From IMG/VR virus record IMGVR_UViG_3300017917_000199, positions 20,962-84,961 of that record: a DNA stretch of 64,000 nt; one strand, given 5' to 3'. Positions 1 to 64,000 of the stretch are shown here, piece after piece. The position numbers and the translations under genes were made by a program. The stretch comes from a virus. The notes beneath the pieces are model-generated. The model saw only the letters and a list, made by a program, of their open reading frames with translations. It was not told the origin of the DNA and made no database searches. The stretch's first letter is position 1; the number at the start of each line of letters is the position of its first letter.

Positions 1-443
1 CGGTCTAAGGCATACTGTAATCTTGACTTGAATGTAGTTTTTTGCTGACGCATCTGCTCTGGGTCCCAATCAGCCGGGAGAGGCATCTCATCAATTACTT
101 CAGTTGCTTCCCAAACATATGCATCTTCACCGCGATGTTTATCCCAGAATCTACTACCAGCATTAGTTTGGTCGTGACTTCTATTAATAACGTAACCTTC
201 GTTCTTTAGAAAGTCATACATTGACTTAGCAATGCCACGATTGCGATGGTCATCATGGACCCAAAGCATTTGTGGATATAATTCTTTATCTTCTTTAACA
301 AATTCTACGAAAGCCAATGGAGTTTTAGTAGCAGGATCATATGCTTTGATTTTTAATGCGCTATTGTTGAAGGCATACCCCATAATCAAACCATTGTACC
401 TGGCTATCTTTTTGTCTTCAGTAATAAACTCTGTGGCTCTCAT
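1..443 (-). CDS. Partial (3' end beyond window) putative head-packaged protein with GNAT acetyltransferase-like module
   Basis: Not in the ORF track. Manual translation: MRATEFITEDKK...LWVHDDHRNRGIAKSMYDFLK...DQTNAGSRFW (GNAT motif A, RxxGxA). ATGA overlap with the dps stop. Confidence 0.7.
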   Translation of the reverse strand, partial: MRATEFITEDKKIARYNGLIMGYAFNNSALKIKAYDPATKTPLAFVEFVKEDKELYPQMLWVHDDHRNRGIAKSMYDFLKNEGYVINRSHDQTNAGSRFWDKHRGEDAYVWEATEVIDEMPLPADWDPEQMRQQKTTFKSRLQYALD

Positions 444-880
444 TCACGCTCTTTTTTCAAAATACTACGAATGAACCAAGCCTTTTTGCCGTACAAGTCT
501 TGTAATTCAGCCATATAATTTTCAATGCCGTGTTGGTTCTCGTTAGCAGCTTCATCAAACATTGCTGTTACTAATTGAAGCATTGTTTCACAATCCTGCA
601 ATGTTTCAGCGAACATTAGTTCAGCACGAGGAATCTTTGTTTGGTCTTGAATGATTGATAACTGACTGTAACGAGTTAAACTACCGGGTGTGTAATGGCC
701 TAGTATTCTGATATATTCTGCAATCTTGTCGATAGTACCTGCTACATCACCGTATAAGTTATCAAAAAACTCGTGGTATTGCGGAAAGTTGGAACCTTCT
801 ACGTTCCAATGAAAATTTTGACTTTTAATAGCAAAACTCTGTGTGCTTGCTAGTAACACTTTTAAATTGTCTGATAACAT
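440..880 (-). CDS. dps: Dps/ferritin-like DNA-protection protein
   Basis: HWNVEG..F.QYHEFF..LY...IDKIAE ferroxidase signature. Start moved to ATG 880 (MLSDNLK), which follows AAGGA. Confidence 0.9.
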   Translation of the reverse strand: MLSDNLKVLLASTQSFAIKSQNFHWNVEGSNFPQYHEFFDNLYGDVAGTIDKIAEYIRILGHYTPGSLTRYSQLSIIQDQTKIPRAELMFAETLQDCETMLQLVTAMFDEAANENQHGIENYMAELQDLYGKKAWFIRSILKKERE

Positions 881-926
881 TATCTTGGGTATCCTTTTAA
901 ATTCCAATAGAAGTCATAATCTTTCA

Positions 927-2348
927 TTATTTAAGGCCTTTCATAATGGCACTTTCGTTTTTCTTCTTGCCAGCGCAATGTGCTTTTTGACTGAAGCCTT
1001 TAGGATTGCTACAGTTGATGCTGTCTTTGTATTTTTGACTCCACTTTTCATCAATCTGTTCTTCTTCAATACTTTCACTCTTTGTGCCCCAGTTGTTAGC
1101 GCCTTTTTTACGACACTGAACTAGTGCACCGCTTGCATAAGCACTAGGCCATACTTTATAACGGCTCTTTACTTTATAGTAGCAAGCATCTTTCTTTTCG
1201 TTGATTAACAACTCACTGAACATAGGTCCACCGCATTCTGGGCATTGCTGTGCTTCTTCGACCTCTTGTTCTTCGTTGGTATTCTTTACACAGTTTGGAT
1301 ATTTCTTACCAAACATAGTTTTCATACCTTCTTTGTGATAGCCTTTCCAACATGCTTCGTCTAACTTATCTTGTAACTTGTTCAACGCTAATTCAAGTTC
1401 TTGGACTCTTACTCCGCGACCTTGTTCTTTAGCTATTGCAATAAGATTCTTTAGACTATTAATCTTATCTTGTAGCATCGTTTCTTTAGTCGTTGGACTA
1501 GCATTGTCTAATGCACCTTCGTTACTCTTTTTCTTAGTAGCAACATTCTTAGCAGGACCTCTGCGTTCTGGATTAGGATCTTCTCTACGCTTTTTAGCAG
1601 CCGCATACTTACGGCCCTTCTTACCTAAGGCATGCGCTTTAGCTTGTGGCAAACACTTTGGCTTACCTTCACTATCATCACCTCTAGCACAAGCACCGCG
1701 AATCTTACCATCTGGACCAAATCTTACCCATTTTTCTTTGAACCATTTGCGTAAGTTTTCATCTACTTGTTCTTCCGCCACACCTTCTTCTTTCTTGGGT
1801 GTATTGACTGGAACAGTTTTATATACACGCTTTACAGGATCCCAAACAGTTTTGCGTTCACCTTGTTTAGCCATTTGCTTTAACGCTTGAACCGCTGATT
1901 GAAATTTAGGACCATAGTCAGCTTCTTTAGTTTCGTTCATACCTTCAGCATTGCTGATACGCTTTTTTAGTTGACTGATTTGGTCAGCAATTCTTTGCTG
2001 CTTACTTACAAATGAATAGTCATCGCTGTATTGATAGTTAGGATCAAAGCCTTTTTGTAACTGTGCTAGTTGTGCTTTTAGTTGTTCAACATTTTGTTTG
2101 TCAGCTTGCATACTAGCTTGCTGTTGTTGTTTTGCAGCATCAGTACTTGCTTGCTGTTTTGCACGTTGAGCCTCATCATCCTGTGCTTGCATTACTTTTT
2201 CAGCAAAGTATTTGTCATCAGCAGGAATACCATACTTCTTTGAGTATGCATCTATATTTTTTAATATGTCAGCCTTGCGAGTTCTATACTCTTGCTGCAT
2301 GGCTGCAATATCAACAGCTTCGGTTAAACCTTTGACAATGTTGCTCAT
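927..2348 (-). CDS. Modular putative internal head polyprotein (basic Cys-containing modules separated by acidic linkers)
   Basis: Modules ENLRKWFKEKW, EACWKGY, EKKDACYYKVK and EKWSQKYK each follow an xxE site. Confidence 0.6.
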   Translation of the reverse strand: MSNIVKGLTEAVDIAAMQQEYRTRKADILKNIDAYSKKYGIPADDKYFAEKVMQAQDDEAQRAKQQASTDAAKQQQQASMQADKQNVEQLKAQLAQLQKGFDPNYQYSDDYSFVSKQQRIADQISQLKKRISNAEGMNETKEADYGPKFQSAVQALKQMAKQGERKTVWDPVKRVYKTVPVNTPKKEEGVAEEQVDENLRKWFKEKWVRFGPDGKIRGACARGDDSEGKPKCLPQAKAHALGKKGRKYAAAKKRREDPNPERRGPAKNVATKKKSNEGALDNASPTTKETMLQDKINSLKNLIAIAKEQGRGVRVQELELALNKLQDKLDEACWKGYHKEGMKTMFGKKYPNCVKNTNEEQEVEEAQQCPECGGPMFSELLINEKKDACYYKVKSRYKVWPSAYASGALVQCRKKGANNWGTKSESIEEEQIDEKWSQKYKDSINCSNPKGFSQKAHCAGKKKNESAIMKGLK

Positions 2349-2349
2349 A

Positions 2350-3177
2350 TTAATCTTTCTTTACTTTCTCGGGAAGACCCTTGTGTTTTGTCTTAGCAAA
2401 ATCTTTTGCTGCTTTCTTTGGCATTGATTTAGCTACTTTAGCAACTTCTTTGCTAGGAGCCTTCATATCACCCTTTTGTACAGCATGTACCATGCCCATG
2501 AATTTTTGTTGTTTTTTGCTTACAGCTTTTTCATTAACTTTTTCTGATTCATTTGCCATGCCACCTGCGATGACACCACCTGGAGACATTTCATCAATGA
2601 CATGTTCATAATCTTTCATGCTTAGTGTTTTACCACGACTACCTCTAGCAACTAATTTCTCTGCTAGGTCATGTAGATCCATATCAGTGTTAGCGTCTTC
2701 TCTTGCGTATTCTAATAATCTGATTAATAATGGAACATCTAATTTAACTGTATCTGTGGGGTTCATTGAATTTTCAGGTTTACTCAACAATCCAGGCTTT
2801 AGCTTATGACCTTTGCCTACAGCAATAATCTTATCTTCTTCATGTAAGTCAGCTTCTTTGACAGGCTCAGGCTTATTTTTCATTTCTTTACGAACTTCAG
2901 CCTTAGTCTTGCCATACTTCTTTTTGAATTCTTCGTCTGATAAACCATCAGGACCACCTTTTAAATCCATAGAAAGTTGCTTTACAGCACCTTCTGTAAT
3001 TGAATTAGCGAATGGTTTACTTGTTTTCTTGCCCTTGAATAAACTACCTACTTTTTGATCTCCGTAGATACTAGCGTTTCTTGTTTTAGTTGCGCCTAAG
3101 GGACTTGATACTGTAGCTACAGAACCTGAGCCAGTAGCTCCTGCAGAAGTTTCAGTAATTATTTGATTGATTTTCAT
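2350..3177 (-). CDS. Modular putative internal head protein
   Basis: MKINQIITE N-terminus; basic C-terminal module EKAVSKKQQKFMGMV...KHKGLPEKVK; upstream ATAAATA. Confidence 0.55.
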   Translation of the reverse strand: MKINQIITETSAGATGSGSVATVSSPLGATKTRNASIYGDQKVGSLFKGKKTSKPFANSITEGAVKQLSMDLKGGPDGLSDEEFKKKYGKTKAEVRKEMKNKPEPVKEADLHEEDKIIAVGKGHKLKPGLLSKPENSMNPTDTVKLDVPLLIRLLEYAREDANTDMDLHDLAEKLVARGSRGKTLSMKDYEHVIDEMSPGGVIAGGMANESEKVNEKAVSKKQQKFMGMVHAVQKGDMKAPSKEVAKVAKSMPKKAAKDFAKTKHKGLPEKVKKD

Positions 3178-3198
3178 AGGAATTCCAAAGTTATATAG

Positions 3199-3205
3199 TA
3201 TTTAT
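3199..3205 (-). promoter_or_regulatory. T4-like late promoter core ATAAATA
   Basis: The motif recurs in short intergenic gaps upstream of many virion-type genes in this window. Confidence 0.65.
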
Positions 3206-3220
3206 CAAAATACTAAACTA

Positions 3221-5422
3221 TTAGAACTTCCCATCGGGTCTCGCTGTTGGGGGTATACCTGCACGACTTACTTTGCTGTAAAACGCTTTTGCGTTCTTTT
3301 TGATACTGTCGGGCTTAACATCTACTGTTAATGCTGTTTTAAAACGAGGATCGTTTTTCTCTTTTTCGCTAGGGATGTATCCTGAGGCTTCTGCTACATT
3401 CTGCTTTCTAGTCAATTTAAACACAACACCTTCATCACGGTCAATAGCTTGTGCATTATACCCCCATTGTTGAGCATAGCGTTTTACTAGTCTATCATAT
3501 AGTTTAGCTCTACTCATTTCATTCTGTCCAGGCTCAACTTCTTTACTAGCAGAGAATGATATATTTGTCGGTTGTTCCATTTTCAAGAATTCTTGTATGG
3601 CGTGTAGTACAGTAGCAAATACTCTTTGAGCGTCACCTTCACCTGTTAATTCTAGATTGTTATTTCTCCAAAATGTAATAACAACATCGTCAGGTGACTC
3701 ATGGTCAAACATGATGGTCAATGGGGTACCATCTGGGAGTTTTGTCATTGCATCATAATCACCATACTCACTCTTTTCCCATTTAATGGGGTAGGGTTGG
3801 TCGAATGCTTCTGCTATTGAACCACGAAATTGATTGTCTTTTAAACCACCATATGGATTTACTGGAGGTGTTTTTTCACTAGCAAATCGTAATGTATCAT
3901 CTTCTTCAATAGAAGCATTTTTCTCAAAACCCTTCCACATTGCTTTACCTGCAGGAGTTTGTGTGCCGCTAGGTCTAATATCATTGCCCATTGATTTGAC
4001 CCACTTATAGACTTCTGTTGCGATACCCTTCTTTTGATATTCACTCCAAACACTGACATTGCCAGCTAATACATATGGGTCTTTTTTCTTGGCAAATTTG
4101 CTGAATATTTTATACTTAGGTTCAGGTTCATAGTCATGCACAACGAATCTAAAATATCCTATCTTTTTACCGTCAGGTGTAATTACATCAATTCTAAACT
4201 GTTGAGGATATTCATCCGTAACGTTTTGAGCTACTAACTTTAATGGACCTACATCTTTAATGTCAATTTCTTTTTCAGCGTGAAAGTCTTTTTTAACTAC
4301 TTCTGGATTAATCTTTTCATTTACATTATATGTAGGATCAACCTTCTGACGCTTCATGCCCTTAGGTTGATTCTTATCTAATGGATCAATATCAGTTGTT
4401 GTAAGACCCGTTTTTTCTAAATCTTGTATGTACTCGTGTTCTTCTGGTTCGCTGCCAAATGACATTATAGTGCTTGGTGGACCTTGACCAAAGTCATGGT
4501 GACCTAATCCTTTTAAGTTGCTGATATGTTGTCCTAGTTTATACCAGTCATAAACATCACTTACATCTACCTTTACTGTACCAGCTGGCATAGTAGGTTT
4601 GAATTCTGGTCCAGGTGGAGGACCGTTTGGATCATAATCTTCATCGGCAATCTTAGAAAACTCTTTAGATAGTTTGTCTTTAAGTTTATTTTGTTCTGGC
4701 TTCTTATACATAGTTTCAATAGTTAAAATTTCACTATGTAACTTGTCTCTAAGTGCATAAAGTTTTTGAATATATCCTTGACTACGCAATGCTTTAAATG
4801 CTAAATTCTCGGGACCAAACTCGCCTCCCTTATCTAACCCTGCTTGTCTATATTGTTTTATTTTCTTTAGTACTTTATTAACTTTATCTATGTCACTGGA
4901 TTTTAATGCTCGTTTTATGATATCTAATAATTTATCGTATTTTGCTTTTGAGGCGGTTTGGTCAAAATTTGCTCTACGCTTAGTGGGGATTCTAAGCCAT
5001 TTATCATTCAATATACTGTACTCACCTAGACTTACGACTGGTTCTCTGGCGTCTTGTACGTATAATTCTACTGGAACCCCGTGGATAGTAATATCGTGAC
5101 TGTCGTTATAAATTGATTTTTTAGCTTGGAATAATTCCTTATAGACTTCATTTTGTGGCAAGTTGCCTAAGTCTACAAGAATGTGTAAATCTAAATCTGA
5201 GTGCTTTGTGTAGCTATATGCAGCGTTTGAACCTGATACTGTGATATCCTTAACATCTAAATCGTGGATGCCTAGTTCTTCTATAAAATCCTGTGCTATC
5301 AATAATAGTTGTTTTTTAACTTTAGGACGCAATTTCTGCCCAGCCCATAGTTTAGGGTTGAGTTCATCGTGAAAAGTAACCGCATCTGAAAGTTTAAAAC
5401 TGTGTAGTTCGTTTAATTGCAT
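3221..5422 (-). CDS. Multidomain protein: Pol-beta-type nucleotidyltransferase + GNAT-like domain + uncharacterised modules
   Basis: GSNAAYSYTKHSDLDLHIL...VELYVQ (GS/DxD/acidic); VWSEYQKKGIATEVY...QTPAGKAMW (GNAT). Confidence 0.7.
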   Translation of the reverse strand: MQLNELHSFKLSDAVTFHDELNPKLWAGQKLRPKVKKQLLLIAQDFIEELGIHDLDVKDITVSGSNAAYSYTKHSDLDLHILVDLGNLPQNEVYKELFQAKKSIYNDSHDITIHGVPVELYVQDAREPVVSLGEYSILNDKWLRIPTKRRANFDQTASKAKYDKLLDIIKRALKSSDIDKVNKVLKKIKQYRQAGLDKGGEFGPENLAFKALRSQGYIQKLYALRDKLHSEILTIETMYKKPEQNKLKDKLSKEFSKIADEDYDPNGPPPGPEFKPTMPAGTVKVDVSDVYDWYKLGQHISNLKGLGHHDFGQGPPSTIMSFGSEPEEHEYIQDLEKTGLTTTDIDPLDKNQPKGMKRQKVDPTYNVNEKINPEVVKKDFHAEKEIDIKDVGPLKLVAQNVTDEYPQQFRIDVITPDGKKIGYFRFVVHDYEPEPKYKIFSKFAKKKDPYVLAGNVSVWSEYQKKGIATEVYKWVKSMGNDIRPSGTQTPAGKAMWKGFEKNASIEEDDTLRFASEKTPPVNPYGGLKDNQFRGSIAEAFDQPYPIKWEKSEYGDYDAMTKLPDGTPLTIMFDHESPDDVVITFWRNNNLELTGEGDAQRVFATVLHAIQEFLKMEQPTNISFSASKEVEPGQNEMSRAKLYDRLVKRYAQQWGYNAQAIDRDEGVVFKLTRKQNVAEASGYIPSEKEKNDPRFKTALTVDVKPDSIKKNAKAFYSKVSRAGIPPTARPDGKF

Positions 5423-5428
5423 AATATG

Positions 5429-5435
5429 TATTTAT
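5429..5435 (-). promoter_or_regulatory. Late promoter core ATAAATA 6 nt before ATG
   Basis: ATAAATAcatattATG, with no SD. Confidence 0.6.
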
Positions 5436-5443
5436 GCAATTAT

Positions 5444-5527
5444 TTACTGTTTAGGTTGTTTGTTTTCAGGAATAGGTTGCTTTGGAAGTGGGGGATATTT
5501 TGGTGGTCTGTGCCTAAACCAAGACAT
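5444..5527 (-). CDS. 27-aa proline-rich cationic peptide MSWFRHRPPKYPPLPKQPIPENKQPKQ
   Basis: Strong SD (AAGGAGaacaaaATG); CTAAATA late-type promoter at 5544-5550; fills the intergenic gap. Confidence 0.7.
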   Translation of the reverse strand: MSWFRHRPPKYPPLPKQPIPENKQPKQ

Positions 5528-5555
5528 TTTGTTCTCCTTCTTGTATTTAGCGAAT

Positions 5556-5582
5556 CCATTAAAAAAGCCCCTTTCGGGGCTA
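5556..5582 (-). terminator. Rho-independent terminator after pstS (copy 1 of a 27-bp direct repeat)
   Basis: AGCCCC-GAAA-GGGGCT followed by a U-tract on the minus strand. Confidence 0.85.
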
Positions 5583-5584
5583 TT

Positions 5585-6592
5585 TTACTTAATTTGACTC
5601 CAAACTCTTTCACGTATCTGTTTTGTTAGACTGTCTGGTAATGGTACATAATCTAAGTCTGTAGCATCTTTCTTGCCATTCTTAAACGCCCAGTCAAAGA
5701 ACTTTAATACTTCTTGGCTTCTTGCTTTATTGTCTGGATTTTTGTACATAATCACAAAGCTAGCACTAGAGATAGGCCAAGCATTTTGACCCTTTTGATC
5801 CACAATGCTTACACCCATACCAGGAACACTAAACCAATCAGCACCGTCAGCAGCGGCAGCAAATGTAGTATCGTCTGGGTCAACGAATTTACCTGCACGA
5901 TTTTGTAACTGTAGATAATTCATATTGTTCTTTTTGACATACGCATACTCTACGTAACCAATCGCACCTTTAACTCTATTAACGTTAGCTGCAACACCTT
6001 CATTGCCTTTACCACCTACACTGCTTGCAGCTGGCCACTTGACAGCAGCACCCTTACCTACTTTGTCACTCCACTCTTTACTGACTGCTGCTAGGTAGTC
6101 TGTAAAGTTGAATGTTGTTCCGCTGCCATCAGCACGATGAACTACTGTGATATTTGTATCAGGTAATTTTTTTCCTGGATTTAGTGCAACTAACTTGCTG
6201 TCATTCCATTTAGTGATTGTACCTAGATATACTTCTGCTAGTACAGGGCCAGTAATCTTTAACTCACCTGGTTTGAAACCTTCTAAGTTAATTACAGGAA
6301 CTGTTCCACCTATAATTGTAGGGAACTGTACTTGATTGTTCTTATCTAAATCTTCACCTTTGACTGGTGCATCACTTGCTCCAAAGTCAACAGTTTTCAT
6401 ATTAATTTGTTTGATACCACCTGAACTACCGATGCTTTGATAATTTAAATTATTTCCAGTTGCTTTCTTATAGCTTTCAGCCCACTTAGCATAAACTGGA
6501 TACGGGAAAGTCGCGCCAGCGCCTGTAATGTCCGCACTGAATGCGACTGTTGATATTAACAATGCACCTAAAAGTGTTGTCAGTTTTTTCAT
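5585..6592 (-). CDS. pstS: Phosphate ABC transporter substrate-binding protein PstS
   Basis: Signal peptide MKKLTT..AFS; ITGAGATFPYP, YQSIGSSGG, HRADGSGTT. SD GGAG before ATG 6592. Confidence 0.95.
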   Translation of the reverse strand: MKKLTTLLGALLISTVAFSADITGAGATFPYPVYAKWAESYKKATGNNLNYQSIGSSGGIKQINMKTVDFGASDAPVKGEDLDKNNQVQFPTIIGGTVPVINLEGFKPGELKITGPVLAEVYLGTITKWNDSKLVALNPGKKLPDTNITVVHRADGSGTTFNFTDYLAAVSKEWSDKVGKGAAVKWPAASSVGGKGNEGVAANVNRVKGAIGYVEYAYVKKNNMNYLQLQNRAGKFVDPDDTTFAAAADGADWFSVPGMGVSIVDQKGQNAWPISSASFVIMYKNPDNKARSQEVLKFFDWAFKNGKKDATDLDYVPLPDSLTKQIRERVWSQIK

Positions 6593-6643
6593 GTAATATT
6601 CTCCTTGTGTGTTTGTATTACACAAATATTTACTAGAAGAATT

Positions 6644-6661
6644 GTGACAATACTGTGACAA
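6644..6661 (-). promoter_or_regulatory. Pho box (PhoB site) upstream of pstS
   Basis: TTGTCAC-AGTA-TTGTCAC: two half-sites in 11-bp register, matching CTGTCAT-N4-CTGTCAY. Confidence 0.8.
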
Positions 6662-6676
6662 AGTGAAATTATTTAC

Positions 6677-6703
6677 CCATTAAAAAAGCCCCTTTCGGGG
6701 CTA
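6677..6703 (-). terminator. Rho-independent terminator (copy 2 of the 27-bp direct repeat)
   Basis: Identical to 5556-5582: ccattaaaaaagcccctttcggggcta. Confidence 0.85.
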
Positions 6704-6706
6704 ATT

Positions 6707-7624
6707 TTACTGAGCTATTTCGTTACCGTTTTGGTCAACTAATTTAACTTTACCTGCTTTGACTTGCTCATCCAAGTACATAGGTCCAATTGTATTCATC
6801 AAGTGTTGTTGATTTTCTTGACAGAATACATAGCTACCTGAGTGACGCAATAATACTCGCTTATCAACCCAAATCTTACCGCCTAGATCACGCCAGTTTT
6901 CACAGAATGTCCAGTCTTCACTGTAGTAACGGTTTTGGCGAACTGCTGTATCAAAGTAAGTCTTTAAGTGATTATCAAATTTAGGATCTAATCCGATATC
7001 GTTTTTATATTGCTTGACTGCAGGATGAGCCTTCATCTTTTCAAACACGTGCTTCTTCATTAGTAAGAAACCTGTACCTGCTTTAGATACTTCCTGTAGT
7101 TGATCTGGTCCTTCTTCTGCACCTTCGAATCCGTTAACAACCCACTTGATGGGCATAGTCTTCATTGGGTATAGACCACCAATAACATCAACGTCACGGT
7201 TCAATAATACTAACAAGTGCCATGGTTCCCAACCAATATCTGCATCGACAAAGAACAAATGTGTTGCTTCAGGCATGTCTAAGAATTTAGCAGTTAGTGT
7301 GTTTCTAGCACGACTGATGAGAGATTCGTTGACCATGGTTTCGAGAGTCCAATCGATACCAAGCTGTCGGGCTGTGTTTGCCCATTTAATGAAACTCATA
7401 AATGTTGATTCAGTCAACATGCCACCGTAGCATGGCATTGCTATGTGTACACGTGTAGTGCGTAGAAAATCTACGTTAACTTGAACTTGTCCTTGTGCAG
7501 GCGCAGCTTCTTTTTTAGCTTCTTCAGCTAGTTCCTGTACTTGTTCTACAGGAACATTCTTTTCTGCTTTTGGTTTTGCTGCCTTTGCAGCAGCTTTCGT
7601 AGTAGTTGTTTTCTTTGTTGCCAT
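6707..7624 (-). CDS. GT-A fold glycosyltransferase-like protein
   Basis: VHIAMPCYGG, SLISRARN, LFFVDADI (DxD), GTGFLL, SEDWTFC; Lys/Ala-rich N-terminal tail. Confidence 0.65.
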   Translation of the reverse strand: MATKKTTTTKAAAKAAKPKAEKNVPVEQVQELAEEAKKEAAPAQGQVQVNVDFLRTTRVHIAMPCYGGMLTESTFMSFIKWANTARQLGIDWTLETMVNESLISRARNTLTAKFLDMPEATHLFFVDADIGWEPWHLLVLLNRDVDVIGGLYPMKTMPIKWVVNGFEGAEEGPDQLQEVSKAGTGFLLMKKHVFEKMKAHPAVKQYKNDIGLDPKFDNHLKTYFDTAVRQNRYYSEDWTFCENWRDLGGKIWVDKRVLLRHSGSYVFCQENQQHLMNTIGPMYLDEQVKAGKVKLVDQNGNEIAQ

Positions 7625-7674
7625 TTGGTCCTCTTTAAAGATGTAAATATTTACATCAGTAAAGGGGAGTCAAA

Positions 7675-9948
7675 TTATTTTTCTTCTAGGTAATCGATAC
7701 TTTCGGCAACCTTTGCAGTATCAATAGTTTGTTTGATTTTGTCCACTTCTTGTTGCAATTGCTCGATTTCCTGATCTTGCTTTTTATCTTCTTCTTGGCT
7801 GTGCATTAATGCACGTTGGGCAAACTTAATAAATGCTTGCTGTTTTGTACTTGCATTGGGATAATGTTGTTTGACATATCTCATCAATCTGTCAGTTTCT
7901 GGGTCTGCTGTTACAAATTCGTCATCATCGCGTTTTGAGATATCTCTATACTTTAATTGTTCGTCACGTTCCATATCACGCTTTGCACGATGTTGCATTA
8001 CCTTAGGAGGGTTTTCTAAGTCTTTAGCTGTCCTAGCAATGATTCTGCTTTTAGCTTCACTCAGTTGCTGGTAGATTTTAACCTTTTGTTCAGGTGTTGC
8101 ATGTTCCAACAATTGCTTGTACTTTTCAATAAACTCTTTCAATTTGTTACCTTTAGCTTTTGGTAAATTAAACTTAGCTAAGTTTTCTTTTGCTGTTCGC
8201 ATCATACTTAAAACTTCTGCATCACTTAATGACGGACTCATAGACTGTCTCCATACAGCAAATTGTTCTTTTTCACTCTTGCTAGGATCCATTAATACTT
8301 GACGCATTGGAGTTGCACGAGGACCTTCATGGTAATCTGGTTTATTAGGATCACTACCAGGAGCTTGTGTATCTTGTCTACTCATTACTTGCATACTGTC
8401 AAGACCAAACTTTTTGTATGGTTCGATGCCACTCTTATCTGGTCTAGTCAAATAACCAAATGCATCTTTTTGGTCAGCACCTACAACTAATGTAACATTG
8501 TCATAACCTTTAGCACCCATATCAGCTAACACATCATTTAGTGTTGGCTTGTCAGGACTAGGCAATCTAAAAATCTTTGCGTACTTAGGAAATTTCTTCT
8601 GATACATTTTTAGTTTTGTCTCAGGAGGAATAGGATCATCTTTACCAAAGCTACGACTTACAACAAAGAAAGGTGTTGCACCTGTTTTTCCTGCTTGATG
8701 TATAACTGCTGAAACTAATGCATCGTGTCCAGTATGTCCCATACCACGACCCCAACCTAATACTGCTGACTGTTGACCTTTCGCTTCGTTCATTACTGAT
8801 TCCTTAGGACTCCATGTTTGTTGGCTGATTGTTTTAACAAACTGTCCTGGTATGTCATACTTGAAAGGCTTACCTGGGTGTGCTTGTGCATAACCTTCAG
8901 GCTTAGTTTGTTTAATGCCACCGTGTGTTGATTGCGATAATGAAGCTATCAATTTTTCTTTGACATTCATAATGCCTTCAACAGCACCCAATGTAGCTTG
9001 CATACCCTTAACATCTGATAATAATGTTTGTGCTTTCTTGTCACTTAGATTAGCTTTAGCCCACTCAGGGAAATCTCTTGTTAATCCTTCAGTGCGTAAA
9101 TGTTTGTTTAGATATGTGTACAATTCACCTGCTGGATTACTTAATCCTGGCTTAGGTGCTAGATAGTTGTCAATTAACTTACTGTTCTTTTTGATAAATG
9201 CTTCTAAGTTAGCAAGTGTTTGTTTGTCGATTTCTTGCGGTTCTTGTACATATGTTGTACCTTGAACGATAACTCCTGGTACACTTAATTTTTCTGCATC
9301 TGGGAATCTTTGTTCATCACTAGAACCTAAACTAGGATAATAGCCCGTAACAGCAACCATCATCTTAGATTTTGGAATCTGTTTACCCAATTCACTATCT
9401 ACTGGGATATGAAATGTAGTAATGTTAGGTTGAAAGTCATATGTATTTGTCTCTTTGTTTAACACAGGCATCGCCGATTGACCATCAGGTTTTGTACCTG
9501 GATAAAACAATAGCCCACCTTCTAAGTAACCTTGCTTAGGACTAATCTTTTCAAAGTAAGGCCATAAACTAGCAAACTGATTAGCAAATTGTTGTCTAGC
9601 TTTAGGATCACCTGAGCCTGTGCCTAACACAAACTTCTTTACATCGTCAGGGCTACGCATTACTGTAGGTGCACCACTTGCTGTTTGAGTCTTGCCACTC
9701 TTTAAGTATGCCCAAGCATTCTTAGGAATCATACTAAAGTTACCTTCTTCATCACGGCCCCAGTATACAACAGGCATGCCGTCCCACTTTAACTCAATTG
9801 TGCCACCTTCTTCACCCATGTGACTTAAACGCTCAATGGCGTGCATGGCACCATGACTACCATTGCTCAACACTAAATCTTCAATGTGTTGATATTTGCG
9901 ACCAACTGTTGGCTTCGCTGCTTCTGATAGTACTTGTGTTACTTTCAT
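7675..9948 (-). CDS. Fusion: ATP-dependent ligase-like (KxDG) domain + HxGH cytidylyltransferase-like domain
   Basis: HIEDL...ELKWDGMP; GWGRGMGHTGH...LVVGADQ...RATPMR; N-terminus MKVTQVLSE. Confidence 0.6.
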   Translation of the reverse strand: MKVTQVLSEAAKPTVGRKYQHIEDLVLSNGSHGAMHAIERLSHMGEEGGTIELKWDGMPVVYWGRDEEGNFSMIPKNAWAYLKSGKTQTASGAPTVMRSPDDVKKFVLGTGSGDPKARQQFANQFASLWPYFEKISPKQGYLEGGLLFYPGTKPDGQSAMPVLNKETNTYDFQPNITTFHIPVDSELGKQIPKSKMMVAVTGYYPSLGSSDEQRFPDAEKLSVPGVIVQGTTYVQEPQEIDKQTLANLEAFIKKNSKLIDNYLAPKPGLSNPAGELYTYLNKHLRTEGLTRDFPEWAKANLSDKKAQTLLSDVKGMQATLGAVEGIMNVKEKLIASLSQSTHGGIKQTKPEGYAQAHPGKPFKYDIPGQFVKTISQQTWSPKESVMNEAKGQQSAVLGWGRGMGHTGHDALVSAVIHQAGKTGATPFFVVSRSFGKDDPIPPETKLKMYQKKFPKYAKIFRLPSPDKPTLNDVLADMGAKGYDNVTLVVGADQKDAFGYLTRPDKSGIEPYKKFGLDSMQVMSRQDTQAPGSDPNKPDYHEGPRATPMRQVLMDPSKSEKEQFAVWRQSMSPSLSDAEVLSMMRTAKENLAKFNLPKAKGNKLKEFIEKYKQLLEHATPEQKVKIYQQLSEAKSRIIARTAKDLENPPKVMQHRAKRDMERDEQLKYRDISKRDDDEFVTADPETDRLMRYVKQHYPNASTKQQAFIKFAQRALMHSQEEDKKQDQEIEQLQQEVDKIKQTIDTAKVAESIDYLEEK

Positions 9949-10664
9949 TTTAAAATATCCAATGTTTTACGGAACCATTCTTGTACAGTAGGTGCTGCAA
10001 AGTATTTTTCTTTGATTGCTTTATATTTCTCTGGGTACTTTTCTAATGCTTTCATCATCTTAGTTGGGTTACCCATGTCATTTGCTGTAGCTGTAGGACC
10101 GATTATAATTTTAGCAATCTTATCTTTGTCGTTAGCAACCAACTCTTTAGTCTCACGGTCTAGTAATCCTTTATAAGGACTCATCATTAGACTTTGATGA
10201 CCAGGCAATGAACTCATGTTTGCCAAGTCAGCCCACATTGCATGTAATGTGCCGCCCTTCATTGTACTATCTGTATAATCGTGTGTATGTAATGGCTGCG
10301 CCGCTCTTGCGTTCTCAACTGCCATTAAATCGACTTGAACAATTTCATCACCTACACCAGTAGGAACACCAACGTGTACGCTAACGCCTGTACGTGCTGC
10401 TGACATACCTTTTTCTTTGAAGTAATCTTCTAATGCTTTACGACTTAGTTTTAATTCTTTTGCGGGAAACGCTTTCATCAATTCTTCTGCATCAATCAAT
10501 GCGTCAATATCAGAACTGATTTCTTTATGACCTGCACTACCGATAGGGTACAAATGCACACCTGGTGGTAATACTTTTTCTAATGTAGCAACTGCTCTAG
10601 GAAAGTTTTCTTTCTTAATAGGAACAGCTCCTGGTATTACATTTCCGCCTTCAAATAAATTCAT
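9945..10664 (-). CDS. Pol-beta superfamily nucleotidyltransferase
   Basis: IGSAGHKEISSDIDALID...VQVDLM (GS, DxD, third Asp). Confidence 0.7.
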   Translation of the reverse strand: MNLFEGGNVIPGAVPIKKENFPRAVATLEKVLPPGVHLYPIGSAGHKEISSDIDALIDAEELMKAFPAKELKLSRKALEDYFKEKGMSAARTGVSVHVGVPTGVGDEIVQVDLMAVENARAAQPLHTHDYTDSTMKGGTLHAMWADLANMSSLPGHQSLMMSPYKGLLDRETKELVANDKDKIAKIIIGPTATANDMGNPTKMMKALEKYPEKYKAIKEKYFAAPTVQEWFRKTLDILK

Positions 10665-10665
10665 A

Positions 10666-11052
10666 TTAGTAACTCAACTTAACAAAATTTACACCACCGC
10701 TGTTTAAATCAACAACTTTTGCTCTTAAAAATACAAAGTTGCCTTCAATGTTTGTATATACGCTTGCATTGCTTGCAATCTTTGGTGCTGTGTTTGCAGG
10801 AGCATTTGCGTTTGCTTCTAGCTCATAAACTTTGAACCAGTCAGTACTAGAAGGTGTTGTAGCTAAACTTGCCTCAATGACAATATTACCAGTCAACTCA
10901 GTGGCTTTGATATTGACAGTTTGTAAATCTTTATTACCTAAATAATATGCAGCAGCCGGTTGGCTAGTACCAGTGACTGTATAGGGTGCACCGTTACCTG
11001 GATTTATATATGTTGTTTGAGGCAACAATATTAGTGTTGTGGTTTGGCTCAT
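10666..11052 (-). CDS. Hypothetical beta-rich (virion?) protein
   Basis: Thr/Asn-rich ORF, translationally coupled within the operon. Confidence 0.5.
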   Translation of the reverse strand: MSQTTTLILLPQTTYINPGNGAPYTVTGTSQPAAAYYLGNKDLQTVNIKATELTGNIVIEASLATTPSSTDWFKVYELEANANAPANTAPKIASNASVYTNIEGNFVFLRAKVVDLNSGGVNFVKLSY

Positions 11053-11216
11053 GCTGATACGACCTCAACCACAACACCCTCACCCACTAATTCTTGGGCG
11101 ACTTGTTCTAATGCTGTTTTTACATCGTTATTAACAAGACCACCATTATCAGTGTCTGAATCTTTAACGATTTTGCTGAATTTAACGACTAAAACGTCTT
11201 CTACAATCTTTGCCAT
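11049..11216 (-). CDS. Small hypothetical protein (55 aa, MAKIVEDVLVVKFSK...)
   Basis: Manual translation; ATGA overlap with the next gene; late promoter at 11241-11247. Confidence 0.65.
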   Translation of the reverse strand: MAKIVEDVLVVKFSKIVKDSDTDNGGLVNNDVKTALEQVAQELVGEGVVVEVVSA

Positions 11217-11250
11217 GGTAAATACCCTATAGTAATAGAGTATTTATCAC
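11214..11250 (-). promoter_or_regulatory. Hairpin with late promoter in the 5' arm and RBS/ATG in the 3' arm
   Basis: TAAATACTCTAT-TACT-ATAGGGTATTTA-ccATG. Confidence 0.6.
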
Positions 11251-11252
11251 TT

Positions 11253-11984
11253 TTAGATATTATCTGGACGCTTTTCTAGCTTGTACTTTTTACCGAGAAT
11301 GTCACCATGCATTAGTGCTAAGTAGCTTAGTGTAGATTCGTCATCATAATCAATGAAATGTGCCGAACTTGTCCATCTAAAATGCCAGATTCCCCATCGT
11401 TTAGGGTCACGGTTCATCCAACGCTTTAATGCATTACTGGGATGCAGTGTCTTTTGACGGTTAATTGTTTCTTTAAATTCATCTAAAAACCCGTCTTCAA
11501 CACGCTTAGATTTCAAATATATTCGATATTTGTGTTTAGGTTCTTCAACAAAGTGTTTGACCCCAGCATATTGACTAGTTTGAACCTGTGTATAGTCTGG
11601 ATTATACATAGGACCAAGCTCTTGTGCAATTGCTTGTAATTTTGATAAATCGTTACAAAAAATAGCAACAGTATCACCCTCAATACGCATAGACATATCT
11701 TTAGTTTTCTTACGGGTATTCTGTAAGTTAAGCAAAGTTTTTAATGCATTTTGATTTTGAATTACATCAGGTAAGTCAGCTTTTTTGATAGAGCCGAATC
11801 TGTTACTTTTGCCTGCAATCTTATTGTCAAATTCGGCAGCCGTCTTACACCACCAAATGTATCTCGCACAAGGGATGTTTACCCTCATGCGATACTCGTA
11901 ATTGTTATAGTATGTATTGTCCCGATACTCATAATAATTGATACCGGGAACATTATCAACTGACTTCAATAATCCCATCTTCAT
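11253..11984 (-). CDS. Hypothetical protein
   Basis: 243-aa ORF overlapping the clpA 3' end. Confidence 0.55.
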   Translation of the reverse strand: MKMGLLKSVDNVPGINYYEYRDNTYYNNYEYRMRVNIPCARYIWWCKTAAEFDNKIAGKSNRFGSIKKADLPDVIQNQNALKTLLNLQNTRKKTKDMSMRIEGDTVAIFCNDLSKLQAIAQELGPMYNPDYTQVQTSQYAGVKHFVEEPKHKYRIYLKSKRVEDGFLDEFKETINRQKTLHPSNALKRWMNRDPKRWGIWHFRWTSSAHFIDYDDESTLSYLALMHGDILGKKYKLEKRPDNI

Positions 11985-14226
11985 TCACCCTTGCGTTAGT
12001 AGCTTGAACAGAATTGAACTCAATTCCATCACCGTTCATTACACATGTAATATTAGCATTTTTGATACGCTCAAACAAGATTTTTTTAGATAGAGGCACC
12101 CTAATCAATTCGTCAATCTTACGTGCTAGAGGACGTGCGCCCATTTTCTTGTCATAACCTTTGTCTGCCAAATATTCAATGACAGGCTCGGTTAGGTTCA
12201 ATGTGATGTTGTGCTTATCCAACAGTGTTTTCTTGAGGTCTTCAGTGAATTTAACAACAATCTTCTTAATCGCAAGCATGTCAAGTTTACCGAACTTGCA
12301 AACAAGATCCAAACGATTACGGAATTCAGGCTTGAAGAATTCTTTCAGTGCTTTGTCATCTTCACCTGTACGCTCTTGTGTACCGAAACCAATGTTATTA
12401 CGTTCGTTGTCACTAGAACCCAAGTTACTGGTCATAATGATGATAGTGTTCTTACAGTTCACTTCTTTACCATTACTACCTGTGATTCGACCTTCATCAA
12501 GGATCTGCAGGAAGATGTTGAAAATATCAGGATGAGCCTTTTCAACTTCGTCAAACAACATGATTGAGTGTGGATTCTTACTCAAGTCGCTGATTAGTCT
12601 ACCACCACCAACTTGACTGTCACCGAATCCAACATAACCAGGGGGAGGACCGATCAAGCTAGATACACTGTGCTTCTCTGAATATTCACTCATATCATAC
12701 TTGAGCAATGGCATGTCAAGGTTCTTACTCAACAACTTAGCCAATTCTGTTTTACCTGTACCTGTTGGACCTAAGAACAAGAAACTAGCCATTGGCTTTG
12801 TTTCATTGTTAATGCCAGCAAAACTTACATAGACACGTTCAAGTACTTTGTTGACAGTTTCGTCCTGACCATATAGTTTGCCCTTAACGTTAACTTCAAG
12901 AGTATTAATACGGTCAAAGTTGTCACCTGAAAGTTTATCAGCAGGCACACCTGTGAATTTTTCTACTTGTTCGTAAATCAATTCTTTAGTAATTACTGCA
13001 CCTTCATTGTTTGCAACACGTTGTTTAGCACAAGCCGCATCAAGCAAATCAATGCTCTTATCAGGATTCTTACGGTCGTGAATGTAACGACCAGCTAATT
13101 CAACTGCTGTACTAATTGCGTCTTGTTCGATTTCAACATGATGGAACTCAGCCAAACGTGTAGACAATCCAGAAAGAATGCGTACAGTAGATTCTTGGCT
13201 AGGTTCATCAACACCAACACGATAGAATCGACGCATCAATGCACGATCCTTTTCGAAAGATTCGTAGAATTCTTCCCATGTAGTGCTTGCGATAACTTTC
13301 AGTGTTCCCTTAGTAATTGCAGGCTTAATCATATTGGCAAAGTCAACTGATCCGTTGTTAGAACCACCTGCACCCTGCATAGTATGTGCTTCATCAATGA
13401 ACAGAATAGCTTTCTTCTTACTGTTCAATGCGTCAATAACCAGTTTGACTTTTTCTTCAAAGTCACCGCGATACTTACTACCAGCAAGCAACGCACCAAC
13501 TTCAAGGCTGTAAAGTTCATGGTCTTTTAAGAATTCAGGAATATCATTCTCGTGGATTTTTAGTGCAAGACCTTCAGCAATAGCTGTTTTACCTACACCA
13601 GGATCACCTACCATCAATACGTTACTCTTAAATTTCTTAGCAAGAACATTAACGATATCGTCAATTTCTTTTGTGCGACCAATCAGTGGTTCAATCTTAC
13701 CAGCTGCTGCCAATTGAGTTAGATTAACAGTGTATTCTTCCAGAATTTCATTGGCTTGGTCATCTGTAAGTTTGTTAGTTGTTTCACTGTTCTTATAATG
13801 TTTCTGCCAGTGTGCAACAAACTCATTCTTGTTGACACCGTATTTTAGCAAGTAGTAATGGGCATGACTGTTACCTTCACTTGCGATAGAAAGATACAAG
13901 TCAACAGTTGTAACTTGACGGCGGCCAGTAAACAAAACTTGTGTCACACTACGATTCATTACTCGTTCAAGTGAGTTTGTTCGTTTGGGTTGGACTTCTT
14001 CCTGTACATCCTTCACAACGATTGCGTGTAGGCTATCCAAATAAGCAACAACATCTTGTGTCATTGCATCAACTTCAACGCCAAAACTATCTAAACACTT
14101 TTTAAATGGCTGATGCGTAATCAGTGCCAATAGCAAGTGTTCAATTGTGCAATATTGGTGGTTACGTTCTTTAGCATACTCAATGGCATGCTCGATGATG
14201 CTTTCAATTTCGGGACTGTTTTGCAC
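11956..14226 (-). CDS. clpA: ClpA-like AAA+ chaperone/protease ATPase
   Basis: Clp N-domain, two Walker A motifs (GDPGVGKT, GPTGTGKT), IGF loop, no ClpB middle domain. Probable GTG start at 14226 after AAGGA. Confidence 0.9.
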   Translation of the reverse strand: MQNSPEIESIIEHAIEYAKERNHQYCTIEHLLLALITHQPFKKCLDSFGVEVDAMTQDVVAYLDSLHAIVVKDVQEEVQPKRTNSLERVMNRSVTQVLFTGRRQVTTVDLYLSIASEGNSHAHYYLLKYGVNKNEFVAHWQKHYKNSETTNKLTDDQANEILEEYTVNLTQLAAAGKIEPLIGRTKEIDDIVNVLAKKFKSNVLMVGDPGVGKTAIAEGLALKIHENDIPEFLKDHELYSLEVGALLAGSKYRGDFEEKVKLVIDALNSKKKAILFIDEAHTMQGAGGSNNGSVDFANMIKPAITKGTLKVIASTTWEEFYESFEKDRALMRRFYRVGVDEPSQESTVRILSGLSTRLAEFHHVEIEQDAISTAVELAGRYIHDRKNPDKSIDLLDAACAKQRVANNEGAVITKELIYEQVEKFTGVPADKLSGDNFDRINTLEVNVKGKLYGQDETVNKVLERVYVSFAGINNETKPMASFLFLGPTGTGKTELAKLLSKNLDMPLLKYDMSEYSEKHSVSSLIGPPPGYVGFGDSQVGGGRLISDLSKNPHSIMLFDEVEKAHPDIFNIFLQILDEGRITGSNGKEVNCKNTIIIMTSNLGSSDNERNNIGFGTQERTGEDDKALKEFFKPEFRNRLDLVCKFGKLDMLAIKKIVVKFTEDLKKTLLDKHNITLNLTEPVIEYLADKGYDKKMGARPLARKIDELIRVPLSKKILFERIKNANITCVMNGDGIEFNSVQATNARVNEDGIIEVS

Positions 14227-14242
14227 TATAGTTTCCTTTAAG

Positions 14243-15070
14243 TTATTTGTTTTTGGCTTGAAGAATGCTATTTTTAATAGCAGAGTCAATTTTATCAGGG
14301 ACGAATGGTTTAATCAAGATGATTTGGTCTCCAAACAAGTTTGTATTTGGAATGGGCATTCCTTGACCTGCAATCTTCAACTGCATATGCGGCTGCGTAT
14401 TTTCTGGTACCGTGACTGTGAAAGTTTTTCCCGAAATCGTTGTGAATTCAAACTCTCCGCCCGCAATTAAATCTAATACAGAAACTCGTTGGTTACAGTA
14501 AAGGTCGTTCCCATTTCTTTCGAACTTTAAATGTGGTCTGATTTTAAATTCTACAAGCAAACTTGCACCATCAATCATATTATCAAAACGTACTTGTCCA
14601 CCGTCTGGGATTCCTTTGGGCACCTTAATTGTTATTACATGATTTCCTTTTGGTGTTTGTAACTGCAATGTTTGTTCTGCACCATTGTAGACTTGTTCCA
14701 AATCAACTACCACTACCGTCCTAAACATTTGCGGTTGTTGTTGTCGTTGTTGGTGATGCCCAAACATTTGACTAAAGAGGTCGTTCATGTCAAATCCATT
14801 GACATTAAAACTGAACCCTCCGGGCCCAAAACCAGCCCCACCAAATGGCCCGGGTCCTGGACCAAAGCCCCCTGGTCTGTTAAAAGGGTTCTCGTACTCT
14901 TGTCTTTTTTGTGGATCTGAAAGAATGCGGTACGCTTCTTCGATTTTTTGGAATGTAGCAGTATCACCACCTCGATCTGGGTGGTGTTGTCCTGCTAATT
15001 TGCGATATGCTTTTTTGATTTCGTCTGGGGTAGCGTTTCTGTCTACCCCTAAGGTTTTAAAATGGTCCAT
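14243..15070 (-). CDS. dnaJ: DnaJ class B (CbpA-like) co-chaperone
   Basis: J domain with HPD, G/F-rich linker, C-terminal domain, no Zn fingers. Confidence 0.9.
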
Positions 15071-15076
15071 ATATTG

Positions 15077-15105
15077 ATTTTAACAGAGTAACTGTTAGTT
15101 GTCAA
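15077..15105 (-). promoter_or_regulatory. Sigma70 promoter, leaderless geometry
   Basis: TTGACA-17-TAAAAT-6 nt-ATG (dnaJ). Confidence 0.8.
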
Positions 15106-15108
15106 TAT

Positions 15109-15642
15109 TTATTTGGCAGCACCTTCAATTTTTTCTTTTGTGCGGCCATATGCAGCAATACCTAGAACTGCACCCATTGCTACGTGATACAAACCTGCAC
15201 CTTGCAGTGTCAAGGGTTGCCATTGACTAGTCACATTACCTTTACTTAATGCTTGTAATATTGACCATAAAATAGGGAACAACACAAAGTCTGCTGTACA
15301 TGTTGCCATATACACCCAGCCCATTACAGGGCGCCACTTTTTATTGATCCAATCTGTATTGTCATTTGCAACTAACACATCTGCACCTTGGGCAGCATTA
15401 GAACCTGCTTGTGTTAAGTTAGGCTGAGGTTGTGGTTGTTGCTGTAGACCGCTGTAGTTATTTACAGCAGCGGTTCCAAAATTGTTTGGTGAACCATATG
15501 CTGACATTGATGGACTTCCAAACTTACTACCTTGCGGAAATTGTTGTATAGTTGGATCAGCAGCCAATTGTTCGTGGTGCTCATCGTCTAGTGCCATGGG
15601 CTGTTCAAATCCAGCCTTCTTAGGTAAAATAGTCTGTGCCAT
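15109..15642 (-). CDS. Putative holin (GTA-type 3TM holin-like)
   Basis: KWRPVMGWVY...GAVLGIAAYGRTKEK; hydrophobic segments. Confidence 0.6.
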   Translation of the reverse strand: MAQTILPKKAGFEQPMALDDEHHEQLAADPTIQQFPQGSKFGSPSMSAYGSPNNFGTAAVNNYSGLQQQPQPQPNLTQAGSNAAQGADVLVANDNTDWINKKWRPVMGWVYMATCTADFVLFPILWSILQALSKGNVTSQWQPLTLQGAGLYHVAMGAVLGIAAYGRTKEKIEGAAK

Positions 15643-15644
15643 TT

Positions 15645-16193
15645 TTATAGTCCTGCTATTGTTTTAAAATCACGAATTTCTTTGTCTTGGCTATCAAAAA
15701 TATCTTTAGTTTCTAATCCAGCAATTTCACGCATTTCGTTTATTTCTTGTTCTTTTTCAACCTTCATACGATATTCGTGCGGGCTTAAAACGATTGCTGA
15801 TTTTAGAAGACTTACATCTGGCTTGTATTCTTTATCATCCACAACAACTGTCCATTCATTTAATTTAAGTGCGGTTAATGTTTTTAAATCACTTAGTAAT
15901 TCTACGATTCTTTCTGGAACTTTCGTTCTACGATCCATTTCTACAAAAACCAAATACTTACCCGGAGAAACTTCCCCTTCGCTTACTTGTGCATCTAACA
16001 CAAAATCATATCCGCGTTCAAACCAATCAGCTAAATCACTACCTGCTAATTCACCGGAGACAGTAAATGCTAATGTAACTATCTCACTATCTTCACCCAT
16101 TTTAGCTGAGTATTCATCAACCGTAACTTCGGGAACGATTTGTCCTTCAAAATCGTGATAGTCTAACCCTTCAAATAACTTACTATTGCTCAT
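15645..16193 (-). CDS. Hypothetical phage protein
   Basis: 182-aa ORF in a late operon. Confidence 0.55.
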   Translation of the reverse strand: MSNSKLFEGLDYHDFEGQIVPEVTVDEYSAKMGEDSEIVTLAFTVSGELAGSDLADWFERGYDFVLDAQVSEGEVSPGKYLVFVEMDRRTKVPERIVELLSDLKTLTALKLNEWTVVVDDKEYKPDVSLLKSAIVLSPHEYRMKVEKEQEINEMREIAGLETKDIFDSQDKEIRDFKTIAGL

Positions 16194-16198
16194 AATCT

Positions 16199-16789
16199 TT
16201 ACATTGTTGGTGTAGTTGTTCCAGGCTGTTCAGCAGCTTGACCTGTCTGTTCTTCGTCACCTTCTGTTTCGCCTTCGTCTAAATCTTCTTCATAGCTATC
16301 ATCTAAATCTTGCAAGTCGATTGTTTGATCCGCTAAGTCAATAGATCCTTGACGTATTTCGTTCATTAGTTCTTTTGGCATTTCAATAAGAACTAACCAA
16401 ATTTCTTTTTCTTTACTCTTGGGATATCTTGTACCAGGAATGTAATCTTCGTAATTTTCAACTGCAATAGGTACTTTGATTTTTGTCTTTTTAAACTTCA
16501 ATTTGCAGCCGATTGAAACTAAACGTTTTGCTCCTGCTGGATCGGGCATGAGTTTGTAAGGATACATGAATATGCAACTAACACTGTATCTACGAACTGT
16601 AGGACCTTGAACAAGTTCACCTAGTTCCCAGTTTTTAAATGCATATAGGTCGGCTTCGTCTAATACACGTTCAAAGTCTAAAAGTGTAGACATAGAACCG
16701 TCGCTAGTGAAGATTCCCTTGACGGTATCAACAATGCTTACAAAGTCAACATCATTGAAAAATTTATCGGCTGTTTTGTCATCTATCAT
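16199..16789 (-). CDS. Hypothetical phage protein, acidic C-terminus
   Basis: 196-aa ORF; ATAAATA at 16797-16803. Confidence 0.55.
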   Translation of the reverse strand: MIDDKTADKFFNDVDFVSIVDTVKGIFTSDGSMSTLLDFERVLDEADLYAFKNWELGELVQGPTVRRYSVSCIFMYPYKLMPDPAGAKRLVSIGCKLKFKKTKIKVPIAVENYEDYIPGTRYPKSKEKEIWLVLIEMPKELMNEIRQGSIDLADQTIDLQDLDDSYEEDLDEGETEGDEEQTGQAAEQPGTTTPTM

Positions 16790-16963
16790 AGTTAAGTATT
16801 TATCACAAAACTATTTTATATACTGATTATATTCCTGATGAACAATACAGCCTAATATTTATGCAGGAAAATTGCGAAAAAACACTGCTATATTGCGAGG
16901 TTTTATATCTCTTAAATATCTTTGAGTGGTATGAGCACTCATGCTCTTAAAGGAGAAGTTAAC

Positions 16964-17755
16964 TTGAGCAAACGAAAAACCAGCGCATTACGCAAACAAC
17001 AACAGGACACACGCTTTACACAGAATAGAAAATTTACGGACGAACAGACATTTTACATGAATGAATCTAAAACTATTGACTTTTCACAGGCTCAACGAGC
17101 TATGAAAGTTGATAAACGTCCTATTCACTTAATCCCCAAAACAATAAACCAATCAAAATACATTGAGGCACTACTTGACGATGATACAGACATTGTTGTA
17201 GTTTCAGGCCCTGCGGGTACAGGTAAAACATATCTGGCTATGCAGGCTGCTATCAAAGCTATGAAAGCAGGTGAGTGCGATAGAATTATTCTATCACGCC
17301 CTGCAATTGGTGTTGAAGATGAAGAACATGGGTTCTTACCAGGTGATATTAATCAAAAGATGGAACCGTGGACAAGACCTTTGTTAGATGTGCTACGTGA
17401 ATATTACACAGCAAGAGAAATAACCCACATGCTAGAAGAACAAATAGTAGAAATAGCGCCCCTAGCATTCTGTAGAGGTCGAAATTTCAAGCATAGCTGG
17501 ATAATATTAGACGAGGCTCAAAATGCAACCCCGGGTCAACTTAAAATGATTATGACCAGAATCGGCAGCGGCAGTAAGATTGTAATTACTGGCGACATTG
17601 AACAAGCCGATCGTAAAACAGCCGACAACGGGCTACTAGATTTACAAAATAGGTTGAGAAAGGGGGTGATTCCAGGGTTGCAGTTATGCTCATTCGACAT
17701 TAAAGATGTCCAACGACATAAAATTATCGAGCACGTACTTAGCTTGTACGCATAA
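16964..17755 (+). CDS. phoH: PhoH-like ATPase
   Basis: GPAGTGKT, RP, GFLPGD, RGR, DEAQN, GDIEQAD. Probable TTG start after AGGAG. Confidence 0.92.
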   Translation: MSKRKTSALRKQQQDTRFTQNRKFTDEQTFYMNESKTIDFSQAQRAMKVDKRPIHLIPKTINQSKYIEALLDDDTDIVVVSGPAGTGKTYLAMQAAIKAMKAGECDRIILSRPAIGVEDEEHGFLPGDINQKMEPWTRPLLDVLREYYTAREITHMLEEQIVEIAPLAFCRGRNFKHSWIILDEAQNATPGQLKMIMTRIGSGSKIVITGDIEQADRKTADNGLLDLQNRLRKGVIPGLQLCSFDIKDVQRHKIIEHVLSLYA

Positions 17756-17779
17756 AAAAGGGGCTTTACGCCCCTTTTT
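17754..17779. terminator. Bidirectional terminator between convergent genes
   Basis: AAAAAAGGGGC-TTTAC-GCCCCTTTTT. Confidence 0.8.
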
Positions 17780-18038
17780 GACCAGCTGTAATAACAGCTT
17801 CTTTTTCTAGTTGTCCTATTAGATTAGGATAGATTTGTTTATAATATGTATCCATCTTCTCCCAATCAGTTTCAACCGTCTTACCCTCAATTACACACTT
17901 TTGTACCTGCTTGGTGGCATAATCCAGGATTACGTTGCAAGTTTGTAAGTCTGCCGGTTTTATCTTCTTCGACACTGCAACCTGTTCGTCAATTTGTCCC
18001 CCAGGTTTTCTCAAATAAGTAATCAATAAATATCTCAA
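17766..18038 (-). CDS. Hypothetical protein
   Basis: 90-aa ORF coupled to the clamp loader gene. Confidence 0.55.
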   Translation of the reverse strand: MRYLLITYLRKPGGQIDEQVAVSKKIKPADLQTCNVILDYATKQVQKCVIEGKTVETDWEKMDTYYKQIYPNLIGQLEKEAVITAGQKGA

Positions 18039-18958
18039 GTTGTTAACTCCACTAATGTTGCTGCCATTGCTATTTCGGGAATACCGACTAATGGCAAATT
18101 TGCTAGACCATTACGAATAATAATGATACTTGCGTCTTTACGTTCTTGGTCTTTGCCCCACAAATCCAAGTTATCGTACATCCATTTATACGTATCTTCA
18201 ACTCTTGTCGGGTAAAGTGCGATATATTGCATTAACTGCTGTCTTCCCTCAAGAACTTTTCCAGATTTAAACAGTTGTGTCGCTTCCAACAACAAGTCAT
18301 TTTCACTTGATCCATGTGTTTCAGGCGCTAGTAGTTTACCTGTGCTACTATTAACTTGCAGTTGATTTAGACACTTACGCAGATCAGGATATGTTGCACG
18401 AACATACGTATCTAATGTGTCTGGATCAGCTTCAATATTTTCATTAGAAAGTACAGTAGCCGCACGAATCAAAAAGTCGTTGATATCAGGCTTAGCAATA
18501 TGAAACTCATGGCATCGTGACTTTAACGCAGGGATAACTTTGTATCCATAGTTACATGTCAGAATGTATCTACAAGTTTCAGCATACGCTTCCATATCAT
18601 TACGCAATGCAGCCTGTGCGTCACGTGACAGATAATCAGCTTCGTCTAATAGAACAATTTTAAACTTACCAAATGGCATTGTTTCAACAAAGCCATTGAT
18701 TTTTGTTCTTACGTTTTCGACCGAGTTTTCTCTGGATGCATTAATCTCAAGTACATCATAATCATCCACTTCAAGTTCTTTGATAAGAACTTTTGCAAGT
18801 GTAGTTTTACCTGTGCCTGGATCACCACTCAATAACAAGTGAGGGATAGATCCTTCTTTGATCCAGTTTTCAACTTGCTGCTTTTGCCTTTCGTCAACAA
18901 ACACATAATCAGAAACTGTGTTTGGACGATACTTTTCTACCCACAATTGATTTTTCAT
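18035..18958 (-). CDS. Clamp loader subunit (RFC small/T4 gp44-like)
   Basis: LWVEKYRP, PHLLLSGDPGTGKTT, EINAS, LLDEAD, SRC. Confidence 0.92.
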   Translation of the reverse strand: MKNQLWVEKYRPNTVSDYVFVDERQKQQVENWIKEGSIPHLLLSGDPGTGKTTLAKVLIKELEVDDYDVLEINASRENSVENVRTKINGFVETMPFGKFKIVLLDEADYLSRDAQAALRNDMEAYAETCRYILTCNYGYKVIPALKSRCHEFHIAKPDINDFLIRAATVLSNENIEADPDTLDTYVRATYPDLRKCLNQLQVNSSTGKLLAPETHGSSENDLLLEATQLFKSGKVLEGRQQLMQYIALYPTRVEDTYKWMYDNLDLWGKDQERKDASIIIIRNGLANLPLVGIPEIAMAATLVELTT

Positions 18959-19641
18959 TCTTTTTTATCACCAAATAGTTGTAACAATGACAAGAATATA
19001 TTAATGAAATCTAGGTACAATGTCAATGCCCCGGTGACTTCTGCAATCCCAGTATCAGTATCATACATGACCATTTCACGAATTTTTTGGGTATCATACG
19101 CTGTCAATCCCAAAAAGATAATGATAGCTAGTGCAGAAATTACCATTTGAAATACAGTGCTACCTACAAAAATGTTAATGATGCTGGCAATAATGATTGC
19201 AATTAAGCCAACAAACATGAACTTGCCTATGCTGTCTAGGTTGTTCTTAGTAAAGTACCCATATAGACTCATGGTTCCAAATAGTACTGCTGCTCCCATG
19301 AATGCTGTAAAAATGCTACCCATTTGGTATACAGCAAAGATAGTAGCAAAACTTAGTCCCATCAATGCTGCAAATCCATGTAGCATCAATAGTGCGATAG
19401 ATTTAGGTGGACCAGCATTTAATGCAATGGTAATTGCAAAAATAGCTGCTAGTGGAGCAAAGATTACAACCCACTTTAATACTCCTGTAAAAAAGAATTC
19501 TAGTAGTTGTGGAGTAGTACCAACAAAATAACTCACTAGCATACTAATAATAACAGCGACACTCATGTGGCTATAGACATTTGCCATAGCAGTGTTGATT
19601 TGTGCTGCTGAACGATAGGTTAAAGTATCTGAATAGCTCAT
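18955..19641 (-). CDS. Bax inhibitor-1/YccA family membrane protein
   Basis: About 7 TM segments; AYDTQKI and GALTLYLDFINIF motifs. Confidence 0.9.
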   Translation of the reverse strand: MSYSDTLTYRSAAQINTAMANVYSHMSVAVIISMLVSYFVGTTPQLLEFFFTGVLKWVVIFAPLAAIFAITIALNAGPPKSIALLMLHGFAALMGLSFATIFAVYQMGSIFTAFMGAAVLFGTMSLYGYFTKNNLDSIGKFMFVGLIAIIIASIINIFVGSTVFQMVISALAIIIFLGLTAYDTQKIREMVMYDTDTGIAEVTGALTLYLDFINIFLSLLQLFGDKKE

Positions 19642-19952
19642 CTTTTTAATGCCTCCATAGTAATAATTTGTGAAATATGTTTACCTAATTCTTCTTCGTC
19701 GTTGACAACATAAAGACTAGTCTCTACCCTATCATTTCTATTGTCATACTGTCTGAATTCAATAGCCCAACCACCGTTAGCTTTGAACATTTTGAACTGA
19801 ATTGGCTCTGTATTTAAGTCATCACTTTCTCTAACTAATTGCGCTCGGCGAACCTTAGAAGTACCAATAGTGTTGATAGCTCTAGGTTCATCATCTATAC
19901 GTTGAGCATTGTTAATTTTGTCGCCCAACCATTTGTAAAACCATTGTATCAT
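19638..19952 (-). CDS. Hypothetical protein
   Basis: 104-aa ORF in operon. Confidence 0.55.
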   Translation of the reverse strand: MIQWFYKWLGDKINNAQRIDDEPRAINTIGTSKVRRAQLVRESDDLNTEPIQFKMFKANGGWAIEFRQYDNRNDRVETSLYVVNDEEELGKHISQIITMEALKR

Positions 19953-19954
19953 TT

Positions 19955-20602
19955 TTACCCCAAATCTACTTTACCGTTACACTTTGGACAAATATATGCA
20001 CCTTTGTCATCATCATTAGGATTATCTACTAAATCCATAATGTCCTCAGTTGAGAAATCACATTCAGTGCATCTAAATTGTGCGTACTCAGGTTCAGGTG
20101 CATTACTAAAGGGCCACTTTGCTCCGGGCTCTAATTTAATTGACTCAGTAACTTCTTCATCTTCTTTGTCAGAGCCAACAATTTCACCTGTTGGATTACC
20201 GTCATCGTCAAGTCGTTCAATGATTAAATCACAATCGATAATCATTTCACATTCATCTTGCACCCAACCATGTTCTTCAAGGTCTAGCCAAGAATTACCC
20301 TCGTCAAAGAATTCTTGTAGCCATTCTTCGGTTTCCGCATCACAATCATCGTAATCGATTTCTTCCCAGCAACCGTCGTTAGTTTCAACTAGTTCTGTTT
20401 CATAGTCGCAGTTGTAGATATCTACCCCTGCTTCAATGTTTGGTGGATTGTCATCATCTGTATACACAGTGAATTCACCCCATCGCCAACCAGTCTCAAC
20501 CATAAGACGATTATCACCTTTGATGAAATAGTTACGTTCGATAACTGATTTCTTCCACTCGGGCTTGACAGACCATAATGCCATTTTAGTATACCTTATC
20601 AC
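19955..20602 (-). CDS. Acidic hypothetical protein with C-terminal Zn ribbon
   Basis: CTEC...CPKC. Start may be the downstream MALWSV. Confidence 0.55.
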   Translation of the reverse strand: MIRYTKMALWSVKPEWKKSVIERNYFIKGDNRLMVETGWRWGEFTVYTDDDNPPNIEAGVDIYNCDYETELVETNDGCWEEIDYDDCDAETEEWLQEFFDEGNSWLDLEEHGWVQDECEMIIDCDLIIERLDDDGNPTGEIVGSDKEDEEVTESIKLEPGAKWPFSNAPEPEYAQFRCTECDFSTEDIMDLVDNPNDDDKGAYICPKCNGKVDLG

Positions 20603-20963
20603 TCATTGTTTCATCTTCCATCGGCTCATCCGATACAAGCAGTATATCATTAGGATCTACTTTTCGCAACGTGACTTTACCCGAAGGAGTTTCAACAGTG
20701 ATACCGCGTGTCCAACGACCGTGACTAATAAGAATGTACTTACCAATTTCTAGTTGTGGGTCTTTAACATCAGGACCTAGTCCATAAATCTTTGCCCAAC
20801 GTGGACGAATACCAGATGACTTTTTATCATCGTCTAACAGAACAATGCCACCTTTACTGATACGTTCGTCAAACTTCATGTCCGAAACAATAATGTTATC
20901 ATGCATGAAGCGTAGTTTGTCTACTTTTGTAGGACTAAATGCTGGTTTGCTATACTCGCTCAT
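20586..20963 (-). CDS. groES: GroES-like co-chaperonin
   Basis: DNIIV...ISKGGIVL...GLGP...DILLV. Confidence 0.75.
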   Translation of the reverse strand: MSEYSKPAFSPTKVDKLRFMHDNIIVSDMKFDERISKGGIVLLDDDKKSSGIRPRWAKIYGLGPDVKDPQLEIGKYILISHGRWTRGITVETPSGKVTLRKVDPNDILLVSDEPMEDETMSDKVY

Positions 20964-21301
20964 TTCTTTCCTTCTTTTGCTTTAATTGCCTCAATCTCGT
21001 CATCAAGCTCTGTGTCTAATTCAAACTCTTTTTCAGCTTCGGTCAATTCAGCTAAATCTATTTTTGGTTTTGCTGGCGCAACAGGTTTACTTTTAACTGG
21101 TTGTGCTGAACGGTTACCTACAGTCTTTGAATATGAATCGTTGACTTTGGTAGTCACGGGTTTTACAATTCTGCCCTGATCGTTAATCGTATCACCCCTA
21201 GCGTTAACACTCATGTTGCCAACTGCTCGGGTTTTCTCATTTCTTGCGGCTAGTGCGGACATGTCTACGACTTTGCCCATTGCTGTTCTATAGTTAGCCA
21301 T
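20960..21301 (-). CDS. Hypothetical protein
   Basis: 113 aa; SD AGGAG; AVGNMSVNARGD motif. Confidence 0.6.
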   Translation of the reverse strand: MANYRTAMGKVVDMSALAARNEKTRAVGNMSVNARGDTINDQGRIVKPVTTKVNDSYSKTVGNRSAQPVKSKPVAPAKPKIDLAELTEAEKEFELDTELDDEIEAIKAKEGKK

Positions 21302-21311
21302 TTTAGTTCTC

Positions 21312-21821
21312 CTATTTTAAAAACTCATCTATTGGTAAGTCGTAGTATAAGCTATCAATTTTGTGAACTCCTATTAAGAATAACACATAACTCGCTACAC
21401 TACTACCCCTACCCACACCCCATACGATACCATTTTTACGCATGGTATCAACTAAGTATTTAAGATATTTTAACAAAACAAACATGTTTCTGTCTTGAAA
21501 TTTCAATAATTCGTCACCCGCACGTTGTAATTGTTCCTCAGTCGTGCATTGATCCAAGACAAATTTAGCAATGTCAAAATTTTTATATTCTTCTGGAAGA
21601 TACCAATTGCTTTGATTTAATTCATCAAACTTTTCTAGTGAGAGTTTCGGATCAACATATTCTTTTATGTTGTTGATATTGCTTGCTTCCAAAAAAACAT
21701 AGTCTAAATTTATGTTATTTTCAACCAAAACTTGTTTAATTATGCGTGTAGGATCTTGTAAAAACAAACCGCACAAATCAGTTTCATTTAAAATAGGTTG
21801 ACCATATAAATCTATCTTCAT
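21312..21821 (-). CDS. dnaE: DNA polymerase III alpha-like, N-terminal palm fragment (split gene part 1)
   Basis: R...EL......F...LKYLVD.MRKNGIVWGVGRGSSVASYVLFLIGVHKID....L..DEFLK corresponds to the DnaE GPGRGS...FERFL segment. Confidence 0.8.
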   Translation of the reverse strand: MKIDLYGQPILNETDLCGLFLQDPTRIIKQVLVENNINLDYVFLEASNINNIKEYVDPKLSLEKFDELNQSNWYLPEEYKNFDIAKFVLDQCTTEEQLQRAGDELLKFQDRNMFVLLKYLKYLVDTMRKNGIVWGVGRGSSVASYVLFLIGVHKIDSLYYDLPIDEFLK

Positions 21822-21827
21822 AGGTTT

Positions 21828-21856
21828 ATAATACACGACTTACCTGTTAAAGTCAA
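21828..21856 (-). promoter_or_regulatory. Sigma70 promoter, leaderless geometry
   Basis: TTGACT-17-TATTAT-6 nt-ATG. Confidence 0.75.
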
Positions 21857-22465
21857 TCAAGTTGGTTGTTTTTCGGATTCATTAGTGAATAGAATTTGGG
21901 CTTTGGTTACTGGTAATTTTTCTTCCCAATATAACTCATAGTCAGCCCATTCCATTTGACACGTTTTGACCAATTTAACAATCTTTTCCTTTTTGTTAAC
22001 TTTGGACAAATCGTTTATTGATGTGTTTGAATCATTCCACCATCCTTGTTTTTCAAATGGTCCCATAGGTTCTAATATATCGTATACAAATTTGACACCA
22101 TCGCTTAATCGTGATCCTAACGTGATTTCATCTAAAACTAACCTACCTTCACATATAGCATTTACTTTACGTAATAATGCAATAGCGACTATTTGGTCAT
22201 AGGGTTCATCAGGTATTGTGGATATTTTTAAATTGGCATCTTTGAATTTGTCAATTATTTTCTTTTCAGTGTTTTGAACGAAAACACAGTTATCCAAACA
22301 TTCATTGAACAATAACTTGACTCTTTCCATAGCAACATTTTGCTCGTGTATGGACTCGACTTCAACTGACATGTTTAACACTATGTTATAGTGGTTCATG
22401 TAAAATGTATTTTTAAAATACACACCGGCATACAATTCAACTGAACGTTCGATTCTGGTGCTCAT
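21857..22465 (-). CDS. Hypothetical protein
   Basis: 202-aa ORF. Confidence 0.55.
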   Translation of the reverse strand: MSTRIERSVELYAGVYFKNTFYMNHYNIVLNMSVEVESIHEQNVAMERVKLLFNECLDNCVFVQNTEKKIIDKFKDANLKISTIPDEPYDQIVAIALLRKVNAICEGRLVLDEITLGSRLSDGVKFVYDILEPMGPFEKQGWWNDSNTSINDLSKVNKKEKIVKLVKTCQMEWADYELYWEEKLPVTKAQILFTNESEKQPT

Positions 22466-22689
22466 TTTTTAATGTCAATCTTGGTTTTGATGTTTTGTTT
22501 TGCCATCATCTCATCCATTTTCTTATTGTACTCTGACTTATAGCTTTCTATTGCCATATTAAGTTGTTGCACCAATGCGGCATTTTGAGTTCTGTAGGCA
22601 AAGGTAAGTTTGGACATTAAGTCCGTGATAGTAGATTGTAAGTCCTCTAGTGACTTATCTGATAGGTCATTTATAAAAGGATGTTTCAT
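22462..22689 (-). CDS. Small coiled-coil hypothetical protein
   Basis: 75 aa; CTAAATA 6 nt upstream of the start. Confidence 0.55.
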   Translation of the reverse strand: MKHPFINDLSDKSLEDLQSTITDLMSKLTFAYRTQNAALVQQLNMAIESYKSEYNKKMDEMMAKQNIKTKIDIKK

Positions 22690-22702
22690 CCTACGTATTT
22701 AG

Positions 22703-23974
22703 TTACCAAGAACTTAACGCAATTCTTTTCCAAATATCATTGCCCACGTAAACGTTAGCAGTTGTTGCCGTAGTATTAGCTGATGGGATAACTGCGGTAT
22801 CCGCAACACCGTTAGTTCTGGATAAACTTACAGTAATGTTTCCACCTGAACCAATTGATTTAACGTAATATACAGTGTTTGCAACAATGCCACCTATATT
22901 TCCTGCAAATATTATCGGAGAATTTGTCACCAAACTTGTAGTATTGTTTAATGTAATATTTCCAGATGTTGCGGTTGCAGTAACTGATTTTGTATAAACA
23001 GTTGAATTAAAGTCATCAGTAGCAACATACATGTAACGTTGCGGATTCAAATACATGTTTCCAGTGCTACCTGCTAAGTTTACGTTAGCACCACCAATAC
23101 TAGAAGAAACAGTAAATGTGTTACTAGAAACAACATTACGAATGTAATATGTGACACCACTAGTAATATTTGCTTCAAAGCTAGTTCCAGTAAACACTAC
23201 AGGCATATCAGTGTACAATTGTGTAGTATTACCTGTTGTAGTGAAATAATCAGCAGCATTTGATGATGTAATGTTTAACTGATTTACACTGGTATCAATA
23301 GCAATTGTACCAGTAACGTCACCTGGTAATCCTGTTGGTGGAACAATTCGTTGTTGTACTTGTGTTGAAATACGTGGTCTGTTGAATGGCTCAATCGTAA
23401 CTGTGTTTCCGCAGTCTACTGTGCTTAGGCGATACTCTAATTGTGTAACACCATTTGGAATAGTGACAGTAGGAACATTACCAACGTTAGAAAAGTTTTC
23501 TAACAATTCAACACCGTAGTTTCCTGTCATAGAAACTGTAGAAGGGAAAGAAATTACAGCGTTTGCATTTGATATAGCTAATTCTAATTGAACATTACTT
23601 TGTGTACCGCTTGGTGCCCAGCCAGCCAATTGAATTGTAGTGTTACCTGCAATAGTACCATACTGTACATCACCTAATGATGCATCTATAACTACAGTAC
23701 CTGATAACGCATTACCTAAATTATAAGTGCTGGCTCTGAAACTTCTAGTAACAGCATTGCTTATTAATGTGTTAGCCATGTTGTTGTCAACAATGGTACC
23801 CGTCAAGGCTTGCTTAACAACTACTTTAGATTGTAGGTCTGAAATTTCAGTACTAGCTGTGTTTAAATTTGTCTTTATAGCACTGAAATTATCTCTAAAA
23901 CCCTGGCTGCTATTGTTCACCCCGGGTACTGGGTAATTTACATTGATTCCGTTTGTATTAATTGCACTTGTCAT
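22703..23974 (-). CDS. Virion structural (baseplate/tail-associated) protein
   Basis: YPVPGVNNSSQGFRDNF N-terminus, repeated beta modules, WKRIALSSW C-terminus. Confidence 0.65.
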   Translation of the reverse strand: MTSAINTNGINVNYPVPGVNNSSQGFRDNFSAIKTNLNTASTEISDLQSKVVVKQALTGTIVDNNMANTLISNAVTRSFRASTYNLGNALSGTVVIDASLGDVQYGTIAGNTTIQLAGWAPSGTQSNVQLELAISNANAVISFPSTVSMTGNYGVELLENFSNVGNVPTVTIPNGVTQLEYRLSTVDCGNTVTIEPFNRPRISTQVQQRIVPPTGLPGDVTGTIAIDTSVNQLNITSSNAADYFTTTGNTTQLYTDMPVVFTGTSFEANITSGVTYYIRNVVSSNTFTVSSSIGGANVNLAGSTGNMYLNPQRYMYVATDDFNSTVYTKSVTATATSGNITLNNTTSLVTNSPIIFAGNIGGIVANTVYYVKSIGSGGNITVSLSRTNGVADTAVIPSANTTATTANVYVGNDIWKRIALSSW

Positions 23975-23997
23975 AATCGTTTTCCGTTATGTATTTA

Positions 23998-26472
23998 TTA
24001 TTGCGGTTCGTCTGGTAAAATAGTTTGTCTAGGGAATAAGACATAAAAATCTTTACTGTCGATTGGGTCTGGAACGGGTGTTCCACTAGGTAATCCTGTC
24101 CATGTAGGCGGAGCAAGAAGATTATCATAGTTATATGTGATGCTCTTGTTGACTGTAAACCTGTCAATTCTAAAATTGATTAAATTTAATGTATATGGCC
24201 AATTGTTGTTGATATTGTTCTTTATCGTTTCACTGAAACCAGGCTTGGTATAACAAATTACCCATGCTTTAGTGAATCCTAATGTTCCACCGTTCGCTTG
24301 TTGACTAGTCATCCATAATGGTAATAGTTTACTGTTGTACTCTTGACCTAATACGTCAGCTACACGGTTTCTCATATTGTATAAACTATTTGGATACAGT
24401 GTTCTAGCATACCCAGGTGTTCTACTTGTATAGAATCCAGGCGGTAAATCTTTGTCATAGCTAGTGTAGATATCAGTGATACTTGTGTACCAAGGACCTA
24501 ATCCTAAATCAATTGGTCGAGGCCAGATTATAGGATTAGAAATACTTGTTCCTTGTGGGTTTTCCAAATTATCTATGATTTCACTATAGACAACTTCGTA
24601 AACAATTTCACCTGCATCGTTTTTAGCCACTGCTGTTTTTATTTCACCTAATGTTAGATATCTCCAATAATGGTTTCTAGTAACAGCGGCTATATATTCA
24701 TCAATCATACTAGCATATATTCCATATGCATGTTCATAAACTACGTTGGTTGATTTACCAAAGTTAATGTCAGTAGGCCTATAAACTAATTCACTTGGTA
24801 TAATCGTTTCGTCATTCAATAAAGAATTTATTAAATTTCTATCATCTATACCAGGTGTACAAGTTATATATAACGTATCAGTTGGTTGGTCAAACTCTTG
24901 CACAACAGTAACAACAAATGATTTAGATGAACTAATAGTCGGGTAATTAGGAGAATATGCTGTAATTGTAAATGAATATTCTGTAGTATCACCTACATTA
25001 AGTATTTGTTCTGTAGGTTGATCTGCCACTACACCCACAAGTTCACCGTTTGAATTTAAAGTTAAGTTTGGCGGTAATGATCCTTCACTTAAACTATAAT
25101 TTAAAGGAACATCACTAACTGCATTTACGTATAATGTACTTACGGATCCATTGTATATTGTACCTAAATTAGTATCAGTATTCCAAATAATAACTCCTGT
25201 TATATTTTTAGATACACTTAAAGAAAAGTTAAAGTTTGGTGTGGTGATACTAGGAGTACCTGATTTATAAACACGAACGTTAAAATTATAGTTATTCAAC
25301 ACATCAACATTTAGAGTAGGAGTACCAGTTATCCAACCAGTAACAGTATCTCCCACTAAATCAGGTGGTAAATTAGAAAAAGAATATCGTAAATCATTAC
25401 CATCAAAATCATAGCCTATAATTTTGAATGAAAAATAATTGTCACTTTCTATTGTACCTATTTGTGCCGGTACAGATGGATCTACTGGTGGAAGTCTATA
25501 ATAACCATAATATGGATCATTATCATTAAGATTAAATGTTAACGGTCTTGTATTTAAAATTGTAGGTACTCTTGTATTTACTGGATACCCGGGGCCTCCT
25601 TGACTGACAGGCGTATTTTGATTAATGACAGTAATAGAATAACTAGCAATATCATTTCCTAAATCACTGTATAATTTTAGTGCAAATGAATATGTTCTTA
25701 CAGTAGGTTGTCCAACGGATACTGCTGTTAAGGTAGCAGTCATTAAGCCTGAGCTATTTGATAGGGCAAGCACGTTTCCGTCCTGCGTAGTCGTTATAGT
25801 AAATTCAGTGGGACTAACTACACTTTTTACATAGTATGTGACCCCATCGACAATATTTCCAAAAACTGTTCCAGAAAAAACTATAGGTCTACCTGGTGTA
25901 AATTGTATAGTGCTAGAACATGTTAATATATTGGTGCCAGATGTTGTTGTAGTAACATTTGTACTTATTGAACTCAATGTAACTGTAACTGTAGGTGGTT
26001 GAGGGTAACCTCTAATAACACCTTGCTCGTTAATTTCTAATCCAGGGGGCAGCAAACCCTCGCTTAATTCAACAACTACTGAATTTGTTGGCACTGGGTT
26101 GTCAAATTCTATAGGTATTTCTACCCATTGGCTATCTAAAGTGTTTAAGATGTTGCCTTCAGGTGTTGTAAATTGTGGATTTGCAGAACCTGATACTAAC
26201 ATCGAAAATGTTCGGTCACGCAAATTATTTAAATTATCAGTGGCTCTTATAGTAAATGTTGAAGTTGTATCAGTAGTTACTAAAGTTGGTATGCCATTTA
26301 TTAATCCACTGGTAGAAATTCTTAATCCAACTGGTAATGACCCGCTTATCAAAGTGTAAGTCACACTTGTTGCTGGTAATACAGGAGAAGCAGATAACTG
26401 CACCGTTACTGTTAGACCGGCTGTATATCCACCTAATGACCCCGCCGCAGTATTCCAAATTGGTTGTGCCAT
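23998..26472 (-). CDS. Baseplate/tail structural protein with putative Ig (He_PIG-like) repeats
   Basis: Repeated GSLPxGL.I...G.I.G.P motifs. Confidence 0.7.
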   Translation of the reverse strand: MAQPIWNTAAGSLGGYTAGLTVTVQLSASPVLPATSVTYTLISGSLPVGLRISTSGLINGIPTLVTTDTTSTFTIRATDNLNNLRDRTFSMLVSGSANPQFTTPEGNILNTLDSQWVEIPIEFDNPVPTNSVVVELSEGLLPPGLEINEQGVIRGYPQPPTVTVTLSSISTNVTTTTSGTNILTCSSTIQFTPGRPIVFSGTVFGNIVDGVTYYVKSVVSPTEFTITTTQDGNVLALSNSSGLMTATLTAVSVGQPTVRTYSFALKLYSDLGNDIASYSITVINQNTPVSQGGPGYPVNTRVPTILNTRPLTFNLNDNDPYYGYYRLPPVDPSVPAQIGTIESDNYFSFKIIGYDFDGNDLRYSFSNLPPDLVGDTVTGWITGTPTLNVDVLNNYNFNVRVYKSGTPSITTPNFNFSLSVSKNITGVIIWNTDTNLGTIYNGSVSTLYVNAVSDVPLNYSLSEGSLPPNLTLNSNGELVGVVADQPTEQILNVGDTTEYSFTITAYSPNYPTISSSKSFVVTVVQEFDQPTDTLYITCTPGIDDRNLINSLLNDETIIPSELVYRPTDINFGKSTNVVYEHAYGIYASMIDEYIAAVTRNHYWRYLTLGEIKTAVAKNDAGEIVYEVVYSEIIDNLENPQGTSISNPIIWPRPIDLGLGPWYTSITDIYTSYDKDLPPGFYTSRTPGYARTLYPNSLYNMRNRVADVLGQEYNSKLLPLWMTSQQANGGTLGFTKAWVICYTKPGFSETIKNNINNNWPYTLNLINFRIDRFTVNKSITYNYDNLLAPPTWTGLPSGTPVPDPIDSKDFYVLFPRQTILPDEPQ

Positions 26473-26473
26473 A

Positions 26474-27097
26474 TTAATGTACGCCTAAATGCTGTAATGC
26501 TAAATGGTAGTGATGCTCTCTATCAGCTAACCCAATAGTTCCACCATTAATGCGTTTTGTTAAGGTGACGAAATCATCACGGTCACAATATTGATTTAAT
26601 TTATTATTATCCCAAAACCATCCTGCACTTGCTACGGCACCGTTAGGTGTTTCTAAATAAGCAATAGTATCTTCGATAGACATGTCCAATGCTTCTGCAA
26701 ACTTTGTGTAGTTTTCACGACCAGTCAATTGAATTAACCCACGTCCTCTAAATTTAAATCCATCCCCGCTTGCCTCATCACCGTTCTTCATGCGATTAGC
26801 GTAAACACGATTAGCAATCTTTTGTGGTTGACGTTCATACTGTTTTGCTAATTCTTCAGTAGGAAAATACTTTTTAAATGTACCCATCAAACCCTTAGCA
26901 CTGTAATTTAGATTTTCTACTACCGCAGTAAAGCCACCCGATTCGTGTGCTATCTGTGCTAAGAATCCTGCAACACGCTTTGGGTTCTCAAACATTTCAT
27001 AATACTCAGCTACTGTATTCAATGGTTCTACATAACCTTCTAATGTAGAACGTTTTGTTTTTGGACACATTGCTTGTAATAATTCTAAAGTTATCAT
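26474..27097 (-). CDS. Glycoside hydrolase family 19 endolysin/lysozyme
   Basis: FLAQIAHESGGF...ENLNYS, FRGRGLIQLTG, RINGG. Confidence 0.9.
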   Translation of the reverse strand: MITLELLQAMCPKTKRSTLEGYVEPLNTVAEYYEMFENPKRVAGFLAQIAHESGGFTAVVENLNYSAKGLMGTFKKYFPTEELAKQYERQPQKIANRVYANRMKNGDEASGDGFKFRGRGLIQLTGRENYTKFAEALDMSIEDTIAYLETPNGAVASAGWFWDNNKLNQYCDRDDFVTLTKRINGGTIGLADREHHYHLALQHLGVH

Positions 27098-27106
27098 TTA
27101 ATTTCC

Positions 27107-29803
27107 TTATGCGTATGTTGCACCTACTGTATACCACTGAGTAGAACTTGATGCAATAAATTGTAATGAACTTGACGTAGGCATTGTTAATGCTGCGTTA
27201 GCTGCTTGTGAATTTATAATCGCGCTACTAGCAGGATATACCAATAAACTATTTGCGCTAGTGTTAACAATATTAATTACCATACCTGCTACTGCTGTAG
27301 GTAATACAACACCTTGACCAGTTGATACTGTAGATACGATGTTGATTTCTTTTGTTAGCGGAGTCGCGTTACCTTGAACAGTTCCTGCGGCACTAATTCC
27401 AGTGTTTACTGAACGAATATGATAACCCGTTGTTATAACATTCCCACTTGTTATATTTCCAGATGAACTAACATTACCGAATATATTGCCAATTATATTA
27501 CCTGCGTTAATATTACCAGATACAATCAAATATGATAACGTACCAACTTCTGTAATGTTAGGTTGTGAAGATGCGGCTGTTGCAAATTTACCAGTAAAGA
27601 AATTTGCTGTTGCAAGATTTCCTAAATTAGCATTTACTGATATGATATTCCCGCCTACAGTTAGTGCACCTGTTGTCTTGTTGAACGTTAAATTCGCGTT
27701 ACCTGCATAAGTAGAACCACCGTCATTGAATATAACTTGAGTATTTGCACCTTGCGCCGGAACCAATGTTGCAGTGTCCCAAGACAATGAACCACTTCCG
27801 TTTGTTCGTAAGAATGCGCCATTAACGCCACCTGTAATAGTTACATTACCGTTAGGACCTAAGTTAGTCAAACCACTAACTGTAAGTCCTGTTAATGTAC
27901 CTACACTAGTAACATTAGGTTGACTTGCAGTTGTTAGACTACCTGTTAATCGTGTAGCTATTACACCTGTAGCACCTATGTTACCTACGTTAGCATTGCC
28001 CGTAACATTTAATGTACCTGCAACATTCACCCCAGTACTGGTTACAACCTGTACATTAGATACACCTGCAACACTCGTATTTACATTACCATTTAAATCT
28101 ACAGAAACGTTGCTTGTTCCATTAACAATAAATGAACCTGCAGCTACTGAGATGTTGCTGATTTGCCAACCATCACCCGCTAAGTATGCTCCTTTAATTG
28201 TACCACTATTAGCATAAACATTACCTGCTACTACGTTAGCAGTTACAGCTAAAGCACTTAATGTACCTACACTAGTAATATTAGGTTGTGCATTAGTAGT
28301 TACTGTTCCAGCTGTAGTAGCACTTGTTGCGGTTGTAGCTGTTGTAGCTAAGCCTGCATTAGTTGCGTAAGTTGCATTTGCAACAGTTCCTGTAACATTA
28401 CCACCTGCTATATTTGATAATCCACTACCGTCACCACTTACATTAGTGAATACACCATTACTAGCACCAATATTACCAACATTAGCGTTACCAGAAACTG
28501 ATAGTGTTGATAGTACACCTACACCAGTAATGTTGGGCTGTGTGGCGGTTGTTACTGTTCCGGCTGTAGTAGCGTTACCTGATAAGTTAGCTGTTATAAC
28601 ATTTGCTGAAAAACTTCCATTAGCATCACGAATGACAACAGTATTAGGTGTTGCTGCACTGTCAGTTGTGTACCCGTCTAATAAATCAGCGTTTAAGTTT
28701 GCAACTTTGGTTGTACTAGATACTGATAGTGGTGCCGTGCCTGTCGCAATAGTAGAAATTAGTTGACCAGCAGTTATTAGGTTTGATCCAGTTATATTGC
28801 CAGAAGAATCTAGCGTACCAGCAACATTAACACCCGTTGATTTAACTATTAATACGTTTGCGGTACCCGCTACACTTAAATTAATATTACCACTAGCTGC
28901 AGGAATATTTAAATTGCTCGTACCATTAGACAACGGGCTTACTAAGTTACCTATTACTACATTTGCTAGTGTAGTATCACCAGTTACATTTAATGTACCG
29001 GCAACATTGACACCCGTACTAGTTACAACGTGTACGTTAGCCACGCCGCCAACACTTGTATTAACATTACTATTTGTAACAACAATTACATTACTTGTAC
29101 CGCCTTCAATTTTGTTACCGGCAGAAACTGACAAATTAGATAATAGATAACCATCACCGCTGAAATAATTAGCTGTTACTAAATTACCTAAATTAGCATT
29201 TCCTGATGTGATATTTCCCGCAACACCTAAACTAGTTAATGTACCTACACTTGTAATATTTGGTTGTGCATTAGTTGTTAATGTGCCTGTAAAGAAATTA
29301 GCACTTATCGAGTTTCCAGCTGTAATATTTCCTACATTACTGTTACCGGTTACATTTAATGCACCTACTACTGATAGATTACTACCTACGTTTGCATAAC
29401 CTGTTACTATTAGATTCCCTCCCACATTAGAGTTTCCTGTAACAGATGAATTTCCAGTTAATGACAAATTACCGGTAGATAAAGTTGGAGGAACGTCAAT
29501 ATATAATTGTTGCGATGTATTAGAAAGTATAGCAGTGGTTCCACCATTACTACCAATACCTACACTCAATGTCGATGTTCTTACTTGAACACACGCTAAT
29601 GTAGCACTGACTACAACGTTTCCAGTGGGAGAACTAACGGATATACCGGCGCCTGGTGTATTGTTAACAGTAACAACACTACCTAAAATAGTTGTAGCGT
29701 ATAGTTCGGAAAAGTTATTTTGTACCTTTTGAAACGCGGTTCGTATCGCATCTGCATCTGGATCGTCTGGAAACGCTCCAAAATCAATATATTGTTGTGC
29801 CAT
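27107..29803 (-). CDS. Long tail fibre-like protein with internal repeats
   Basis: D.IRTAFQKVQNNFSELY N-terminus; five QPNITxVG-type repeats; G/N/T/V-rich. Confidence 0.7.
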   Translation of the reverse strand: MAQQYIDFGAFPDDPDADAIRTAFQKVQNNFSELYATTILGSVVTVNNTPGAGISVSSPTGNVVVSATLACVQVRTSTLSVGIGSNGGTTAILSNTSQQLYIDVPPTLSTGNLSLTGNSSVTGNSNVGGNLIVTGYANVGSNLSVVGALNVTGNSNVGNITAGNSISANFFTGTLTTNAQPNITSVGTLTSLGVAGNITSGNANLGNLVTANYFSGDGYLLSNLSVSAGNKIEGGTSNVIVVTNSNVNTSVGGVANVHVVTSTGVNVAGTLNVTGDTTLANVVIGNLVSPLSNGTSNLNIPAASGNINLSVAGTANVLIVKSTGVNVAGTLDSSGNITGSNLITAGQLISTIATGTAPLSVSSTTKVANLNADLLDGYTTDSAATPNTVVIRDANGSFSANVITANLSGNATTAGTVTTATQPNITGVGVLSTLSVSGNANVGNIGASNGVFTNVSGDGSGLSNIAGGNVTGTVANATYATNAGLATTATTATSATTAGTVTTNAQPNITSVGTLSALAVTANVVAGNVYANSGTIKGAYLAGDGWQISNISVAAGSFIVNGTSNVSVDLNGNVNTSVAGVSNVQVVTSTGVNVAGTLNVTGNANVGNIGATGVIATRLTGSLTTASQPNVTSVGTLTGLTVSGLTNLGPNGNVTITGGVNGAFLRTNGSGSLSWDTATLVPAQGANTQVIFNDGGSTYAGNANLTFNKTTGALTVGGNIISVNANLGNLATANFFTGKFATAASSQPNITEVGTLSYLIVSGNINAGNIIGNIFGNVSSSGNITSGNVITTGYHIRSVNTGISAAGTVQGNATPLTKEINIVSTVSTGQGVVLPTAVAGMVINIVNTSANSLLVYPASSAIINSQAANAALTMPTSSSLQFIASSSTQWYTVGATYA

Positions 29804-29853
29804 TTTTATATCACCTTATCTATTATTTATCGTTTTTAGATAAATGGATGCCC

Positions 29854-29885
29854 AAAAAAATACCCGACTGTTGCCGGGTATTTTT
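29854..29885. terminator. Rho-independent terminator
   Basis: AAAAAAATACCCG-actgttgc-CGGGTATTTTT. Confidence 0.8.
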
Positions 29886-29899
29886 AATTTAAGTTAGTA

Positions 29900-32020
29900 T
29901 CACTTGATACCTGCTAACTTTTTCCAGTCATTAACTGATTCGTTAGTAGCACCATTGTAACCCATGCGGTCATTCTGACCTGCGATTACAGGGACTGTTG
30001 TTTGACCGGTTGATTTCTTCTTATTCAAACCACTAGAAATAACATCAGTCATAAACTTGATATCAGTTTCAAATGTATCATCAGCACTGTTTGCATAAGA
30101 TTCTTCTAAATCTTTTTCTTCTTCGGCTGCTGCTTCATAAGATGCTGCTTCAGCTTCGTGTTCACCTTTAGCGTAGTTTGCAGATGCTTCGTCTTCGGCA
30201 GCTTCTGCATTTTCGTCAGCAGAAGTTTCTTGTTCTTCTGTTTCGTCTTCTGCTACTTGGTAAGTACGTTGATCCATTGTTTCTGTTTCTTCAACAGCTT
30301 CTTCGTCATCACATCCGCAATCAGATTTTCCGCATGCATCACATACTTCTTCGTGGTCTTCATCTTCAAAGTCGTGGTCATGACCAGCAAATCCTGCTTC
30401 TGGACCTTTTGGCTCAGCACCTACTACCTTTTTGATTAAGTTCATCATGCCATCATGGTCATCAACTACATCAATCTCAGCACCACCTGTACCGATTTCT
30501 GCAGGCTCACCTTTATCTACTGTCATTGGTGCTGCTGCAGGAGCTTCTTCACCACCAAACAAACCTAAACCAGCTTGCTTAATTAATGCTAATAGTTGGT
30601 CAGCTTCACCGTCTTGTGCAGTTACTGAAACTGAATCAGGCATTCCTTGTTGACCTTTACTGATAGAAACAGTCATACCTTCACTAACTTCTTCTTTACC
30701 TTCTAGTAAAGCATTTAGTTCTTTGTCCCATGATTCAAAAGCAAATGGGCTTTCAGTTACTTTAGCATCATAATTTGTTTTGTCTGTAAATGTTTTGCCA
30801 CCAACACTGAACTTACCACCTTTTGGTGTCTTGGCAAGTGCTGCTGTAAATGCATTGCCTTCTTCTACACCATCGTGTTCAGCTTGGTCAGCCATGCCAC
30901 TTACTGTTGCTGGAGGTGTTGTTTCACCTACATAACCTTGTATTGGCATCTGTCCATAGCACTCATCTAGACCTTCTTTGTAGCCTTCGTGATAATGTCT
31001 TGCTTCTTCCATATCGTCATAACGGCAGTTATAACCTTCTTTTGCAAGAGCATGTGCCTTACCTGCTAATCTTGCAGATTGTAATTTATGATTCATACCT
31101 TCATCAACTTTCTTTTTGTCTTGTGCGGCTTTTTTCATTGACTCTTTCTTGTTGCCGTCTTTGTCTAAATCTAAGAAGTCAGGTTTAGCTTTACCTTCTA
31201 ATGTAGTTGCGCTACGTCCTGCACCTAATCCTGCACCTGCTGTGCTATCATCTGTAGGGATCGTACCTTCTTCAATGCTTTCATGTGTAGCACGTAGTTT
31301 AGCTAACACTGCACCCGCTACTTTTTCACCGCGTTCTTTAGAACCATAACGCTTTGCAGCGTCAGCAGCAATCTTAGCAAATTGCTTACCTGGCTTACCG
31401 ATATCTTTACCAGCACGCGCTTTCTTAGCACTGTAATCACCTGTAGCTTCATCCATGTCATCTTCTGACATAGTTTGTTGACCTTGTTGTACAGGCTGAC
31501 CTGGTTTTTGTTGTTGAGTAGGAACAACAATCTGTGCTTTCTTTTGTTGTGCTAGTTTACTGATAGCATCTTTCATTGCTTGACCAGCAGGACTGTTATC
31601 ATCAATGTGTAAGAAGCCTGCGCCAGTTTGCTGTGTGTCGCCTTGCTTACCAACTACTGGAATAGCTTGTTGAGCCATCATTTCATTCAATGCTGCATCC
31701 ATTGAATCAAAATATTCTTTTAGTCTGTGCTTCTTAGAAACAGTGCCTACTTCTTTCTTAGGCTTTTGTCCAGCACCTAAAGCAGCACCAAGACTCTTAG
31801 TATCAAACTTTTTCTCTTCGCCTGTCTCACTGTCAGCATTCTTCTTAGGACGACCGCGACCCTTTTTAGGTGCATCAGCTTTTACTTTTTTGCCTTCAGA
31901 ATCTTCATCGTCTTTGCGACCATAGCCACCTGGCTCAGCAGTGTGAATACGACCTTTACCTGTTTCTTTTGTAGCTTCATTCAACTGGTCTAGTTGTGAT
32001 AATAAACTTTTGAAATCCAT
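29900..32020 (-). CDS. Large acidic/basic modular protein, putative prohead core/internal polyprotein
   Basis: Many [LIVM]xE sites separating basic modules; EF-hand-like DLDKDGN. Confidence 0.55.
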   Translation of the reverse strand: MDFKSLLSQLDQLNEATKETGKGRIHTAEPGGYGRKDDEDSEGKKVKADAPKKGRGRPKKNADSETGEEKKFDTKSLGAALGAGQKPKKEVGTVSKKHRLKEYFDSMDAALNEMMAQQAIPVVGKQGDTQQTGAGFLHIDDNSPAGQAMKDAISKLAQQKKAQIVVPTQQQKPGQPVQQGQQTMSEDDMDEATGDYSAKKARAGKDIGKPGKQFAKIAADAAKRYGSKERGEKVAGAVLAKLRATHESIEEGTIPTDDSTAGAGLGAGRSATTLEGKAKPDFLDLDKDGNKKESMKKAAQDKKKVDEGMNHKLQSARLAGKAHALAKEGYNCRYDDMEEARHYHEGYKEGLDECYGQMPIQGYVGETTPPATVSGMADQAEHDGVEEGNAFTAALAKTPKGGKFSVGGKTFTDKTNYDAKVTESPFAFESWDKELNALLEGKEEVSEGMTVSISKGQQGMPDSVSVTAQDGEADQLLALIKQAGLGLFGGEEAPAAAPMTVDKGEPAEIGTGGAEIDVVDDHDGMMNLIKKVVGAEPKGPEAGFAGHDHDFEDEDHEEVCDACGKSDCGCDDEEAVEETETMDQRTYQVAEDETEEQETSADENAEAAEDEASANYAKGEHEAEAASYEAAAEEEKDLEESYANSADDTFETDIKFMTDVISSGLNKKKSTGQTTVPVIAGQNDRMGYNGATNESVNDWKKLAGIK

Positions 32021-32031
32021 TTTAGTTATCC

Positions 32032-32661
32032 TTATTTGTTAAAACTAGCACCAGTTTTAGGTTTTGCTGGGCGTGTGATTGTAGTCATTGGACTCTTTGC
32101 ACCTAACTTATCGTCAGATAGATATGGTTTGAAAGGGTCAAACGCATCAGGTGTTTCTTTAGCAGCATATTGCATTTCAATCTTATCATCTTTAGATTGA
32201 TCCTTAATACTCTGTAAATATGAATCACCGTATGCTTTAGCAGCTTCTTTAGCACCAGGCTGTTCTTCCATTTCTTCGTGTGTAAGAACTGGGTTGTGAT
32301 CCATTTCGTTTGCGTATCCTGCCATTTCGCTGTTGATGCTATCATCAAAGCTAGAACTAATACAACGAACCATATTTACGTTATAACCTAATAGTTGAGC
32401 AATTTGCTGAACCATTGGCTCTGTAGCTGGATATCTAAATTCGCACTTTAGAATAGTTACAGACTGATTCGCCAAGTTAGGAAAACCATATGGGTCTTTT
32501 TGTATAGGTGTTTGAACTGGGTCAGAGATTTTAACTGGGTCAAACTTCTTCAAATTGTATTTGAACAAGTCAACAAAGTTTTTATCAACATCACCGGCGA
32601 TTTTGATAGTGTAATTGTAAGTCTTTACACTTTCCATTATGTATTGTTTGAGGCTTCGCAT
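32032..32661 (-). CDS. Putative head-associated protein
   Basis: Start at MRSLKQYIME (SD AGGA, late promoter upstream). Confidence 0.55.
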   Translation of the reverse strand: MRSLKQYIMESVKTYNYTIKIAGDVDKNFVDLFKYNLKKFDPVKISDPVQTPIQKDPYGFPNLANQSVTILKCEFRYPATEPMVQQIAQLLGYNVNMVRCISSSFDDSINSEMAGYANEMDHNPVLTHEEMEEQPGAKEAAKAYGDSYLQSIKDQSKDDKIEMQYAAKETPDAFDPFKPYLSDDKLGAKSPMTTITRPAKPKTGASFNK

Positions 32662-32687
32662 CGTGTTATTCCTGTATTCAGTATTTA

Positions 32688-33170
32688 TCATTTCTCATCG
32701 GTTTTTGAGTTGAGCATTCTTAGTAATTCGTTCCTATCTAATGATTTACCCTCACCGACTGGAGTGTTTTCAATTTCTTCTGTTTTGCTAGCAAGTTTTT
32801 GGTCTAGTTGTGCTTTCTTTAACTGCAAATCAAGCATTTTTAGCTTTTTATTAATCTTTGCTGTCTTAGCTGTGATAGCGTGTCCTAGCATAGAACTAGC
32901 ACTATTGAATATTTCACTAGCAAAACGACTATCAACTTGCATACCTAGATCCATTAAGTCTTTATAACTGCTAGTGGCAAGTTGTGCTAACTCGTCCATT
33001 TCTCCATCCGCAGCTTCTAAACCTTTAACTTGAGGTAATGCATTTTCAATCTTTTCTAAGTTATTCAATGCTTCTGTTGTTATTTCTTCTGCATCCTGAG
33101 GAATGTTCAGCATAACACCGCTAGTGTCATCTTCAGGAAGTTCAAATAATTCGTTGAGTTTTTTGGTCAT
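32688..33170 (-). CDS. Hypothetical protein, possibly terminase small subunit-like
   Basis: Helical pattern R..E....ML...AK...LDLQ.KK...RNELLRML, reminiscent of T4-like gp16. Confidence 0.35.
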   Translation of the reverse strand: MTKKLNELFELPEDDTSGVMLNIPQDAEEITTEALNNLEKIENALPQVKGLEAADGEMDELAQLATSSYKDLMDLGMQVDSRFASEIFNSASSMLGHAITAKTAKINKKLKMLDLQLKKAQLDQKLASKTEEIENTPVGEGKSLDRNELLRMLNSKTDEK

Positions 33171-33182
33171 GAAAGTATTTAT

Positions 33183-33620
33183 TTACTTACGTGAACCATT
33201 TCTAAAAAGGTCATCTTCTGTGATTACACGAAACGTATAACCTTGCTGTTTGCAGTAAGCAGTTGCTGCTTGCCACTTAGCATGATTGATAGCTACAATA
33301 GCCCTGTCTTTAGCACTAGCTACTCTACTTTCAATAAGACTCTGTTTCTTTGGTTTTATTTCCACAATTTCAGCAAGTTGTCTGCCGTGTTTGTTTTGAT
33401 ATACTACGAAAAAGTCAGGAACGTAACGTGACATTTTTCCAGTCAATGGGTGACGATAAGGTACTGATATAGCTTCACTGGCCCAATACAATATATTTGC
33501 ATTGTTATCGCAGAAGTTCATAAATGTAAGTTCCCAGCCACTACGATATTTAGGCTTATGATTCCCTACATATTTCTGAGGGTTCTTGGGAGTAAAGATT
33601 CCTTGTGCCCAGTTTCCCAT
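33183..33620 (-). CDS. Head completion nuclease (T4 gp4-like, TnsA fold)
   Basis: QGIFTPKNPQKYVG, YRSGWE, WASE, YVPDF, EIKP, N.AKW.AA, ITEDDL. Confidence 0.88.
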   Translation of the reverse strand: MGNWAQGIFTPKNPQKYVGNHKPKYRSGWELTFMNFCDNNANILYWASEAISVPYRHPLTGKMSRYVPDFFVVYQNKHGRQLAEIVEIKPKKQSLIESRVASAKDRAIVAINHAKWQAATAYCKQQGYTFRVITEDDLFRNGSRK

Positions 33621-33622
33621 GA

Positions 33623-33982
33623 TTATTGCACTATGTTACGTGCCACTGGTTGATTAGATTGTGGTATTGTACTAATACCATATAAACTAGTTTTAGATTT
33701 GAAACTGTTCATGTAATATGCCATTGTTCTGTTCATATCCATTTTAGTTCCACTCTGCAAACTTTGTAATAAATCTAAAATATAGATATTTGTTTCTTGT
33801 GCGATTCTAAAAAGAAACGCGGTAAAGTTGTTGGCAATTTGATTAGTTGCACACACTGATCTGAAGTATCCATTAACTACATCATACTCACTAGGATTAA
33901 CGACCAAGTCTATTGAATAAAAATCGTCAAATATTCTTATTGTTTGGTCTAAACCTGATCTTGAATCTATAATTTTTGGCAT
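33623..33982 (-). CDS. Hypothetical virion-region protein
   Basis: 119-aa ORF in the tail operon. Confidence 0.5.
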   Translation of the reverse strand: MPKIIDSRSGLDQTIRIFDDFYSIDLVVNPSEYDVVNGYFRSVCATNQIANNFTAFLFRIAQETNIYILDLLQSLQSGTKMDMNRTMAYYMNSFKSKTSLYGISTIPQSNQPVARNIVQ

Positions 33983-33989
33983 AATATTT

Positions 33990-35192
33990 TTAATCTCTTA
34001 CCGGAGGAGGACTTGATCTACCTGTTGTTTGCCCAGCTTGTCCTGGTCCAGGTGTTTGACCTGTTACAGGGAACTGGAATAAATTATTTCTATTTGGAGT
34101 ATTTAATACTGAATTATACACACCTGCTTTAAGTTCTTGACTTGCAACATTTTTAATATTAAGGTTCTTGAAAGTGTTATATGCAGTACCAGCTTTCTGT
34201 ATTGCGGCTATTGGATTTATGTTACCATTTTCATCGGGAGTCAAATCTTGTAATATACCATTAGCAGCATCTACTAATCCACCTTGACCTAATATCGTTG
34301 ATTGAGAACCAGGTCTTGCTATAGGACTCAATGTTCTGTCATACAATCCAAGATTACCGAATGTTGTAATAATGTCGCTTGGATTTCTACCATTGATTGC
34401 ACCGTCAAAATATTTGACAGTTTCATAATCAACTGTCATTTTATTTTCCATTACACCTTGACCTTCACTATAATTATATTGGTCGTGTGAGTATCTAGTA
34501 ATGATGGGATTTACTAATGTATAAGCAGAAAATTTATGTTGATTAAAACCAAATATAGTTATATTTCTAAAGAAAGGAGGTTTTGTTTCTCCGGTCGATG
34601 TTGCGGTATTGCTATTAATGCTTCTAGCAGTCTCGCCGATATAGCCCCAAGAATTGTCACCTTCAATTTCTTGAGGTGTAGCATATTGGGTTCTTTTAGA
34701 ATAATCTTTAACTAATTTTCCATTGTTTGGAATAACTTTAGTAGGCTCACCCAATGATCTTCCGGCTGATATATTAACTGGTCTATTGGGATCATTGTAA
34801 TAATATGAATAGTAACTATACCATAGATTTCTTGCTAAGTTTCCATTGTCATCATGGAACGTGATATCTATTGGATCATACTTAATTTTTGTTTGTACAA
34901 TTCTTTTACGATTGTACTGATTCATTTGGTGTGTTTCTAGTGTAAAGTTAGGCAATGCTGCACTTTTAACAGTGAGAGACAAATTATTTGTTGTCCCTAT
35001 ATTAGAAAATGTAGTAACTTCAGGATTAATATCAAATACAACGTGAAATAAAAATTTGAGTTTAGGTGCATACTGATAAGAATTGCTTCTAAAAGTTTGC
35101 GCTGCATGGGTATAATCACGAAGGTAATCGCTGCCGAAGAAAGCTCCGGCAGCGTCACGTAATTGGTTTTGTGCCCAGTTACCTAAACTCAT
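33990..35192 (-). CDS. Tail tube-fold protein (baseplate/tube initiator-like)
   Basis: PKLKFLFHVVF, VKSAALP, NQYNRKR, YDPIDITFHDD. Confidence 0.65.
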   Translation of the reverse strand: MSLGNWAQNQLRDAAGAFFGSDYLRDYTHAAQTFRSNSYQYAPKLKFLFHVVFDINPEVTTFSNIGTTNNLSLTVKSAALPNFTLETHQMNQYNRKRIVQTKIKYDPIDITFHDDNGNLARNLWYSYYSYYYNDPNRPVNISAGRSLGEPTKVIPNNGKLVKDYSKRTQYATPQEIEGDNSWGYIGETARSINSNTATSTGETKPPFFRNITIFGFNQHKFSAYTLVNPIITRYSHDQYNYSEGQGVMENKMTVDYETVKYFDGAINGRNPSDIITTFGNLGLYDRTLSPIARPGSQSTILGQGGLVDAANGILQDLTPDENGNINPIAAIQKAGTAYNTFKNLNIKNVASQELKAGVYNSVLNTPNRNNLFQFPVTGQTPGPGQAGQTTGRSSPPPVRD

Positions 35193-35201
35193 AATTTAAA
35201 T

Positions 35202-35846
35202 TTAAGCAGCTTGGTTAGAACCGATACCTGTTGTAGAACCAGTAGCTCCACTTAATGCACGACCTACACTTGTTCCTACACCAGAACTCAATGGTGACTG
35301 AACTGCATTATCGTAACGAATTGTCAAAGAAATTGTTACAACATCGTTAGTTCCATAATTTAATGTATTGTAATTAGCTGCTTGGATGAAGCATCCATAG
35401 CATTCCCAAGTTTCTAATACTGTAGGAACTGCTGTACCGTTACCACCGTCTAAGATTTCAATGTTTGTCTGGAATTTGTAATCTTGGCCAGTAGCTGCTG
35501 ATGCTTGCTCAACAAAGTCTAATTGTTTCTGTAGTTGTTGACCAACTAACTTAGAAACTTGTCCACCTGCATCATCTCTAATGTTAACTGTCAATGCTGT
35601 CCACTCATGGCGACCAGCTAGATACATTGTAGAGTTGTATACGGGAATACTAATTTCACCGAAACTAACTTGTGGGCGATTGATATCAATAACTTGCTTT
35701 GTTAGTTCGATTGTGTTTCCAATACCTAAATTCAAAAAGTTGACTCTGAAACGGTATTGTAATTTGGGCATCAACAAACCTTGGTTACCACCAGCGTTAT
35801 CTGATGCTACGGTCATGTTGAACAATGATTGAGAGGCTGTTGCCAT
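35202..35846 (-). CDS. Tail tube protein (gp19-like)
   Basis: PKLQYRFRV, YLAGRHEW, ETWECYGCF, TIRYDNA; directly follows the sheath gene. Confidence 0.85.
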   Translation of the reverse strand: MATASQSLFNMTVASDNAGGNQGLLMPKLQYRFRVNFLNLGIGNTIELTKQVIDINRPQVSFGEISIPVYNSTMYLAGRHEWTALTVNIRDDAGGQVSKLVGQQLQKQLDFVEQASAATGQDYKFQTNIEILDGGNGTAVPTVLETWECYGCFIQAANYNTLNYGTNDVVTISLTIRYDNAVQSPLSSGVGTSVGRALSGATGSTTGIGSNQAA

Positions 35847-35885
35847 TTCGTTTCTCCTATAATCTTATTTATCTCTTTAACTGAT

Positions 35886-35901
35886 GCCCCCTTTCGGGGG
35901 C
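35886..35901 (-). other. GC hairpin with GAAA tetraloop between sheath and tube genes
   Basis: GCCCCC-GAAA-GGGGGC with no U-tract on the coding strand; may be a stability element or weak terminator. Confidence 0.5.
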
Positions 35902-35910
35902 TTTCAATTA

Positions 35911-38900
35911 TTAAACTGCTGCCAATTCACCTGTATTCAAAATACGAACTGGGATATAGATGAATTCAGCTGCCTTGACAGGCTCAACTGCAACGTCAAT
36001 CCATAGTTCATTTCTGTCAATTCTAGCTGGAGTGTTGTTACTTTCGTCACAAACAACTAGATAGTCGTACAAGCCGCGTTTAGCAACTAAATCAATCATC
36101 AATGTTTCTACAACACCAGAGATTTCTTTACGTGTCAACGCATCGTTAGGCTCGAATACAAACGGACGAGCAGCTAATGTTAACTGTCTACGTATGTAAG
36201 CAATTAATCGTGCAACGTTTGTTCTATCTAATGCAGATTGACTATTGAAACTTGTCTTGTTACCATAGTTCAACAAGCCAACACCAGTGAAGAATACTAA
36301 TGGGTTGATGAAGTTAGTATATAAGATATCACGTATACCAATACGTGTCTTAATAGAAACAAACTCACCTGTTGCACTATCTACATAACCAATGCTAGAT
36401 GCATTGTCAATGTTACCGCGGCGAGTGCCTGCTGCTGCTAACCAAGGATAAGCAATTGTGTCATTTCTGACAAATGTGCGTAACATCATGTGTGATGCAG
36501 GAACAGCAACTGAGTTACCTGACAAGTCTGTAGCAAGACCACTTGGGTAGAATAGACCCATGTATGTATTGCGTGTTACTAGACCTTCTTCACCTGTGCT
36601 AGATGCACCTGCTGCGTTAGTGGCCCAATTTTGAATTGCTGTACCGCTATCAGCTAATCTCATTGGTGTGTCACCTAAGATATAGCAAGTTTCACCACGA
36701 GCACCGTTCAACTCAATCATATCTGGTTGTAGTTCAGGGTAGTTAGGTGTAGCCATTAAGTTGAAGAAGTTATCTTCGTCACGGATAGCTGTATTTGTAA
36801 CGATAGCTGCCTTCAATGCTTGAACAACCATAGCACGTTGAGCTTGACGGCCCATGTATGGAGCGCCATTTGTCATATTACCGCTTACTGTCACCCATGT
36901 ATCAGTATAAGTTGGTAATACAGAGTTAGGGAAACTATCTATGTTAAAATAGTTGGATCTGTATTGCTTTACGTTATAACCTGAACGGCGTGTGTTGAAT
37001 AACAACATACCAGATGGATATAATGTTGGCTCAGGTGCGTCTAAATCAACGTTGTTGCTTGTTAACAAGCTAACAATTGTTGGGATAGGATCATCGATTG
37101 GGCTAATGCTATTTTGATTGCTAGACCAACGTGCATCGGCAAATACAATACCTGTTGACCCAGTGTTGTCAGTATTGTCAATTAAGACCCACTGATTTAC
37201 ACCGCTGACTGACTGCCAACGACTGATTACAGGGTAATTTTCTAAGTCACTGGTGTTGATCCATAAATCACCGTATTCTAATTGTGTACCATCAGACTGT
37301 GTTGTAGGCTCAGATGCGCTTACGATAGGTCCGTTAGGATCAGTTAAGTTTGTACCAGTTGCTGTTGGGAAACCGCTACTATCATAGTTTCTGTTACCAT
37401 AACCATACCAAGCACCGTTGTAGTTAACCATAATATCAACTTGGTCAACAACACTATAGAACCAGTTTGTGTTATTAGCTGGAGCTACACCAGGAGCGCC
37501 TTCGTTTGCAGTGTATGTCATCTCTACCCAATTACTTAATTGAGTTAAGTATACCGCTGAAGGTTCGCCTGAAATATATGTGACTGCTGTTGCAGCGCCG
37601 GCACTTACTGCTGTTACTTGTAAGACTAAATCATTTGCGGGAGTTGTTCCGCCTAAATCTGCTCCGCTAATCGTTACAGTATCACCTATAACGTAACCAG
37701 AACCACCGTCGCCGATTCCTGTTCCGTTTACAATATAACTACCATATGAGTTAAGAATGTTAAATGTAGCAGAAGATCCGACACCGCTAGTACTATCCTG
37801 AACAATGCCAGTAAATGCTGCTGTAGATCCTGAACCGTATCTTACTCCAGTGTCACCTACTATAAAACCTGCTTCGGTTATTAATCCAGATGACACGTTA
37901 GTTGAAACAAAACTACTATCAACAGTATCATCCATCATAATTACGCCACCAGTTGTGTGTGTTAATTGTATAGAACCGTTTGTAGTTACTGTTGCAGTTG
38001 TGTAAGGAATATTTGCTGCTGCCCATGCTGTTACAAAATCAGTAGCATCGCTGTTATCGGCTAATGTAAAATTGTATGGTCCGGATAATGTTGAAGAACC
38101 TGGCACTGAAACATAAACATTCATGTAATACGAAACAGTATCAGGAGCAGCATCAAACGCTGGATTAGTTGTTGTTCCTGTTACAACTGTAGCTCCGGTA
38201 GCGATTCGTTCCCAGAAATATACAGGTGCTGTTCTAGCAGTACCATTGTAAAAATATTGTCCGTAAATTGTTCCTGCAGGAATAGCCTGGCCACCTGTAG
38301 CATCTAAGTCGTTAATTGCACCGGCATCGCTAGTAGCTAATGTAACATTCTTTAAATTCCAAGTTTGGGTAGTACCATTGAATACCGACATTTTTGGATT
38401 TAAACCATTGCCTGCAGCGCCAACTTTAACCCATACTGATCCAGTTGGGCGAGGTTGTGATTGACCAGTGGTCCATAATGGCATTTGTGCTGCTGTACCG
38501 TAACTTAGTAAAGGTTGATAGTAAGTTCCAGCTGTTATACCTAAATCAGTTAATGCTGTTCCTGAAACATCAGAAAGATTAACGTTTCCGTTAGAAACTC
38601 CGGATGTAAGTATTTGACTAGAAAAAATACATAATTTACCATTTCTAACTTCTGCTGATAGAGATGTCCATCCTAAATTATTAATTGCTGTTACAACACT
38701 TTCAGCATCAGCACCTACTGTGATAGTTGCAGTGTATAAACCTGACATATCAATATCAAATGTATCACCGGGATTCAATGTAGGATTTGATGTTCCACCT
38801 TGAACTGTTGGAACATCATTTCTCCATGAGTTAGAACCAAGTACGACCCATGTGTTTGTTGTAGTTTTGTAATAGTATGTTCTGTTAGCACCATTAGGTT

Positions 38901-39483
38901 CTGTAGTAACTTCTAAAGCATTTACAGCATAGTCACCTATGTTTCCGATACTTGCTAGAGGAAGGCCACCTGACATATCACTAGCCATAGTGATAACGAT
39001 CGGTGTTTGTAATTCAAATGTACCAGTTGTAGCATTGAATTCATAGATACCCCATGTGCTAGTTGTAGTGTCTAACCAATATGTGCCATTAGATGGTGTA
39101 CCGACTGGACGACCAACTTGACCTACTAAACTTGCTAAATCAATGTCAGCACGTAAAACGTAGCAACGATTGGTTACACCTAAAACACTGTAAGCTGCTA
39201 ATAGACCATATTCATTTAATTCATAACCTTGAATAGGTGTACCATTGGTTGTAGTATAGAAGAACGGAGTTCCATACAAATCAACCAAATCACGCTGACT
39301 TGTTACTTGATATAATTTTCCTGCATTGGCTGCTGTTGTAGCTTGAGCAACACCTGTACCAGCAGCATTAGCTTTATTCTGTGCTGTTGCTAGAAGTACA
39401 AATGGGACGGAGTTGACTGGGGCTGGAAGATATTGACTTTGGTCAATGATTGATACTTCTACGCCTGGAGATGTTAATGCCAT
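35911..39483 (-). CDS. Contractile tail sheath protein (gp18-like), expanded
   Basis: MALTSPGVEVSIID; PWLAAAGTRRG; FVFEPND; VVCDESNNTPARIDRNEL; AAEFIYI. Confidence 0.95.
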   Translation of the reverse strand: MALTSPGVEVSIIDQSQYLPAPVNSVPFVLLATAQNKANAAGTGVAQATTAANAGKLYQVTSQRDLVDLYGTPFFYTTTNGTPIQGYELNEYGLLAAYSVLGVTNRCYVLRADIDLASLVGQVGRPVGTPSNGTYWLDTTTSTWGIYEFNATTGTFELQTPIVITMASDMSGGLPLASIGNIGDYAVNALEVTTEPNGANRTYYYKTTTNTWVVLGSNSWRNDVPTVQGGTSNPTLNPGDTFDIDMSGLYTATITVGADAESVVTAINNLGWTSLSAEVRNGKLCIFSSQILTSGVSNGNVNLSDVSGTALTDLGITAGTYYQPLLSYGTAAQMPLWTTGQSQPRPTGSVWVKVGAAGNGLNPKMSVFNGTTQTWNLKNVTLATSDAGAINDLDATGGQAIPAGTIYGQYFYNGTARTAPVYFWERIATGATVVTGTTTNPAFDAAPDTVSYYMNVYVSVPGSSTLSGPYNFTLADNSDATDFVTAWAAANIPYTTATVTTNGSIQLTHTTGGVIMMDDTVDSSFVSTNVSSGLITEAGFIVGDTGVRYGSGSTAAFTGIVQDSTSGVGSSATFNILNSYGSYIVNGTGIGDGGSGYVIGDTVTISGADLGGTTPANDLVLQVTAVSAGAATAVTYISGEPSAVYLTQLSNWVEMTYTANEGAPGVAPANNTNWFYSVVDQVDIMVNYNGAWYGYGNRNYDSSGFPTATGTNLTDPNGPIVSASEPTTQSDGTQLEYGDLWINTSDLENYPVISRWQSVSGVNQWVLIDNTDNTGSTGIVFADARWSSNQNSISPIDDPIPTIVSLLTSNNVDLDAPEPTLYPSGMLLFNTRRSGYNVKQYRSNYFNIDSFPNSVLPTYTDTWVTVSGNMTNGAPYMGRQAQRAMVVQALKAAIVTNTAIRDEDNFFNLMATPNYPELQPDMIELNGARGETCYILGDTPMRLADSGTAIQNWATNAAGASSTGEEGLVTRNTYMGLFYPSGLATDLSGNSVAVPASHMMLRTFVRNDTIAYPWLAAAGTRRGNIDNASSIGYVDSATGEFVSIKTRIGIRDILYTNFINPLVFFTGVGLLNYGNKTSFNSQSALDRTNVARLIAYIRRQLTLAARPFVFEPNDALTRKEISGVVETLMIDLVAKRGLYDYLVVCDESNNTPARIDRNELWIDVAVEPVKAAEFIYIPVRILNTGELAAV

Positions 39484-39538
39484 TTTGTTTTTCCTTTATG
39501 TAAAATTATGAGGTTTACCACCTAAAAATGCATAAAAG

Positions 39539-39545
39539 TATTTAT
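39539..39545 (-). promoter_or_regulatory. Late promoter core ATAAATA for the sheath operon
   Basis: Recurrent motif. Confidence 0.65.
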
Positions 39546-39602
39546 TAAAAAAATCAAAAAAGACGGTTTAGTCGTGCCTTCGAAGGTGATACTAAATACA
39601 GT

Positions 39603-39956
39603 ATGAGTTTAAAGCGTCCTATATGTCCTGTGTGTAACAAAAACTACCGTGCTGTTAATTATAAGCGTGATGGTGTAACACATTACAGAAGCATGTGTGA
39701 TGAATGCGGTAGAAAGAAAAATAAACTTAAACCTAGAAAACCCAATTGGTCTAAAAATGGATACAAAAAGAAAACCACATGTGACTTATGTGGTTTCAAA
39801 AGTTTATTCTCCTCGCAGATAGCAGTGTTCTATATTGACGGAGACTTAGAAAATGCTACACCAGCCAACCTCAGAAGCATATGCTTAAATTGTGTAGAAG
39901 TAGTTAAGCAAAAAGAAGTTAACTGGAAACGCGGAGATTTACAAGTTGACTATTGA
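39603..39956 (+). CDS. Zn-finger protein with degenerate HNH-like fold
   Basis: Four CxxC pairs; VFYIDGDLENATPANLRSICLNC. Confidence 0.6.
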   Translation: MSLKRPICPVCNKNYRAVNYKRDGVTHYRSMCDECGRKKNKLKPRKPNWSKNGYKKKTTCDLCGFKSLFSSQIAVFYIDGDLENATPANLRSICLNCVEVVKQKEVNWKRGDLQVDY

Positions 39957-40571
39957 TTTGATTTTTTGATGCAAGTCATCAATGGTTCCGTCGTTTTCAA
40001 TATAGTGGTCATACTGTAATCCCACGCTAGAATATTCACTTGCGTGTACGCCCAAACGAATCAAGTTTTCTTTACTGATTGCCCAAGTCATATTACCCCA
40101 CTCACCCTTATTGTATGATACGGCATATTCGTACCAGTCAGGTTTAGGACCCCTAGAGATTCGCATTGTAGTACCGCCCACTGACTTGATAGCATTGACT
40201 TCATTAGCAAAACGACAGTCTGTAATAACAATATTATCTTTAGCTTGGCGTAATTTGTTCTCTACACTTGCAACCCAAATATCACTATGGAAGTTGTTAC
40301 GTAGTACATCTGTTCCCCAGTACTGCAATACCCAACGCGGTGTGATTTCCATACCTAGACGATTACTCCACCATTCGTCCTTTTGTTCTCGCCATTCTCT
40401 ACTTGTCTTAGTAGATCCTTCTAATAGTTCTCGGTCCCATCCGAAAACTGAACTAACTGCGTCTTTCAATGACGCTGCAAAACTTACTCTTTTAAAACCA
40501 TGGAATGTGCAAAGATAATCAGCAACAGTATCTTTGCCAGACCCAATAAAGCCGGTTACGCCTAAAATCAT
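39939..40571 (-). CDS. Deoxynucleoside monophosphate kinase (T4 gp1-like)
   Basis: GFIGSGKDT, FAASLKD, TPRWVLQYWGT, ITDCRFANE, HASE. Confidence 0.9.
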   Translation of the reverse strand: MILGVTGFIGSGKDTVADYLCTFHGFKRVSFAASLKDAVSSVFGWDRELLEGSTKTSREWREQKDEWWSNRLGMEITPRWVLQYWGTDVLRNNFHSDIWVASVENKLRQAKDNIVITDCRFANEVNAIKSVGGTTMRISRGPKPDWYEYAVSYNKGEWGNMTWAISKENLIRLGVHASEYSSVGLQYDHYIENDGTIDDLHQKIKSIVNL

Positions 40572-40578
40572 GTGGAAA

Positions 40579-40611
40579 CTCCTGTCAGAGATACTTATTC
40601 TATGACAGGAG
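40579..40611 (-). promoter_or_regulatory. Hairpin sequestering the SD of the dNMP kinase gene
   Basis: CTCCTGTCA-tagaataagtatctc-TGACAGGAG-tttccacATG. Confidence 0.6.
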
Positions 40612-40634
40612 CATGACGAAAGAAAGTGTTTAGG

Positions 40635-41000
40635 TTAATCGGAATAATCTTCTAATTTTAAAATCATGTTTGGAAGAATATCACCCATGTACATACATTG
40701 GTCTGTTTCTCTAAGACTTTCTATCCAATTTTCTTCCGTAGTGTGATCTATGTCGCCCATCAATTTTGATTTATCTAATTTGTTGAGGTCTACCGTCACT
40801 AAGGTAATGTTGTCATAACCAGTTCTTTCTTGGTCAGACTCAGCATATTCTAACGCAAGGTCGGGATTATCAGTCAAAAATACTGAGTGTTGTCTGCCAG
40901 CTTTCAAGCCATGTTTTTTTATAGTTTCAATTGATTCTGAGGTTCCGTGCCATAATATATTATGACCAGTATCTTCAAAAAGTATCTCGCTTATTCTCAT
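40635..41000 (-). CDS. ADP-ribosyltransferase-fold protein (Tpt1/KptA-like) with head-targeting-like N-terminus
   Basis: LWHGT....I.KHGLK..RQHSVFLTD...A..YA; N-terminus MRISEILFE. Confidence 0.6.
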   Translation of the reverse strand: MRISEILFEDTGHNILWHGTSESIETIKKHGLKAGRQHSVFLTDNPDLALEYAESDQERTGYDNITLVTVDLNKLDKSKLMGDIDHTTEENWIESLRETDQCMYMGDILPNMILKLEDYSD

Positions 41001-41001
41001 G

Positions 41002-41805
41002 TTATCCTTGTACCCATGTTAATGGTTGACTGTAATCAACATAACGCTTGAGTTCGTCAATTAGTTGTGCTTGCAATTCTCTACTTTCGTTCTTCATTGC
41101 TGTACCATTTAATGTTGTGCCACCGCCTGGCCCTGCAATGCTACCAAACTTCTCACGTGCCTCACCGATGATACCCTTCAATACGGCTAAAGTAAAGTCA
41201 CCAATCCAAACACCTGCACCTGGATCTTGTAACAACACTGTTTCAGGACGTTGAACATCAGCCCAAATAAGAATTCTTTCACCAGAACCCTTGAAGTCAC
41301 GAACTAATCTCAATACCTTTGTGACAGGATCGAATGTATAAATGACATAACCACCGAACATACGAGCAGCCAACTCGACATAACCAGCATAGAAGTCATA
41401 TGTCGCCATACCACCTGTATAGTTGTAATTCAATAGGTATGTGTTTAGAATCGCACTTGAGAATGGGTCAAAACTTGTAGAACTTGGACCTGTTTCAAAA
41501 CCAACTGTTCGTCTGAAAACTGAACGAACATTAATGAATTCTTGAGGCAATGTATAAGTGTCAACATTCTTAATGACTGTCATTAATGTGTAGGATTCAG
41601 CCGTAGCGTTTTGCGCTCTTTGGCGATAGATTTTGATTGCATAGTTATACGCAGCCTCAAAGTGCTGAGGATCTAATTCTAGGTCAATAATTCCATCGCC
41701 TAAACGATATTTCAAGTTTTGAAACAGTGCTTGTTTCAATTCGTCTAGTGTTAGATTAGACGGAGTTGCTAAAATACTAGCTGTTTGATTTGTTGCTGTG
41801 GTCAT
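41002..41805 (-). CDS. Neck protein (gp13-like)
   Basis: RLGDGIIDLEL, GEAREKFGSIAGPGGGTTLNG. Confidence 0.8.
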   Translation of the reverse strand: MTTATNQTASILATPSNLTLDELKQALFQNLKYRLGDGIIDLELDPQHFEAAYNYAIKIYRQRAQNATAESYTLMTVIKNVDTYTLPQEFINVRSVFRRTVGFETGPSSTSFDPFSSAILNTYLLNYNYTGGMATYDFYAGYVELAARMFGGYVIYTFDPVTKVLRLVRDFKGSGERILIWADVQRPETVLLQDPGAGVWIGDFTLAVLKGIIGEAREKFGSIAGPGGGTTLNGTAMKNESRELQAQLIDELKRYVDYSQPLTWVQG

Positions 41806-41808
41806 AGA

Positions 41809-41842
41809 GATTACCCGATAATGTAGTATTTATCAGGTAATC
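41809..41842 (-). promoter_or_regulatory. Hairpin containing the late promoter and occluding the neck-gene initiation region
   Basis: GATTACCTGATAA-atactaca-TTATCGGGTAATC-tctATG; ATAAATA at 41827-41833. Confidence 0.65.
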
Positions 41843-42053
41843 AGTCTTTCAATATATCAAATACAGTCCCGTATTCGTATCTTTTCCAATCATCCATATC
41901 AACATATATATTGATACAACGGCGGTATACTGTCTTTAGCCACGTTCGTTTTCCATGAACTTTTACAGGATACCATGCAAACCATTTCTCCCAAGGATGT
42001 ATTATTACCTTTCTGGGAGTATAGCCATATCTCGGGGGAGGATTATAATTCAA
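41841..42053 (-). CDS. Small hypothetical protein
   Basis: WEKWFAWYPV motif typical of small phage proteins. Confidence 0.55.
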   Translation of the reverse strand: MNYNPPPRYGYTPRKVIIHPWEKWFAWYPVKVHGKRTWLKTVYRRCINIYVDMDDWKRYEYGTVFDILKD

Positions 42054-42055
42054 TG

Positions 42056-42931
42056 TTAACTCTTATCATAGGACCATTTCCAAGTGTATCCATCTTCAAG
42101 ACCTAGCTTTTCACATAGTTCTTCTGTAAAAGTTCCGTCGATTCTTAATGTATATCGGAATACTGGTTCAGGATCTACACCATGATAATCTCTGTTGTTG
42201 AAGAAATAACTTTTAGCACCATTAGGAAGATAGTATTTTTCTTTTGTTTTTTCGTCCCATATAAAACTTGGGCGCCATCCACCGTCAAAGAACAGATTAA
42301 TATTGTGGTCGCTATGTTCTGCAACTACACTATCTCTATGAATAGTCACCCCAGCGTTTGGATAAGTCGTGAAAAACATGACCCTGCCTATATTTTTAAA
42401 GGGAAGGGTTTTTATGTATTCAAGTAATTTAGGAAAATGTTTACTTGCTTCAGTCCAATTATCGTTGTCTTTTGTTTTGTTTCGAAATTCGCTATGTTTT
42501 AAATATAATGCAAAGAACCATGGTATGACCGATCCCAATGCAAAATACGCATACTTATATGCCACTTGCATTTTTTGCCCTTCAGGTGCTTTTTCTATTA
42601 ACTCTAGTATAGCTTTTTTATGCACTCCGGAAGGATCTATTTCAGAAAGATTTTTTAAAGTGTCAGACCAGCATCCATGATTATTATACTTCTTTTCTTC
42701 TTCCGGTGGAATGTCTCCGTAGACCATTCCCATTTTGTAATCGTTGCTCAGTGCTAAACCCTGACAGCATTCAATATGCAATTCAGAATCCATGCTATGG
42801 TCAATATAGTTGTCCATAGAAATTATAGGGGTACGGGTCGTACCTACACCCCTCACACCAAATTCTTGGTAAGCAAAATGCGGTACCATAACATCTCCTA
42901 TTTTATATAGAAGATGTTGTTGGTCTTTCAT
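42056..42931 (-). CDS. Putative 2OG-Fe(II) dioxygenase-fold protein
   Basis: IHRD...FFNNRDYHGV...RYTLRIDG (HxD...H...R). Confidence 0.55.
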   Translation of the reverse strand: MKDQQHLLYKIGDVMVPHFAYQEFGVRGVGTTRTPIISMDNYIDHSMDSELHIECCQGLALSNDYKMGMVYGDIPPEEEKKYNNHGCWSDTLKNLSEIDPSGVHKKAILELIEKAPEGQKMQVAYKYAYFALGSVIPWFFALYLKHSEFRNKTKDNDNWTEASKHFPKLLEYIKTLPFKNIGRVMFFTTYPNAGVTIHRDSVVAEHSDHNINLFFDGGWRPSFIWDEKTKEKYYLPNGAKSYFFNNRDYHGVDPEPVFRYTLRIDGTFTEELCEKLGLEDGYTWKWSYDKS

Positions 42932-43338
42932 AGGTCACCCTCTTTTCGGTTCTCACTGTAGAATGCATCAAAGTGTCCGCCCGGGTATCGTGATTCTAGC
43001 TTGGAAACATTTTCAGCAATCACATCATTGGGGTCGTATCCAAGTGCCCTGCAAGCATTAGTCCAGTACCAAAAGATATCACCGAGTTCACGCTTCATAT
43101 GAAAACGATTATCTTCATTGAAGGGCTTACCTTGGAACATAATCTTTTTAACGATTTCGTTAAACTCGCCGCCCTCACTTGCTAGACCGATACCTGCTGT
43201 AGCAAGCAATGGGACATTCAAATTCTGCTCTTGTAGTTCAAGTACACGGGCAATAAATGCACCTGTGTCGTTACTTGCCTCACTGGTAACTGCTTGGACA
43301 AAGTCCTTGTATTTGTTTAAATCAATTTGTTGTGTCAT
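42928..43338 (-). CDS. mazG: MazG-like NTP pyrophosphohydrolase
   Basis: GLASEGGEFNEIVKK, ELGDIFWY, N..KL..RYP. Confidence 0.88.
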   Translation of the reverse strand: MTQQIDLNKYKDFVQAVTSEASNDTGAFIARVLELQEQNLNVPLLATAGIGLASEGGEFNEIVKKIMFQGKPFNEDNRFHMKRELGDIFWYWTNACRALGYDPNDVIAENVSKLESRYPGGHFDAFYSENRKEGDL

Positions 43339-43347
43339 ATTTTTCCT

Positions 43348-43578
43348 TTAATCATTAATCACATTGAACAGTGCGTCACCTGCAACTTTGTCAAAAGGTG
43401 CGCCATATTCAGCAATGTGTTGTGCATCTTCGTGTTCGTCACGACCTGCTACAACATCAATATAGTATTTGAAGTTCGCAACGCCTGTCTGACGGTAATC
43501 TTCTTTTTCATGGTCTTGTACGATTTGCACAATACCAATACAGGTTCTACCTGTAAACCATTTTACTCCTGTAATCAT
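43348..43578 (-). CDS. Hypothetical protein
   Basis: 76-aa ORF. Confidence 0.5.
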   Translation of the reverse strand: MITGVKWFTGRTCIGIVQIVQDHEKEDYRQTGVANFKYYIDVVAGRDEHEDAQHIAEYGAPFDKVAGDALFNVIND

Positions 43579-43579
43579 A

Positions 43580-44740
43580 TTAGAATGCCTTTAGAATAAT
43601 CATGTTTTCGTTAAAGCGACCGTTAGGTTGAGTCGCAACTGCCTTGATACTGTCAAAGAATTTTCGTGCCGCGGGCTTACTGCCCATGACTTCTTTGATT
43701 TGTTCGCCTGGCTTACGCAGTGTTTTAATCTCACTCTTGTTACTGTCAAAGCCTAGAATTGTGTTACCCTTGACTGTGAAAGTTTTAGAGTATTCGTCTG
43801 CAATATAATGATGCAGTTTGCGCTTTGCAGTATCATATACCCACGCTTCGCTTGCACCATGCAACTTAGTAGGATGCACACTGACAAGATCCAACTTATT
43901 TGCAGGGTCTTTGAATTCTTTGAGGTACTTGAGTTTTGCGACGACCTTCTCGATAGGCACAGCTTTTTTCTTGCGAGGTGCTTTAGCTGCCTTTTTGATA
44001 CTGATATAACTGTTCAGTTCACCGAGCACTTGTTCAATAAATTTGAGCAGGTTGCGAATCTGAATCTTACCCATGTCACGGTAACCATCTTTGACTTCTT
44101 TGTCACCGTTACTAAGCAATTCAAATTCTGATTGCTTGCGCTTCCAGAATTCAACAATCAGTGGAATGTGCTGGGGCAATACATTGAATCGTGCAACGAT
44201 ATCAACTGTTTTTTGTGTAGTCTTACCTTCAAGGAAGTATTCATCGAACATGCCTTCAAGTTCACCTGCAGCCTCACGTGCTTTGTCACGCATGATTTCC
44301 TGCACATTAGGTCGATTGCTTACAGGCTTTTCTTCCTCTTTTTCAACAACTGCAGGTTTCGCTGTTAGTTTTAGCAACCGAGAAATTTCATTTTCTACTG
44401 TTGCTTCCTCATGTTCTGTCAATTCAAGACCGCGAATAGACATGCGAGACAACCAGCATAGTGTCATCAAAAATTCTTTGTCATCGACTTTACGCAATGC
44501 TTTAGCTTCATTGGCTCGGTCGTGATGTTCACAATATTGTGCCAACAGTTCCTTAGCGTCTTTCTTGCCATAGAAACGGTTATACCAGTTAAAACTCCGC
44601 GCAAGTGCAATTCCGCGATAGTCAGTATCAGGTTGCAACGCAAAATAGGGCTCTTCGCCCATGTATTTTGTGTCGGGATCCCTAGGATTCAGTGATTTAA
44701 CGAAGTGGTCACCGGTCTTTTTGGGTTTGCGTGTAGCCAT
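43580..44740 (-). CDS. Hypothetical early protein
   Basis: 386 aa; consensus sigma70 promoter and SD AGGAG; C-terminal KTLRKP...NGRFNENMIIL. Confidence 0.6.
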   Translation of the reverse strand: MATRKPKKTGDHFVKSLNPRDPDTKYMGEEPYFALQPDTDYRGIALARSFNWYNRFYGKKDAKELLAQYCEHHDRANEAKALRKVDDKEFLMTLCWLSRMSIRGLELTEHEEATVENEISRLLKLTAKPAVVEKEEEKPVSNRPNVQEIMRDKAREAAGELEGMFDEYFLEGKTTQKTVDIVARFNVLPQHIPLIVEFWKRKQSEFELLSNGDKEVKDGYRDMGKIQIRNLLKFIEQVLGELNSYISIKKAAKAPRKKKAVPIEKVVAKLKYLKEFKDPANKLDLVSVHPTKLHGASEAWVYDTAKRKLHHYIADEYSKTFTVKGNTILGFDSNKSEIKTLRKPGEQIKEVMGSKPAARKFFDSIKAVATQPNGRFNENMIILKAF

Positions 44741-44766
44741 GAATGCTCCTATGAAAGAATAACGTT

Positions 44767-44795
44767 ATTATATATCATTGCCCAATTACTGTCAA
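44767..44795 (-). promoter_or_regulatory. Perfect-consensus sigma70 early promoter
   Basis: TTGACA-17-TATAAT. Confidence 0.9.
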
Positions 44796-44819
44796 GTTTA
44801 AAAAGGTAATACTTTTGCG

Positions 44820-44826
44820 ATAAATA
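44820..44826 (+). promoter_or_regulatory. Late promoter core ATAAATA (divergent)
   Basis: Upstream of the gp14-like gene. Confidence 0.6.
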
Positions 44827-44846
44827 AATGATTAGAGTACAAAAAT

Positions 44847-46559
44847 ATGCCACGTTTAAGTCTATACCGCCCAAATAAAACTAATGACTACAATTTCTTG
44901 GATAGAATTGTTTCCGAACAGTTAACCGCGGGTGGAACGGATCTTTATGTTCACAAATACATGGGTCCTAAAACAACACCCTCAACTGATTATACTCAGC
45001 CACAATATGCTGATTTAAGTCCTACAAATATACAAGATTTACTATTTTTAGAGAATAGGGATAGGGTATATGACAAAAACATATACAGACTTCGTGGGCA
45101 TTATAATGTACAAAACTTAGATTTTGATTTAAGCCAATTTGGTTTATTCTTAAACAACGACATTATCTTTATTACTGTCCATTATAACGATATGATTGAG
45201 TTAATCGGTCGTAAGTTAATGGTTGGTGATGTAATCGAATTACCGCACTTAATAGATTATAATCCATTGGATGAAAGTATCCAATATGCATTAAAACGAT
45301 TTATGCAAATTACTGACGCTAATTATGCGTCAGAAGGATTTAGTCAAACATGGTTCCCTCATTTATGGCGTATTAAATGTGAGCCATTAGTTAATAGTCA
45401 AGAATTTGATGACATTCTCAAACAACCTAATAATCAGGATAATTATTTAGGTAACTGGGAAGATGGTAGAGTTTATCCTCCAGGATATACTATTAACTTC
45501 GGTGACAAGATTTACGAATCATTACAAGAAGTTCCAATAGGAGTAACTCCCCCTAATGAATTATATTGGAGAGAAATTGTTGATGGTAGTTTAGCTGATA
45601 TATTATCTACATATAATAAGAATATCAATATCAATAATGCTATACTTGAAGAAGCAAGACGATTAGTACCTAAATCAGGATACGATCAAAGTAATCTATA
45701 TATTGTACCTACATACGGAGAATATCAATCTAATACAGCATTATCAGGTAAACTAAATCAACCTGCGCCTCCTATTAGTGTTATCGCAACTAATGATTCA
45801 GCACCTATAATGACAGGCACGATTGCGTATATGCGTAATCCTAAATATAAAAATGCAAGTCCTGTATTAAGAGTTTCTAAAGAAGTTGCCAAGAGCATTT
45901 GGGACATGACTGCTGATATGCTAGATATGCCTTTAGGTAAGTTCCAGCAAACAAATTTAGAAATAGTCACACTTGCACCAGAAATGATAGGTAGTGGTTC
46001 AGGTCCAGTTGAAGGAGATCGTGTGTTAGCTGTTCAATCGTTTGGTCCAGTTACTGGTCCATTCGGTACTGCTGATAACACATATGCTACTGCTGACCAA
46101 GATCCTGACGCAACTGGCTTCACTGGCACAGAACCATATGGTCCTAATACAATGGACTATCGTGCTGATTGTGATCCGAGATTCCAATATATCGGTCGTT
46201 CAAGCCCTCGTAGCTTTGGTTACAGTATGGGTTACATGACAGGTGATGGCACAGCACCAAACGGGTATCCAACAGGTGCAGGTATTAGTTTCCCACAAAA
46301 TCCACAAGTTGGTGATTATTTCTTACGTATTGACTACATGCCTCAAATATTGTATCGTTGGGACGGTAGATTGTGGGTTAGAATCAGTGAGAATGTCAGA
46401 ACAGAAACAGGAATGACAGCAGGAGATTTGTCACAGCAATCTAGCTTCATAAATAACAGTAACGTAACAGTATTGACAGATGGAACAACTGTATCCCAAA
46501 GTCAACCATTGTCATCTATACTTTCTATAACACCAGACACTCTACCACCAGTAATTTAA
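44847..46559 (+). CDS. Neck/head-closure protein (gp14-like), extended
   Basis: IQDLLFLENRDR, DLSQFGLFL, GDVIELPHL. Confidence 0.65.
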   Translation: MPRLSLYRPNKTNDYNFLDRIVSEQLTAGGTDLYVHKYMGPKTTPSTDYTQPQYADLSPTNIQDLLFLENRDRVYDKNIYRLRGHYNVQNLDFDLSQFGLFLNNDIIFITVHYNDMIELIGRKLMVGDVIELPHLIDYNPLDESIQYALKRFMQITDANYASEGFSQTWFPHLWRIKCEPLVNSQEFDDILKQPNNQDNYLGNWEDGRVYPPGYTINFGDKIYESLQEVPIGVTPPNELYWREIVDGSLADILSTYNKNININNAILEEARRLVPKSGYDQSNLYIVPTYGEYQSNTALSGKLNQPAPPISVIATNDSAPIMTGTIAYMRNPKYKNASPVLRVSKEVAKSIWDMTADMLDMPLGKFQQTNLEIVTLAPEMIGSGSGPVEGDRVLAVQSFGPVTGPFGTADNTYATADQDPDATGFTGTEPYGPNTMDYRADCDPRFQYIGRSSPRSFGYSMGYMTGDGTAPNGYPTGAGISFPQNPQVGDYFLRIDYMPQILYRWDGRLWVRISENVRTETGMTAGDLSQQSSFINNSNVTVLTDGTTVSQSQPLSSILSITPDTLPPVI

Positions 46560-46561
46560 TA

Positions 46562-47170
46562 TTATTTTAACTTACAATTGTTAAAATGCCATCTTGGCAT
46601 CGTAGATGATCCGCCCTTCTTACCACAATGTGGACATTCCACAATCTCATACTTCATCCCCGTTCGGGTTTTTGCGCTTTTATCAATCCATTCCTGTGGA
46701 AGTGGACGCCCCTTATTTTTATTGGGCTTAGTTCTTGCTTTAGGTTTTTTATATTTTAAACCAACCTTCTTAGCAAGATATTCAGGAGACCTTTTTATAC
46801 CTTTCTGACGCTTACTCTTATTTGCATTTTCTTCAGGAGAGTGTTTTCTACCCGTTTGAGCTTCTGCTATTTTCTTACGGCCGTCTGGTCCGGGATCACC
46901 ACCATCTCCGGTTTCAGGCTTTAGGTTAGCCCATTTATTACTATCAACTATTTCCCACAACTGACTATAGTATTCACCCCAATATTTTACCTCATCTGGT
47001 GTGGAACATTCTCGTAGAATCTCGGTATCATAATTGAAACCATGTTTTTTCAAATGTGCTTTCCAGTATTTTCCAGATCCAGAATAAGCATGTGGATCAT
47101 TTGCTGTAGTTTTACCTAAATACATCAATCCGGTAATTCGGTGTGTCTTTTTGTAAAGATAAATAGTCAT
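46562..47170 (-). mobile_element. Free-standing GIY-YIG (Seg-like) homing endonuclease with NUMOD3-like repeats
   Basis: IYLYKKTH..TGLMYLGKT...YSGSG..W; GRKHSPE; C-terminal CPHC...RWHFNNC; antisense insertion between structural genes. Confidence 0.8.
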
Positions 47171-47248
47171 GCTGATGCTCCTTTATAGCGTTAGAGTAGT
47201 TGGGCCTGCCCGCCGCGAACTACACTTATTTATACAAGGACAACAGTT

Positions 47249-48625
47249 TTGGCCGCCTTCTTCTATGATAATCAGGTACGCAGATTCTTAATACAGTTTG
47301 CAAAAATTTTTAGTAACTGGTATGTTACTAAGGGTAAAGATCCTAACGGCAACGATATATTAGTTCGCGTACCTGTAATGTATGGAGATTCTAGTAGACA
47401 AGCTAGCACTATTATTGCTAATAACAGTTCCAGTAATTTACCTTCAGCACCGTTGATTACGTTTTACATTAGTGGTTTAGAATATGACCAACGTAGAACA
47501 CAAGATCCTACGTTCGTTGATAGAATAAGTGTTCGACAACGTACATATAATAGTGAAACACAAACATATGAACAAGTTCAAGGTCAAGCATTTACAGTTG
47601 AAAGATTAATGCCTGTTCCCTATACGTTGCGTGTTACTGTAGATTTTTGGACAACAAACTACAATCAAAAATTAGAATTGATTGAACAATTGGGAACATT
47701 GTTTAACCCATCATTAGAAATTCAATCTACTGATAACTTTATTGATTGGACTTCGTTGAGTGTTGTATATCAGGATGGATTAACATTTAGTAGCAGAACC
47801 ATTCCCCAAGGTACAGGTAATCCAATTGACGTAATGAGTTGGAAGTTCTATATGCCTATATGGATTAGTAACGCTGCTAAACTCAAGAAGTTTGGTGTTA
47901 TTGAGAAAATCATTGCAAGTATCTTTAAAGGTAATGCACTAACTGATATTCAAGATGACGATTTATTGTTAGGTACTAGACAGAAAATTACACCTTATGG
48001 ATACAAAGTATTGTTGATAGGAAACAACCTACAATTACTACCAGCGAATGAAACTTTTAACCCTCCTAACACAGATTTGAATCTACCTCCTGCACCAAAC
48101 ACTAGCTTGTATTGGTCTAGTTTGTTGAACGTATACGGCACACTAAGACCCGGTATTAGCCAGATATGGTTACAGAATCCATACATGGATACAGAAATTG
48201 TAGGTACGATTGTTCCGAACCCAGTTGATGATAGATTGTTAATCTATAACATCGACCCTGACACATTACCACAAAATACATTAGCTCCAGTTGATAGCGT
48301 TATCAATCCCTTGATTACAGGTCCAAATGCAGGCTTACCAGGACCTGTCCCAAATAGAAGATATTTGATAGTAGAAAGTGTAGGTCATGATGGAGACACC
48401 ACTACATCATGGGGAGATTTAGTTGCAAACGCTAATGATATTATTCAGTACAATGCTGGGTTAGGTAAATGGGTAGTATCGTTTGATTCTCAGGCTGCAA
48501 CGTCTGTCCAATACGTTACGAACTTAACGACCAACGTCCAATATCGCTATATGAATACTGAAAATATATGGATGAAATCCGTGGAAGGTTGGTACGATCA
48601 GGGCGACTACAGTATTGTAATCTAA
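47249..48625 (+). CDS. Tail completion/sheath stabiliser (gp15-like), extended
   Basis: FFYDNQVRRFLIQF, VPVMYG, PVPYTL, QKLELIEQL..LFNP. Confidence 0.8.
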   Translation: MAAFFYDNQVRRFLIQFAKIFSNWYVTKGKDPNGNDILVRVPVMYGDSSRQASTIIANNSSSNLPSAPLITFYISGLEYDQRRTQDPTFVDRISVRQRTYNSETQTYEQVQGQAFTVERLMPVPYTLRVTVDFWTTNYNQKLELIEQLGTLFNPSLEIQSTDNFIDWTSLSVVYQDGLTFSSRTIPQGTGNPIDVMSWKFYMPIWISNAAKLKKFGVIEKIIASIFKGNALTDIQDDDLLLGTRQKITPYGYKVLLIGNNLQLLPANETFNPPNTDLNLPPAPNTSLYWSSLLNVYGTLRPGISQIWLQNPYMDTEIVGTIVPNPVDDRLLIYNIDPDTLPQNTLAPVDSVINPLITGPNAGLPGPVPNRRYLIVESVGHDGDTTTSWGDLVANANDIIQYNAGLGKWVVSFDSQAATSVQYVTNLTTNVQYRYMNTENIWMKSVEGWYDQGDYSIVI

Positions 48626-48643
48626 CAGATTTCGTGCTATCAT
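48615..48643 (+). promoter_or_regulatory. Sigma70 promoter, leaderless geometry
   Basis: TTGTAA-17-(TG)TATCAT-5 nt-ATG. Confidence 0.6.
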
Positions 48644-48648
48644 TTAGT

Positions 48649-49065
48649 ATGAACAACGTTGCTGCCGGTGTTTTCTTTTACAGTAAGAATACTAACCGTT
48701 TTTTATATCTTCTACGAACGGATACTAAAAATCCGGGCACGTGGGGTATACCCGGTGGAAAGTTAGAAGAAAACGAAACACTGCTTGAAGGTGTTATGCG
48801 TGAATGCACAGAGGAAATAGGTGGCTTTCCTGAAAATACAAAATTAGTTCCTATTCAAAAATTCAAAAATCATAGTTTTGTATACCATACTTTTTTCTGT
48901 GCAGTTGAAGATGAATTTACTCCAAAACTCAATGAAGAACATTGCGGGTATGCTTGGGTAGGAGATCATCAATACCCCAAGCCATTGCATCCTGGATTGT
49001 TTAGCACAGTCAACATTGATGTTGTACAAGAAAAATTACAAGCACTAATGAATAAGGGGACCTAA
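48649..49065 (+). CDS. NUDIX hydrolase
   Basis: WGIPGGKLEENETLLEGVMRECTEEIG Nudix box. Confidence 0.9.
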   Translation: MNNVAAGVFFYSKNTNRFLYLLRTDTKNPGTWGIPGGKLEENETLLEGVMRECTEEIGGFPENTKLVPIQKFKNHSFVYHTFFCAVEDEFTPKLNEEHCGYAWVGDHQYPKPLHPGLFSTVNIDVVQEKLQALMNKGT

Positions 49066-49078
49066 GTCCCCTATTTTT
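49054..49078. terminator. Terminator between convergent genes
   Basis: AGGGGAC-CTAA-GTCCCCT-ATTTTT. Confidence 0.7.
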
Positions 49079-49391
49079 ATTTTAGAAATTTTGCTAGTGT
49101 TTCGAATCCTAACGATCCTATAACTACACCTGCTCCCATCATCATCCATCGCCATTTTTCTAAAGCAGATATCTTAGCGTCCAATGCTTTGTGTGCTGTC
49201 GCAGCGGCATCTGACATTCCCTTTAGTAGTTGGTGAGTGTCTTCAGTCTTTTTATTCATAGACTCAGAGAGAATTTTTATGTTCTCTTTGATCTCAGACA
49301 CATCCTGTTCAATATTCTCAACCTTGACTTCAAGTATTGCTATGTCAGTCTCGGTTTTTTGATTAAGTTTTATTGTTCTGGTATTAGACAT
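49077..49391 (-). CDS. Coiled-coil protein with C-terminal TM helix
   Basis: Heptad region followed by WRWMMMGAGVVIGSLG. Confidence 0.55.
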   Translation of the reverse strand: MSNTRTIKLNQKTETDIAILEVKVENIEQDVSEIKENIKILSESMNKKTEDTHQLLKGMSDAAATAHKALDAKISALEKWRWMMMGAGVVIGSLGFETLAKFLK

Positions 49392-49393
49392 GA

Positions 49394-50659
49394 TTAAGCG
49401 TTGTTAATAGTTACGATTGGGTTAGGTTGTCCGGATACGTTAGATACTTGACCATCGATTGGGTTTGTACCTGGATACGTATTAGCTGCATAAGCTGTAC
49501 CAAATGTTGCAATGATATCTGGGTTAGCATTTGCATCATTTGTATTATAGAACACTTGTGATTGATAATCATTCAATGACTGGATATATACAGTAGCTGA
49601 ATTTGCATATGTACCAATGATGTTCATTGTGTTAGGTGTTAGTGCAGTATTAGCAACATTAGCTGTATAACATTGTGCTGTTAATCCTGTAGTAGAACCT
49701 GTAGCCAAGTATTTTGTTTTGCCCTTTTGACGAACAATATAGCCTGGCTCATTATCAGCAAATATGTAATTTGCATTAGTAAAAGTTATCGGAGGTTCTG
49801 TATCTAAAACTACTACATCAATTGTAGCATTAGCTGCGGTGGTTCCAGTAGTTAACGCTCTTGTTGGTCCGTATTGTGTATTAGATACCGTAAAGGCTGC
49901 TGCGTTAGCAATAGTTTTAACAAAGTATGTTACACCTGCTACTAGACCACCTGTGTTCGCGTCGAATGTCACTGGCGCACCAACAAACAATGTTTGTGCG
50001 TTGCCAGAAGTACCAATAACATTTCCTGTAGCACTTGTGTTAGCAACAGCAACTGTAATATAACCTGTAACAGTATCAACAAATCCAACATCAACATAAT
50101 CTGTGCTGCCATTGATATTAGCTACAGCTACTTGTAGTGCTGAGCCAACTGATAACGTATTAGAGAAGTCAGTACCCTGACCGTAAACATTTAAGTTACC
50201 AGGATCACCGTACATTGTACCTACACCCACTTGACCAATAGCAACTTGACATAGTGTTTGTGAACCATAAAATGCTGTATTGCCACCAACTACACCGTAG
50301 CTTGTGCTGTTTGTTGCTGTGTTAGAACCATCAGGGTTACTAAATCCACTGTCAACTAATCCAACGGTAGCTGCTACTGTTGTACTTGTTGTAGTAGAAA
50401 GATTTACTGGGGTAAATGTTGGGTTAGCGTTTAATGGAGTAGCTGAAACAGTAAATGTGCTTGCTCCGGTTATTTTTAATATCCAATATGTTGTTCCACC
50501 TGTTAATCCACCTGTAGTTGTTGCTGGTACAACTGACATACCTGCAATAATACCTAATGTTGATAATGTCTGTGATACGGTTACTTCTTCTGTTGTTCCA
50601 TTAGTACCTGTGATTGTTAAGACTGCCTGAGCCTTAGATATTTTTAGAGGGCGTCCCAT
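49394..50659 (-). CDS. Virion structural protein (paralog A)
   Basis: MGRPLKISK and IVRQKGKTKYL; Thr/Asn-rich. Confidence 0.6.
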   Translation of the reverse strand: MGRPLKISKAQAVLTITGTNGTTEEVTVSQTLSTLGIIAGMSVVPATTTGGLTGGTTYWILKITGASTFTVSATPLNANPTFTPVNLSTTTSTTVAATVGLVDSGFSNPDGSNTATNSTSYGVVGGNTAFYGSQTLCQVAIGQVGVGTMYGDPGNLNVYGQGTDFSNTLSVGSALQVAVANINGSTDYVDVGFVDTVTGYITVAVANTSATGNVIGTSGNAQTLFVGAPVTFDANTGGLVAGVTYFVKTIANAAAFTVSNTQYGPTRALTTGTTAANATIDVVVLDTEPPITFTNANYIFADNEPGYIVRQKGKTKYLATGSTTGLTAQCYTANVANTALTPNTMNIIGTYANSATVYIQSLNDYQSQVFYNTNDANANPDIIATFGTAYAANTYPGTNPIDGQVSNVSGQPNPIVTINNA

Positions 50660-50679
50660 TTGTTTCTCCTTATTGATAT

Positions 50680-50734
50680 GTGGGTTCTATTCCACTACGC
50701 GGCGGGGACCGCATAAACTCCCATCATTAGGAGC
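50680..50734 (-). ncRNA. Candidate structured 5'-leader RNA, copy 1
   Basis: Three hairpins; covaries with 52413-52466; lies between the late promoter (50743-50749) and the SD. Confidence 0.65.
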
Positions 50735-50748
50735 ATATGATATATTTA

Positions 50749-51429
50749 TCAACGAAGGTCAAAAAGCAGTATCTCAGAGTTATCAGGATTTGTTATTTCT
50801 ACTATGTTTTCGTTTTCAATAGCAAAACCACCTAACGTAGGGCTTTCTATACCGTTAATAGTAGCAGTTCCTGATATAATATACATATAATATCTGCGAT
50901 TACTATTCAAATGTAACGTATGATTCTTTGTAAAGATGCCTGCAAACACTTTAGCATCACTATTGATGTATATAGGACCATTCTCGCTAGCAATAGGACA
51001 GAACTTGTCTAGTTTATCTTCTCTAGTGAACTGCATCACATCATATTGAGGAGCAAAGTTATGTTTGTTAGGACGTAACCATATCTGTAGATAACGAATA
51101 GGCTTATCTGATAGATTGCCTTCAGTGTGCCATATGCCAGTTCCACTGCTCATGCGCTGTACACACCCACTAGGTACTTCCCCGTAGTTGTGTAAATTGT
51201 CATTGTGATAGCAAGGACCATCGATAATGTATCCTAAAATTTCCATATCACAATGTTGATGAATGGGCACACAGTTTCTGGGCTGAACTCTATCATCGTT
51301 GATAACTTCTAAATCGCTGAAATGGATATAGTTAGGGTCATAGTAACTATTGTTACTAAAAGTACGATATGTTTCAATCCAGTCTTCTTTGAGATGGCCT
51401 AATGTATCAGGATGTCTAAATTTAATCAT
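50749..51429 (-). CDS. Pirin family protein (YhhW-like)
   Basis: FSDLEVINDDRV, HQHCDMEI, QRMSSGTGIWHTE, LQIW. Confidence 0.9.
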   Translation of the reverse strand: MIKFRHPDTLGHLKEDWIETYRTFSNNSYYDPNYIHFSDLEVINDDRVQPRNCVPIHQHCDMEILGYIIDGPCYHNDNLHNYGEVPSGCVQRMSSGTGIWHTEGNLSDKPIRYLQIWLRPNKHNFAPQYDVMQFTREDKLDKFCPIASENGPIYINSDAKVFAGIFTKNHTLHLNSNRRYYMYIISGTATINGIESPTLGGFAIENENIVEITNPDNSEILLFDLR

Positions 51430-51443
51430 GCAGATATTTAATG

Positions 51444-51467
51444 GAAAAGCGGCATAAGCCGCTTTTT
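51444..51467. terminator. Rho-independent terminator
   Basis: AAAAGCGGC-ATAA-GCCGCTTTTT. Confidence 0.8.
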
Positions 51468-51497
51468 CTTTTGAGTGTTATTTGATTTAACTCAATA

Positions 51498-52391
51498 TTA
51501 ACACCAGTTCTCTGTGCCAGCTAGAGTATAAACTAAATCATTTGTAGCTGCTGGGTCAGGGATAGTATTACCACCGTCGTTAAAGAATGTAGCTGAGTAT
51601 GTTACACCTTCATTGCAATTGTCATATGGTGTTTCAAAGTTTGTACTGAATTTGTTCTTCAAGCGACTTGCATAGTATGTGTCACCATCATCATAAATTG
51701 CAACACTCATTGTGTTAGGCTCTGTCGGGCTGTTTAAGTTTACTAACAAACATGTAGCAACTGGCCATACATAACCGTTTGTTGTAAGACCTGTACCGTC
51801 TTTAGTTGCTGTAAAGATATCATATTGTCCAGCAGTTGCGTCAGCACCTAATGCTACCCAATCAGTATCACCAACGTCAGCAATCATGTATGCTTGACCA
51901 GCAGCAATGGATTCATCTTGAATGTTATTATTAGTACTAGCAACTAAGAATTTTCTAGAACCTTTTTGACGTACAATAGATGCATTGCTTGTAGCAGTGT
52001 AATACCATGCGCTGTCAGTAACATCTACAGCAGAAGGGTCACCTAATTCTACTTCACCGTCATCTGTTATGCTATCGATAATACCAAGTGAAGTATATCC
52101 GCCTGCACCATCATCTACCCAAATCTGTGAGCTACCGGTGTTAATTCCGTCTGTAGTAAAGTGAGTTCCTGTTCCAGTAACAGTAGTGCTGCTAGTAGTA
52201 GCAGTAATAGTTCCCAAACCTTTTACTAATACCGCTGCATCACAACGGATCATATCGCTATCTTCGTAGATACCGCCTACGATACCGGGTTGATTATCAT
52301 CATAACCATTGTTTGTACTACCATCGTTAGGGAAACCCTGATCTACAACTTGGCCCCCTTGATATTTTCTAATCTTTAATGCATTTCCCAT
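51498..52391 (-). CDS. Virion structural protein (paralog B)
   Basis: MGNALKIRK and IVRQKGSRKFL, shared with paralog A. Confidence 0.6.
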   Translation of the reverse strand: MGNALKIRKYQGGQVVDQGFPNDGSTNNGYDDNQPGIVGGIYEDSDMIRCDAAVLVKGLGTITATTSSTTVTGTGTHFTTDGINTGSSQIWVDDGAGGYTSLGIIDSITDDGEVELGDPSAVDVTDSAWYYTATSNASIVRQKGSRKFLVASTNNNIQDESIAAGQAYMIADVGDTDWVALGADATAGQYDIFTATKDGTGLTTNGYVWPVATCLLVNLNSPTEPNTMSVAIYDDGDTYYASRLKNKFSTNFETPYDNCNEGVTYSATFFNDGGNTIPDPAATNDLVYTLAGTENWC

Positions 52392-52412
52392 TTGTTTTTC
52401 CTTTAAATGTTT

Positions 52413-52466
52413 GCGGGTTCTAGCCGCTACGCAGTGGGTTACTGCATAAATTCTCCCTATGAGAAT
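52413..52466 (-). ncRNA. Candidate structured 5'-leader RNA, copy 2
   Basis: Same architecture as copy 1 with compensatory changes; late promoter at 52476-52482. Confidence 0.65.
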
Positions 52467-52492
52467 GTTATAAAGTATTTATCTATATTCGC

Positions 52493-52768
52493 TTAATTAT
52501 TGGTAGGTGCACCTAAGCTAGTAACACTAAATGCTCCTGCAGTACCGGCTACATTAATAAATGCAATATAATTTCCTTGCCCTACTATAAAGTTGTTGTC
52601 AACTGTATTAGCAGGTATGATTTCACATGCTGTTAAGTTTGCAGTAACATTAGCATCACCCACTGCTATTGCTATTGCTGAAGTTGTTGTAGCAATACGA
52701 ACTTTATCTGTCGTTGCTACGGCTGTTAACTGACTAGTTGCGTTTGCTGTATAAATTGCTGATGCCAT
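52493..52768 (-). CDS. Small virion-type protein
   Basis: 91 aa, Ala/Thr-rich; SD AAGGA. Confidence 0.55.
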   Translation of the reverse strand: MASAIYTANATSQLTAVATTDKVRIATTTSAIAIAVGDANVTANLTACEIIPANTVDNNFIVGQGNYIAFINVAGTAGAFSVTSLGAPTNN

Positions 52769-52782
52769 TTTATTATTCCTTT

Positions 52783-54888
52783 TTATAATCTACCTACGGC
52801 AATTTCAATTATGCCTTCGGTTCCCTCAAAGTTTTGTATTGCTTTTCCGATAATCATACCTGGTTGAGCATTATTCCATGGTCTAGCAAATCCATTGCCT
52901 GCCGAAACCATTAAATCACCTTTATGTATTTTTCCGCGAACTTTTACTGGTACACGTCCTTGTAACGCTAACGCTACAGCGATTCCAGGACATCCAGTGT
53001 TCATTACGTATGCTGGATTTGTTGTAATTACACCAGCAACTCTTGTTGTGCCATCTTGTGCTAGTGTAACTTCCTTTTCGCCACCAAACTCAACTACTGT
53101 ACCCGGTTCGTACTCTTGGTCAGCTTCATAGTATTCTGCCAAGTCAGCATACGTTGCTTGCAATCTAGAACCAGTAGACAATGACCAATTACCAGTTATA
53201 GTTCCTACATTAGTATTGGCACCAGTTGTCAACGTCATGTTATTACCGCTTACTATTGCTGCATTTGAAAGATTAATATTTCCAGCAGAAATGTTACCTG
53301 TGTATGTAGGAAGATATGATGCAACATTACTATTAGAATAACTACCGGCAAAACTGATAGGTGTGCCATTCGCGTAGTAGTAATTGTCTGTTTTAATACC
53401 TAAGACAGATGCGTTACCTGAAGCACTAATGACACCACCGGTTGATAAATTGCCACCTGTAATGTTTCCTGTTGCAGTAATTAAACCAGCAGTTCCAATG
53501 TTACCAATGTTTGCGTTGCCCGAAACGCTTATTGTACCGTTAATGTTTGTGCCTGTGCCAGTAACAATAAAAATATTTGCATTGCCTGCACTGCTAATGT
53601 TTACATTACCGTTCACTGCAGGTATACTTACGTTAGTAGTTCCGTTAGCAAATATACCCATGATATTGGCTGCTGTTAAATTACCTGATACTGATAAAGA
53701 CGTTAAGGTGCCAACACTAGTGATATTTGGTTGTGCTGCTGTTGTTACTGTTCCCGCTGTTGTTGCGGCACCACTAAGCGTACCGACAAACGTAGTAGCA
53801 GAGATAGATCCATTGGCTAGGTTAGCAGTATATGATGCATTTCCTGCTTGTTGAACGTTGCCTGTAATTGCATTTACAAATGACAGGTAATAATTACCAG
53901 TAGATTCTGTAGTAATCGCAGTATAATCAGCAACATTGGAATATGAAACATTTAAATTAGAAACACGAGTGGTAGATGTAACTGTTATCGGTTCAGTTCC
54001 AGTAGCTACGTTACTTATAAATCTTGGTGCTGTTGCTGTACCGGACAAATTAACATTACCTGTAGTTATGTTACCGTTGATAGTAAGAAGTTTTGTACCA
54101 GTATTATTAAATGTAAAGTCTGCATCTCCTGCAATTAAACCGCTTGAGTTAAACTGAACTGTTGTATTTGCACCACCGGCGACAGTTCCACCTGAACCAG
54201 ACAAACTACTGGTTGCGATTCCGTTTGGAGAATTAGTATATGTTAAGCCTGTACCTACAGCCGCAGTCGATAAACTAAAATCAGTATATAACTCTACGTT
54301 ACCTGATGTAGGATAATCATTTGCTAACTTTACATAAAAATCATTACTGTTTACAATAGAGTTTGATGTACCTTCAACACCGCTAATTGTAATTTTTGAG
54401 GCATTTGTGTACGGAGTACTAGTAGCCACTGTCATTATAATAGGGGTAGCATTAGACAAGGCTATAATGTTAGCGTATATTGTACCTTTAGGAGTCCATG
54501 AAAGATTGCCTAGACTATCGGTTTCTAATATATAACCAATTGCACCGCCGCCTATTTTTACATTACCAACGTCACCTAAATCAATTAACCCGCCTACATT
54601 TCCACCCTTATTGGTAACAAAAGTATTAGGACCTACTACTTCAAGTCCTAGAATTTGTCCGTTAGCTGTATTAGCAAGGTTAAGTTCGGTGTTACCTGAA
54701 CCATTAATTTGACTAAAACTAATATCAGAATAAGAGGTTAAAACTTCAATGTTTTCATTGGGTGTGGTTTTACCGATGAATAGTCTTTTAGCGTCGGAAG
54801 CCCAACCAAACTCACCTTCATCCAATTGAGGTAAATCAACTAGGTTACCGGATCTTTGTTGGAGTTTAGAGATTTGTATTATAGCCAT
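52783..54888 (-). CDS. Tail fibre protein (Mtd-N-like N-terminus, intramolecular chaperone-like C-terminus)
   Basis: IQISKLQQRSG..LPQLDEGEFGW..D..RLFIG; YADLAEYY...YEPGTVV...GRVPVKV...IIGKA. Confidence 0.7.
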   Translation of the reverse strand: MAIIQISKLQQRSGNLVDLPQLDEGEFGWASDAKRLFIGKTTPNENIEVLTSYSDISFSQINGSGNTELNLANTANGQILGLEVVGPNTFVTNKGGNVGGLIDLGDVGNVKIGGGAIGYILETDSLGNLSWTPKGTIYANIIALSNATPIIMTVATSTPYTNASKITISGVEGTSNSIVNSNDFYVKLANDYPTSGNVELYTDFSLSTAAVGTGLTYTNSPNGIATSSLSGSGGTVAGGANTTVQFNSSGLIAGDADFTFNNTGTKLLTINGNITTGNVNLSGTATAPRFISNVATGTEPITVTSTTRVSNLNVSYSNVADYTAITTESTGNYYLSFVNAITGNVQQAGNASYTANLANGSISATTFVGTLSGAATTAGTVTTAAQPNITSVGTLTSLSVSGNLTAANIMGIFANGTTNVSIPAVNGNVNISSAGNANIFIVTGTGTNINGTISVSGNANIGNIGTAGLITATGNITGGNLSTGGVISASGNASVLGIKTDNYYYANGTPISFAGSYSNSNVASYLPTYTGNISAGNINLSNAAIVSGNNMTLTTGANTNVGTITGNWSLSTGSRLQATYADLAEYYEADQEYEPGTVVEFGGEKEVTLAQDGTTRVAGVITTNPAYVMNTGCPGIAVALALQGRVPVKVRGKIHKGDLMVSAGNGFARPWNNAQPGMIIGKAIQNFEGTEGIIEIAVGRL

Positions 54889-54942
54889 AAATGTAATTCT
54901 TCACGATATTACATTTATTTATCTAAAATGTGCCCTAATACA

Positions 54943-55629
54943 TCATAGAAATTTCATATAGAATTGCTCTACACGTTTGAACCACTCGTTAGTCCAATGG
55001 TCGAATTCAGTGCCCTCAATGATAAATTCTTGGTAGATATTGTCTGCTGTACACATGAAAATAACACCCTTACGAATGTCTGTTCCGTGTACTTCATTGT
55101 GTGCGTTAGCATAGGCTGCTAACTGTATAAAGTAATCAGAAATCCACTCTTTTTTCTTTAGCTTGTTAGCTTGTTTGTGATCCATGATAGCAGGGCTACC
55201 ATCGTGAACACCAACCAGATCAGTTGTTCCGGCATATACTTTAGGAAAATAGAGAGGAACTTCTGTTCCCCAATACTCATTACATTTACTGAGTCCTTGA
55301 TAGATGATAGACTGTGCCATTTTATGGCTTTGCTGGCTATATGGATTGCTTCCGGGGACACCTAATACTCCTGTTTTAATGTAATCTTCGATCCACTTGT
55401 GCATACGAGTACCACGACCCGCTGCCTCAGTAGTAATTGCTTGTGCTTGCTTGTGACCTACACGATTACGCCACTCTTGTAATGCTTTCTTTGCCTCTTC
55501 AGGCTTCGTTGCTTCTAAGATAGTTGTAACGCTAGGAAGTTTTTCACCGTCGGGTGTAGCATATCTACGACCCTCAGGTGTGTCAATGCGCTTTACTGGC
55601 TCGTATTTGTATTTGGTTGGATTGTACAT
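54943..55629 (-). CDS. PD-(D/E)XK exonuclease
   Basis: LPSVTTIL, RGTRMH, E..L, AGTTD, DHK, QLAAYA. Confidence 0.85.
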   Translation of the reverse strand: MYNPTKYKYEPVKRIDTPEGRRYATPDGEKLPSVTTILEATKPEEAKKALQEWRNRVGHKQAQAITTEAAGRGTRMHKWIEDYIKTGVLGVPGSNPYSQQSHKMAQSIIYQGLSKCNEYWGTEVPLYFPKVYAGTTDLVGVHDGSPAIMDHKQANKLKKKEWISDYFIQLAAYANAHNEVHGTDIRKGVIFMCTADNIYQEFIIEGTEFDHWTNEWFKRVEQFYMKFL

Positions 55630-55635
55630 TCATGT

Positions 55636-55664
55636 ATTATACTACTCTGAAACTCTCTCCGCAA
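55636..55664 (-). promoter_or_regulatory. Sigma70 promoter, leaderless geometry (inside iscA 3' end)
   Basis: TTGCGG-17-TATAAT-6 nt-ATG. Confidence 0.65.
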
Positions 55665-55960
55665 CCACAACGGTCACGTTCGTTCGGGTTTTTAAACTCA
55701 AACCCTTCATTAAGTCCGTTTCTTACATAGTCTATTGTCATGCCCTTAACATATGGGCAGCTTTTTGGATCAACATACAATGAGCACCCATTACAGTCAA
55801 TTGCAATATCTTCTGGATTGGGGGTGTCAACATATTCAAGGACATAGGCTAAACCAGAACAGCCTGTCGTTTTGACTCCTATTCTGATTCCTAATCCTTT
55901 GCCCCTCTTTGCGAGAGTTTGTTGTACTTTTTTGCTTGCTACTTCTGTGATTGATATCAT
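55637..55960 (-). CDS. iscA: Fe-S cluster assembly A-type carrier IscA
   Basis: GVKTTGCSGLAY and NPNERDRCGCGESF. Confidence 0.95.
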   Translation of the reverse strand: MISITEVASKKVQQTLAKRGKGLGIRIGVKTTGCSGLAYVLEYVDTPNPEDIAIDCNGCSLYVDPKSCPYVKGMTIDYVRNGLNEGFEFKNPNERDRCGCGESFRVV

Positions 55961-55962
55961 AC

Positions 55963-56292
55963 TTACTTCATAGCTTTTTTAGCCATTTGGTCAACTACTT
56001 TATCACTTTCTGAACGGTCGGCATCAACATCTAATTCGCTGCCTTGACCTTTAAAAATAACATCATCACCTTTAATGTTAGCAATAACTTGATTTAAAGG
56101 TGGATTCTTAATCATATCATATAGATCGGATTTAGCAACAATAATATCATTCTTTCTAAAGAATGTTAATAAGTCATCAACTTTCCAATCTTTTGGTTGC
56201 TGGCCCTGTTCTACTTCACCTTTAAGTTGGTTAGATACTGCAACCAACTTAACTCGTAATGGATCAGGGCCTGCAAACTCGTACAATAGCAT
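55963..56292 (-). CDS. Hypothetical protein
   Basis: 109 aa; N-terminus MLLYE. Confidence 0.55.
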   Translation of the reverse strand: MLLYEFAGPDPLRVKLVAVSNQLKGEVEQGQQPKDWKVDDLLTFFRKNDIIVAKSDLYDMIKNPPLNQVIANIKGDDVIFKGQGSELDVDADRSESDKVVDQMAKKAMK

Positions 56293-56297
56293 TTTGA

Positions 56298-57005
56298 TTA
56301 ACGCTTTGCACGTCCTACGTCACCTGCTGGTTCTTCTTCAGGCTCGGGAATTTCTTCTGCGTCTGCTTCTAAATCAGCACCAGCTTCTAAGCCAGCGTCC
56401 ATGCCAGCTTCAGCGCCTAAGTCAGCGCCCATTTCAGCACCTGCGTCAAAAGCAGCCATGTCGCCACCTTGACCAGTAACAGTACCTAAAGCAGCCTTCA
56501 TACCAGCAAACGCTTCTTTCAATGTAGCACTTAATGTATCTAGCTGTTGAGAAACTTGGTCATTGTATTGTTGTGCTTCGTTAACACCAATTTCAGACTC
56601 GATGCTTGATACTAATGCAGGTAGTTCTTTGACTTGCATTTGACCAACATCTTCTAGCATTTTCTGAATAGAATCAACCATGTCTTGTGCAGCTAAAACA
56701 ACTTGAGACTTTTCAACCTCTTCGTTTTCAACTACAATTCTTGCTTTAGGTGTTGCTTCAATCTCAGCCATTCTGTCAGAAAGTGCTTGCTCCATGAATA
56801 CAAGTTTCATGTATGATGGACTAGTTTGCTTCTCATAGAAGTCTGGTGATTGGCGTGTTTCATTCATCAAGCCACGCACTTTGCGTAACATAGATTGTGC
56901 TGAAATAGCATTTAATGACTCTACGCTGAAAGGTAGGTCATAATTTTCTTTAAGTGCTTTAGCAGCCTTAGAGATTTTTTTGTTGTCAAATTCGGTTAGT
57001 TTCAT
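56298..57005 (-). CDS. Putative prohead core/scaffold-like protein
   Basis: MKLTE; coiled-coil with acidic tail; late promoter upstream. Confidence 0.45.
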   Translation of the reverse strand: MKLTEFDNKKISKAAKALKENYDLPFSVESLNAISAQSMLRKVRGLMNETRQSPDFYEKQTSPSYMKLVFMEQALSDRMAEIEATPKARIVVENEEVEKSQVVLAAQDMVDSIQKMLEDVGQMQVKELPALVSSIESEIGVNEAQQYNDQVSQQLDTLSATLKEAFAGMKAALGTVTGQGGDMAAFDAGAEMGADLGAEAGMDAGLEAGADLEADAEEIPEPEEEPAGDVGRAKR

Positions 57006-57049
57006 AGTTTATCCCAAGATAATATATTATATTTATCTTTTATTTAAAA

Positions 57050-57514
57050 TTATCTATCCAAAATTTCAAAACGTTCACGCTGTAAACGGTCTGAAACTAT
57101 AATGTATCCCTGCAATTCTCTGGTTATTTTGACCTTTTTTAGCTTGTCTTCGTTCAATTTAGCTAGATATATAAAACGGTCTTCGTTGCTTTTAGCCTTT
57201 TTATAGAGTTTTTGGTGCATTTCTAGTGCTAATTCGACCCCAGACAATGTATTGTCTAGTACTTCTACCCTATTGGAATTTAAGATAAGATTCTGTCTGT
57301 CAAAAATACACCAAGCAACTGCATTCTTTAACTTATAAAAAGTTTTCACTGTTGCTGTTTTAAGTTTGTAAACAGTGTATCCTTTGTTTTTTCTTTCAAT
57401 GGTGTATATATTGAATAGGTTGTAGCTTCCATTTTCTTCGTAGATTAAATCAGTAGCTATATTCTGATATTCTTTAACTAAAAATTTTTCTACTTTAACA
57501 GTTTTATCAATCAC
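57050..57514 (-). CDS. Hypothetical protein
   Basis: ORF; start uncertain (ORF track gives 57532). Confidence 0.45.
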   Translation of the reverse strand: MIDKTVKVEKFLVKEYQNIATDLIYEENGSYNLFNIYTIERKNKGYTVYKLKTATVKTFYKLKNAVAWCIFDRQNLILNSNRVEVLDNTLSGVELALEMHQKLYKKAKSNEDRFIYLAKLNEDKLKKVKITRELQGYIIVSDRLQRERFEILDR

Positions 57515-57965
57515 CATTGTTTGATACCTCAAAATAAATGTTACGCAATTCGTCTGTCGAGTCTAGGAACTCGGGTAATTTATTCCATTCAGTTCCTACT
57601 TTAATCATAGGTACACCGTGACAATCAGTGTACAATGCACCTAATTCAGTCAAACCATCAGCAAAAACACTTGGATGCTGAACTTCAAAATCAAAGGACC
57701 AGCAATTATGTTCTTCATCGTCTTGTTCAAACAGGAATCCGAAATTTTTAAATTCTTGAAATTTTATGTTTGTCTTTTGCGGAACTCTCACAACTTCAGG
57801 TTGTGAACGCAAAGAAATTGCTTGTAATACAGTATCGAAATTACACTGAACATTTCTTTTATACTTCCAGTTATCAAAGTTTTCATCATCACTAGGGCGG
57901 TTTCTATTAATCACCCCGGTCTGTGTGATATCAAACAATGTATAACACGTAATCTTATAACTCAT
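57507..57965 (-). CDS. Hypothetical protein
   Basis: 152 aa; TLFDITQTGV motif. Confidence 0.55.
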   Translation of the reverse strand: MSYKITCYTLFDITQTGVINRNRPSDDENFDNWKYKRNVQCNFDTVLQAISLRSQPEVVRVPQKTNIKFQEFKNFGFLFEQDDEEHNCWSFDFEVQHPSVFADGLTELGALYTDCHGVPMIKVGTEWNKLPEFLDSTDELRNIYFEVSNNGD

Positions 57966-57995
57966 ATCACTATTTAACTAGTATTCAACAGCCAC

Positions 57996-58027
57996 AAAAA
58001 AAGGTCTGACGAATCAGACCTTTTTTT
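57996..58027. terminator. Bidirectional terminator
   Basis: AAAAAAAGGTCTGA-CGAA-TCAGACCTTTTTTT. Confidence 0.85.
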
Positions 58028-58042
58028 CAAACTAAATTTGAA

Positions 58043-58414
58043 TTAGTTTGTGAATGTAGCAGAAGCTGTAACAACAACGTTAGCTAAACCTGTAGCTGCT
58101 GTAACTGCTGTGTCTAGAGTAGCAGTTGTCCATGCACCTACTGGATAGATAGCTAATGCTAATGTGTCATCTGTACTATCTGTGTACTCATAGATATGAA
58201 CTGTAGCTAATTGCTCAACTGTTTGGAAAGTTTGTAGCAATTGTGTTGTTGTCATACCTGCGTTAGCAGTGATAGTGAAGAAGTCTAGCTTAGGACCTTG
58301 AGGTTGAACTGTAGCTGCTGATTCAACTGCGTTTAAGCCGCTGTTTGTGTAAGCACCAGAGTCATAGTTGATAACTGGTAGAAAGTCGCCGTTTACTTTT
58401 GTAAATTGTGCCAT
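58043..58414 (-). CDS. Small virion-type protein (possible decoration protein)
   Basis: Own late promoter, leader hairpin, SD and terminator; Ala/Thr-rich. Confidence 0.5.
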   Translation of the reverse strand: MAQFTKVNGDFLPVINYDSGAYTNSGLNAVESAATVQPQGPKLDFFTITANAGMTTTQLLQTFQTVEQLATVHIYEYTDSTDDTLALAIYPVGAWTTATLDTAVTAATGLANVVVTASATFTN

Positions 58415-58505
58415 GATAAAAATCCTTTTATATAGTTGAGACCTACTGTCTCATACTATTATTTATGCCTGGTACAAAAAAATACAGGATTTGGGCGCAA
58501 AAATG

Positions 58506-58751
58506 TTAGGTATTTTTGCTTTTTTTGACGGATTTTGAGAACCTAGATTGGTCTCTTCCCTTGATTGCGCTCAATAGTTTCTTCTCAAGTAATTCAGCTT
58601 GTTCAGGAGTGTAGTGACGATTAATCATTTCAAGTAGATTAATCGCACTGGTAATAATATTGTGTCCGCGACTTTCAATAATATGTGCGGTATCACGGTT
58701 ATTACCCAGTGCTTCTAATTCCTCTAACAGACTACGAGTTTGACGTTGCAT
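58506..58751 (-). CDS. Hypothetical protein
   Basis: 81 aa; late promoter upstream. Confidence 0.55.
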   Translation of the reverse strand: MQRQTRSLLEELEALGNNRDTAHIIESRGHNIITSAINLLEMINRHYTPEQAELLEKKLLSAIKGRDQSRFSKSVKKSKNT

Positions 58752-58788
58752 ATATTTGTCCTATATGTATTTATGCTTATTACTGGAA

Positions 58789-60249
58789 TTATTTCTTTAG
58801 AGAATTCAATAAGGACTTTAATTTAGTACTTCCAACGTCAGCTACAACCTTCTTTTCTAGTGGAGAAAAGTCAAATTTATGATTAGGATCATATGTTGAG
58901 GGGGCAGGCTGTTCTGTTACTGTTGATTGTGTTTTCACTTGATTCAGTATGTCGTTGGGACTCGGTGCAGGTTTATATTTTGCTTGCTGGTCAGCATATC
59001 CATCAGGATCTTCGTCAGTGATACGCATAGTTTCAATGTTATACTCTAAGTCAATTTTTTGACCAACACCCGTAGAACTACGTGATTTCATACACTGAAT
59101 TTGATACTTGCCGCGCTCACGCATACTACGGCTTGTGAAGATACCAAACACGTTATCTGCTGTGTTAATCTTACTAATACCACCAGCAATGTGACTATGG
59201 TCAAATTCGATTTCTTCAACAGCAGATCGGTTCAACTGTGACGCTGTAACTAATAGAATACCTAATTCCTTTGCCAAGTTACGCAATTCTTCTGAAACAT
59301 ACTTGTCTTTGATGAACTGGTCGTTAGGATTAACTTTGACAGATACTGGCATAACAAGATCCAAGTAGTCAACCATAACAAAGTCAACTTTGATACCTGT
59401 TTGAATCTGTACTTCTTTCAGATATGCACGAATATCATTAACGTTGCTCTGTGCGGGCATTGCTTTAACACGATATTGACCAGACTTTTTACCGACCATT
59501 TTAACTTTAAGTTCAGTCGTATCCATGTCTCTACGGATATCCTTCGTACTCATACTTGTTAACATAGCATCAGTACGCAATGATGTTAATTCTTCTGAAA
59601 GTTCAAGTGAGATATAAACACCGCTCAAACCCATTTGCAACCAGTTTAGTGCAATGTTCATCATAACCAATGACTTACCTGATCCTGAACCACCTGCAAA
59701 GATATTCAGTTCACCACGACTGAAACCACCATACAACAGTTTATCCATCTGTGGCCAGCCAGTAGATACTTGACCACCTGCGTTAAAGTATTTGTTTAAA
59801 CGAGTTTTTGGGTCAGCAAAGTAATCTGTACCCATGTCTTTTTGTAGACTGATTTGTACCGCATCTTTGATTAATTTTTCAACTGGGCCATAATCACCCT
59901 TCTCAAGCATATCAGCTGCCTTGAGAATCGCACGTTCTAGTGCTTGTCGCTTAGTAAATTTTTCAAATTCTTCTAGGAATTTTTCTGTGTGCCCTTCTGT
60001 TACATTTTCAATGGGTTCTAATTTAATGCCTGTAGATGCTTCAATAAACTCAGGTTCAGGGATTGTGCTAAACTTGTCTGCACTGTCTTTAAATAATTCT
60101 ACAACCGGTCTTAATGTTTTATCAAAGTTTTCTGCATCGATAATGTTAGCCACACGTGTATATAACTGTGCGTCTGTCAGCATCATTTTCAAAAACCATT
60201 TTTGTAATTCTACTGTATATTCTATTTTAAATTCCGATTTGTTTGCCAA
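58789..60249 (-). CDS. Replicative DnaB-like helicase (T4 gp41-like)
   Basis: STGWPQMD, GGSGSGKS, VDYLDL, TASQLNR, KSR. Confidence 0.92.
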   Translation of the reverse strand: MANKSEFKIEYTVELQKWFLKMMLTDAQLYTRVANIIDAENFDKTLRPVVELFKDSADKFSTIPEPEFIEASTGIKLEPIENVTEGHTEKFLEEFEKFTKRQALERAILKAADMLEKGDYGPVEKLIKDAVQISLQKDMGTDYFADPKTRLNKYFNAGGQVSTGWPQMDKLLYGGFSRGELNIFAGGSGSGKSLVMMNIALNWLQMGLSGVYISLELSEELTSLRTDAMLTSMSTKDIRRDMDTTELKVKMVGKKSGQYRVKAMPAQSNVNDIRAYLKEVQIQTGIKVDFVMVDYLDLVMPVSVKVNPNDQFIKDKYVSEELRNLAKELGILLVTASQLNRSAVEEIEFDHSHIAGGISKINTADNVFGIFTSRSMRERGKYQIQCMKSRSSTGVGQKIDLEYNIETMRITDEDPDGYADQQAKYKPAPSPNDILNQVKTQSTVTEQPAPSTYDPNHKFDFSPLEKKVVADVGSTKLKSLLNSLKK

Positions 60250-61204
60250 TTTTCTTCCTCTGCAATTCTATTTTAATTTTACTATTTGTTGCACTCTGTA
60301 GTATACTCAATAGGGTCGGTAGTTTGCCATACTTGACCACTGCATCGTTTGTATCTTTAACATCAACATCCCAATTAGGTAAGCTGACTTGATAACCTAA
60401 CTCTAATGCTTTATCACATAATTTCAATCCAGTCTTGTCTCTATCCGGAACCACAATTATAGTTTTGTTTAGTGTGCTTAATAGTTGTGCCTGTTCACTG
60501 CTAATGTCATCGTGCATAATTGCTACACCGTCAATAGCAAGTGCGTCGAATATTCCTTCGGTTACAATACACACAGTCCACTCTGGTTTTTGCATATCAA
60601 TGTTAAATACATATCCAGGCTGTTGTTCATTTAAATATTTCGGAGTTCTATCGTCTAAGAATCTACTTGTATGACCTACAATTTTATTTTTGTAGGTGTA
60701 GGGTATAACGACTCTGTTGCCCATACGACCAGGTTCGTCTGGTGTGATTAAGAAGGGATATTCATCGATACTTATACCCCTTCGTTGCACATAATCAGCG
60801 AATACTTTGTGTTGTGGATTATTTTTGTCAAGCAGTTGACCTTCGGGTAGTGTATGGTCTTTGAATTTTATCTTGACTTTCTTTTGTGGCTTAGTGAAGT
60901 CTAGTAAATCTTTGTGCTGTAAACTTTCTAAGCTCCAGCGTTGTATTTCAATGTCATCTATTCCACACCATTTCAATAGATTTCTTGTTTTTGCTCCAAT
61001 TGGTCTACCCAGAACAAAGTTACACTTAAAACTACAGTTAAAGCAATGATATGACCAATTATTTTGTCCATCAAATTTGATACCACCTCGCATCCTACGA
61101 TCGGCTTTGTGTCCATGATGGCTGCAACAAATAGCGTTGAAACTAGTCCAACCGCTACTTGTAGTCTTTTTCTTGCCTGGAATGATAGATAGGATATCAA
61201 ACAT
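60227..61204 (-). CDS. DNA primase (Zn finger + TOPRIM)
   Basis: CC..H...HCFNC; VTEGIFDA; VVPDRD; KDTND. Confidence 0.85.
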   Translation of the reverse strand: MFDILSIIPGKKKTTSSGWTSFNAICCSHHGHKADRRMRGGIKFDGQNNWSYHCFNCSFKCNFVLGRPIGAKTRNLLKWCGIDDIEIQRWSLESLQHKDLLDFTKPQKKVKIKFKDHTLPEGQLLDKNNPQHKVFADYVQRRGISIDEYPFLITPDEPGRMGNRVVIPYTYKNKIVGHTSRFLDDRTPKYLNEQQPGYVFNIDMQKPEWTVCIVTEGIFDALAIDGVAIMHDDISSEQAQLLSTLNKTIIVVPDRDKTGLKLCDKALELGYQVSLPNWDVDVKDTNDAVVKYGKLPTLLSILQSATNSKIKIELQRKKIGKQIGI

Positions 61205-61239
61205 TTTATAAGTGTAACATATTACTTATAAATGTTCAA
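61201..61239 (-). promoter_or_regulatory. Sigma70 promoter (leaderless) embedded in an inverted repeat covering the primase ATG
   Basis: TTGAAC-17-(TG)TACACT-6 nt-ATG; arms ACATTTATAAGT / ACTTATAAAATGT. Confidence 0.65.
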
Positions 61240-61252
61240 TAGGTGTGGTAGA

Positions 61253-62026
61253 TTATCTTGTTAGTATATTGGTTACTGCACCCGTATTACTTACAAATTG
61301 CATTCTGACATAAGGGTGATATCCACGGATAGTGTAACCTTTTGTGTCAGTAACATTAGCTAGACCTGTGTCAGCGGTAATAGGATACCAATCACCGTCA
61401 GGAATAGTAGAACCTTCGATAACGACATTACCATAATACTGTTCATATTTTGTTTGGAACGTCATAATTGGATTGTCGTTTGTAGAGATTACGCTAGTGT
61501 AATATGTGTTTGCGTTACTGTTTGCGTTACTATATTGATTTAAGTTAGGGAAAGGTTGTCCTGTTGGAATAGAAACCTCGTAGCTAGGAACAAAGCTAGG
61601 TAATATGCTGTTAACAATGTTCATTATGCCACGACCACCGGCATTTTGGTCAACAAATACTGGATAGTCAAATGATCCTACAGGTATTTCTAATGTATAG
61701 TAGCATTTCTGTGCGTCAATATCTTCAATTTCCGCAGCGTTAGTAATCAATGCTGCTATCCCGTTTAGTGGTAACTGTAGTGTTAATGCCTTCTGTAAGA
61801 GGACCTGATTACCTGCATTATTTAAAATTCTACAAGTAATTTCTTTACCTGTAATGTCTACTGGCTTTTGTTCTTGGTTCAAGAACTGGAATTGAATCTG
61901 GTTATCTACACCTTTGTGTAGAGTTAAGGGTTTGGCATAAACTGGCATATATCTCCTTGGTGATGTGCCATCGAGTAGCACAACAATATTGCGCTGAAAA
62001 AAGTAAAAAACGGCTGTAGAGTACAT
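61253..62026 (-). CDS. Virion-type protein (BppU-like N-terminal region possible)
   Basis: KGVDNQIQFQFLNQEQKPVDITG; CTAAATA upstream. Confidence 0.5.
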   Translation of the reverse strand: MYSTAVFYFFQRNIVVLLDGTSPRRYMPVYAKPLTLHKGVDNQIQFQFLNQEQKPVDITGKEITCRILNNAGNQVLLQKALTLQLPLNGIAALITNAAEIEDIDAQKCYYTLEIPVGSFDYPVFVDQNAGGRGIMNIVNSILPSFVPSYEVSIPTGQPFPNLNQYSNANSNANTYYTSVISTNDNPIMTFQTKYEQYYGNVVIEGSTIPDGDWYPITADTGLANVTDTKGYTIRGYHPYVRMQFVSNTGAVTNILTR

Positions 62027-62057
62027 ACTGTATTTAGCAAAATATTCTTTTTGTTAT

Positions 62058-62477
62058 TTGGTTTGCCCGATGCTAAATAAAATGTATTTTAACATAATGG
62101 TTCACAACGATTTTTTCAAGAAACTAAGCGAGGCTCACCCATTCATAACAGTGTGTTCCTACGCCAACCAAGATTACGTAGGAATAGTGCAAAACCGTGA
62201 TGACATGGTTACCACTATATATGATTACGGGGCCATTGTCGATCCAGTAATCAAAGAAAAATTCTTAGAATTAGGTGATGTTTGGTGGTGGGAAAGTAAT
62301 AGATTAATACCAATCAATCTATTTCTAAAAGATGAATGGACTATTTTTAAGCCGTATCTACGCACTTTTAACAATAAAAGTCTGTCAATAATACACGGTC
62401 CTGTTTGCAGTATGACAGAATTAAACAAAAGACGTTCAAAACGCCGTAGTATAACGTTAGTTAAGCGACTCAGTTAA
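62058..62477 (+). CDS. Hypothetical protein
   Basis: WWWESNRLIPINLFL motif; true start probably 62082 or 62097. Confidence 0.55.
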   Translation: MVCPMLNKMYFNIMVHNDFFKKLSEAHPFITVCSYANQDYVGIVQNRDDMVTTIYDYGAIVDPVIKEKFLELGDVWWWESNRLIPINLFLKDEWTIFKPYLRTFNNKSLSIIHGPVCSMTELNKRRSKRRSITLVKRLS

Positions 62478-63032
62478 TAAGTTCATATGAACTACAACCA
62501 AATGTGCATATGCAATTGCGTGTGCTTTTTTGAACACATATCCGTCAGTACCCTTATCCCAGACAGTCTTTGCGACTTCTTTCCAAGTTTCCCCAATTAA
62601 ATGCTTTTTGCCAGGACGAATCACAGCTAGAAACATAGCTAATCTTGGGATACTGTCTACTGGTTCGGGCATCTTTTGTAGATTATAAAACTGATTGTTC
62701 AAGTGTATGAGTTTTTCGACAAAAGTGGGGTCTTTCAATTTTGTCCAATCTGGTTCTTTCATTAACGTAACTAAATGTTCTTCGCTTTTGACAGACTCAT
62801 ACACATGAACGTTCAGTAAATCTAACTTAAAATATCCTCGTTTTTCAGCATCAACATAATCAATCGCAGCCATATCATTGATGGGATCATATGGAATATC
62901 TGTGACATACACTCCAGTATTATGCTTACGCATGGGTTTTACATTACGCATAGCCGCTGAGGTATGAGGTATTAGTTTTAATAACTCCTCTCTTGATCCA
63001 AAGTCAATGTCAATGTCTGCATCTAATTTCAT
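62457..63032 (-). CDS. dnaE: DNA polymerase III alpha-like, catalytic palm/fingers fragment (split gene part 2)
   Basis: DADIDIDF, KHNTGVYV, GYFKLDLL, LAVIRPG, YVFKKAHAIAYA. Confidence 0.82.
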   Translation of the reverse strand: MKLDADIDIDFGSREELLKLIPHTSAAMRNVKPMRKHNTGVYVTDIPYDPINDMAAIDYVDAEKRGYFKLDLLNVHVYESVKSEEHLVTLMKEPDWTKLKDPTFVEKLIHLNNQFYNLQKMPEPVDSIPRLAMFLAVIRPGKKHLIGETWKEVAKTVWDKGTDGYVFKKAHAIAYAHLVVVHMNLLTESLN

Positions 63033-63586
63033 TTTTGTGCCAATCCTGCTTCCATCAATTTCTTGTACGCTTGTTGCACAACAATAGCCTGTCTTTCTGC
63101 ATCTTCTACTGCTTTGTGACTAGTCACATGCCCACCGTCTTTAAGTTTGACTCCTGCGATTTCCCATAATGTTCTTGTATCACGCATTGACCAGAAGGGC
63201 CAGGGAATAGGATTAGGCTTATCGCTTGTTTGTCGCCATGCATGTTCCATTACGACCAAATCAAATGGCGCACCATTACTCCATACAGCACGACGGTTCC
63301 AACAAAACTTATAAAGGGTCTCCATGCAATCAGCAAATGGGACTCGTCCCCTGTCTCCCAATGCTTCTTCAAGTGCTTCAGGGCTCTGTTCAGACCACCA
63401 TCGTAATGTATCATCATTGATACTCCTATTATATATTTCAGTTTGATCCTCAACTGTGGGTCGTAATTCTAATCGTTCTACTACACCGTTACCTCTAGGA
63501 TCAAAACGAACGGCACCGATAGTTAGTATAACACAATCAGGTGTTGTGTTCAAACTTTCAATGTCAATCATAATATCCGCCGCCAT
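63029..63586 (-). CDS. DEDDh 3'-5' exonuclease
   Basis: IMIDIESL, WSNGAPFD, RDTRT, HKAVEDA. Confidence 0.85.
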   Translation of the reverse strand: MAADIMIDIESLNTTPDCVILTIGAVRFDPRGNGVVERLELRPTVEDQTEIYNRSINDDTLRWWSEQSPEALEEALGDRGRVPFADCMETLYKFCWNRRAVWSNGAPFDLVVMEHAWRQTSDKPNPIPWPFWSMRDTRTLWEIAGVKLKDGGHVTSHKAVEDAERQAIVVQQAYKKLMEAGLAQK

Positions 63587-63588
63587 TT

Positions 63589-64000
63589 TTATTCCTTATT
63601 TTTACAATTATCAAAGTGATATCGTTTCATTTGATTTCTACCACCTATTTTATCACAATGTGGACATGTTACCTTCGGCATGTTTTTGTTAGGATTCATA
63701 TCACCTTGAAAATTATGTGTTCCTGCGTCTACTCTCTCGTTCGCAAGTTTTTTATTATGAACTTTACCTAACTCTCCTGCCCAGGGGTGTATACCTAATT
63801 TTACTAAATTATTGTTTCTTTGTATAGCATTACGGCTACCTTGCTCACCTTGAAAATTATGGGTTCCGTCTTTTAACCGCTGAGCCTGGACCTGTTTACT
63901 CAATTCTGCTGAAAAATTATGGGTGCCCTCAGCAATTCTTTTGGCTGCTACTGCTTTGCTAAGTTTACTCTGTAATTTTTTGGCTACATCAACTGGAACA
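63589..64000 (-). mobile_element. Partial homing endonuclease-like gene (5' end outside window)
   Basis: Frame is open to the window edge; GTHNF repeats; C-terminal CPHC...RYHFDNC like 46562-47170. Confidence 0.6.

Follow-up and report, generated by a model that had tools for sequence, protein, structure and literature searches.

Do two short genes of one phage genome, which resemble complementary pieces of the bacterial replicative polymerase DnaE, encode the subunits of a single enzyme, or are they what is left of a decayed one? The question is raised by a 64-kb stretch of DNA (the window), which comprises bases 20962–84961 of an 84,961-bp IMG/VR record with a CheckV completeness of 24%. 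The window covers part of the genome of a Rak2/PA5oct-like (group 2.2) jumbo phage from an uncultured pond lineage. The initial annotation had read one of its genes as the N-terminal half of a split DnaE and had placed the complementary half about 41 kb away, at 62457–63032; that gene exists, on the minus strand and at a distance of 40.6 kb. The two genes and their products are referred to here as N and C.

21312–21821, minus strand: N subunit gene, intact, 169 aa; palm NTP-binding part and family-specific residues 1–82
62457–63032, minus strand: C subunit gene, 191 aa; motifs DIDIDF (D6, D8, and D10), KLD (D71), IRPG, and FKKAH

The N gene and its product

The minus-strand reading frame of N can start at a GTG (21836, giving 174 aa) or at an ATG (21821, giving 169 aa) and is closed by a TAG at 21312–21314. 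We take the ATG as the true start because of the lengths of the homologues (169 aa in 78 and 168 aa in 32 of the best 120 clusters) and because the residues directly behind the methionine, YGQP, are conserved among them; the gene boundaries of the initial annotation, which correspond to the ATG form, are correct. Both of the sequence features it had pointed out, the GVGRGSSVAS motif and the ...DEFLK terminus in front of the TAG, are present. Against Pfam, the N protein matches PF07733 (DNA_pol3_alpha) with an E value of 4.7e-9 and 36.7 bits (cut-off 23.9), residues 96–173 of the 174-aa form covering profile positions 17–94 of 260. No other Pfam family matches N at E ≤ 0.1, and the protein is therefore without a PHP or an intein family. 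N also matches phrog_11127 (E = 2.4e-40), a 171-position family of small phage proteins named 'DNA polymerase', and this match reaches the final position of the profile.

Mapping of N and C on DnaE

Both proteins were compared by hhalign with a DnaE alignment of 10 sequences (residues 280–800 of the E. coli protein and nine phage DnaEs), N being represented by a profile of 150 diverse homologues. Residues 83–169 of N align with residues 310–393 of E. coli DnaE (probability 97.7, E = 2.3e-12). GVGRGSSVAS of N lies over GPGRGSGAGS of the E. coli protein, and the ...DEFLK end lies over ...FERFLN, the equivalence that had been proposed for it; HMMER supports this placement of N as well. When the N sequence alone is searched against the PDB, the Taq and E. 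coli Pol III α chains are reached with E values of 0.07–0.17 at best. Residues 1–82 have no DnaE counterpart by hhalign and no named structural neighbour at TM 0.5 outside their own family.

In C, residues 4–11 (DADIDIDF) align with E. coli 399–406 (MPDFDVDF) and residues 12–185 with 489–774 (probability 96.5, E = 7e-10). D6, D8, and D71 thereby fall on D401, D403, and D555, which in E. coli Pol III α are the catalytic carboxylates; IRPG corresponds to FRPG (639–641) and FKKAH to FNKSH (756–760). Two segments of the E. coli protein, about 421–488 (the thumb region) and about 644–735, have no counterpart in C. Across 16 C sequences with identities as low as 40%, eleven positions (D6, D8, D10, K69, D71, R139, P140, F167, K168, H171, and Y175) are invariant in all. 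With HMMER, the DxD motif came out two residues away (E = 0.13); this register was rejected in favour of that from hhalign, in which D, D, D, and F all match.

The two halves each match a small stand-alone PHROG family from end to end, that of C being phrog_11778 (E = 1.7e-59). The kinship of C with DnaE is suggested by the profile–profile alignment with the 10-sequence DnaE alignment that we built ourselves, the only comparison in which the mapping is clear, and by weak matches to PHROG profiles of full-length DnaE (E = 0.002–0.009). With the single E. coli sequence in place of the DnaE alignment, hhalign returns one weak local match to the C alignment (probability 7.8). Plain HMMER searches found no Pfam family for the C protein, nothing in the PDB at E ≤ 1 for the protein alone or at E ≤ 10 for the 16-row profile, and no match of the profile in the E. 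coli chromosome. PF17657 is reached by three of the 16 C members, with a best E value of 0.019, and is carried by 12% of the 850 members of the ESM Atlas cluster for C.

N thus ends at the equivalent of E. coli N393, six residues short of the catalytic PDFDVDF, and C starts at about E. coli 396–399. According to these alignments, the cut in the DnaE fold is clean, with the G-S loop on one side of it and the DxD motif on the other, and nothing is lost or added there. The DnaE-like part of N is collinear with E. coli 310–393 and complementary to C, so that the reading of N as the N-terminal half of a split polymerase holds. What is split, however, is not a full DnaE as the initial annotation implied but a minimal core of 169 + 191 aa, as compared with 1160 aa in E. 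coli.

The nature of the cut bears directly on one alternative, that a split intein splices the two proteins together once they have been translated. There is a precedent in cyanobacteria, in which the catalytic subunit is likewise supplied by two distant DnaE genes; there the product is of full length and the two parts are joined by intein-mediated protein trans-splicing at another site. The cut in the phage proteins differs from the cyanobacterial split site, and there is no intein here. C starts only three to six residues beyond the point at which N ends, which leaves no space for intein halves of about 100 aa and about 35 aa, and no intein or Hint family is matched at E ≤ 0.1. We regard splicing of this kind as vanishingly improbable. 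The earlier remark that N contains neither a full PHP domain nor an intein motif agrees with PF07733 as its only match and with the absence of spare residues at the cut.

Maintenance of the split

Homologues of both halves are abundant. Of the 8000 candidates scored for each half, 7998 were significant for N and all 8000 for C, and clustering at 90% identity gives at least 8000 clusters for each half in environmental giant phages. Lengths vary little, from 164 to 184 aa for N and from 187 to 206 aa for C in the best 120 homologue clusters. In a library reduced to 50% identity, N has 1035 matches at E ≤ 0.001, and the best 150 of these are 95–222 aa long. The end of N was located in these 150 diverse representatives (the best of 1035): 103 stop exactly at the last column of the query, 131 within two residues of it and 147 within 12 residues. 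GVGRGSS is kept in 148 of the 149 rows of the N alignment that are occupied at this position.

Variable ends or frameshifts, as a pseudogene would show, are confined to 5 of the 150 representatives, two of them cut short and three with frameshift-like tails; the single extension past the usual last column (+36) belongs to one of the latter three. These (P0267, P0314, and P0339) leave the N-family consensus in the middle of a motif and run on into unrelated sequence, which looks like frameshifting. They look like either sequencing errors or rare real pseudogenes.

At the IMG/VR loci, the reading frame of N is intact in 45 of 45 cases and that of C in 79 of 80, the last C locus being without a complete called ORF. 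No insertion or deletion was seen in the contigs of four DNA runs, drawn from three studies, that cross the region 20500–22500. A fused form was not found, in that none of 833 candidate proteins of 336–2000 aa searched with C matched it at E ≤ 0.001 (weak evidence), and no single IMG/VR locus of 3.5–6.6 kb contained N and C together.

Substitution rates were estimated from pairwise comparisons (Nei–Gojobori for C). For C, the median dN/dS is 0.10 over 1549 pairs with dS between 0.05 and 1.5. Pairs of N are mostly saturated (dS > 1.5 in 951 of 1035), and a 50-pair median of 0.45 was set aside because near-saturated pairs drive it; four distinct pairs with low dN (< 0.1) were used instead and give 0.043–0.093. 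Values of about 0.04–0.1 in both genes point to purifying selection. Within N, dN is 0.014–0.034 in the DnaE-like half and 0.09–0.14 in residues 1–82, the DnaE-like half being the more constrained.

These observations have to be weighed against the view that N and C are decaying pseudogene remnants of a full-length dnaE of phage or host origin. The proteins are very short in comparison with the 1160-aa DnaE, lacking the PHP, thumb, and C-terminal domains, and the frameshift-like tails of 3 of the 150 N representatives could be taken in the same sense. Decay is nonetheless very improbable, as length and end point are constant over thousands of clusters, the catalytic motifs are invariant, the reading frames are intact, and dN/dS is low; the relative order of the genes, C upstream of N, would not be expected from simple disruption of one gene either. 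Decay and intein splicing are both effectively excluded. Judged by its constancy in length and end point and by the substitution pattern, the split is maintained under purifying selection, and the initial preference for a maintained two-subunit design over decay is borne out.

Distribution and order of the two genes

A set of 50,697 phage records contains 95 with N and 96 with C, and the two are distributed alike over genera. The carriers are the Rak2 / 121Q / PBECO4 / GAP32 / CBB / PA5oct / Atu_ph07 / SCTP-2 / RsoM2USA group, and the N and C proteins of the window have at most 45–49% identity to those of cultured members. Among the 23 records listed for both genes, 21 have the two on one strand, with C 30–44 kb upstream of N; the other two are Atu_ph07 filed twice, with 182 kb between N and C. 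The window has the same order, C being 41 kb upstream of N, as do three of the four long IMG/VR relatives (at 44, 48, and 53 kb). An insertion into one gene, or its simple disruption, would not leave this order. The fourth relative (G003, 303,057 bp; loci L073 and L087) has a rearranged C block, with N 95 kb upstream of C. N is present in four of five long IMG/VR records with C, and the record without it is 49% complete. One IMG/VR contig of 117,666 bp (L127 and L128) carries two copies of N in opposite orientation about 70 kb apart, which could represent an inverted duplication, terminal repeats, or an assembly artefact.

Synteny with cultured relatives extends over the surroundings of both genes (PA5oct, RaK2, Atu_ph07, and a Vibrio phage were compared). 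N is followed by a 113-aa gene, a GroES-like gene, and a clamp-loader gene, and then by PhoH on the opposite strand; C is followed by a small opposite-strand gene, a gene of about 260–330 aa, and then the primase. A family B polymerase is intact in five of five records (the window record and four relatives), with frames of 903–917 aa, and the distance from N to this gene is 22–26 kb in all five. A PHP domain was detected in none of these five records (controls, 14 of 14), which is not proof of absence because the records are only 24–86% complete.

Promoter of the N gene

The initial annotation had assigned N a leaderless σ70 promoter of its own. A box of this type lies immediately upstream of the gene.

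21828–21856, minus strand: σ70-type promoter-like box; −35 TTGACT (21856–21851), 17-nt spacer, −10 TATTAT (21833–21828)

The −10 element ends 6 nt before the ATG, and there is no Shine–Dalgarno sequence. Taken over the window alone, promoter-like boxes are no commoner than chance (20, as compared with 24.4 ± 5.7 in shuffles). In the relatives, a box in the same register (TTGAC-17-TAnnAT with at least 9 of 12 matches and the −10 ending 5–6 nt before the ATG) is found in 19 of 29 distinct upstream regions, a count that is not to be read as a probability because the regions are related by descent and hence phylogenetically non-independent. Shuffled regions give a mean of 0.46 (maximum 3), and four other registers give 0–1. 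A Shine–Dalgarno-like motif precedes N in 0 of the 29 regions. In the 14 upstream regions that align without gaps, TTGAC and TA..AT are near-invariant and the spacer is variable; since the spacers have diverged, this argues for selection on the hexamers.

In leaderless σ70 transcripts of the λ cI type, the −10 element stands about 6–7 nt before the start codon, no Shine–Dalgarno sequence is present, and the 5′ end is the A of the AUG. With a −10 ending 6 nt before the ATG, the expected start of the N transcript coincides with the A of the ATG, and the mRNA would be leaderless. The N gene thus appears to be transcribed as a leaderless mRNA from its own predicted σ70-type promoter, in keeping with the initial assignment. 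The box is not conserved in 10 of the 29 relatives, and PA5oct is without the leaderless arrangement. No box of the N type was found before C in 48 distinct regions. A literature search for leaderless transcripts in jumbo phages led to work on phiKZ and AR9 and to none on the Rak2/PA5oct group; for PA5oct, 32 σ70-like promoters are reported in its own paper.

A similar arrangement was seen at a DnaJ-like gene of the window (14243–15070, minus strand, 275 aa, J-domain motif recognised by eye), which is preceded by TTGACA-17-TAAAAT-6-ATG with 11 of 12 matches. Among six leaderless-type boxes of the window, only those of the DnaJ-like gene and of N have 10 or more matches. Leaderless σ70 transcripts may be a recurring device of this phage lineage.

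Genes downstream of N

The following genes are encoded downstream of N.

20960–21301, minus strand: conserved 113-aa gene adjoining the 3′ side of N; phrog_14844 (E = 3.2e-7); GGAGA ribosome-binding site
20586–20963, minus strand: GroES/gp31-like co-chaperonin gene; phrog_931 (E = 2.7e-15), Cpn10 (E = 0.0041, under the Pfam cut-off)
18955–19641, minus strand: Bax1-I / YccA-like membrane protein gene; PF01027 (E = 1.8e-53)
18035–18958, minus strand: RFC/gp44-like clamp-loader ATPase gene; AAA, Rad17, DNA_pol3_delta2, and Gp44_lid matches

The GroES-like, YccA-like, and clamp-loader genes had been predicted to follow N on the same strand, and all three do. From 21821 to 17766, eight co-directional genes overlap or are separated by no more than 10 nt, and one weak terminator-like site is located inside the clamp-loader gene; the layout makes it plausible that the string headed by N is an operon. 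PA5oct has a gene of the same length at the position of the 113-aa gene, a 'chaperonin' gene at the GroES-like position, and, at the clamp-loader position, a gene with the same AAA, Rad17, DNA_pol3_delta2, and Gp44_lid matches. A GGAG-type site precedes the 113-aa gene in most relatives as in the window.

Three genes that separate the GroES-like gene from the clamp loader (18955–20602, minus strand) are extra in comparison with PA5oct. They encode an acidic protein of 215 aa whose C-terminal part has a zinc-ribbon-like CxxC..CxxC, a protein of 104 aa, and the Bax1-I/YccA-like membrane protein. Further along, a 777-aa ORF (11956–14289, minus strand) has the look of a ClpA/ClpB-type double AAA+ chaperone, with two Walker A motifs seen by eye. 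It adjoins the DnaJ-like gene; counting the GroES-like gene as well, the phage would have a sizeable chaperone set.

The exonuclease gene next to C

63029–63586, minus strand: Rv2179c-like DEDD 3′–5′ exonuclease gene; PF16473 (E = 1.1e-31), phrog_255 exonuclease

The stop codon of this gene overlaps the start of C (ATGA). Among the 66 IMG/VR loci that extend far enough (loci L006–L085), 57 have an exonuclease gene as the immediate upstream neighbour of C, and about 12 loci have an insert of 166–427 nt between the two. The upstream neighbour of C matched an exonuclease family in none of four cultured relatives (PA5oct, Atu_ph07, RaK2, and the Vibrio phage), and coupling of exonuclease and C as a general rule was rejected on this ground. 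For the lineage of the window, it is possible from the gene arrangement that the exonuclease is a proofreading partner of C.

Relation to known polymerases

The PHROG families matched by the window proteins are those of proteins from Rak2, PA5oct, 121Q, and Atu_ph07; in PA5oct, the pair is encoded by EST35_0288 and EST35_0220. For group 2.2 jumbo phages, a minimal Pol III α split into two distantly encoded proteins has been described by Iyer et al. 2021 (Viruses 13:63; PMC7824862). In the portions of that paper covered here, the N piece is said to bind the NTP, the C piece to bind Mg2+ and the template, and other Pol III domains to be absent; a family B polymerase, a clamp loader, and a primase accompany the split enzyme, for which a role in synthesis of one strand or in repair is suggested, and the split mini-Pol III is proposed as a model of the ancestral enzyme. 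The design itself has thus been in print since 2021, and the window adds another member, different in that its phage is from an uncultured pond lineage. Relative to the same portions of the text, the leaderless promoter predicted for N, the C-before-N order, and the exonuclease gene abutting C are possibly new. The literature searched yielded no other description and no bench test of a split mini-Pol III.

E. coli DnaE (b0184; PDB 2HNH and 2HPI) shares with the pair the GRGS, DxD, third Asp, RPG, and [NK]K[SA]H..AY motifs in the same order, but it is a single chain of 1160 aa with PHP, thumb, full fingers, clamp-binding, and OB parts, whereas here there are two chains of 169 and 191 aa. The full-length phage DnaEs (phrog_405; group 3.2 jumbo phages and actinophages) are, like N and C, phage proteins of the C family, and the two halves match them weakly and collinearly. 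They differ in being single chains of about 950–1190 aa that contain a PHP domain and are close to host DnaE.

A probable two-subunit minimal polymerase

N and C very probably constitute a two-subunit, minimal C-family (Pol III α-like) nucleotidyltransferase that is auxiliary to the family B polymerase. In the proposed mechanism, the GRGS loop of N, part of a Pol-β-like palm, would hold the incoming nucleotide triphosphate, and C would supply three acidic metal ligands (D6, D8, and D71) together with template-binding finger motifs (IRPG and FKKAH). As the cut lies inside the catalytic fold, between GS and DxD, neither protein would be expected to work alone, and the active enzyme would be an N:C heterodimer; from the sequences, this heterodimer is predicted to form and to polymerise DNA. 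The pair has no PHP, thumb, β-clamp-binding, or OB parts. Because an intact family B polymerase is present, the enzyme is best viewed as an auxiliary polymerase, serving one strand, gap filling, or repair, and not as the sole replicase.

It is quite unlikely that N and C are functional without being one enzyme, or that the pair is a nucleotidyltransferase other than a polymerase. N might then be a regulator or decoy that binds nucleotides or the host replisome, or the pair might act in signalling or in modification of DNA or RNA ends. Several features would fit such roles: a distance of 30–180 kb between two genes under different control, a complete family B polymerase already present in the phage, an additional domain of 82 residues in N, and the absence of the thumb and of most parts that grip DNA. 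Set against this, N and C complement each other exactly as halves of a single catalytic fold, without any overlap, they co-occur (95 and 96 phage records), and the DnaE finger motifs that contact the template and the incoming nucleotide are invariant in C.

For expression of the two-subunit polymerase, N would be made as a leaderless transcript from its own host-type σ70 promoter at the head of a tight gene string, and C would be translationally coupled behind the DEDD exonuclease gene in this lineage. A more elaborate and unlikely version is a three-part, separately gated mini-Pol III, in which leaderless N is joined by C and the exonuclease acting as an α–ε pair without a PHP domain. If that were the case, an active polymerase would exist only when both expression programmes overlap, and N would be the switch of a second, specialised replicase working alongside the family B polymerase.

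No smaller relative of the bacterial replicative polymerase is known than the split mini-Pol III. The window contributes a clean, strongly selected member in which the split point is fixed, along with a hint as to how N is expressed, and it opens the prospect of asking whether a two-chain core of 360 residues can, as predicted, polymerise DNA.

Follow-up and report, generated by a model that had tools for sequence, protein, structure and literature searches.

Two probable freshwater-2 (RF02980) RNA leaders of late genes in an uncultured giant T4-like phage

The leaders of E. coli rpsO (S15) and T4 gene 32 are autogenous translational operators with a start-site pseudoknot, and the ompA leader is a 5′-terminal stabiliser hairpin of an abundant mRNA. 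Freshwater-2 (Rfam RF02980, Rfam type Cis-reg) reportedly stems from a 224-motif comparative screen by Weinberg et al. in 2017, in the supplement of which the motif is said to be described. It presumably originates from aquatic, mainly freshwater, metagenomes, and we know of no cultured carrier. In the full text of 8.4 million papers and preprints, no description of a function for freshwater-2 was found, nor any mention of 'RF02980', 'freshwater-2 RNA/motif' or 'freshwater-1 RNA/motif', and the matches to the bare term 'freshwater-2' were unrelated water-quality texts only. The word 'freshwater' is absent from the main text of that 2017 paper (PMC5737381), the supplement of which may treat gene context.

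Freshwater-2 and the two window elements

The window analysed here is the whole 64,000-nucleotide stretch of viral DNA (positions 20,962 to 84,961 of IMG/VR record IMGVR_UViG_3300017917_000199), and it contains two three-hairpin elements on its minus strand. The original prediction had taken these as candidates for a new, unrecognised motif, and had named a match to a known family in a cmscan search of Rfam as the outcome that would remove the novelty. Such a match was returned when the covariance-model scan was run, with 69.9 bits for copy 2 (52389-52466, minus strand) and 57.5 bits for copy 1 (50657-50733, minus strand) against a gathering score of 49.9. The novelty claim falls because both copies match RF02980 above this score and over its full length, aligning untruncated to model positions 1-84 of 84; the motif is already catalogued in Rfam and there is no new motif here. 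The three hairpins P1, P2 and P3, as well as AAGGAG and AUG, are all present in the printed alignments of the window copies. Model and copies share the three hairpins, the conserved UUAUGC...GCGUA and UAGAAC, and the SD and AUG that close the 3′ end, with zero structural difference between them. The Rfam threshold was also passed by 19 of 20 sampled related loci. These scores establish membership, and the reading as a whole, with two freshwater-2 copies that each lead a late phage mRNA at its 5′ end, is probable at roughly 85%. Their parts are as follows.

52389..52466, minus strand: freshwater-2 RNA copy 2 (RF02980, 69.9 bits; MFE fold of three hairpins)
52466-52450, minus strand: copy 2 P1, AUUCUC/GAGAAU
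52448-52428, minus strand: copy 2 P2, UAUGCAG(U)/(A)CUGCGUA, loop AACCC
52427-52413, minus strand: copy 2 P3, GCGG/CCGC, loop CUAGAAC
52403-52399, minus strand: copy 2 SD-like AAGGA
52391-52389, minus strand: copy 2 ATG
50657..50733, minus strand: freshwater-2 RNA copy 1 (RF02980, 57.5 bits; MFE fold of three hairpins)
50734-50717, minus strand: copy 1 P1, GCUCCU/GGGAGU
50715-50696, minus strand: copy 1 P2, UAUGCGG(U)/(G)CCGCGUA, loop CCCC
50695-50680, minus strand: copy 1 P3, GUGG/CCAC, loop AAUAGAAC
50671-50666, minus strand: copy 1 SD AAGGAG
50659-50657, minus strand: copy 1 ATG

All six hairpins read exactly as first written, and the compensatory changes reported between the copies, from G-C to A-U (P2) and from U-A to C-G (P3), were both correct. 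The folding z-scores of the single sequences were modest (-1.75 and -2.00), and the stretch from P3 to the AUG, including the SD and the spacer, was unpaired in both window copies. The core pattern occurred twice in the window and in 0 of 100 shuffles. The leaders of the two copies are identical at 57 of 92 aligned bases, rising to 28 of 36 in the P2-P3 core, and the sole BLASTP match between the two downstream proteins was local (8 of 11 at IVRQKG, E 0.01), so the earlier statement that the RNA is better conserved than the protein holds. A conserved upstream ORF starting from the AUG within UUAUGC was considered and rejected, as it spans 14 codons in copy 1 and meets a stop after 2 codons in copy 2.

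Late-promoter-like boxes and the MGRP protein family

Each copy lies upstream of a gene and downstream of a promoter-like box, with the following features at the locus.

52476..52482, minus strand: ATAAATA late-promoter-like box of copy 2 (T4-type -10 core; predicted transcript start a few bases before P1)
51498..52391, minus strand: 297-aa gene (MGNALKI...), diverged MGRP-family member (family profile A1, E 7.9e-5)
51443..51468, no strand assigned: GC-rich terminator-like hairpin flanked by T/A runs and following the 297-aa gene (consensus scan, pattern match only)
50749..51429, minus strand: Pirin-like cupin gene between the paralogues (Pfam PF02678, 1.5e-20; PF17954, 2.9e-14)
50743..50749, minus strand: ATAAATA late-promoter-like box of copy 1 (sequence position; ORF-start association in the window)
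49394..50659, minus strand: 421-aa gene (MGRPLKI...), MGRP-family member (family profile A1, E 1.5e-11)

The described placement between ATAAATA and the SD was borne out at both copies, with boxes at 50743-50749 and 52476-52482 and strong SDs downstream. Across the window, 19 of the 24 ATAAATA sites were found 0-120 nt before the start of a same-strand ORF, compared to 7.9% of random positions, and each copy is preceded by a putative promoter of the T4 late type, that is, a TATAAATA-like box close before the gene without a -35 element. Among the relatives, 120 of 124 instances had a TAAATA no further than 80 nt upstream, as opposed to 4.1% of random 80-nt windows. Transcription likely starts a few bases after ATAAATA, in which case the motif would form the extreme 5′ terminus of the transcript. 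Both leaders measure 83-84 nt and exceed every other late leader in the window (5-66 nt). The Pirin-like cupin gene lies between the paralogues with its stop codon overlapping the promoter-like box of copy 1, and this arrangement recurs in one related locus (L012). The terminator-like hairpin at 51443..51468 was listed on the plus strand, and the minus strand reads GCGGC-UUAU-GCCGC-UUUU.

The leader is coupled near one-to-one with a single unannotated protein family, MGRP. An ATGG was found 18-34 nt after the P3 loop in 124/124 instances, the products started with MGRP in 120 of these, and the 107 complete products formed a single BLAST cluster. In the reverse test, which leaves out 9 start-pattern instances with less than 100 nt upstream, the leader was present at 109 of the 111 starts found with a start-only pattern. 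With an E cut-off of 0.001, the family counts 1,560 representatives.

The two downstream genes had been described as virion genes, which is plausible on indirect evidence: the late-promoter box, the presence of Gp23 next door in relatives, and fusions to lectin- or Ig-type domains. The proteins themselves have no Pfam, PHROG or PDB match. The Gp23 capsid gene precedes the MGRP-family gene in 35 of 78 upstream neighbours, counting only ORFs of at least 120 aa within 600 nt. The neighbour searches excluded one family-member sequence per list (L083), and one of them also a 2,545-aa ORF (L103). PA14/GLEYA, Laminin_G, Big_2 or fn3 domains were detected in 7 of 10 long family members tested; in such long members the lectin- or Ig-type domains are C-terminal, and their presence would fit a virion surface protein. 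Neither the 297-aa nor the 421-aa protein had a Pfam or PHROG match, a PHROG search of 51 short family members gave zero matches, and a PDB profile search gave nothing below E 0.75. In the ESM Atlas, unnamed viral clusters scored 0.86-0.87 and a head-fibre cluster 0.84, which is below the tool's own lead level. The 297-aa protein has 153 homologues, all unnamed or annotated as 'hypothetical protein', and the 421-aa protein gave no tblastn match in GenBank phages. A search for Gp23 in the window's own 85-kb record returned no match, which says little because the control genomes likewise gave none.

All viral carriers found were IMG/VR contigs. In prokaryote assemblies, 6 real copies were identified among 37 pattern matches, all on MAG contigs, and the 50,697 GenBank phage records gave no match by blastn or tblastn. 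The genome hosting the window is that of an uncultured giant T4-like phage. Judged by the gp15-like protein, the cultured phages closest in kinship are Atu_ph07, Phosso and PA5oct, which show 32-35% identity.

Covariation and pairing among the relatives

The 124 instances yielded a MAFFT alignment of 116 distinct leaders (set A2) after 8 instances, duplicates or those with less than 24 nt upstream, were left out, and a further set of 88 distinct leaders (A5) was collected with search patterns that leave P1 and P2 unfixed. Identical leaders were counted once, and the viral counts exclude the window's own record (L001, L002, L216-L219) and the prokaryote assemblies (L123-L159). In A2, P3 was paired in 97.4% of cases and all 4 of its 4 pairs had changed on both sides, while in A5 pairing reached 80.5% in P1, 99.5% in P2 and 98.1% in P3, with double changes at 6/6, 3/7 and 4/4 pairs, respectively; these percentages lean towards structure because the search patterns hold the most conserved bases constant and because A5 was itself fitted to the model. 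One P2 pair in A2 occurred as GC in 64 leaders, AU in 32, UA in 19 and GU in 1, and the covariation score of A2 was reached by 0 of 500 shuffles. The three-hairpin structure of freshwater-2 is thus well supported by about 200 relatives from viral contigs, and the claim of a covarying structured RNA was confirmed for all three hairpins.

P1 differs from the other two hairpins in that its sequence varies freely among the relatives while the pairing is kept. Where TAAATA and UUAUGC are 22 nt or more apart, 93/93 leaders had a hairpin of -3 kcal/mol or better, with a mean of -6.9 compared to -2.5 kcal/mol for shuffled sequences. Of the 16 leaders in which this spacing is 16 nt or less, 14 gave no P1 hairpin. 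The suggested alternative pairing of GGG in P1 with CCC in the P2 loop is possible in both window copies; as a family-wide feature it was rejected, given the free sequence of P1 and the short-spaced leaders that have no P1 hairpin. An extra anti-SD element was seen in 31 of 112 relatives. In 45% of 106 leaders the 5′ end was complementary to the P3 loop over 4 nt or more, compared to 20% when shuffled. A long-range pairing between these two regions was also rejected: no more than 32 of 197 leaders contain GUUC, and in 13 of those 32 the flanking position is compatible, which equals chance level.

From the leader sequences we infer that CCCR of the P2 loop can pair with UGGG at the start codon and that this pairing potential is conserved among the relatives. 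The P2 loop could form a helix of 4 bp or more with the start region in 99 of 113 leaders, compared to 52% with shuffled loops, and the remaining 14 loops formed fewer than 4 bp. The CCCR/UGGG cells were paired in 89.7% (A2) and 89.0% (A5) of cases. A double change at the loop/start pairs occurred once among the 116 leaders of A2, and this near absence of covariation is accounted for by the Met-Gly codons, which fix the 3′ side of the putative pseudoknot. Two genes encode Ala at position 2; in one (ATGGCA, L074) the loop is the matching GCCA, and in the other (L020) the loop is UACGUCCA, with no clean compensation. Synonymous variation is present in the Gly, Arg and Pro codons of the MGRP start, which indicates that MGRP is selected as protein, and the conserved UGGG therefore need not mean RNA pairing. 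The pseudoknot helix would consist of four pairs only.

Possible working of the leader

A cis-regulatory role, as originally proposed, remains the most likely reading of the element. At the 5′ end, the variable P1 hairpin may, at about even odds, serve mainly as a shield. Tentatively, this could be joined by a step in which a partner acting in trans, for which a protein is a likelier candidate than a small ligand, recognises the invariant P2 stem and the UAGAAC loop of P3, and CCCR, at the 3′ side of the P2 loop, engages UGGG (the start and Gly codons) in an H-type pseudoknot stacked on P2, thereby tuning translation initiation. The SD and A-rich spacer are unpaired in the window copies, so the default state is probably 'on'. 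In a more specific form, the leader would be an autogenous operator: an MGRP-family protein, by way of an N-terminus that is invariant and basic, or else some other late phage protein would attach to the P2 stem and the P3 loop, lock CCCR:UGGG over the start codon and so match synthesis of the capsid-surface protein to capsid assembly. We judge this form unlikely. The rpsO and gene 32 operators resemble freshwater-2 in their compact leader fold and, should the putative pseudoknot form, in a loop pairing with the initiation region, and freshwater-2 likewise strictly couples one leader to one protein family. This likeness concerns the possible working only, since freshwater-2 has no sequence or structural homology to these operators and no such Rfam match, and protein binding is putative.

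The same observations may be read with no regulatory partner at all, the 5′ hairpin stack passively guarding a very abundant late mRNA from 5′-end-dependent decay while displaying an open, A-rich ribosome-binding site. P1 begins a few bases from the predicted 5′ end, its pairing is kept with free sequence much as in ompA-type stabilisers, all 93 leaders with sufficient spacing retain a hairpin (mean -6.9 vs -2.5 when shuffled), the SD and spacer are open in both window copies, and the leaders are unusually long for the window (83-84 nt). A stabiliser of this kind would, however, have no need for a near-invariant P2 stem, an invariant UAGAAC and a conserved CCCR across proteins that are only about 20% identical, nor is conserved primary sequence of the P2/P3 type needed in the ompA case, and P1, the best-placed 5′ guard, is missing from 14 of 16 short-spaced leaders. 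We therefore regard purely passive stabilisation or enhancement of translation as somewhat unlikely. A riboswitch, with the P2-P3 core as a small-molecule sensor that switches translation, had been suggested as well, and it would suit the conserved primary sequence in a compact structured leader, the anti-SD element of the 31 relatives that could serve as an expression platform, and the possible start-codon pseudoknot, which by analogy recalls the logic of small pseudoknot riboswitches. Yet the motif heads a single structural-type protein family and never a metabolic or transport gene, and the controlled genes hint at no ligand; moreover, the conserved bases are located in a regular stem and a hairpin loop rather than in a junction or internal loop, and the window copies have no alternative structure hiding the SD, which together make a riboswitch highly improbable. 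Finally, the constant neighbourhood of a promoter-like box is the one observation that would fit a free-standing small RNA or a DNA-level signal, such as a promoter-proximal or packaging element, and it is nothing specific. Compensatory changes that keep pairing at 13 of 21 pairs argue for a folded single strand, and the tight distance to the start codon (18-34 nt), the extension of the Rfam model itself across the SD and AUG, and the absence of a terminator between P3 and the gene render anything other than an mRNA leader scarcely credible.

With the motif catalogued in Rfam ever since the 2017 screen, the remaining value of the two copies lies in the annotation of an orphan RNA family, to which they add T4-type late-promoter boxes, the MGRP protein family, giant T4-like phages as carriers and a possible start-codon pseudoknot as context. 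On this evidence, freshwater-2 is probably a 5′-terminal element of late mRNAs in giant T4-like phages. If the autogenous operator were true, it would give this orphan family a function and constitute a new phage translational operator, heading a family of structural genes with over 1,500 sequence clusters.

Identity of the leaders and their setting

The following features are referred to in the text (window coordinates):
50657-50733, minus strand: leader copy 1
52389-52466, minus strand: leader copy 2
50749-51429, minus strand: pirin-like cupin gene (PF02678, PF17954), flanked by the two late paralogues
48568-49065, plus strand: NUDIX hydrolase gene, converging on the MGRP operon and adjoining the gp15-like gene

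The hairpins described in the original prediction are all present where it placed them, and the optimal thermodynamic fold of each copy consists of three hairpins in series (z-scores, relative to dinucleotide shuffles, of -1.75 and -2.00). A pattern for the core is found at two places in the window and is absent from all 100 shuffles. The accompanying claim that the RNA was new fails, as the Rfam scan of the whole window, set beforehand as the refuting check, gave two matches above the gathering score, both to the cis-regulatory family RF02980 'freshwater-2' (69.9 and 57.5 bits compared to a gathering score of 49.9, covering model positions 1-84 of 84). Both leaders are thus members of a known family. 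The Rfam model itself extends through the Shine-Dalgarno sequence (SD) and AUG, and across the full 85-kb record the same two copies were found, with no third. A literature full-text search found no descriptive text on freshwater-2, nor is the family named in the main text of its source paper (PMC5737381).

Judged by its genes, the carrier is an uncultured giant T4-like myovirus, since the window encodes a T4 gp15-type tail sheath stabiliser (PF16724), a tail sheath C-terminal domain, a DnaB-like helicase and a Toprim domain, and the gp15-like protein has its nearest counterparts in the jumbo phages Atu_ph07, Phosso and PA5oct (32-35% identity). The parent IMG/VR record comprises 84,961 bp, of which the window covers bases 20962-84961, with a CheckV completeness of 24%. 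On the minus strand, a 701-aa tail-fibre-like gene and a 91-aa ORF are followed by an ATAAATA box, leader copy 2, a 297-aa gene (MGNALKI start) and a terminator-like hairpin, and then by the pirin-like gene, leader copy 1, its 421-aa gene (MGRPLKI start) and a 104-aa coiled-coil ORF. The pirin-like gene ends in a TGA stop codon that overlaps the ATAAATA box preceding copy 1. The pirin-like gene is an odd, metabolic-type gene within a structural module, and its placement between the paralogues recurs in another collected locus, L012. In PA5oct-like phages, gp15 adjoins a MutT/NUDIX gene.

T4-type late promoters are built on a TATAAATA core, without a -35 element. ATAAATA is not enriched across the window (24 sites, 27 expected; examples are 39539-39545, 41827-41833, 44820-44826 and 54916-54922). 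In 19 of these 24 cases a same-strand ORF starts 0-120 nt downstream of the box, compared to 7.9% of random positions. These boxes are probably used as T4-type late promoters. Several are located merely 5-7 nt before an ATG and would yield near-leaderless late messages; the longest leaders behind such sites are the two freshwater-2 leaders, at 83-84 nt.

Relatives and the MGRP protein family

IMG/VR was searched with three patterns, each giving at least 120 matches, and the family is larger than the set collected. Among the matches listed for the first pattern (P2 stem plus P3 loop) there were 124 instances, the window's two included. TAAATA preceded UUAUGC by 12-51 nt in 120 of these, three of the 124 having less than 60 nt of upstream sequence; the motif is present in 4.1% of random 80-nt windows from the same loci. 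An ATGG followed the P3 loop after 18-34 nt in all 124, and the products among these matches began with MGRP in 120 cases, MGNA in two (window copy 2 and L012) and MAR in two. The 107 complete products among them (116-512 aa) formed a single BLAST cluster. When 20 loci were sampled, the Rfam model passed 19 and missed L056, a leader without P1.

Among the matches listed for the reverse scan, whose pattern covered the start region only, 111 had 100 nt or more of upstream sequence, and TAGAAC was located 14-40 nt before the ATG in 104 of them. Five more (L221, L222, L223, L225 and L236) have a leader with UAAAAC or UGAAAC in the P3 loop, so the loop G is not strictly invariant. Two lack the leader: L231 looks like a chance match, and only L220 clearly breaks the coupling among these matches. 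At position 161, L220 has a 385-aa MGRP-start ORF with a normal SD and no freshwater-2 leader upstream.

In prokaryote assemblies, the first pattern was found in 37 places. In six of these, all on MAG contigs, the leader is complete and the gene starts with MGR; the remaining 31 show neither feature and served as a chance control. The six (L138, L140, L141, L150, L153 and L154) were binned as Rhizobium, Crocinitomicaceae, Vampirovibrionales, Legionellales, Rickettsiales and Haliscomenobacter; they are probably phage contigs within the bins, which are therefore not reliable as host clues. One viral contig, L006, carries a glutamine riboswitch aptamer (RF01739, 58 bits) and a manA RNA (RF01745, 57.9 bits) at 2328-2861 on the minus strand, both within 1 kb of its freshwater-2 copy.

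A protein profile built from 51 short family members matched only two ORFs in the record, those in the window (E-values of 1.5e-11 and 7.9e-5), and the two genes, originally described as paralogous, are thus distant paralogues. No Pfam, PHROG or PDB relative of the family was found, while 1,560 representatives were obtained at E-values up to 0.001 from a library of 1.84 billion proteins. Most longer members carry the conserved domain, of about 125 aa, at their N-terminus. Among ten long members scanned, five carried PA14/GLEYA, one Laminin_G_3 plus Big_2 and one fn3 (fusions in P0267, P0163, P0145, P0200, P0215, P0217 and P0144), and three nothing recognisable. For loci among the matches listed, the 78 distinct nearest upstream neighbours include 35 genes for a Gp23 major capsid protein, and the 90 nearest downstream neighbours include 17 for a NUDIX hydrolase. 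The combination of an anchor domain, variable lectin- or Ig-type display domains, a capsid-gene neighbour and a late promoter would fit a putative capsid-surface (decoration) protein.

Structure and covariation

Covariation was assessed in 116 distinct leaders aligned with MAFFT (A2) and in 88 distinct leaders from loci found with patterns fixing neither P1 nor P2 (A5); the latter were fitted to our structure model, so that their figures lean towards the structure.

Pairing in the leader alignments (alignment, hairpin: cells paired; pairs changed on both sides)
A2, P1: 45% (misaligned by MAFFT); 6 of 6
A2, P3: 97.4%; 4 of 4
A5, P1: 80.5%; 6 of 6
A5, P2: 99.5%; 3 of 7
A5, P3: 98.1%; 4 of 4

The variable P2 pair in A2 was GC in 64 leaders, AU in 32, UA in 19 and GU in one, the other P2 pairs there being fixed by the search pattern. 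P2 variants found without fixing this stem stay paired (C-G to G-C, G-C to A-U and U-G to C-G). When the 3' partners in A5 were shifted by 1-3 columns, pairing fell to 32-45%; the covariation score of A5 was not reached in any of 500 shuffles. Wherever at least 22 nt separate TAAATA from UUAUGC (93 leaders), P1 folds to -3 kcal/mol or lower (mean -6.9, compared to -2.5 kcal/mol when shuffled). At spacings of 12-16 nt, 14 of 16 leaders have no P1 hairpin and two a weak one. This short-spacing variant, which includes L008, L017 and L056, is under-counted by the Rfam model, as L056 falls below the gathering score.

Possible start-codon pairing and candidate mechanism

At its 3' end, right beside the 3' strand of P2, the P2 loop reads CCCR, which is complementary to the UGGG of AUG-GGN. 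A loop-start helix of at least 4 bp can form in 99 of 113 distinct leaders compared to 52% with shuffled loops, and CCCR:UGGG cells are paired in 89.7% (A2) and 89.0% (A5); this evidence is thin, since coding fixes the 3' side, and synonymous changes at the Gly, Arg and Pro codons show that selection acts on MGRP as protein. CCAU loops move the pairing register onto AUGG. Of two genes with Ala as second codon (ATGGCA), L074 has a compensating GCCA loop, and L020 is not cleanly compensating. The SD and its A-rich spacer are unpaired in both window copies. An additional element between P3 and the SD, GGRCYNYU, is found in 31 of 112 leaders (such as L003, L009 and L024) and is absent from both window copies; by complementarity it can pair with AGGAG as an anti-SD hairpin.

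The main rival explanation, that the leader is a purely passive stabiliser or enhancer of its message, is considered rather unlikely, and a riboswitch for a small ligand very improbable. Based on the loop-start pairing and the unpaired SD and spacer of the window copies, our tentative preference, at a probability of roughly 40%, is a leader that would act in cis on the late mRNA: a partner would recognise the invariant P2 and P3 sequence, and the start-codon pseudoknot would be the switchable element by which translation initiation of the MGRP-family gene may be tuned.

Follow-up and report, generated by a model that had tools for sequence, protein, structure and literature searches.

What is the product of a gene of only 191 codons that carries the catalytic motifs of the bacterial replicative polymerase Pol III alpha (DnaE), and what might such a protein do in a phage that also encodes a family B polymerase? 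The question is raised by positions 62457..63032 (minus strand) of the window, by which we mean the whole 64,000-nucleotide stretch of viral DNA analyzed here (IMG/VR record IMGVR_UViG_3300017917_000199, positions 20,962 to 84,961). We consider it very probable that this gene codes for the C-terminal half of a split, minimal Pol III alpha, best read as an auxiliary polymerase, and that its bearer is an uncultured phage of group 2.2, i.e., one of the T4-related RaK2/PA5oct/Atu_ph07-like phages. The N-terminal half is encoded on the same strand by a second gene, 40.6 kb away; the two products are called the C-half and the N-half below. The features of the window that bear on the question are as follows:

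21312..21821, minus strand: probable N-terminal half of a split minimal Pol III alpha (PF07733, E 4.7e-9; phrog_11127, E 2.4e-40)
58789..60249, minus strand: gp41/DnaB-type replicative helicase, 486 aa (DnaB_C, E 1.9e-21)
60227..61204, minus strand: gp61-type DNA primase, 325 aa (Toprim_2, E 4.9e-5)
61253..62026, minus strand: virion-structural-like protein in the conserved block, 257 aa (phrog_1084, phrog_14467)
62058..62477, plus strand: convergent gene, 139 aa from a TTG (phrog_11637, a family of unknown function, E 3.5e-31)
62431..62445, minus strand: terminator-like hairpin with T-run, 12 nt past the C-half stop (consensus scan)
62457..63032, minus strand: probable C-terminal half of a split minimal Pol III alpha, 191 aa from an ATG (phrog_11778, 'DNA polymerase', E 1.7e-59)
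63029..63586, minus strand: DEDDh-type 3'-5' exonuclease, 185 aa (PF16473, Rv2179c-like, E 1.1e-31)

Two small proteins colinear with one stretch of DnaE

The translation of the C-half displays the motifs DIDIDF (residues 6-11), KHNTGV (36-41), KLD (69-71), RPG (139-141) and YVFKKAHAIAY (165-175), with D6, D8, D10, H37, G40, K69, D71, R139, P140, K168 and H171 all in place. Its relationship to Pol III alpha is visible only by profile, PHROGs or fold: as a single sequence the protein matched no Pfam family at E ≤ 1, the finger family PF17657 included, and phmmer returned nothing from the PDB sequences at E ≤ 10. When a profile built from 78 diverse homologs (A1) was searched against the PDB sequences, nine of the 11 sequences at E ≤ 10 were Pol III alpha (E 1e-5 to 1.4e-4), the remaining two being MoaE (E 0.55). 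The match to the E. coli Pol III alpha chain is colinear: profile positions 5-21 fall on chain residues 402-418, a weak segment (-3.8 bits) in which the register of D-x-D-x-D is ambiguous by two residues; positions 54-140 fall on 538-641, with K-x-D placed on K553-F-D555; and positions 151-180 fall on 739-769. Three carboxylates thereby appear in DnaE order, the D-x-D-x-D strand and K-x-D being aligned with 402-418 and K553/D555 of the E. coli chain, whose catalytic residues are D401, D403 and D555. Thus, both the translation of the ORF and the match of its profile to the PDB chains bear out the claim of the initial annotation that this gene holds the catalytic motifs of DnaE in their DnaE order. 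Between the matched segments, E. coli residues 419-537 (the thumb region) correspond to about 32 profile positions and residues 642-738 to about 10; hence, the thumb and much of the fingers have been cut down, in agreement with the earlier reading that the thumb is nearly deleted between DIDF and KH.

The AF2 model of the C-half (pLDDT 95.8) aligned with Taq Pol III alpha (3e0d_A) over 186 of its 191 residues (VIA Z 9.6, rmsd 3.5), and the top 13 rows of the fold comparison were all C-family polymerases (Z 9.6 to 6.2), with the next unrelated chain at Z 2.6. On the E. coli chain, residues 1-191 of the model aligned to 397-780 and ended there. This end point at about residue 780, along with the lack of PF17657 and PF14579 matches, sustains the view that the protein stops before the clamp-binding, HhH and OB regions.

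The N-half is 169 aa long from its ATG, or 174 aa if an upstream GTG at 21836 is used. Its PF07733 match (positions 17-94 of 260; 36.7 bits against a cut-off of 23.9) covers the GVGRGSS segment, and hhalign placed residues 97-169 of the N-half profile on residues 315-387 of a 540-aa DnaE-like protein with PHP and PF07733 domains (probability 92%); against the PDB an N-half profile gave a weak match (E 0.045). The initial annotation had suggested aligning both ORFs to the Pol III alpha and finger families: the N-half matches PF07733, the C-half profile matches the Pol III alpha chains of the PDB, and the C-half sequence itself has no Pfam or finger match. For the first ~96 residues of the N-half we found no detectable relative and no hhalign match to the PHP-bearing DnaE-like protein, and their counterpart in the model of a naturally fused form (see below) has a pLDDT of 57-80. 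Neither the N-half nor the C-half gave a Pfam match to the PHP domain (PF02811). The fold alignment of the fused form starts at residue 10-23 of the DnaE chains, which hints at a PHP remnant; however, since hhalign aligned only residues 97-169 of the N-half, the hint comes from the end points of that fold alignment, and we do not claim such a remnant.

Taken together, N-half and C-half follow a single uninterrupted segment of DnaE in colinear order. The N-half stops after ...DEFLK, a position at which all 80 of its IMG/VR homologs also stop, and the C-half starts with M-K-L-D-A-D-I-D; in DnaE terms the break lies between the G-x-G-R-G-S nucleotide-binding loop, which remains with the N-half, and the D-x-D strand, which goes with the C-half. 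The initial annotation had placed the start of the C-half almost exactly at the end of the N-half relative to DnaE, put their joint length at about 360 aa and described the split as intein-free. All three points were upheld: about nine DnaE residues are missing between the otherwise abutting ORFs, the lengths add up to 360 aa (169 + 191), and no Hint or intein family was found in either ORF at E ≤ 1. The ORFs have no room for an intein, and the proteins must function as a pair of separate chains or, in rare cases, as the product of a fused gene.

Co-occurrence, selection and natural fusions of the halves

The two halves always occur together, are under strong purifying selection and are occasionally fused at this very point. 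In tblastn searches of 50,697 phage records the C-half was found in 96 and the N-half in 95, with near-identical genus tallies, and the phages carrying both are RaK2-, PA5oct- and Atu_ph07-like. The window proteins are 39-49% (C-half) and 38-47% (N-half) identical to the homologs of these three phages, the individual tblastn matches being, for the C-half, Atu_ph07 at 46% (E 2e-47), PA5oct at 49% and RaK2 at 39.5%, and for the N-half, PA5oct at 44.7% and Atu_ph07 at 42.6%. The C-half homolog of PA5oct is EST35_0220, and ORF124 of RaK2 likewise belongs to such a pair; 121Q is a further relative in culture. Among long IMG/VR contigs, both halves were present in five of five and in another five of five, such that the co-occurrence across relatives on which the idea of a split enzyme depended is indeed seen. 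In eight of these ten long related contigs the halves are spaced by 35-44 kb, and in the other two by 128 kb and 282 kb, as counted along the linear record. The split mini Pol III family is also very abundant in metagenomes, where searches returned at least 8,000 candidates for each half.

At the sequence level, D6, D8, K69, D71 and P140 are invariant in the 78 C-half representatives, which are 32-59% identical to the window protein; twelve key C-half sites are kept in all 81 sequences of a closer set, and GVGRGSS in 74 of 74 N-halves. The catalytic aspartates, conservation of which had been raised as a test of the initial proposal, are accordingly invariant in 81/81 close and 78/78 distant relatives. 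The purifying selection looked for on both halves is likewise evident, with a median dN/dS for the two genes of 0.074 (47 pairs) and 0.084 (31 pairs) and no pair above 0.21.

Rare natural fusions of both halves, 375-376 aa in length, were recovered as three clusters comprising five distinct sequences from about 10 contigs, the longest of 33,277 bp, and they join the halves at the split point. The N part of the fused form is 37% identical to the N-half of the window (E 2e-20), and PF07733 runs unbroken over the junction (residues 97-207 on profile positions 12-121, E 4.8e-16). The AF2 model of the fused form (pLDDT 87.6, pTM 0.85) matched DnaE1 (5lew; Z 21.7, rmsd 4.3, 342 of 375 residues aligned), Taq Pol III alpha (3e0d_A; Z 20.3) and PolC (3f2b_A; Z 18.0), with the next unrelated chain at Z 3.6, a likeness that is partly by construction because AlphaFold was trained on solved DnaE structures and because the input alignment (A6) is imperfect, the last nine residues of the N-half rows being scattered onto the C part. 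Joint alignments with many halves were rejected, as MAFFT put all 33 N-halves on the C part; in local trials only a set with ten close C-halves aligned properly. Relatives of the fused genes were found neither in IMG/VR nor in GTDB genomes, and none was among the three loci returned from JGI metagenomes: one (L167) matches the fused form at residues 189-372 only, another (L168) is an ordinary 1160-aa DnaE, and the third (L169) resembles L168 by its search result. These natural single-chain forms would offer a convenient starting point for biochemistry.

A putative auxiliary polymerase and its genomic setting

From these sequence features we infer polymerase activity, heterodimer formation and a role at the replication fork, and advance the following plausible mechanism. 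The two chains together would build a single Pol-beta-like palm whose active site is composite: the incoming dNTP would be gripped at its triphosphate by the N-half, and the C-half would contribute three metal-binding carboxylates (D6/D8 and D71) as well as the shortened fingers (R139-P140, K168 and H171). Catalysis would follow the usual two-metal mechanism of nucleotidyl transfer, acting on a primer-template, and the enzyme alone would probably have low processivity because the thumb, PHP, clamp-binding, HhH and OB modules are missing. Mini Pol III might then act as an auxiliary polymerase beside the family B replicase; its likeliest job would be at the fork, in filling gaps or extending primers over short distances, since the C-half is constantly linked to a primase-helicase block, with repair as the alternative.

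The genome does encode a family B polymerase, a point on which the initial annotation had sought evidence: an intact 904-aa frame (PF00136, E 4.5e-36) is located elsewhere on the contig, beyond the window, a gp44-type clamp loader is found on that contig too, and PolB is present in three of three relatives checked. The earlier suggestion of a specialized enzyme is therefore more plausible than that of a sole replicase. PHP (PF02811), DNA_pol3_finger (PF17657) and HHH_6 (PF14579) were found at E ≤ 1 in none of four records screened, two of which are at least 92% complete; the record from which the window comes is 24% complete.

The primase and helicase, rightly noted at the outset as near neighbors, lie 1.2-3.7 kb downstream of the C-half. 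The primase shares 27-35% identity with its annotated counterparts in RaK2, PA5oct and Atu_ph07 and is present in 57 of the 64 loci with enough flank; the helicase is present in 53 of 57 such loci. This linkage to the C-half may simply be the conserved gene order of the phage group. For the protein encoded at 61253..62026, the homologs in PA5oct, Atu_ph07 and RaK2 carry a structural-protein annotation. The most constant neighbor is the convergent gene, which lies downstream of the C-half in 77 of 78 loci, and also in PA5oct, Atu_ph07 and RaK2, and which occurs in 88 phage records, their genera being those in which the polymerase halves are found. Its homology begins near residue 20, and its 3' end overlaps the 3' end of the C-half by 21 nt. 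The region holds three terminator-like sites against a shuffle mean of 1.4; with numbers so close to those of the shuffles, the promoter and terminator scan carries no weight.

A more specific form of the proposal, which we put forward tentatively and think rather doubtful, is that mini Pol III is the dedicated primer-extension or hand-off polymerase of a family-B replisome: its active site would form only when the separately transcribed halves meet, and it would work with the primase and helicase, and perhaps the convergent 139-aa protein, lengthening primers over a short distance until PolB takes over. If so, a division of labor like that of Pol alpha or B. subtilis DnaE would have been reinvented with ~360 residues, and the fusions would provide the smallest known C-family polymerase in single-chain form, ready to use.

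The exonuclease gene invites a different explanation, already favored in the initial annotation, namely a three-part Pol III in which the overlapping DEDDh protein is a dedicated proofreading subunit, as epsilon is with alpha. The ATGA overlap between the exonuclease stop and the C-half start, correctly reported before, is plain in the sequence and implies co-transcription, possibly with coupled translation, in this phage; moreover, among 73 related loci the exonuclease is directly upstream of the C-half in 25 and within 5 kb in 19 more. However, other genes are inserted between the two in those 19 loci, no exonuclease lies within 5 kb in the remaining 29, which are mostly more distant, and it is absent from this position in the cultured relatives PA5oct, Atu_ph07 and RaK2. 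Members of the exonuclease family were found in 516 phage records of diverse types, mostly small phages without the polymerase, and the 30 of these 516 matches that were listed (31.6-38.9% identity) are all short records (4-62 kb), none of them RaK2-like. Further, E. coli epsilon docks on the PHP domain, which is missing here. The exonuclease is thus a lineage-specific neighbor and not a conserved partner; its role as a dedicated separate proofreader, counter to the initial annotation, appears quite unlikely.

The loss of every module for holding duplex DNA and for processivity might instead point to an active Pol-beta-fold nucleotidyltransferase of a non-templated kind, e.g., a terminal transferase, an enzyme tailing primers or RNA, or a maker of signaling nucleotides, the more so as many chemistries are carried out on this fold, and distant chains of TENT, Cid1 and CD-NTase enzymes do appear in the comparisons at Z 2-3.6. 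We hold this to be distinctly improbable: the likeness to DnaE/PolC extends past the palm into the fingers, as the span of the C-half model on the E. coli chain indicates; the finger motifs R-P-G and K-x-x-H-x-x-x-Y are invariant or nearly so; and those other chains reach Z 3.6 at most, as against ~20 for C-family polymerases. That mini Pol III serves as the main replicase, a role that would suit its derivation from the bacterial replicative polymerase and its place beside a primase and a helicase, is very hard to reconcile with the intact PolB frame and the clamp loader on the same contig and with PolB in all three relatives; nor was a clamp-binding region found, the C-terminal tails of the 78 C-half representatives (4-30 residues) having no common motif. 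Least credible is that the gene is in decay or that its product serves as a scaffold without catalysis. Either might account for the loss of some two thirds of DnaE and for the fact that neither half matches strongly as a single sequence, but it is at odds with the low dN/dS of both genes (~0.07-0.08), the invariant metal ligands in close and distant relatives alike and an N-half gene end that is exactly conserved in 80 of 80 cases. Our preferred reading remains an auxiliary polymerase in two chains.

Comparison with known systems

The family as such is already known. Iyer, Anantharaman, Krishnan, Burroughs and Aravind (Viruses 2021;13:63, PMC7824862) described from sequence a minimal Pol III alpha that is encoded by two genes in jumbo phages of group 2.2; according to the relevant passages of that paper, its distant genes code for an N-terminal NTP-binding unit and a C-terminal Mg2+- and template-binding unit, a family B polymerase is present alongside, further Pol III domains are missing, and the minimal form is proposed as a model of the ancestral enzyme. 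The novelty implied by the initial annotation was thus preempted in 2021, and the window adds one more uncultured member. It has the distant genes, the homology to both units, the homologs in the named phages, the PolB and the lack of other Pol III domains, and nothing essential differs from the system as set out in those passages, to which the single-chain forms, the convergent neighbor and the lineage-specific exonuclease are additions made here. In the pertinent passages of PMC7824862, PMC6892783, PMC12926913, PMC7412058, PMC11895373 and PMC7318152, we found neither an enzyme assay nor a genetic experiment on a member of the family, and in those of the Sharanji paper a 'DNA polymerase III DnaE' is simply listed.

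If active, the pair would rank as the smallest C-family DNA polymerase by a wide margin, its active site being divided between two chains, and it would bear both on the evolution of the bacterial replicase and on the reason for which a second polymerase is retained in T4-like giant phages. Like DnaE and PolC (2hnh, 5fku, 3e0d, 5lew, 3f2b), it combines a Pol-beta-like palm, a G-x-G-R-G-S loop and three carboxylates with part of the fingers, the R-P-G and K-S-H-type motifs following in the same order. Unlike these proteins of 1100-1400 aa, it comprises only ~360 aa from two widely separated genes: a PHP domain is not detectable by sequence, the thumb is all but gone, the fingers are shortened, and clamp-binding, HhH and OB regions are lacking.

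In cyanobacteria, DnaE is likewise encoded by two distant genes, and split-intein pieces splice the halves into the full-length protein. The window shares with these systems the construction of a C-family polymerase from two distant genes; it differs from them in the site of the break, in having no intein family and in ORFs that could not accommodate one. On the functional side, B. subtilis DnaE beside PolC and the eukaryotic Pol alpha are cases in which a second, less processive polymerase elongates primers and then yields to the main replicase. By analogy, the linkage to the primase and helicase, a matter of gene neighborhood, suggests that mini Pol III might play a similar role, with the difference that, unlike in B. 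subtilis, the main replicase of the phage would be a family B polymerase rather than PolC.

The two genes and their likeness to DnaE

The source record in IMG/VR (84,961 bp, 24% complete by CheckV), of which the window spans bases 20962-84961, encodes two polymerase genes separated by 40.6 kb in the window, and a third gene converges on one of them:

21312-21821, minus strand: N-half, proposed partner with the GVGRGSS loop; 169 aa from the ATG used by gene callers, 174 aa from an upstream GTG
62058-62477, plus strand: 139-aa protein, function unassigned (phrog_11637)
62457-63032, minus strand: C-half, catalytic-aspartate half of a split minimal Pol III alpha; ATG start, 191 aa

The translated C-half displays DIDIDF (6-11), KHNTGV (36-41), KLD (69-71), RPG (139-141) and YVFKKAHAIAY (165-175), and the N-half terminates in ...DEFLK. 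In PHROGs, the former matches phrog_11778, 'DNA polymerase' (E 1.7e-59), and the latter phrog_11127 (E 2.4e-40). The N-half also matches positions 17-94 of 260 of the Pfam profile PF07733, DNA_pol3_alpha (E 4.7e-9, above the curated cut-off); the single C-half sequence has no match in Pfam or the PDB. With the C-half as query, phmmer run exhaustively over 1.84 billion cluster representatives recovered 388 proteins at E <= 1e-3, and 77 near-full-length proteins from the best 150 of these (fragments and one long protein excluded) were aligned with the window C-half. In this alignment D6, D8, K69, D71 and P140 are invariant, and D10, H37, G40, R139, K142, K168 and H171 are conserved in at least 90% of the sequences. 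In the PDB, the profile built from it matches nine sequences of Pol III alpha (E 1e-5 to 1.4e-4); MoaE accounts for the remaining two rows (E 0.55).

The matched stretches are colinear with the E. coli Pol III alpha chain: profile positions 5-21 correspond to residues 402-418 (a weak stretch, with the D-x-D-x-D register ambiguous by two residues), 54-140 to 538-641, with K-x-D falling on K553/D555, and 151-180 to 739-769. About 32 profile positions thus stand in place of about 120 E. coli residues including the thumb, and about 10 in place of about 100 fingers residues, indicating that both the thumb-containing stretch and the fingers are shortened in the C-half. An AlphaFold2 model of the window C-half from the same alignment (pLDDT 95.8) superimposes by VIA-align on residues 459-837 of Taq Pol III alpha (Z 9.6, rmsd 3.5, 186 of 191 residues aligned) and on 397-780 of the E. 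coli enzyme (Z 8.2); the first 13 rows of the ranking are C-family polymerases only, and the following row has Z 2.6. The initial annotation had described DnaE motifs in order, a nearly deleted thumb, an ATGA overlap with an upstream gene and nearby primase and helicase genes, and every testable particular of this description was borne out.

Co-occurrence, break point and single-chain forms

A tblastn search of both halves against 50,697 phage records located the C-half in 96 and the N-half in 95, with nearly identical genus tallies; for Klebsiella these are 11 versus 10, some of the Klebsiella records being fragments of 86-110 kb. Likewise, the C-half was detected in all five long IMG/VR contigs chosen for the N-half, and the N-half in all five chosen for the C-half. 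In eight of these ten the spacing computed from coordinates is 35-44 kb, as in the window; in one 92%-complete record the halves lie 282 kb apart linearly, or about 51 kb with the ends joined; the tenth contig, a fragment, has them 128 kb apart. All 80 IMG/VR homologues of the N-half share one alignment end position, ...[ED]F[LI][KR], where 77 stop exactly and three extend by one residue, using all three kinds of stop codon. Estimates of dN/dS (Nei-Gojobori, pairs with 80-99.5% amino-acid identity) have a median of 0.074 and a maximum of 0.21 for the C-half (47 pairs), and a median of 0.084 and a maximum of 0.15 for the N-half (31 pairs). All 81 C-half sequences compared keep the twelve key residues, and all 74 N-half sequences keep GVGRGSS. 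The pairing of the two genes proposed at the outset agrees with their co-occurrence, the invariance of the catalytic aspartates and purifying selection on both.

We also found natural single-chain forms. The 375-aa protein P0291 is 37% identical to the window N-half over residues 73-180 (E 2e-20) and matches the C-half over 190-370 (phmmer); as a query it retrieved two further fused clusters (376 aa; 81% and 78% identical). Its closest C-half relatives (51-59%) stay separate proteins of 206-222 aa. Altogether there are five distinct fused sequences (P0291, P0391, P0392, P0405, P0406; 375-376 aa) on about 10 contigs, the longest of 33,277 bp; these contigs are short, come from assemblies in ENA and Logan and lie outside the window. 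The junction, ...EFIK-D-x-x-E-G-x-Y-N-I-A-D-x-D-x-D..., is conserved across three aligned representatives, one per cluster, and PF07733 spans it without a break (residues 97-207 to profile positions 12-121 of 260, E 4.8e-16). The AlphaFold model of the fused chain reaches pLDDT 87.6 and pTM 0.85, with two reservations: the program had already seen DnaE structures, and in the input alignment the nine C-terminal residues of the N-half rows are dispersed. Its first 19 Foldseek matches are C-family polymerases only, and by VIA it aligns with M. tuberculosis DnaE1 (Z 21.7, rmsd 4.3, 342/375 aligned), Taq (Z 20.3), PolC (18.0) and E. coli (15.9), the next unrelated chain scoring 3.6.

The N-terminal part is more divergent. 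For N-half residues 1-96 (window 21534-21821) no sequence relatives were found outside the family, and matches to cultured phages begin at query residue 36-74. The equivalent residues 1-90 of the fused-chain model have pLDDT 57-80, and its fold alignment to DnaE starts at chain residue 10-23, within the PHP domain; going by the model, this part may be a PHP remnant.

The exonuclease and other neighbours

The start of the C-half overlaps, as ATGA, the stop of an upstream gene for a DEDDh exonuclease resembling Rv2179c (PF16473, E 1.1e-31), which the initial annotation took for a separate proofreader. That role did not hold up: of the 73 related loci whose upstream sequence is long enough, 25 have the exonuclease directly next to the C-half, 19 have it within 5 kb and 29, mostly from more distant relatives, lack it; nor is it at the position upstream of the C-half in PA5oct, Atu_ph07 or RaK2. 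Moreover, members of its family are present in 516 phage records, the best matches being small phages without the split mini polymerase. The overlap implies co-transcription with the C-half in the window phage, and therefore the two may be functionally linked within this lineage. In the 19 loci (L097-L131 and others, IMG/VR) other genes lie in 0.2-1.5 kb of extra sequence between exonuclease and C-half; extra sequence also separates the C-half from the convergent gene in several loci (e.g., L098, L111, L114). The arrangement suggests that the C-half flanks are a site of small-gene gain and loss.

Three genes follow downstream of the C-half on its own strand, encoding a virion-protein-like product, a primase (Toprim_2, E 4.9e-5) and a helicase of the DnaB type (DnaB_C, E 1.9e-21). 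The 139-aa gene, whose 3' end overlaps that of the C-half by 21 nt, is its most constant neighbour, in PA5oct, Atu_ph07 and RaK2 too; it occurs in 88 phage records, from the genera that also have the two halves of the polymerase. Its product could be a third polymerase component, or merely that of a core gene.

Elsewhere, the N-half is followed downstream on its own strand by five genes (18035-21301, minus), including genes of 113 aa and 215 aa. Among the five are a weakly GroES-like gene (Cpn10, E 0.0041, below cut-off), a membrane protein resembling Bax1-I/YccA (E 1.8e-53) and a clamp-loader ATPase of the gp44 type (AAA, E 3.5e-15; Gp44_lid, E 6.9e-5). Upstream of the exonuclease, an ORF that runs off the window (63589-63999, minus) has at least three G-T-H-N-F-x-[AG] repeats and a terminal C-x-x-C...C segment, with no Pfam family at E <= 0.01.

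Proposed working and relation to known jumbo-phage polymerases

The break splits one Pol-beta-like palm, leaving the G-x-G-R-G-S loop on the N-half and the D-x-D strand on the C-half, and therefore neither product contains a complete nucleotidyltransferase core. We propose that the two chains assemble, the N-half positioning the triphosphate of the incoming nucleotide and the C-half binding two metals through D6/D8 and D71; the shortened fingers of the latter (R139-P140, K168, H171) would contact nucleotide and template. Because the thumb, clamp-binding, HhH and OB modules are absent, processivity would probably be poor unless another phage protein tethers the enzyme.

As to its role, a 904-aa family B polymerase (PolB) frame lies on the same contig just beyond the window (PF00136, E 4.5e-36), and PolB was found in all three related long records. 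With a primase, a helicase, a clamp loader of the gp44 type and a PolB that is intact all present, an auxiliary function is the most likely one for the mini Pol III. The initial interpretation is partly supported: a split minimal polymerase with a specialised role is upheld, and a proofreader is not. The C-half, the convergent gene, a structural gene, primase and helicase form a very stable block (139-aa gene in 77/78 related loci, primase in 57/64, helicase in 53/57), in identical order in PA5oct, Atu_ph07 and RaK2. This arrangement would suit work at the replication fork, for instance filling gaps or extending primers a short way; simple inheritance of the gene order may explain it equally well. 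Iyer et al. (PMC7824862) suggest synthesis of one strand jointly with PolB, or repair.

The halves occur in RaK2-, PA5oct-, Atu_ph07-, 121Q/PBECO4-, CBB- and GAP32-type jumbo phages, with top tblastn identities of 49% (C-half) and 45% (N-half). In the deposited Atu_ph07 genome (NC_042013; locus L005, 4001-4576), the tblastn match to the window C-half starts at locus position 4001 with query residue 1, whereas the CDS annotated as 'DNA polymerase' starts only at 4082. Some 27 residues, among them the D-x-D motif, are thus apparently missing from the N-terminus of the deposited protein.

Iyer et al. (PMC7824862) describe 'group 2.2' jumbo phages in which a minimal Pol III alpha is split over two distant genes and accompanied by a family B polymerase, the remaining Pol III domains being absent. 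This description holds for the window phage: PHP, DNA_pol3_finger and HHH_6 were found at E <= 1 in none of four records, including two with a completeness of 92% or more. Our literature search found neither a later description nor a bench test. The split minimal Pol III alpha has been known since 2021; the present analysis adds the rare single-chain forms, shows that the break point is conserved exactly, gives selection estimates for both genes and identifies the convergent gene as a conserved neighbour.
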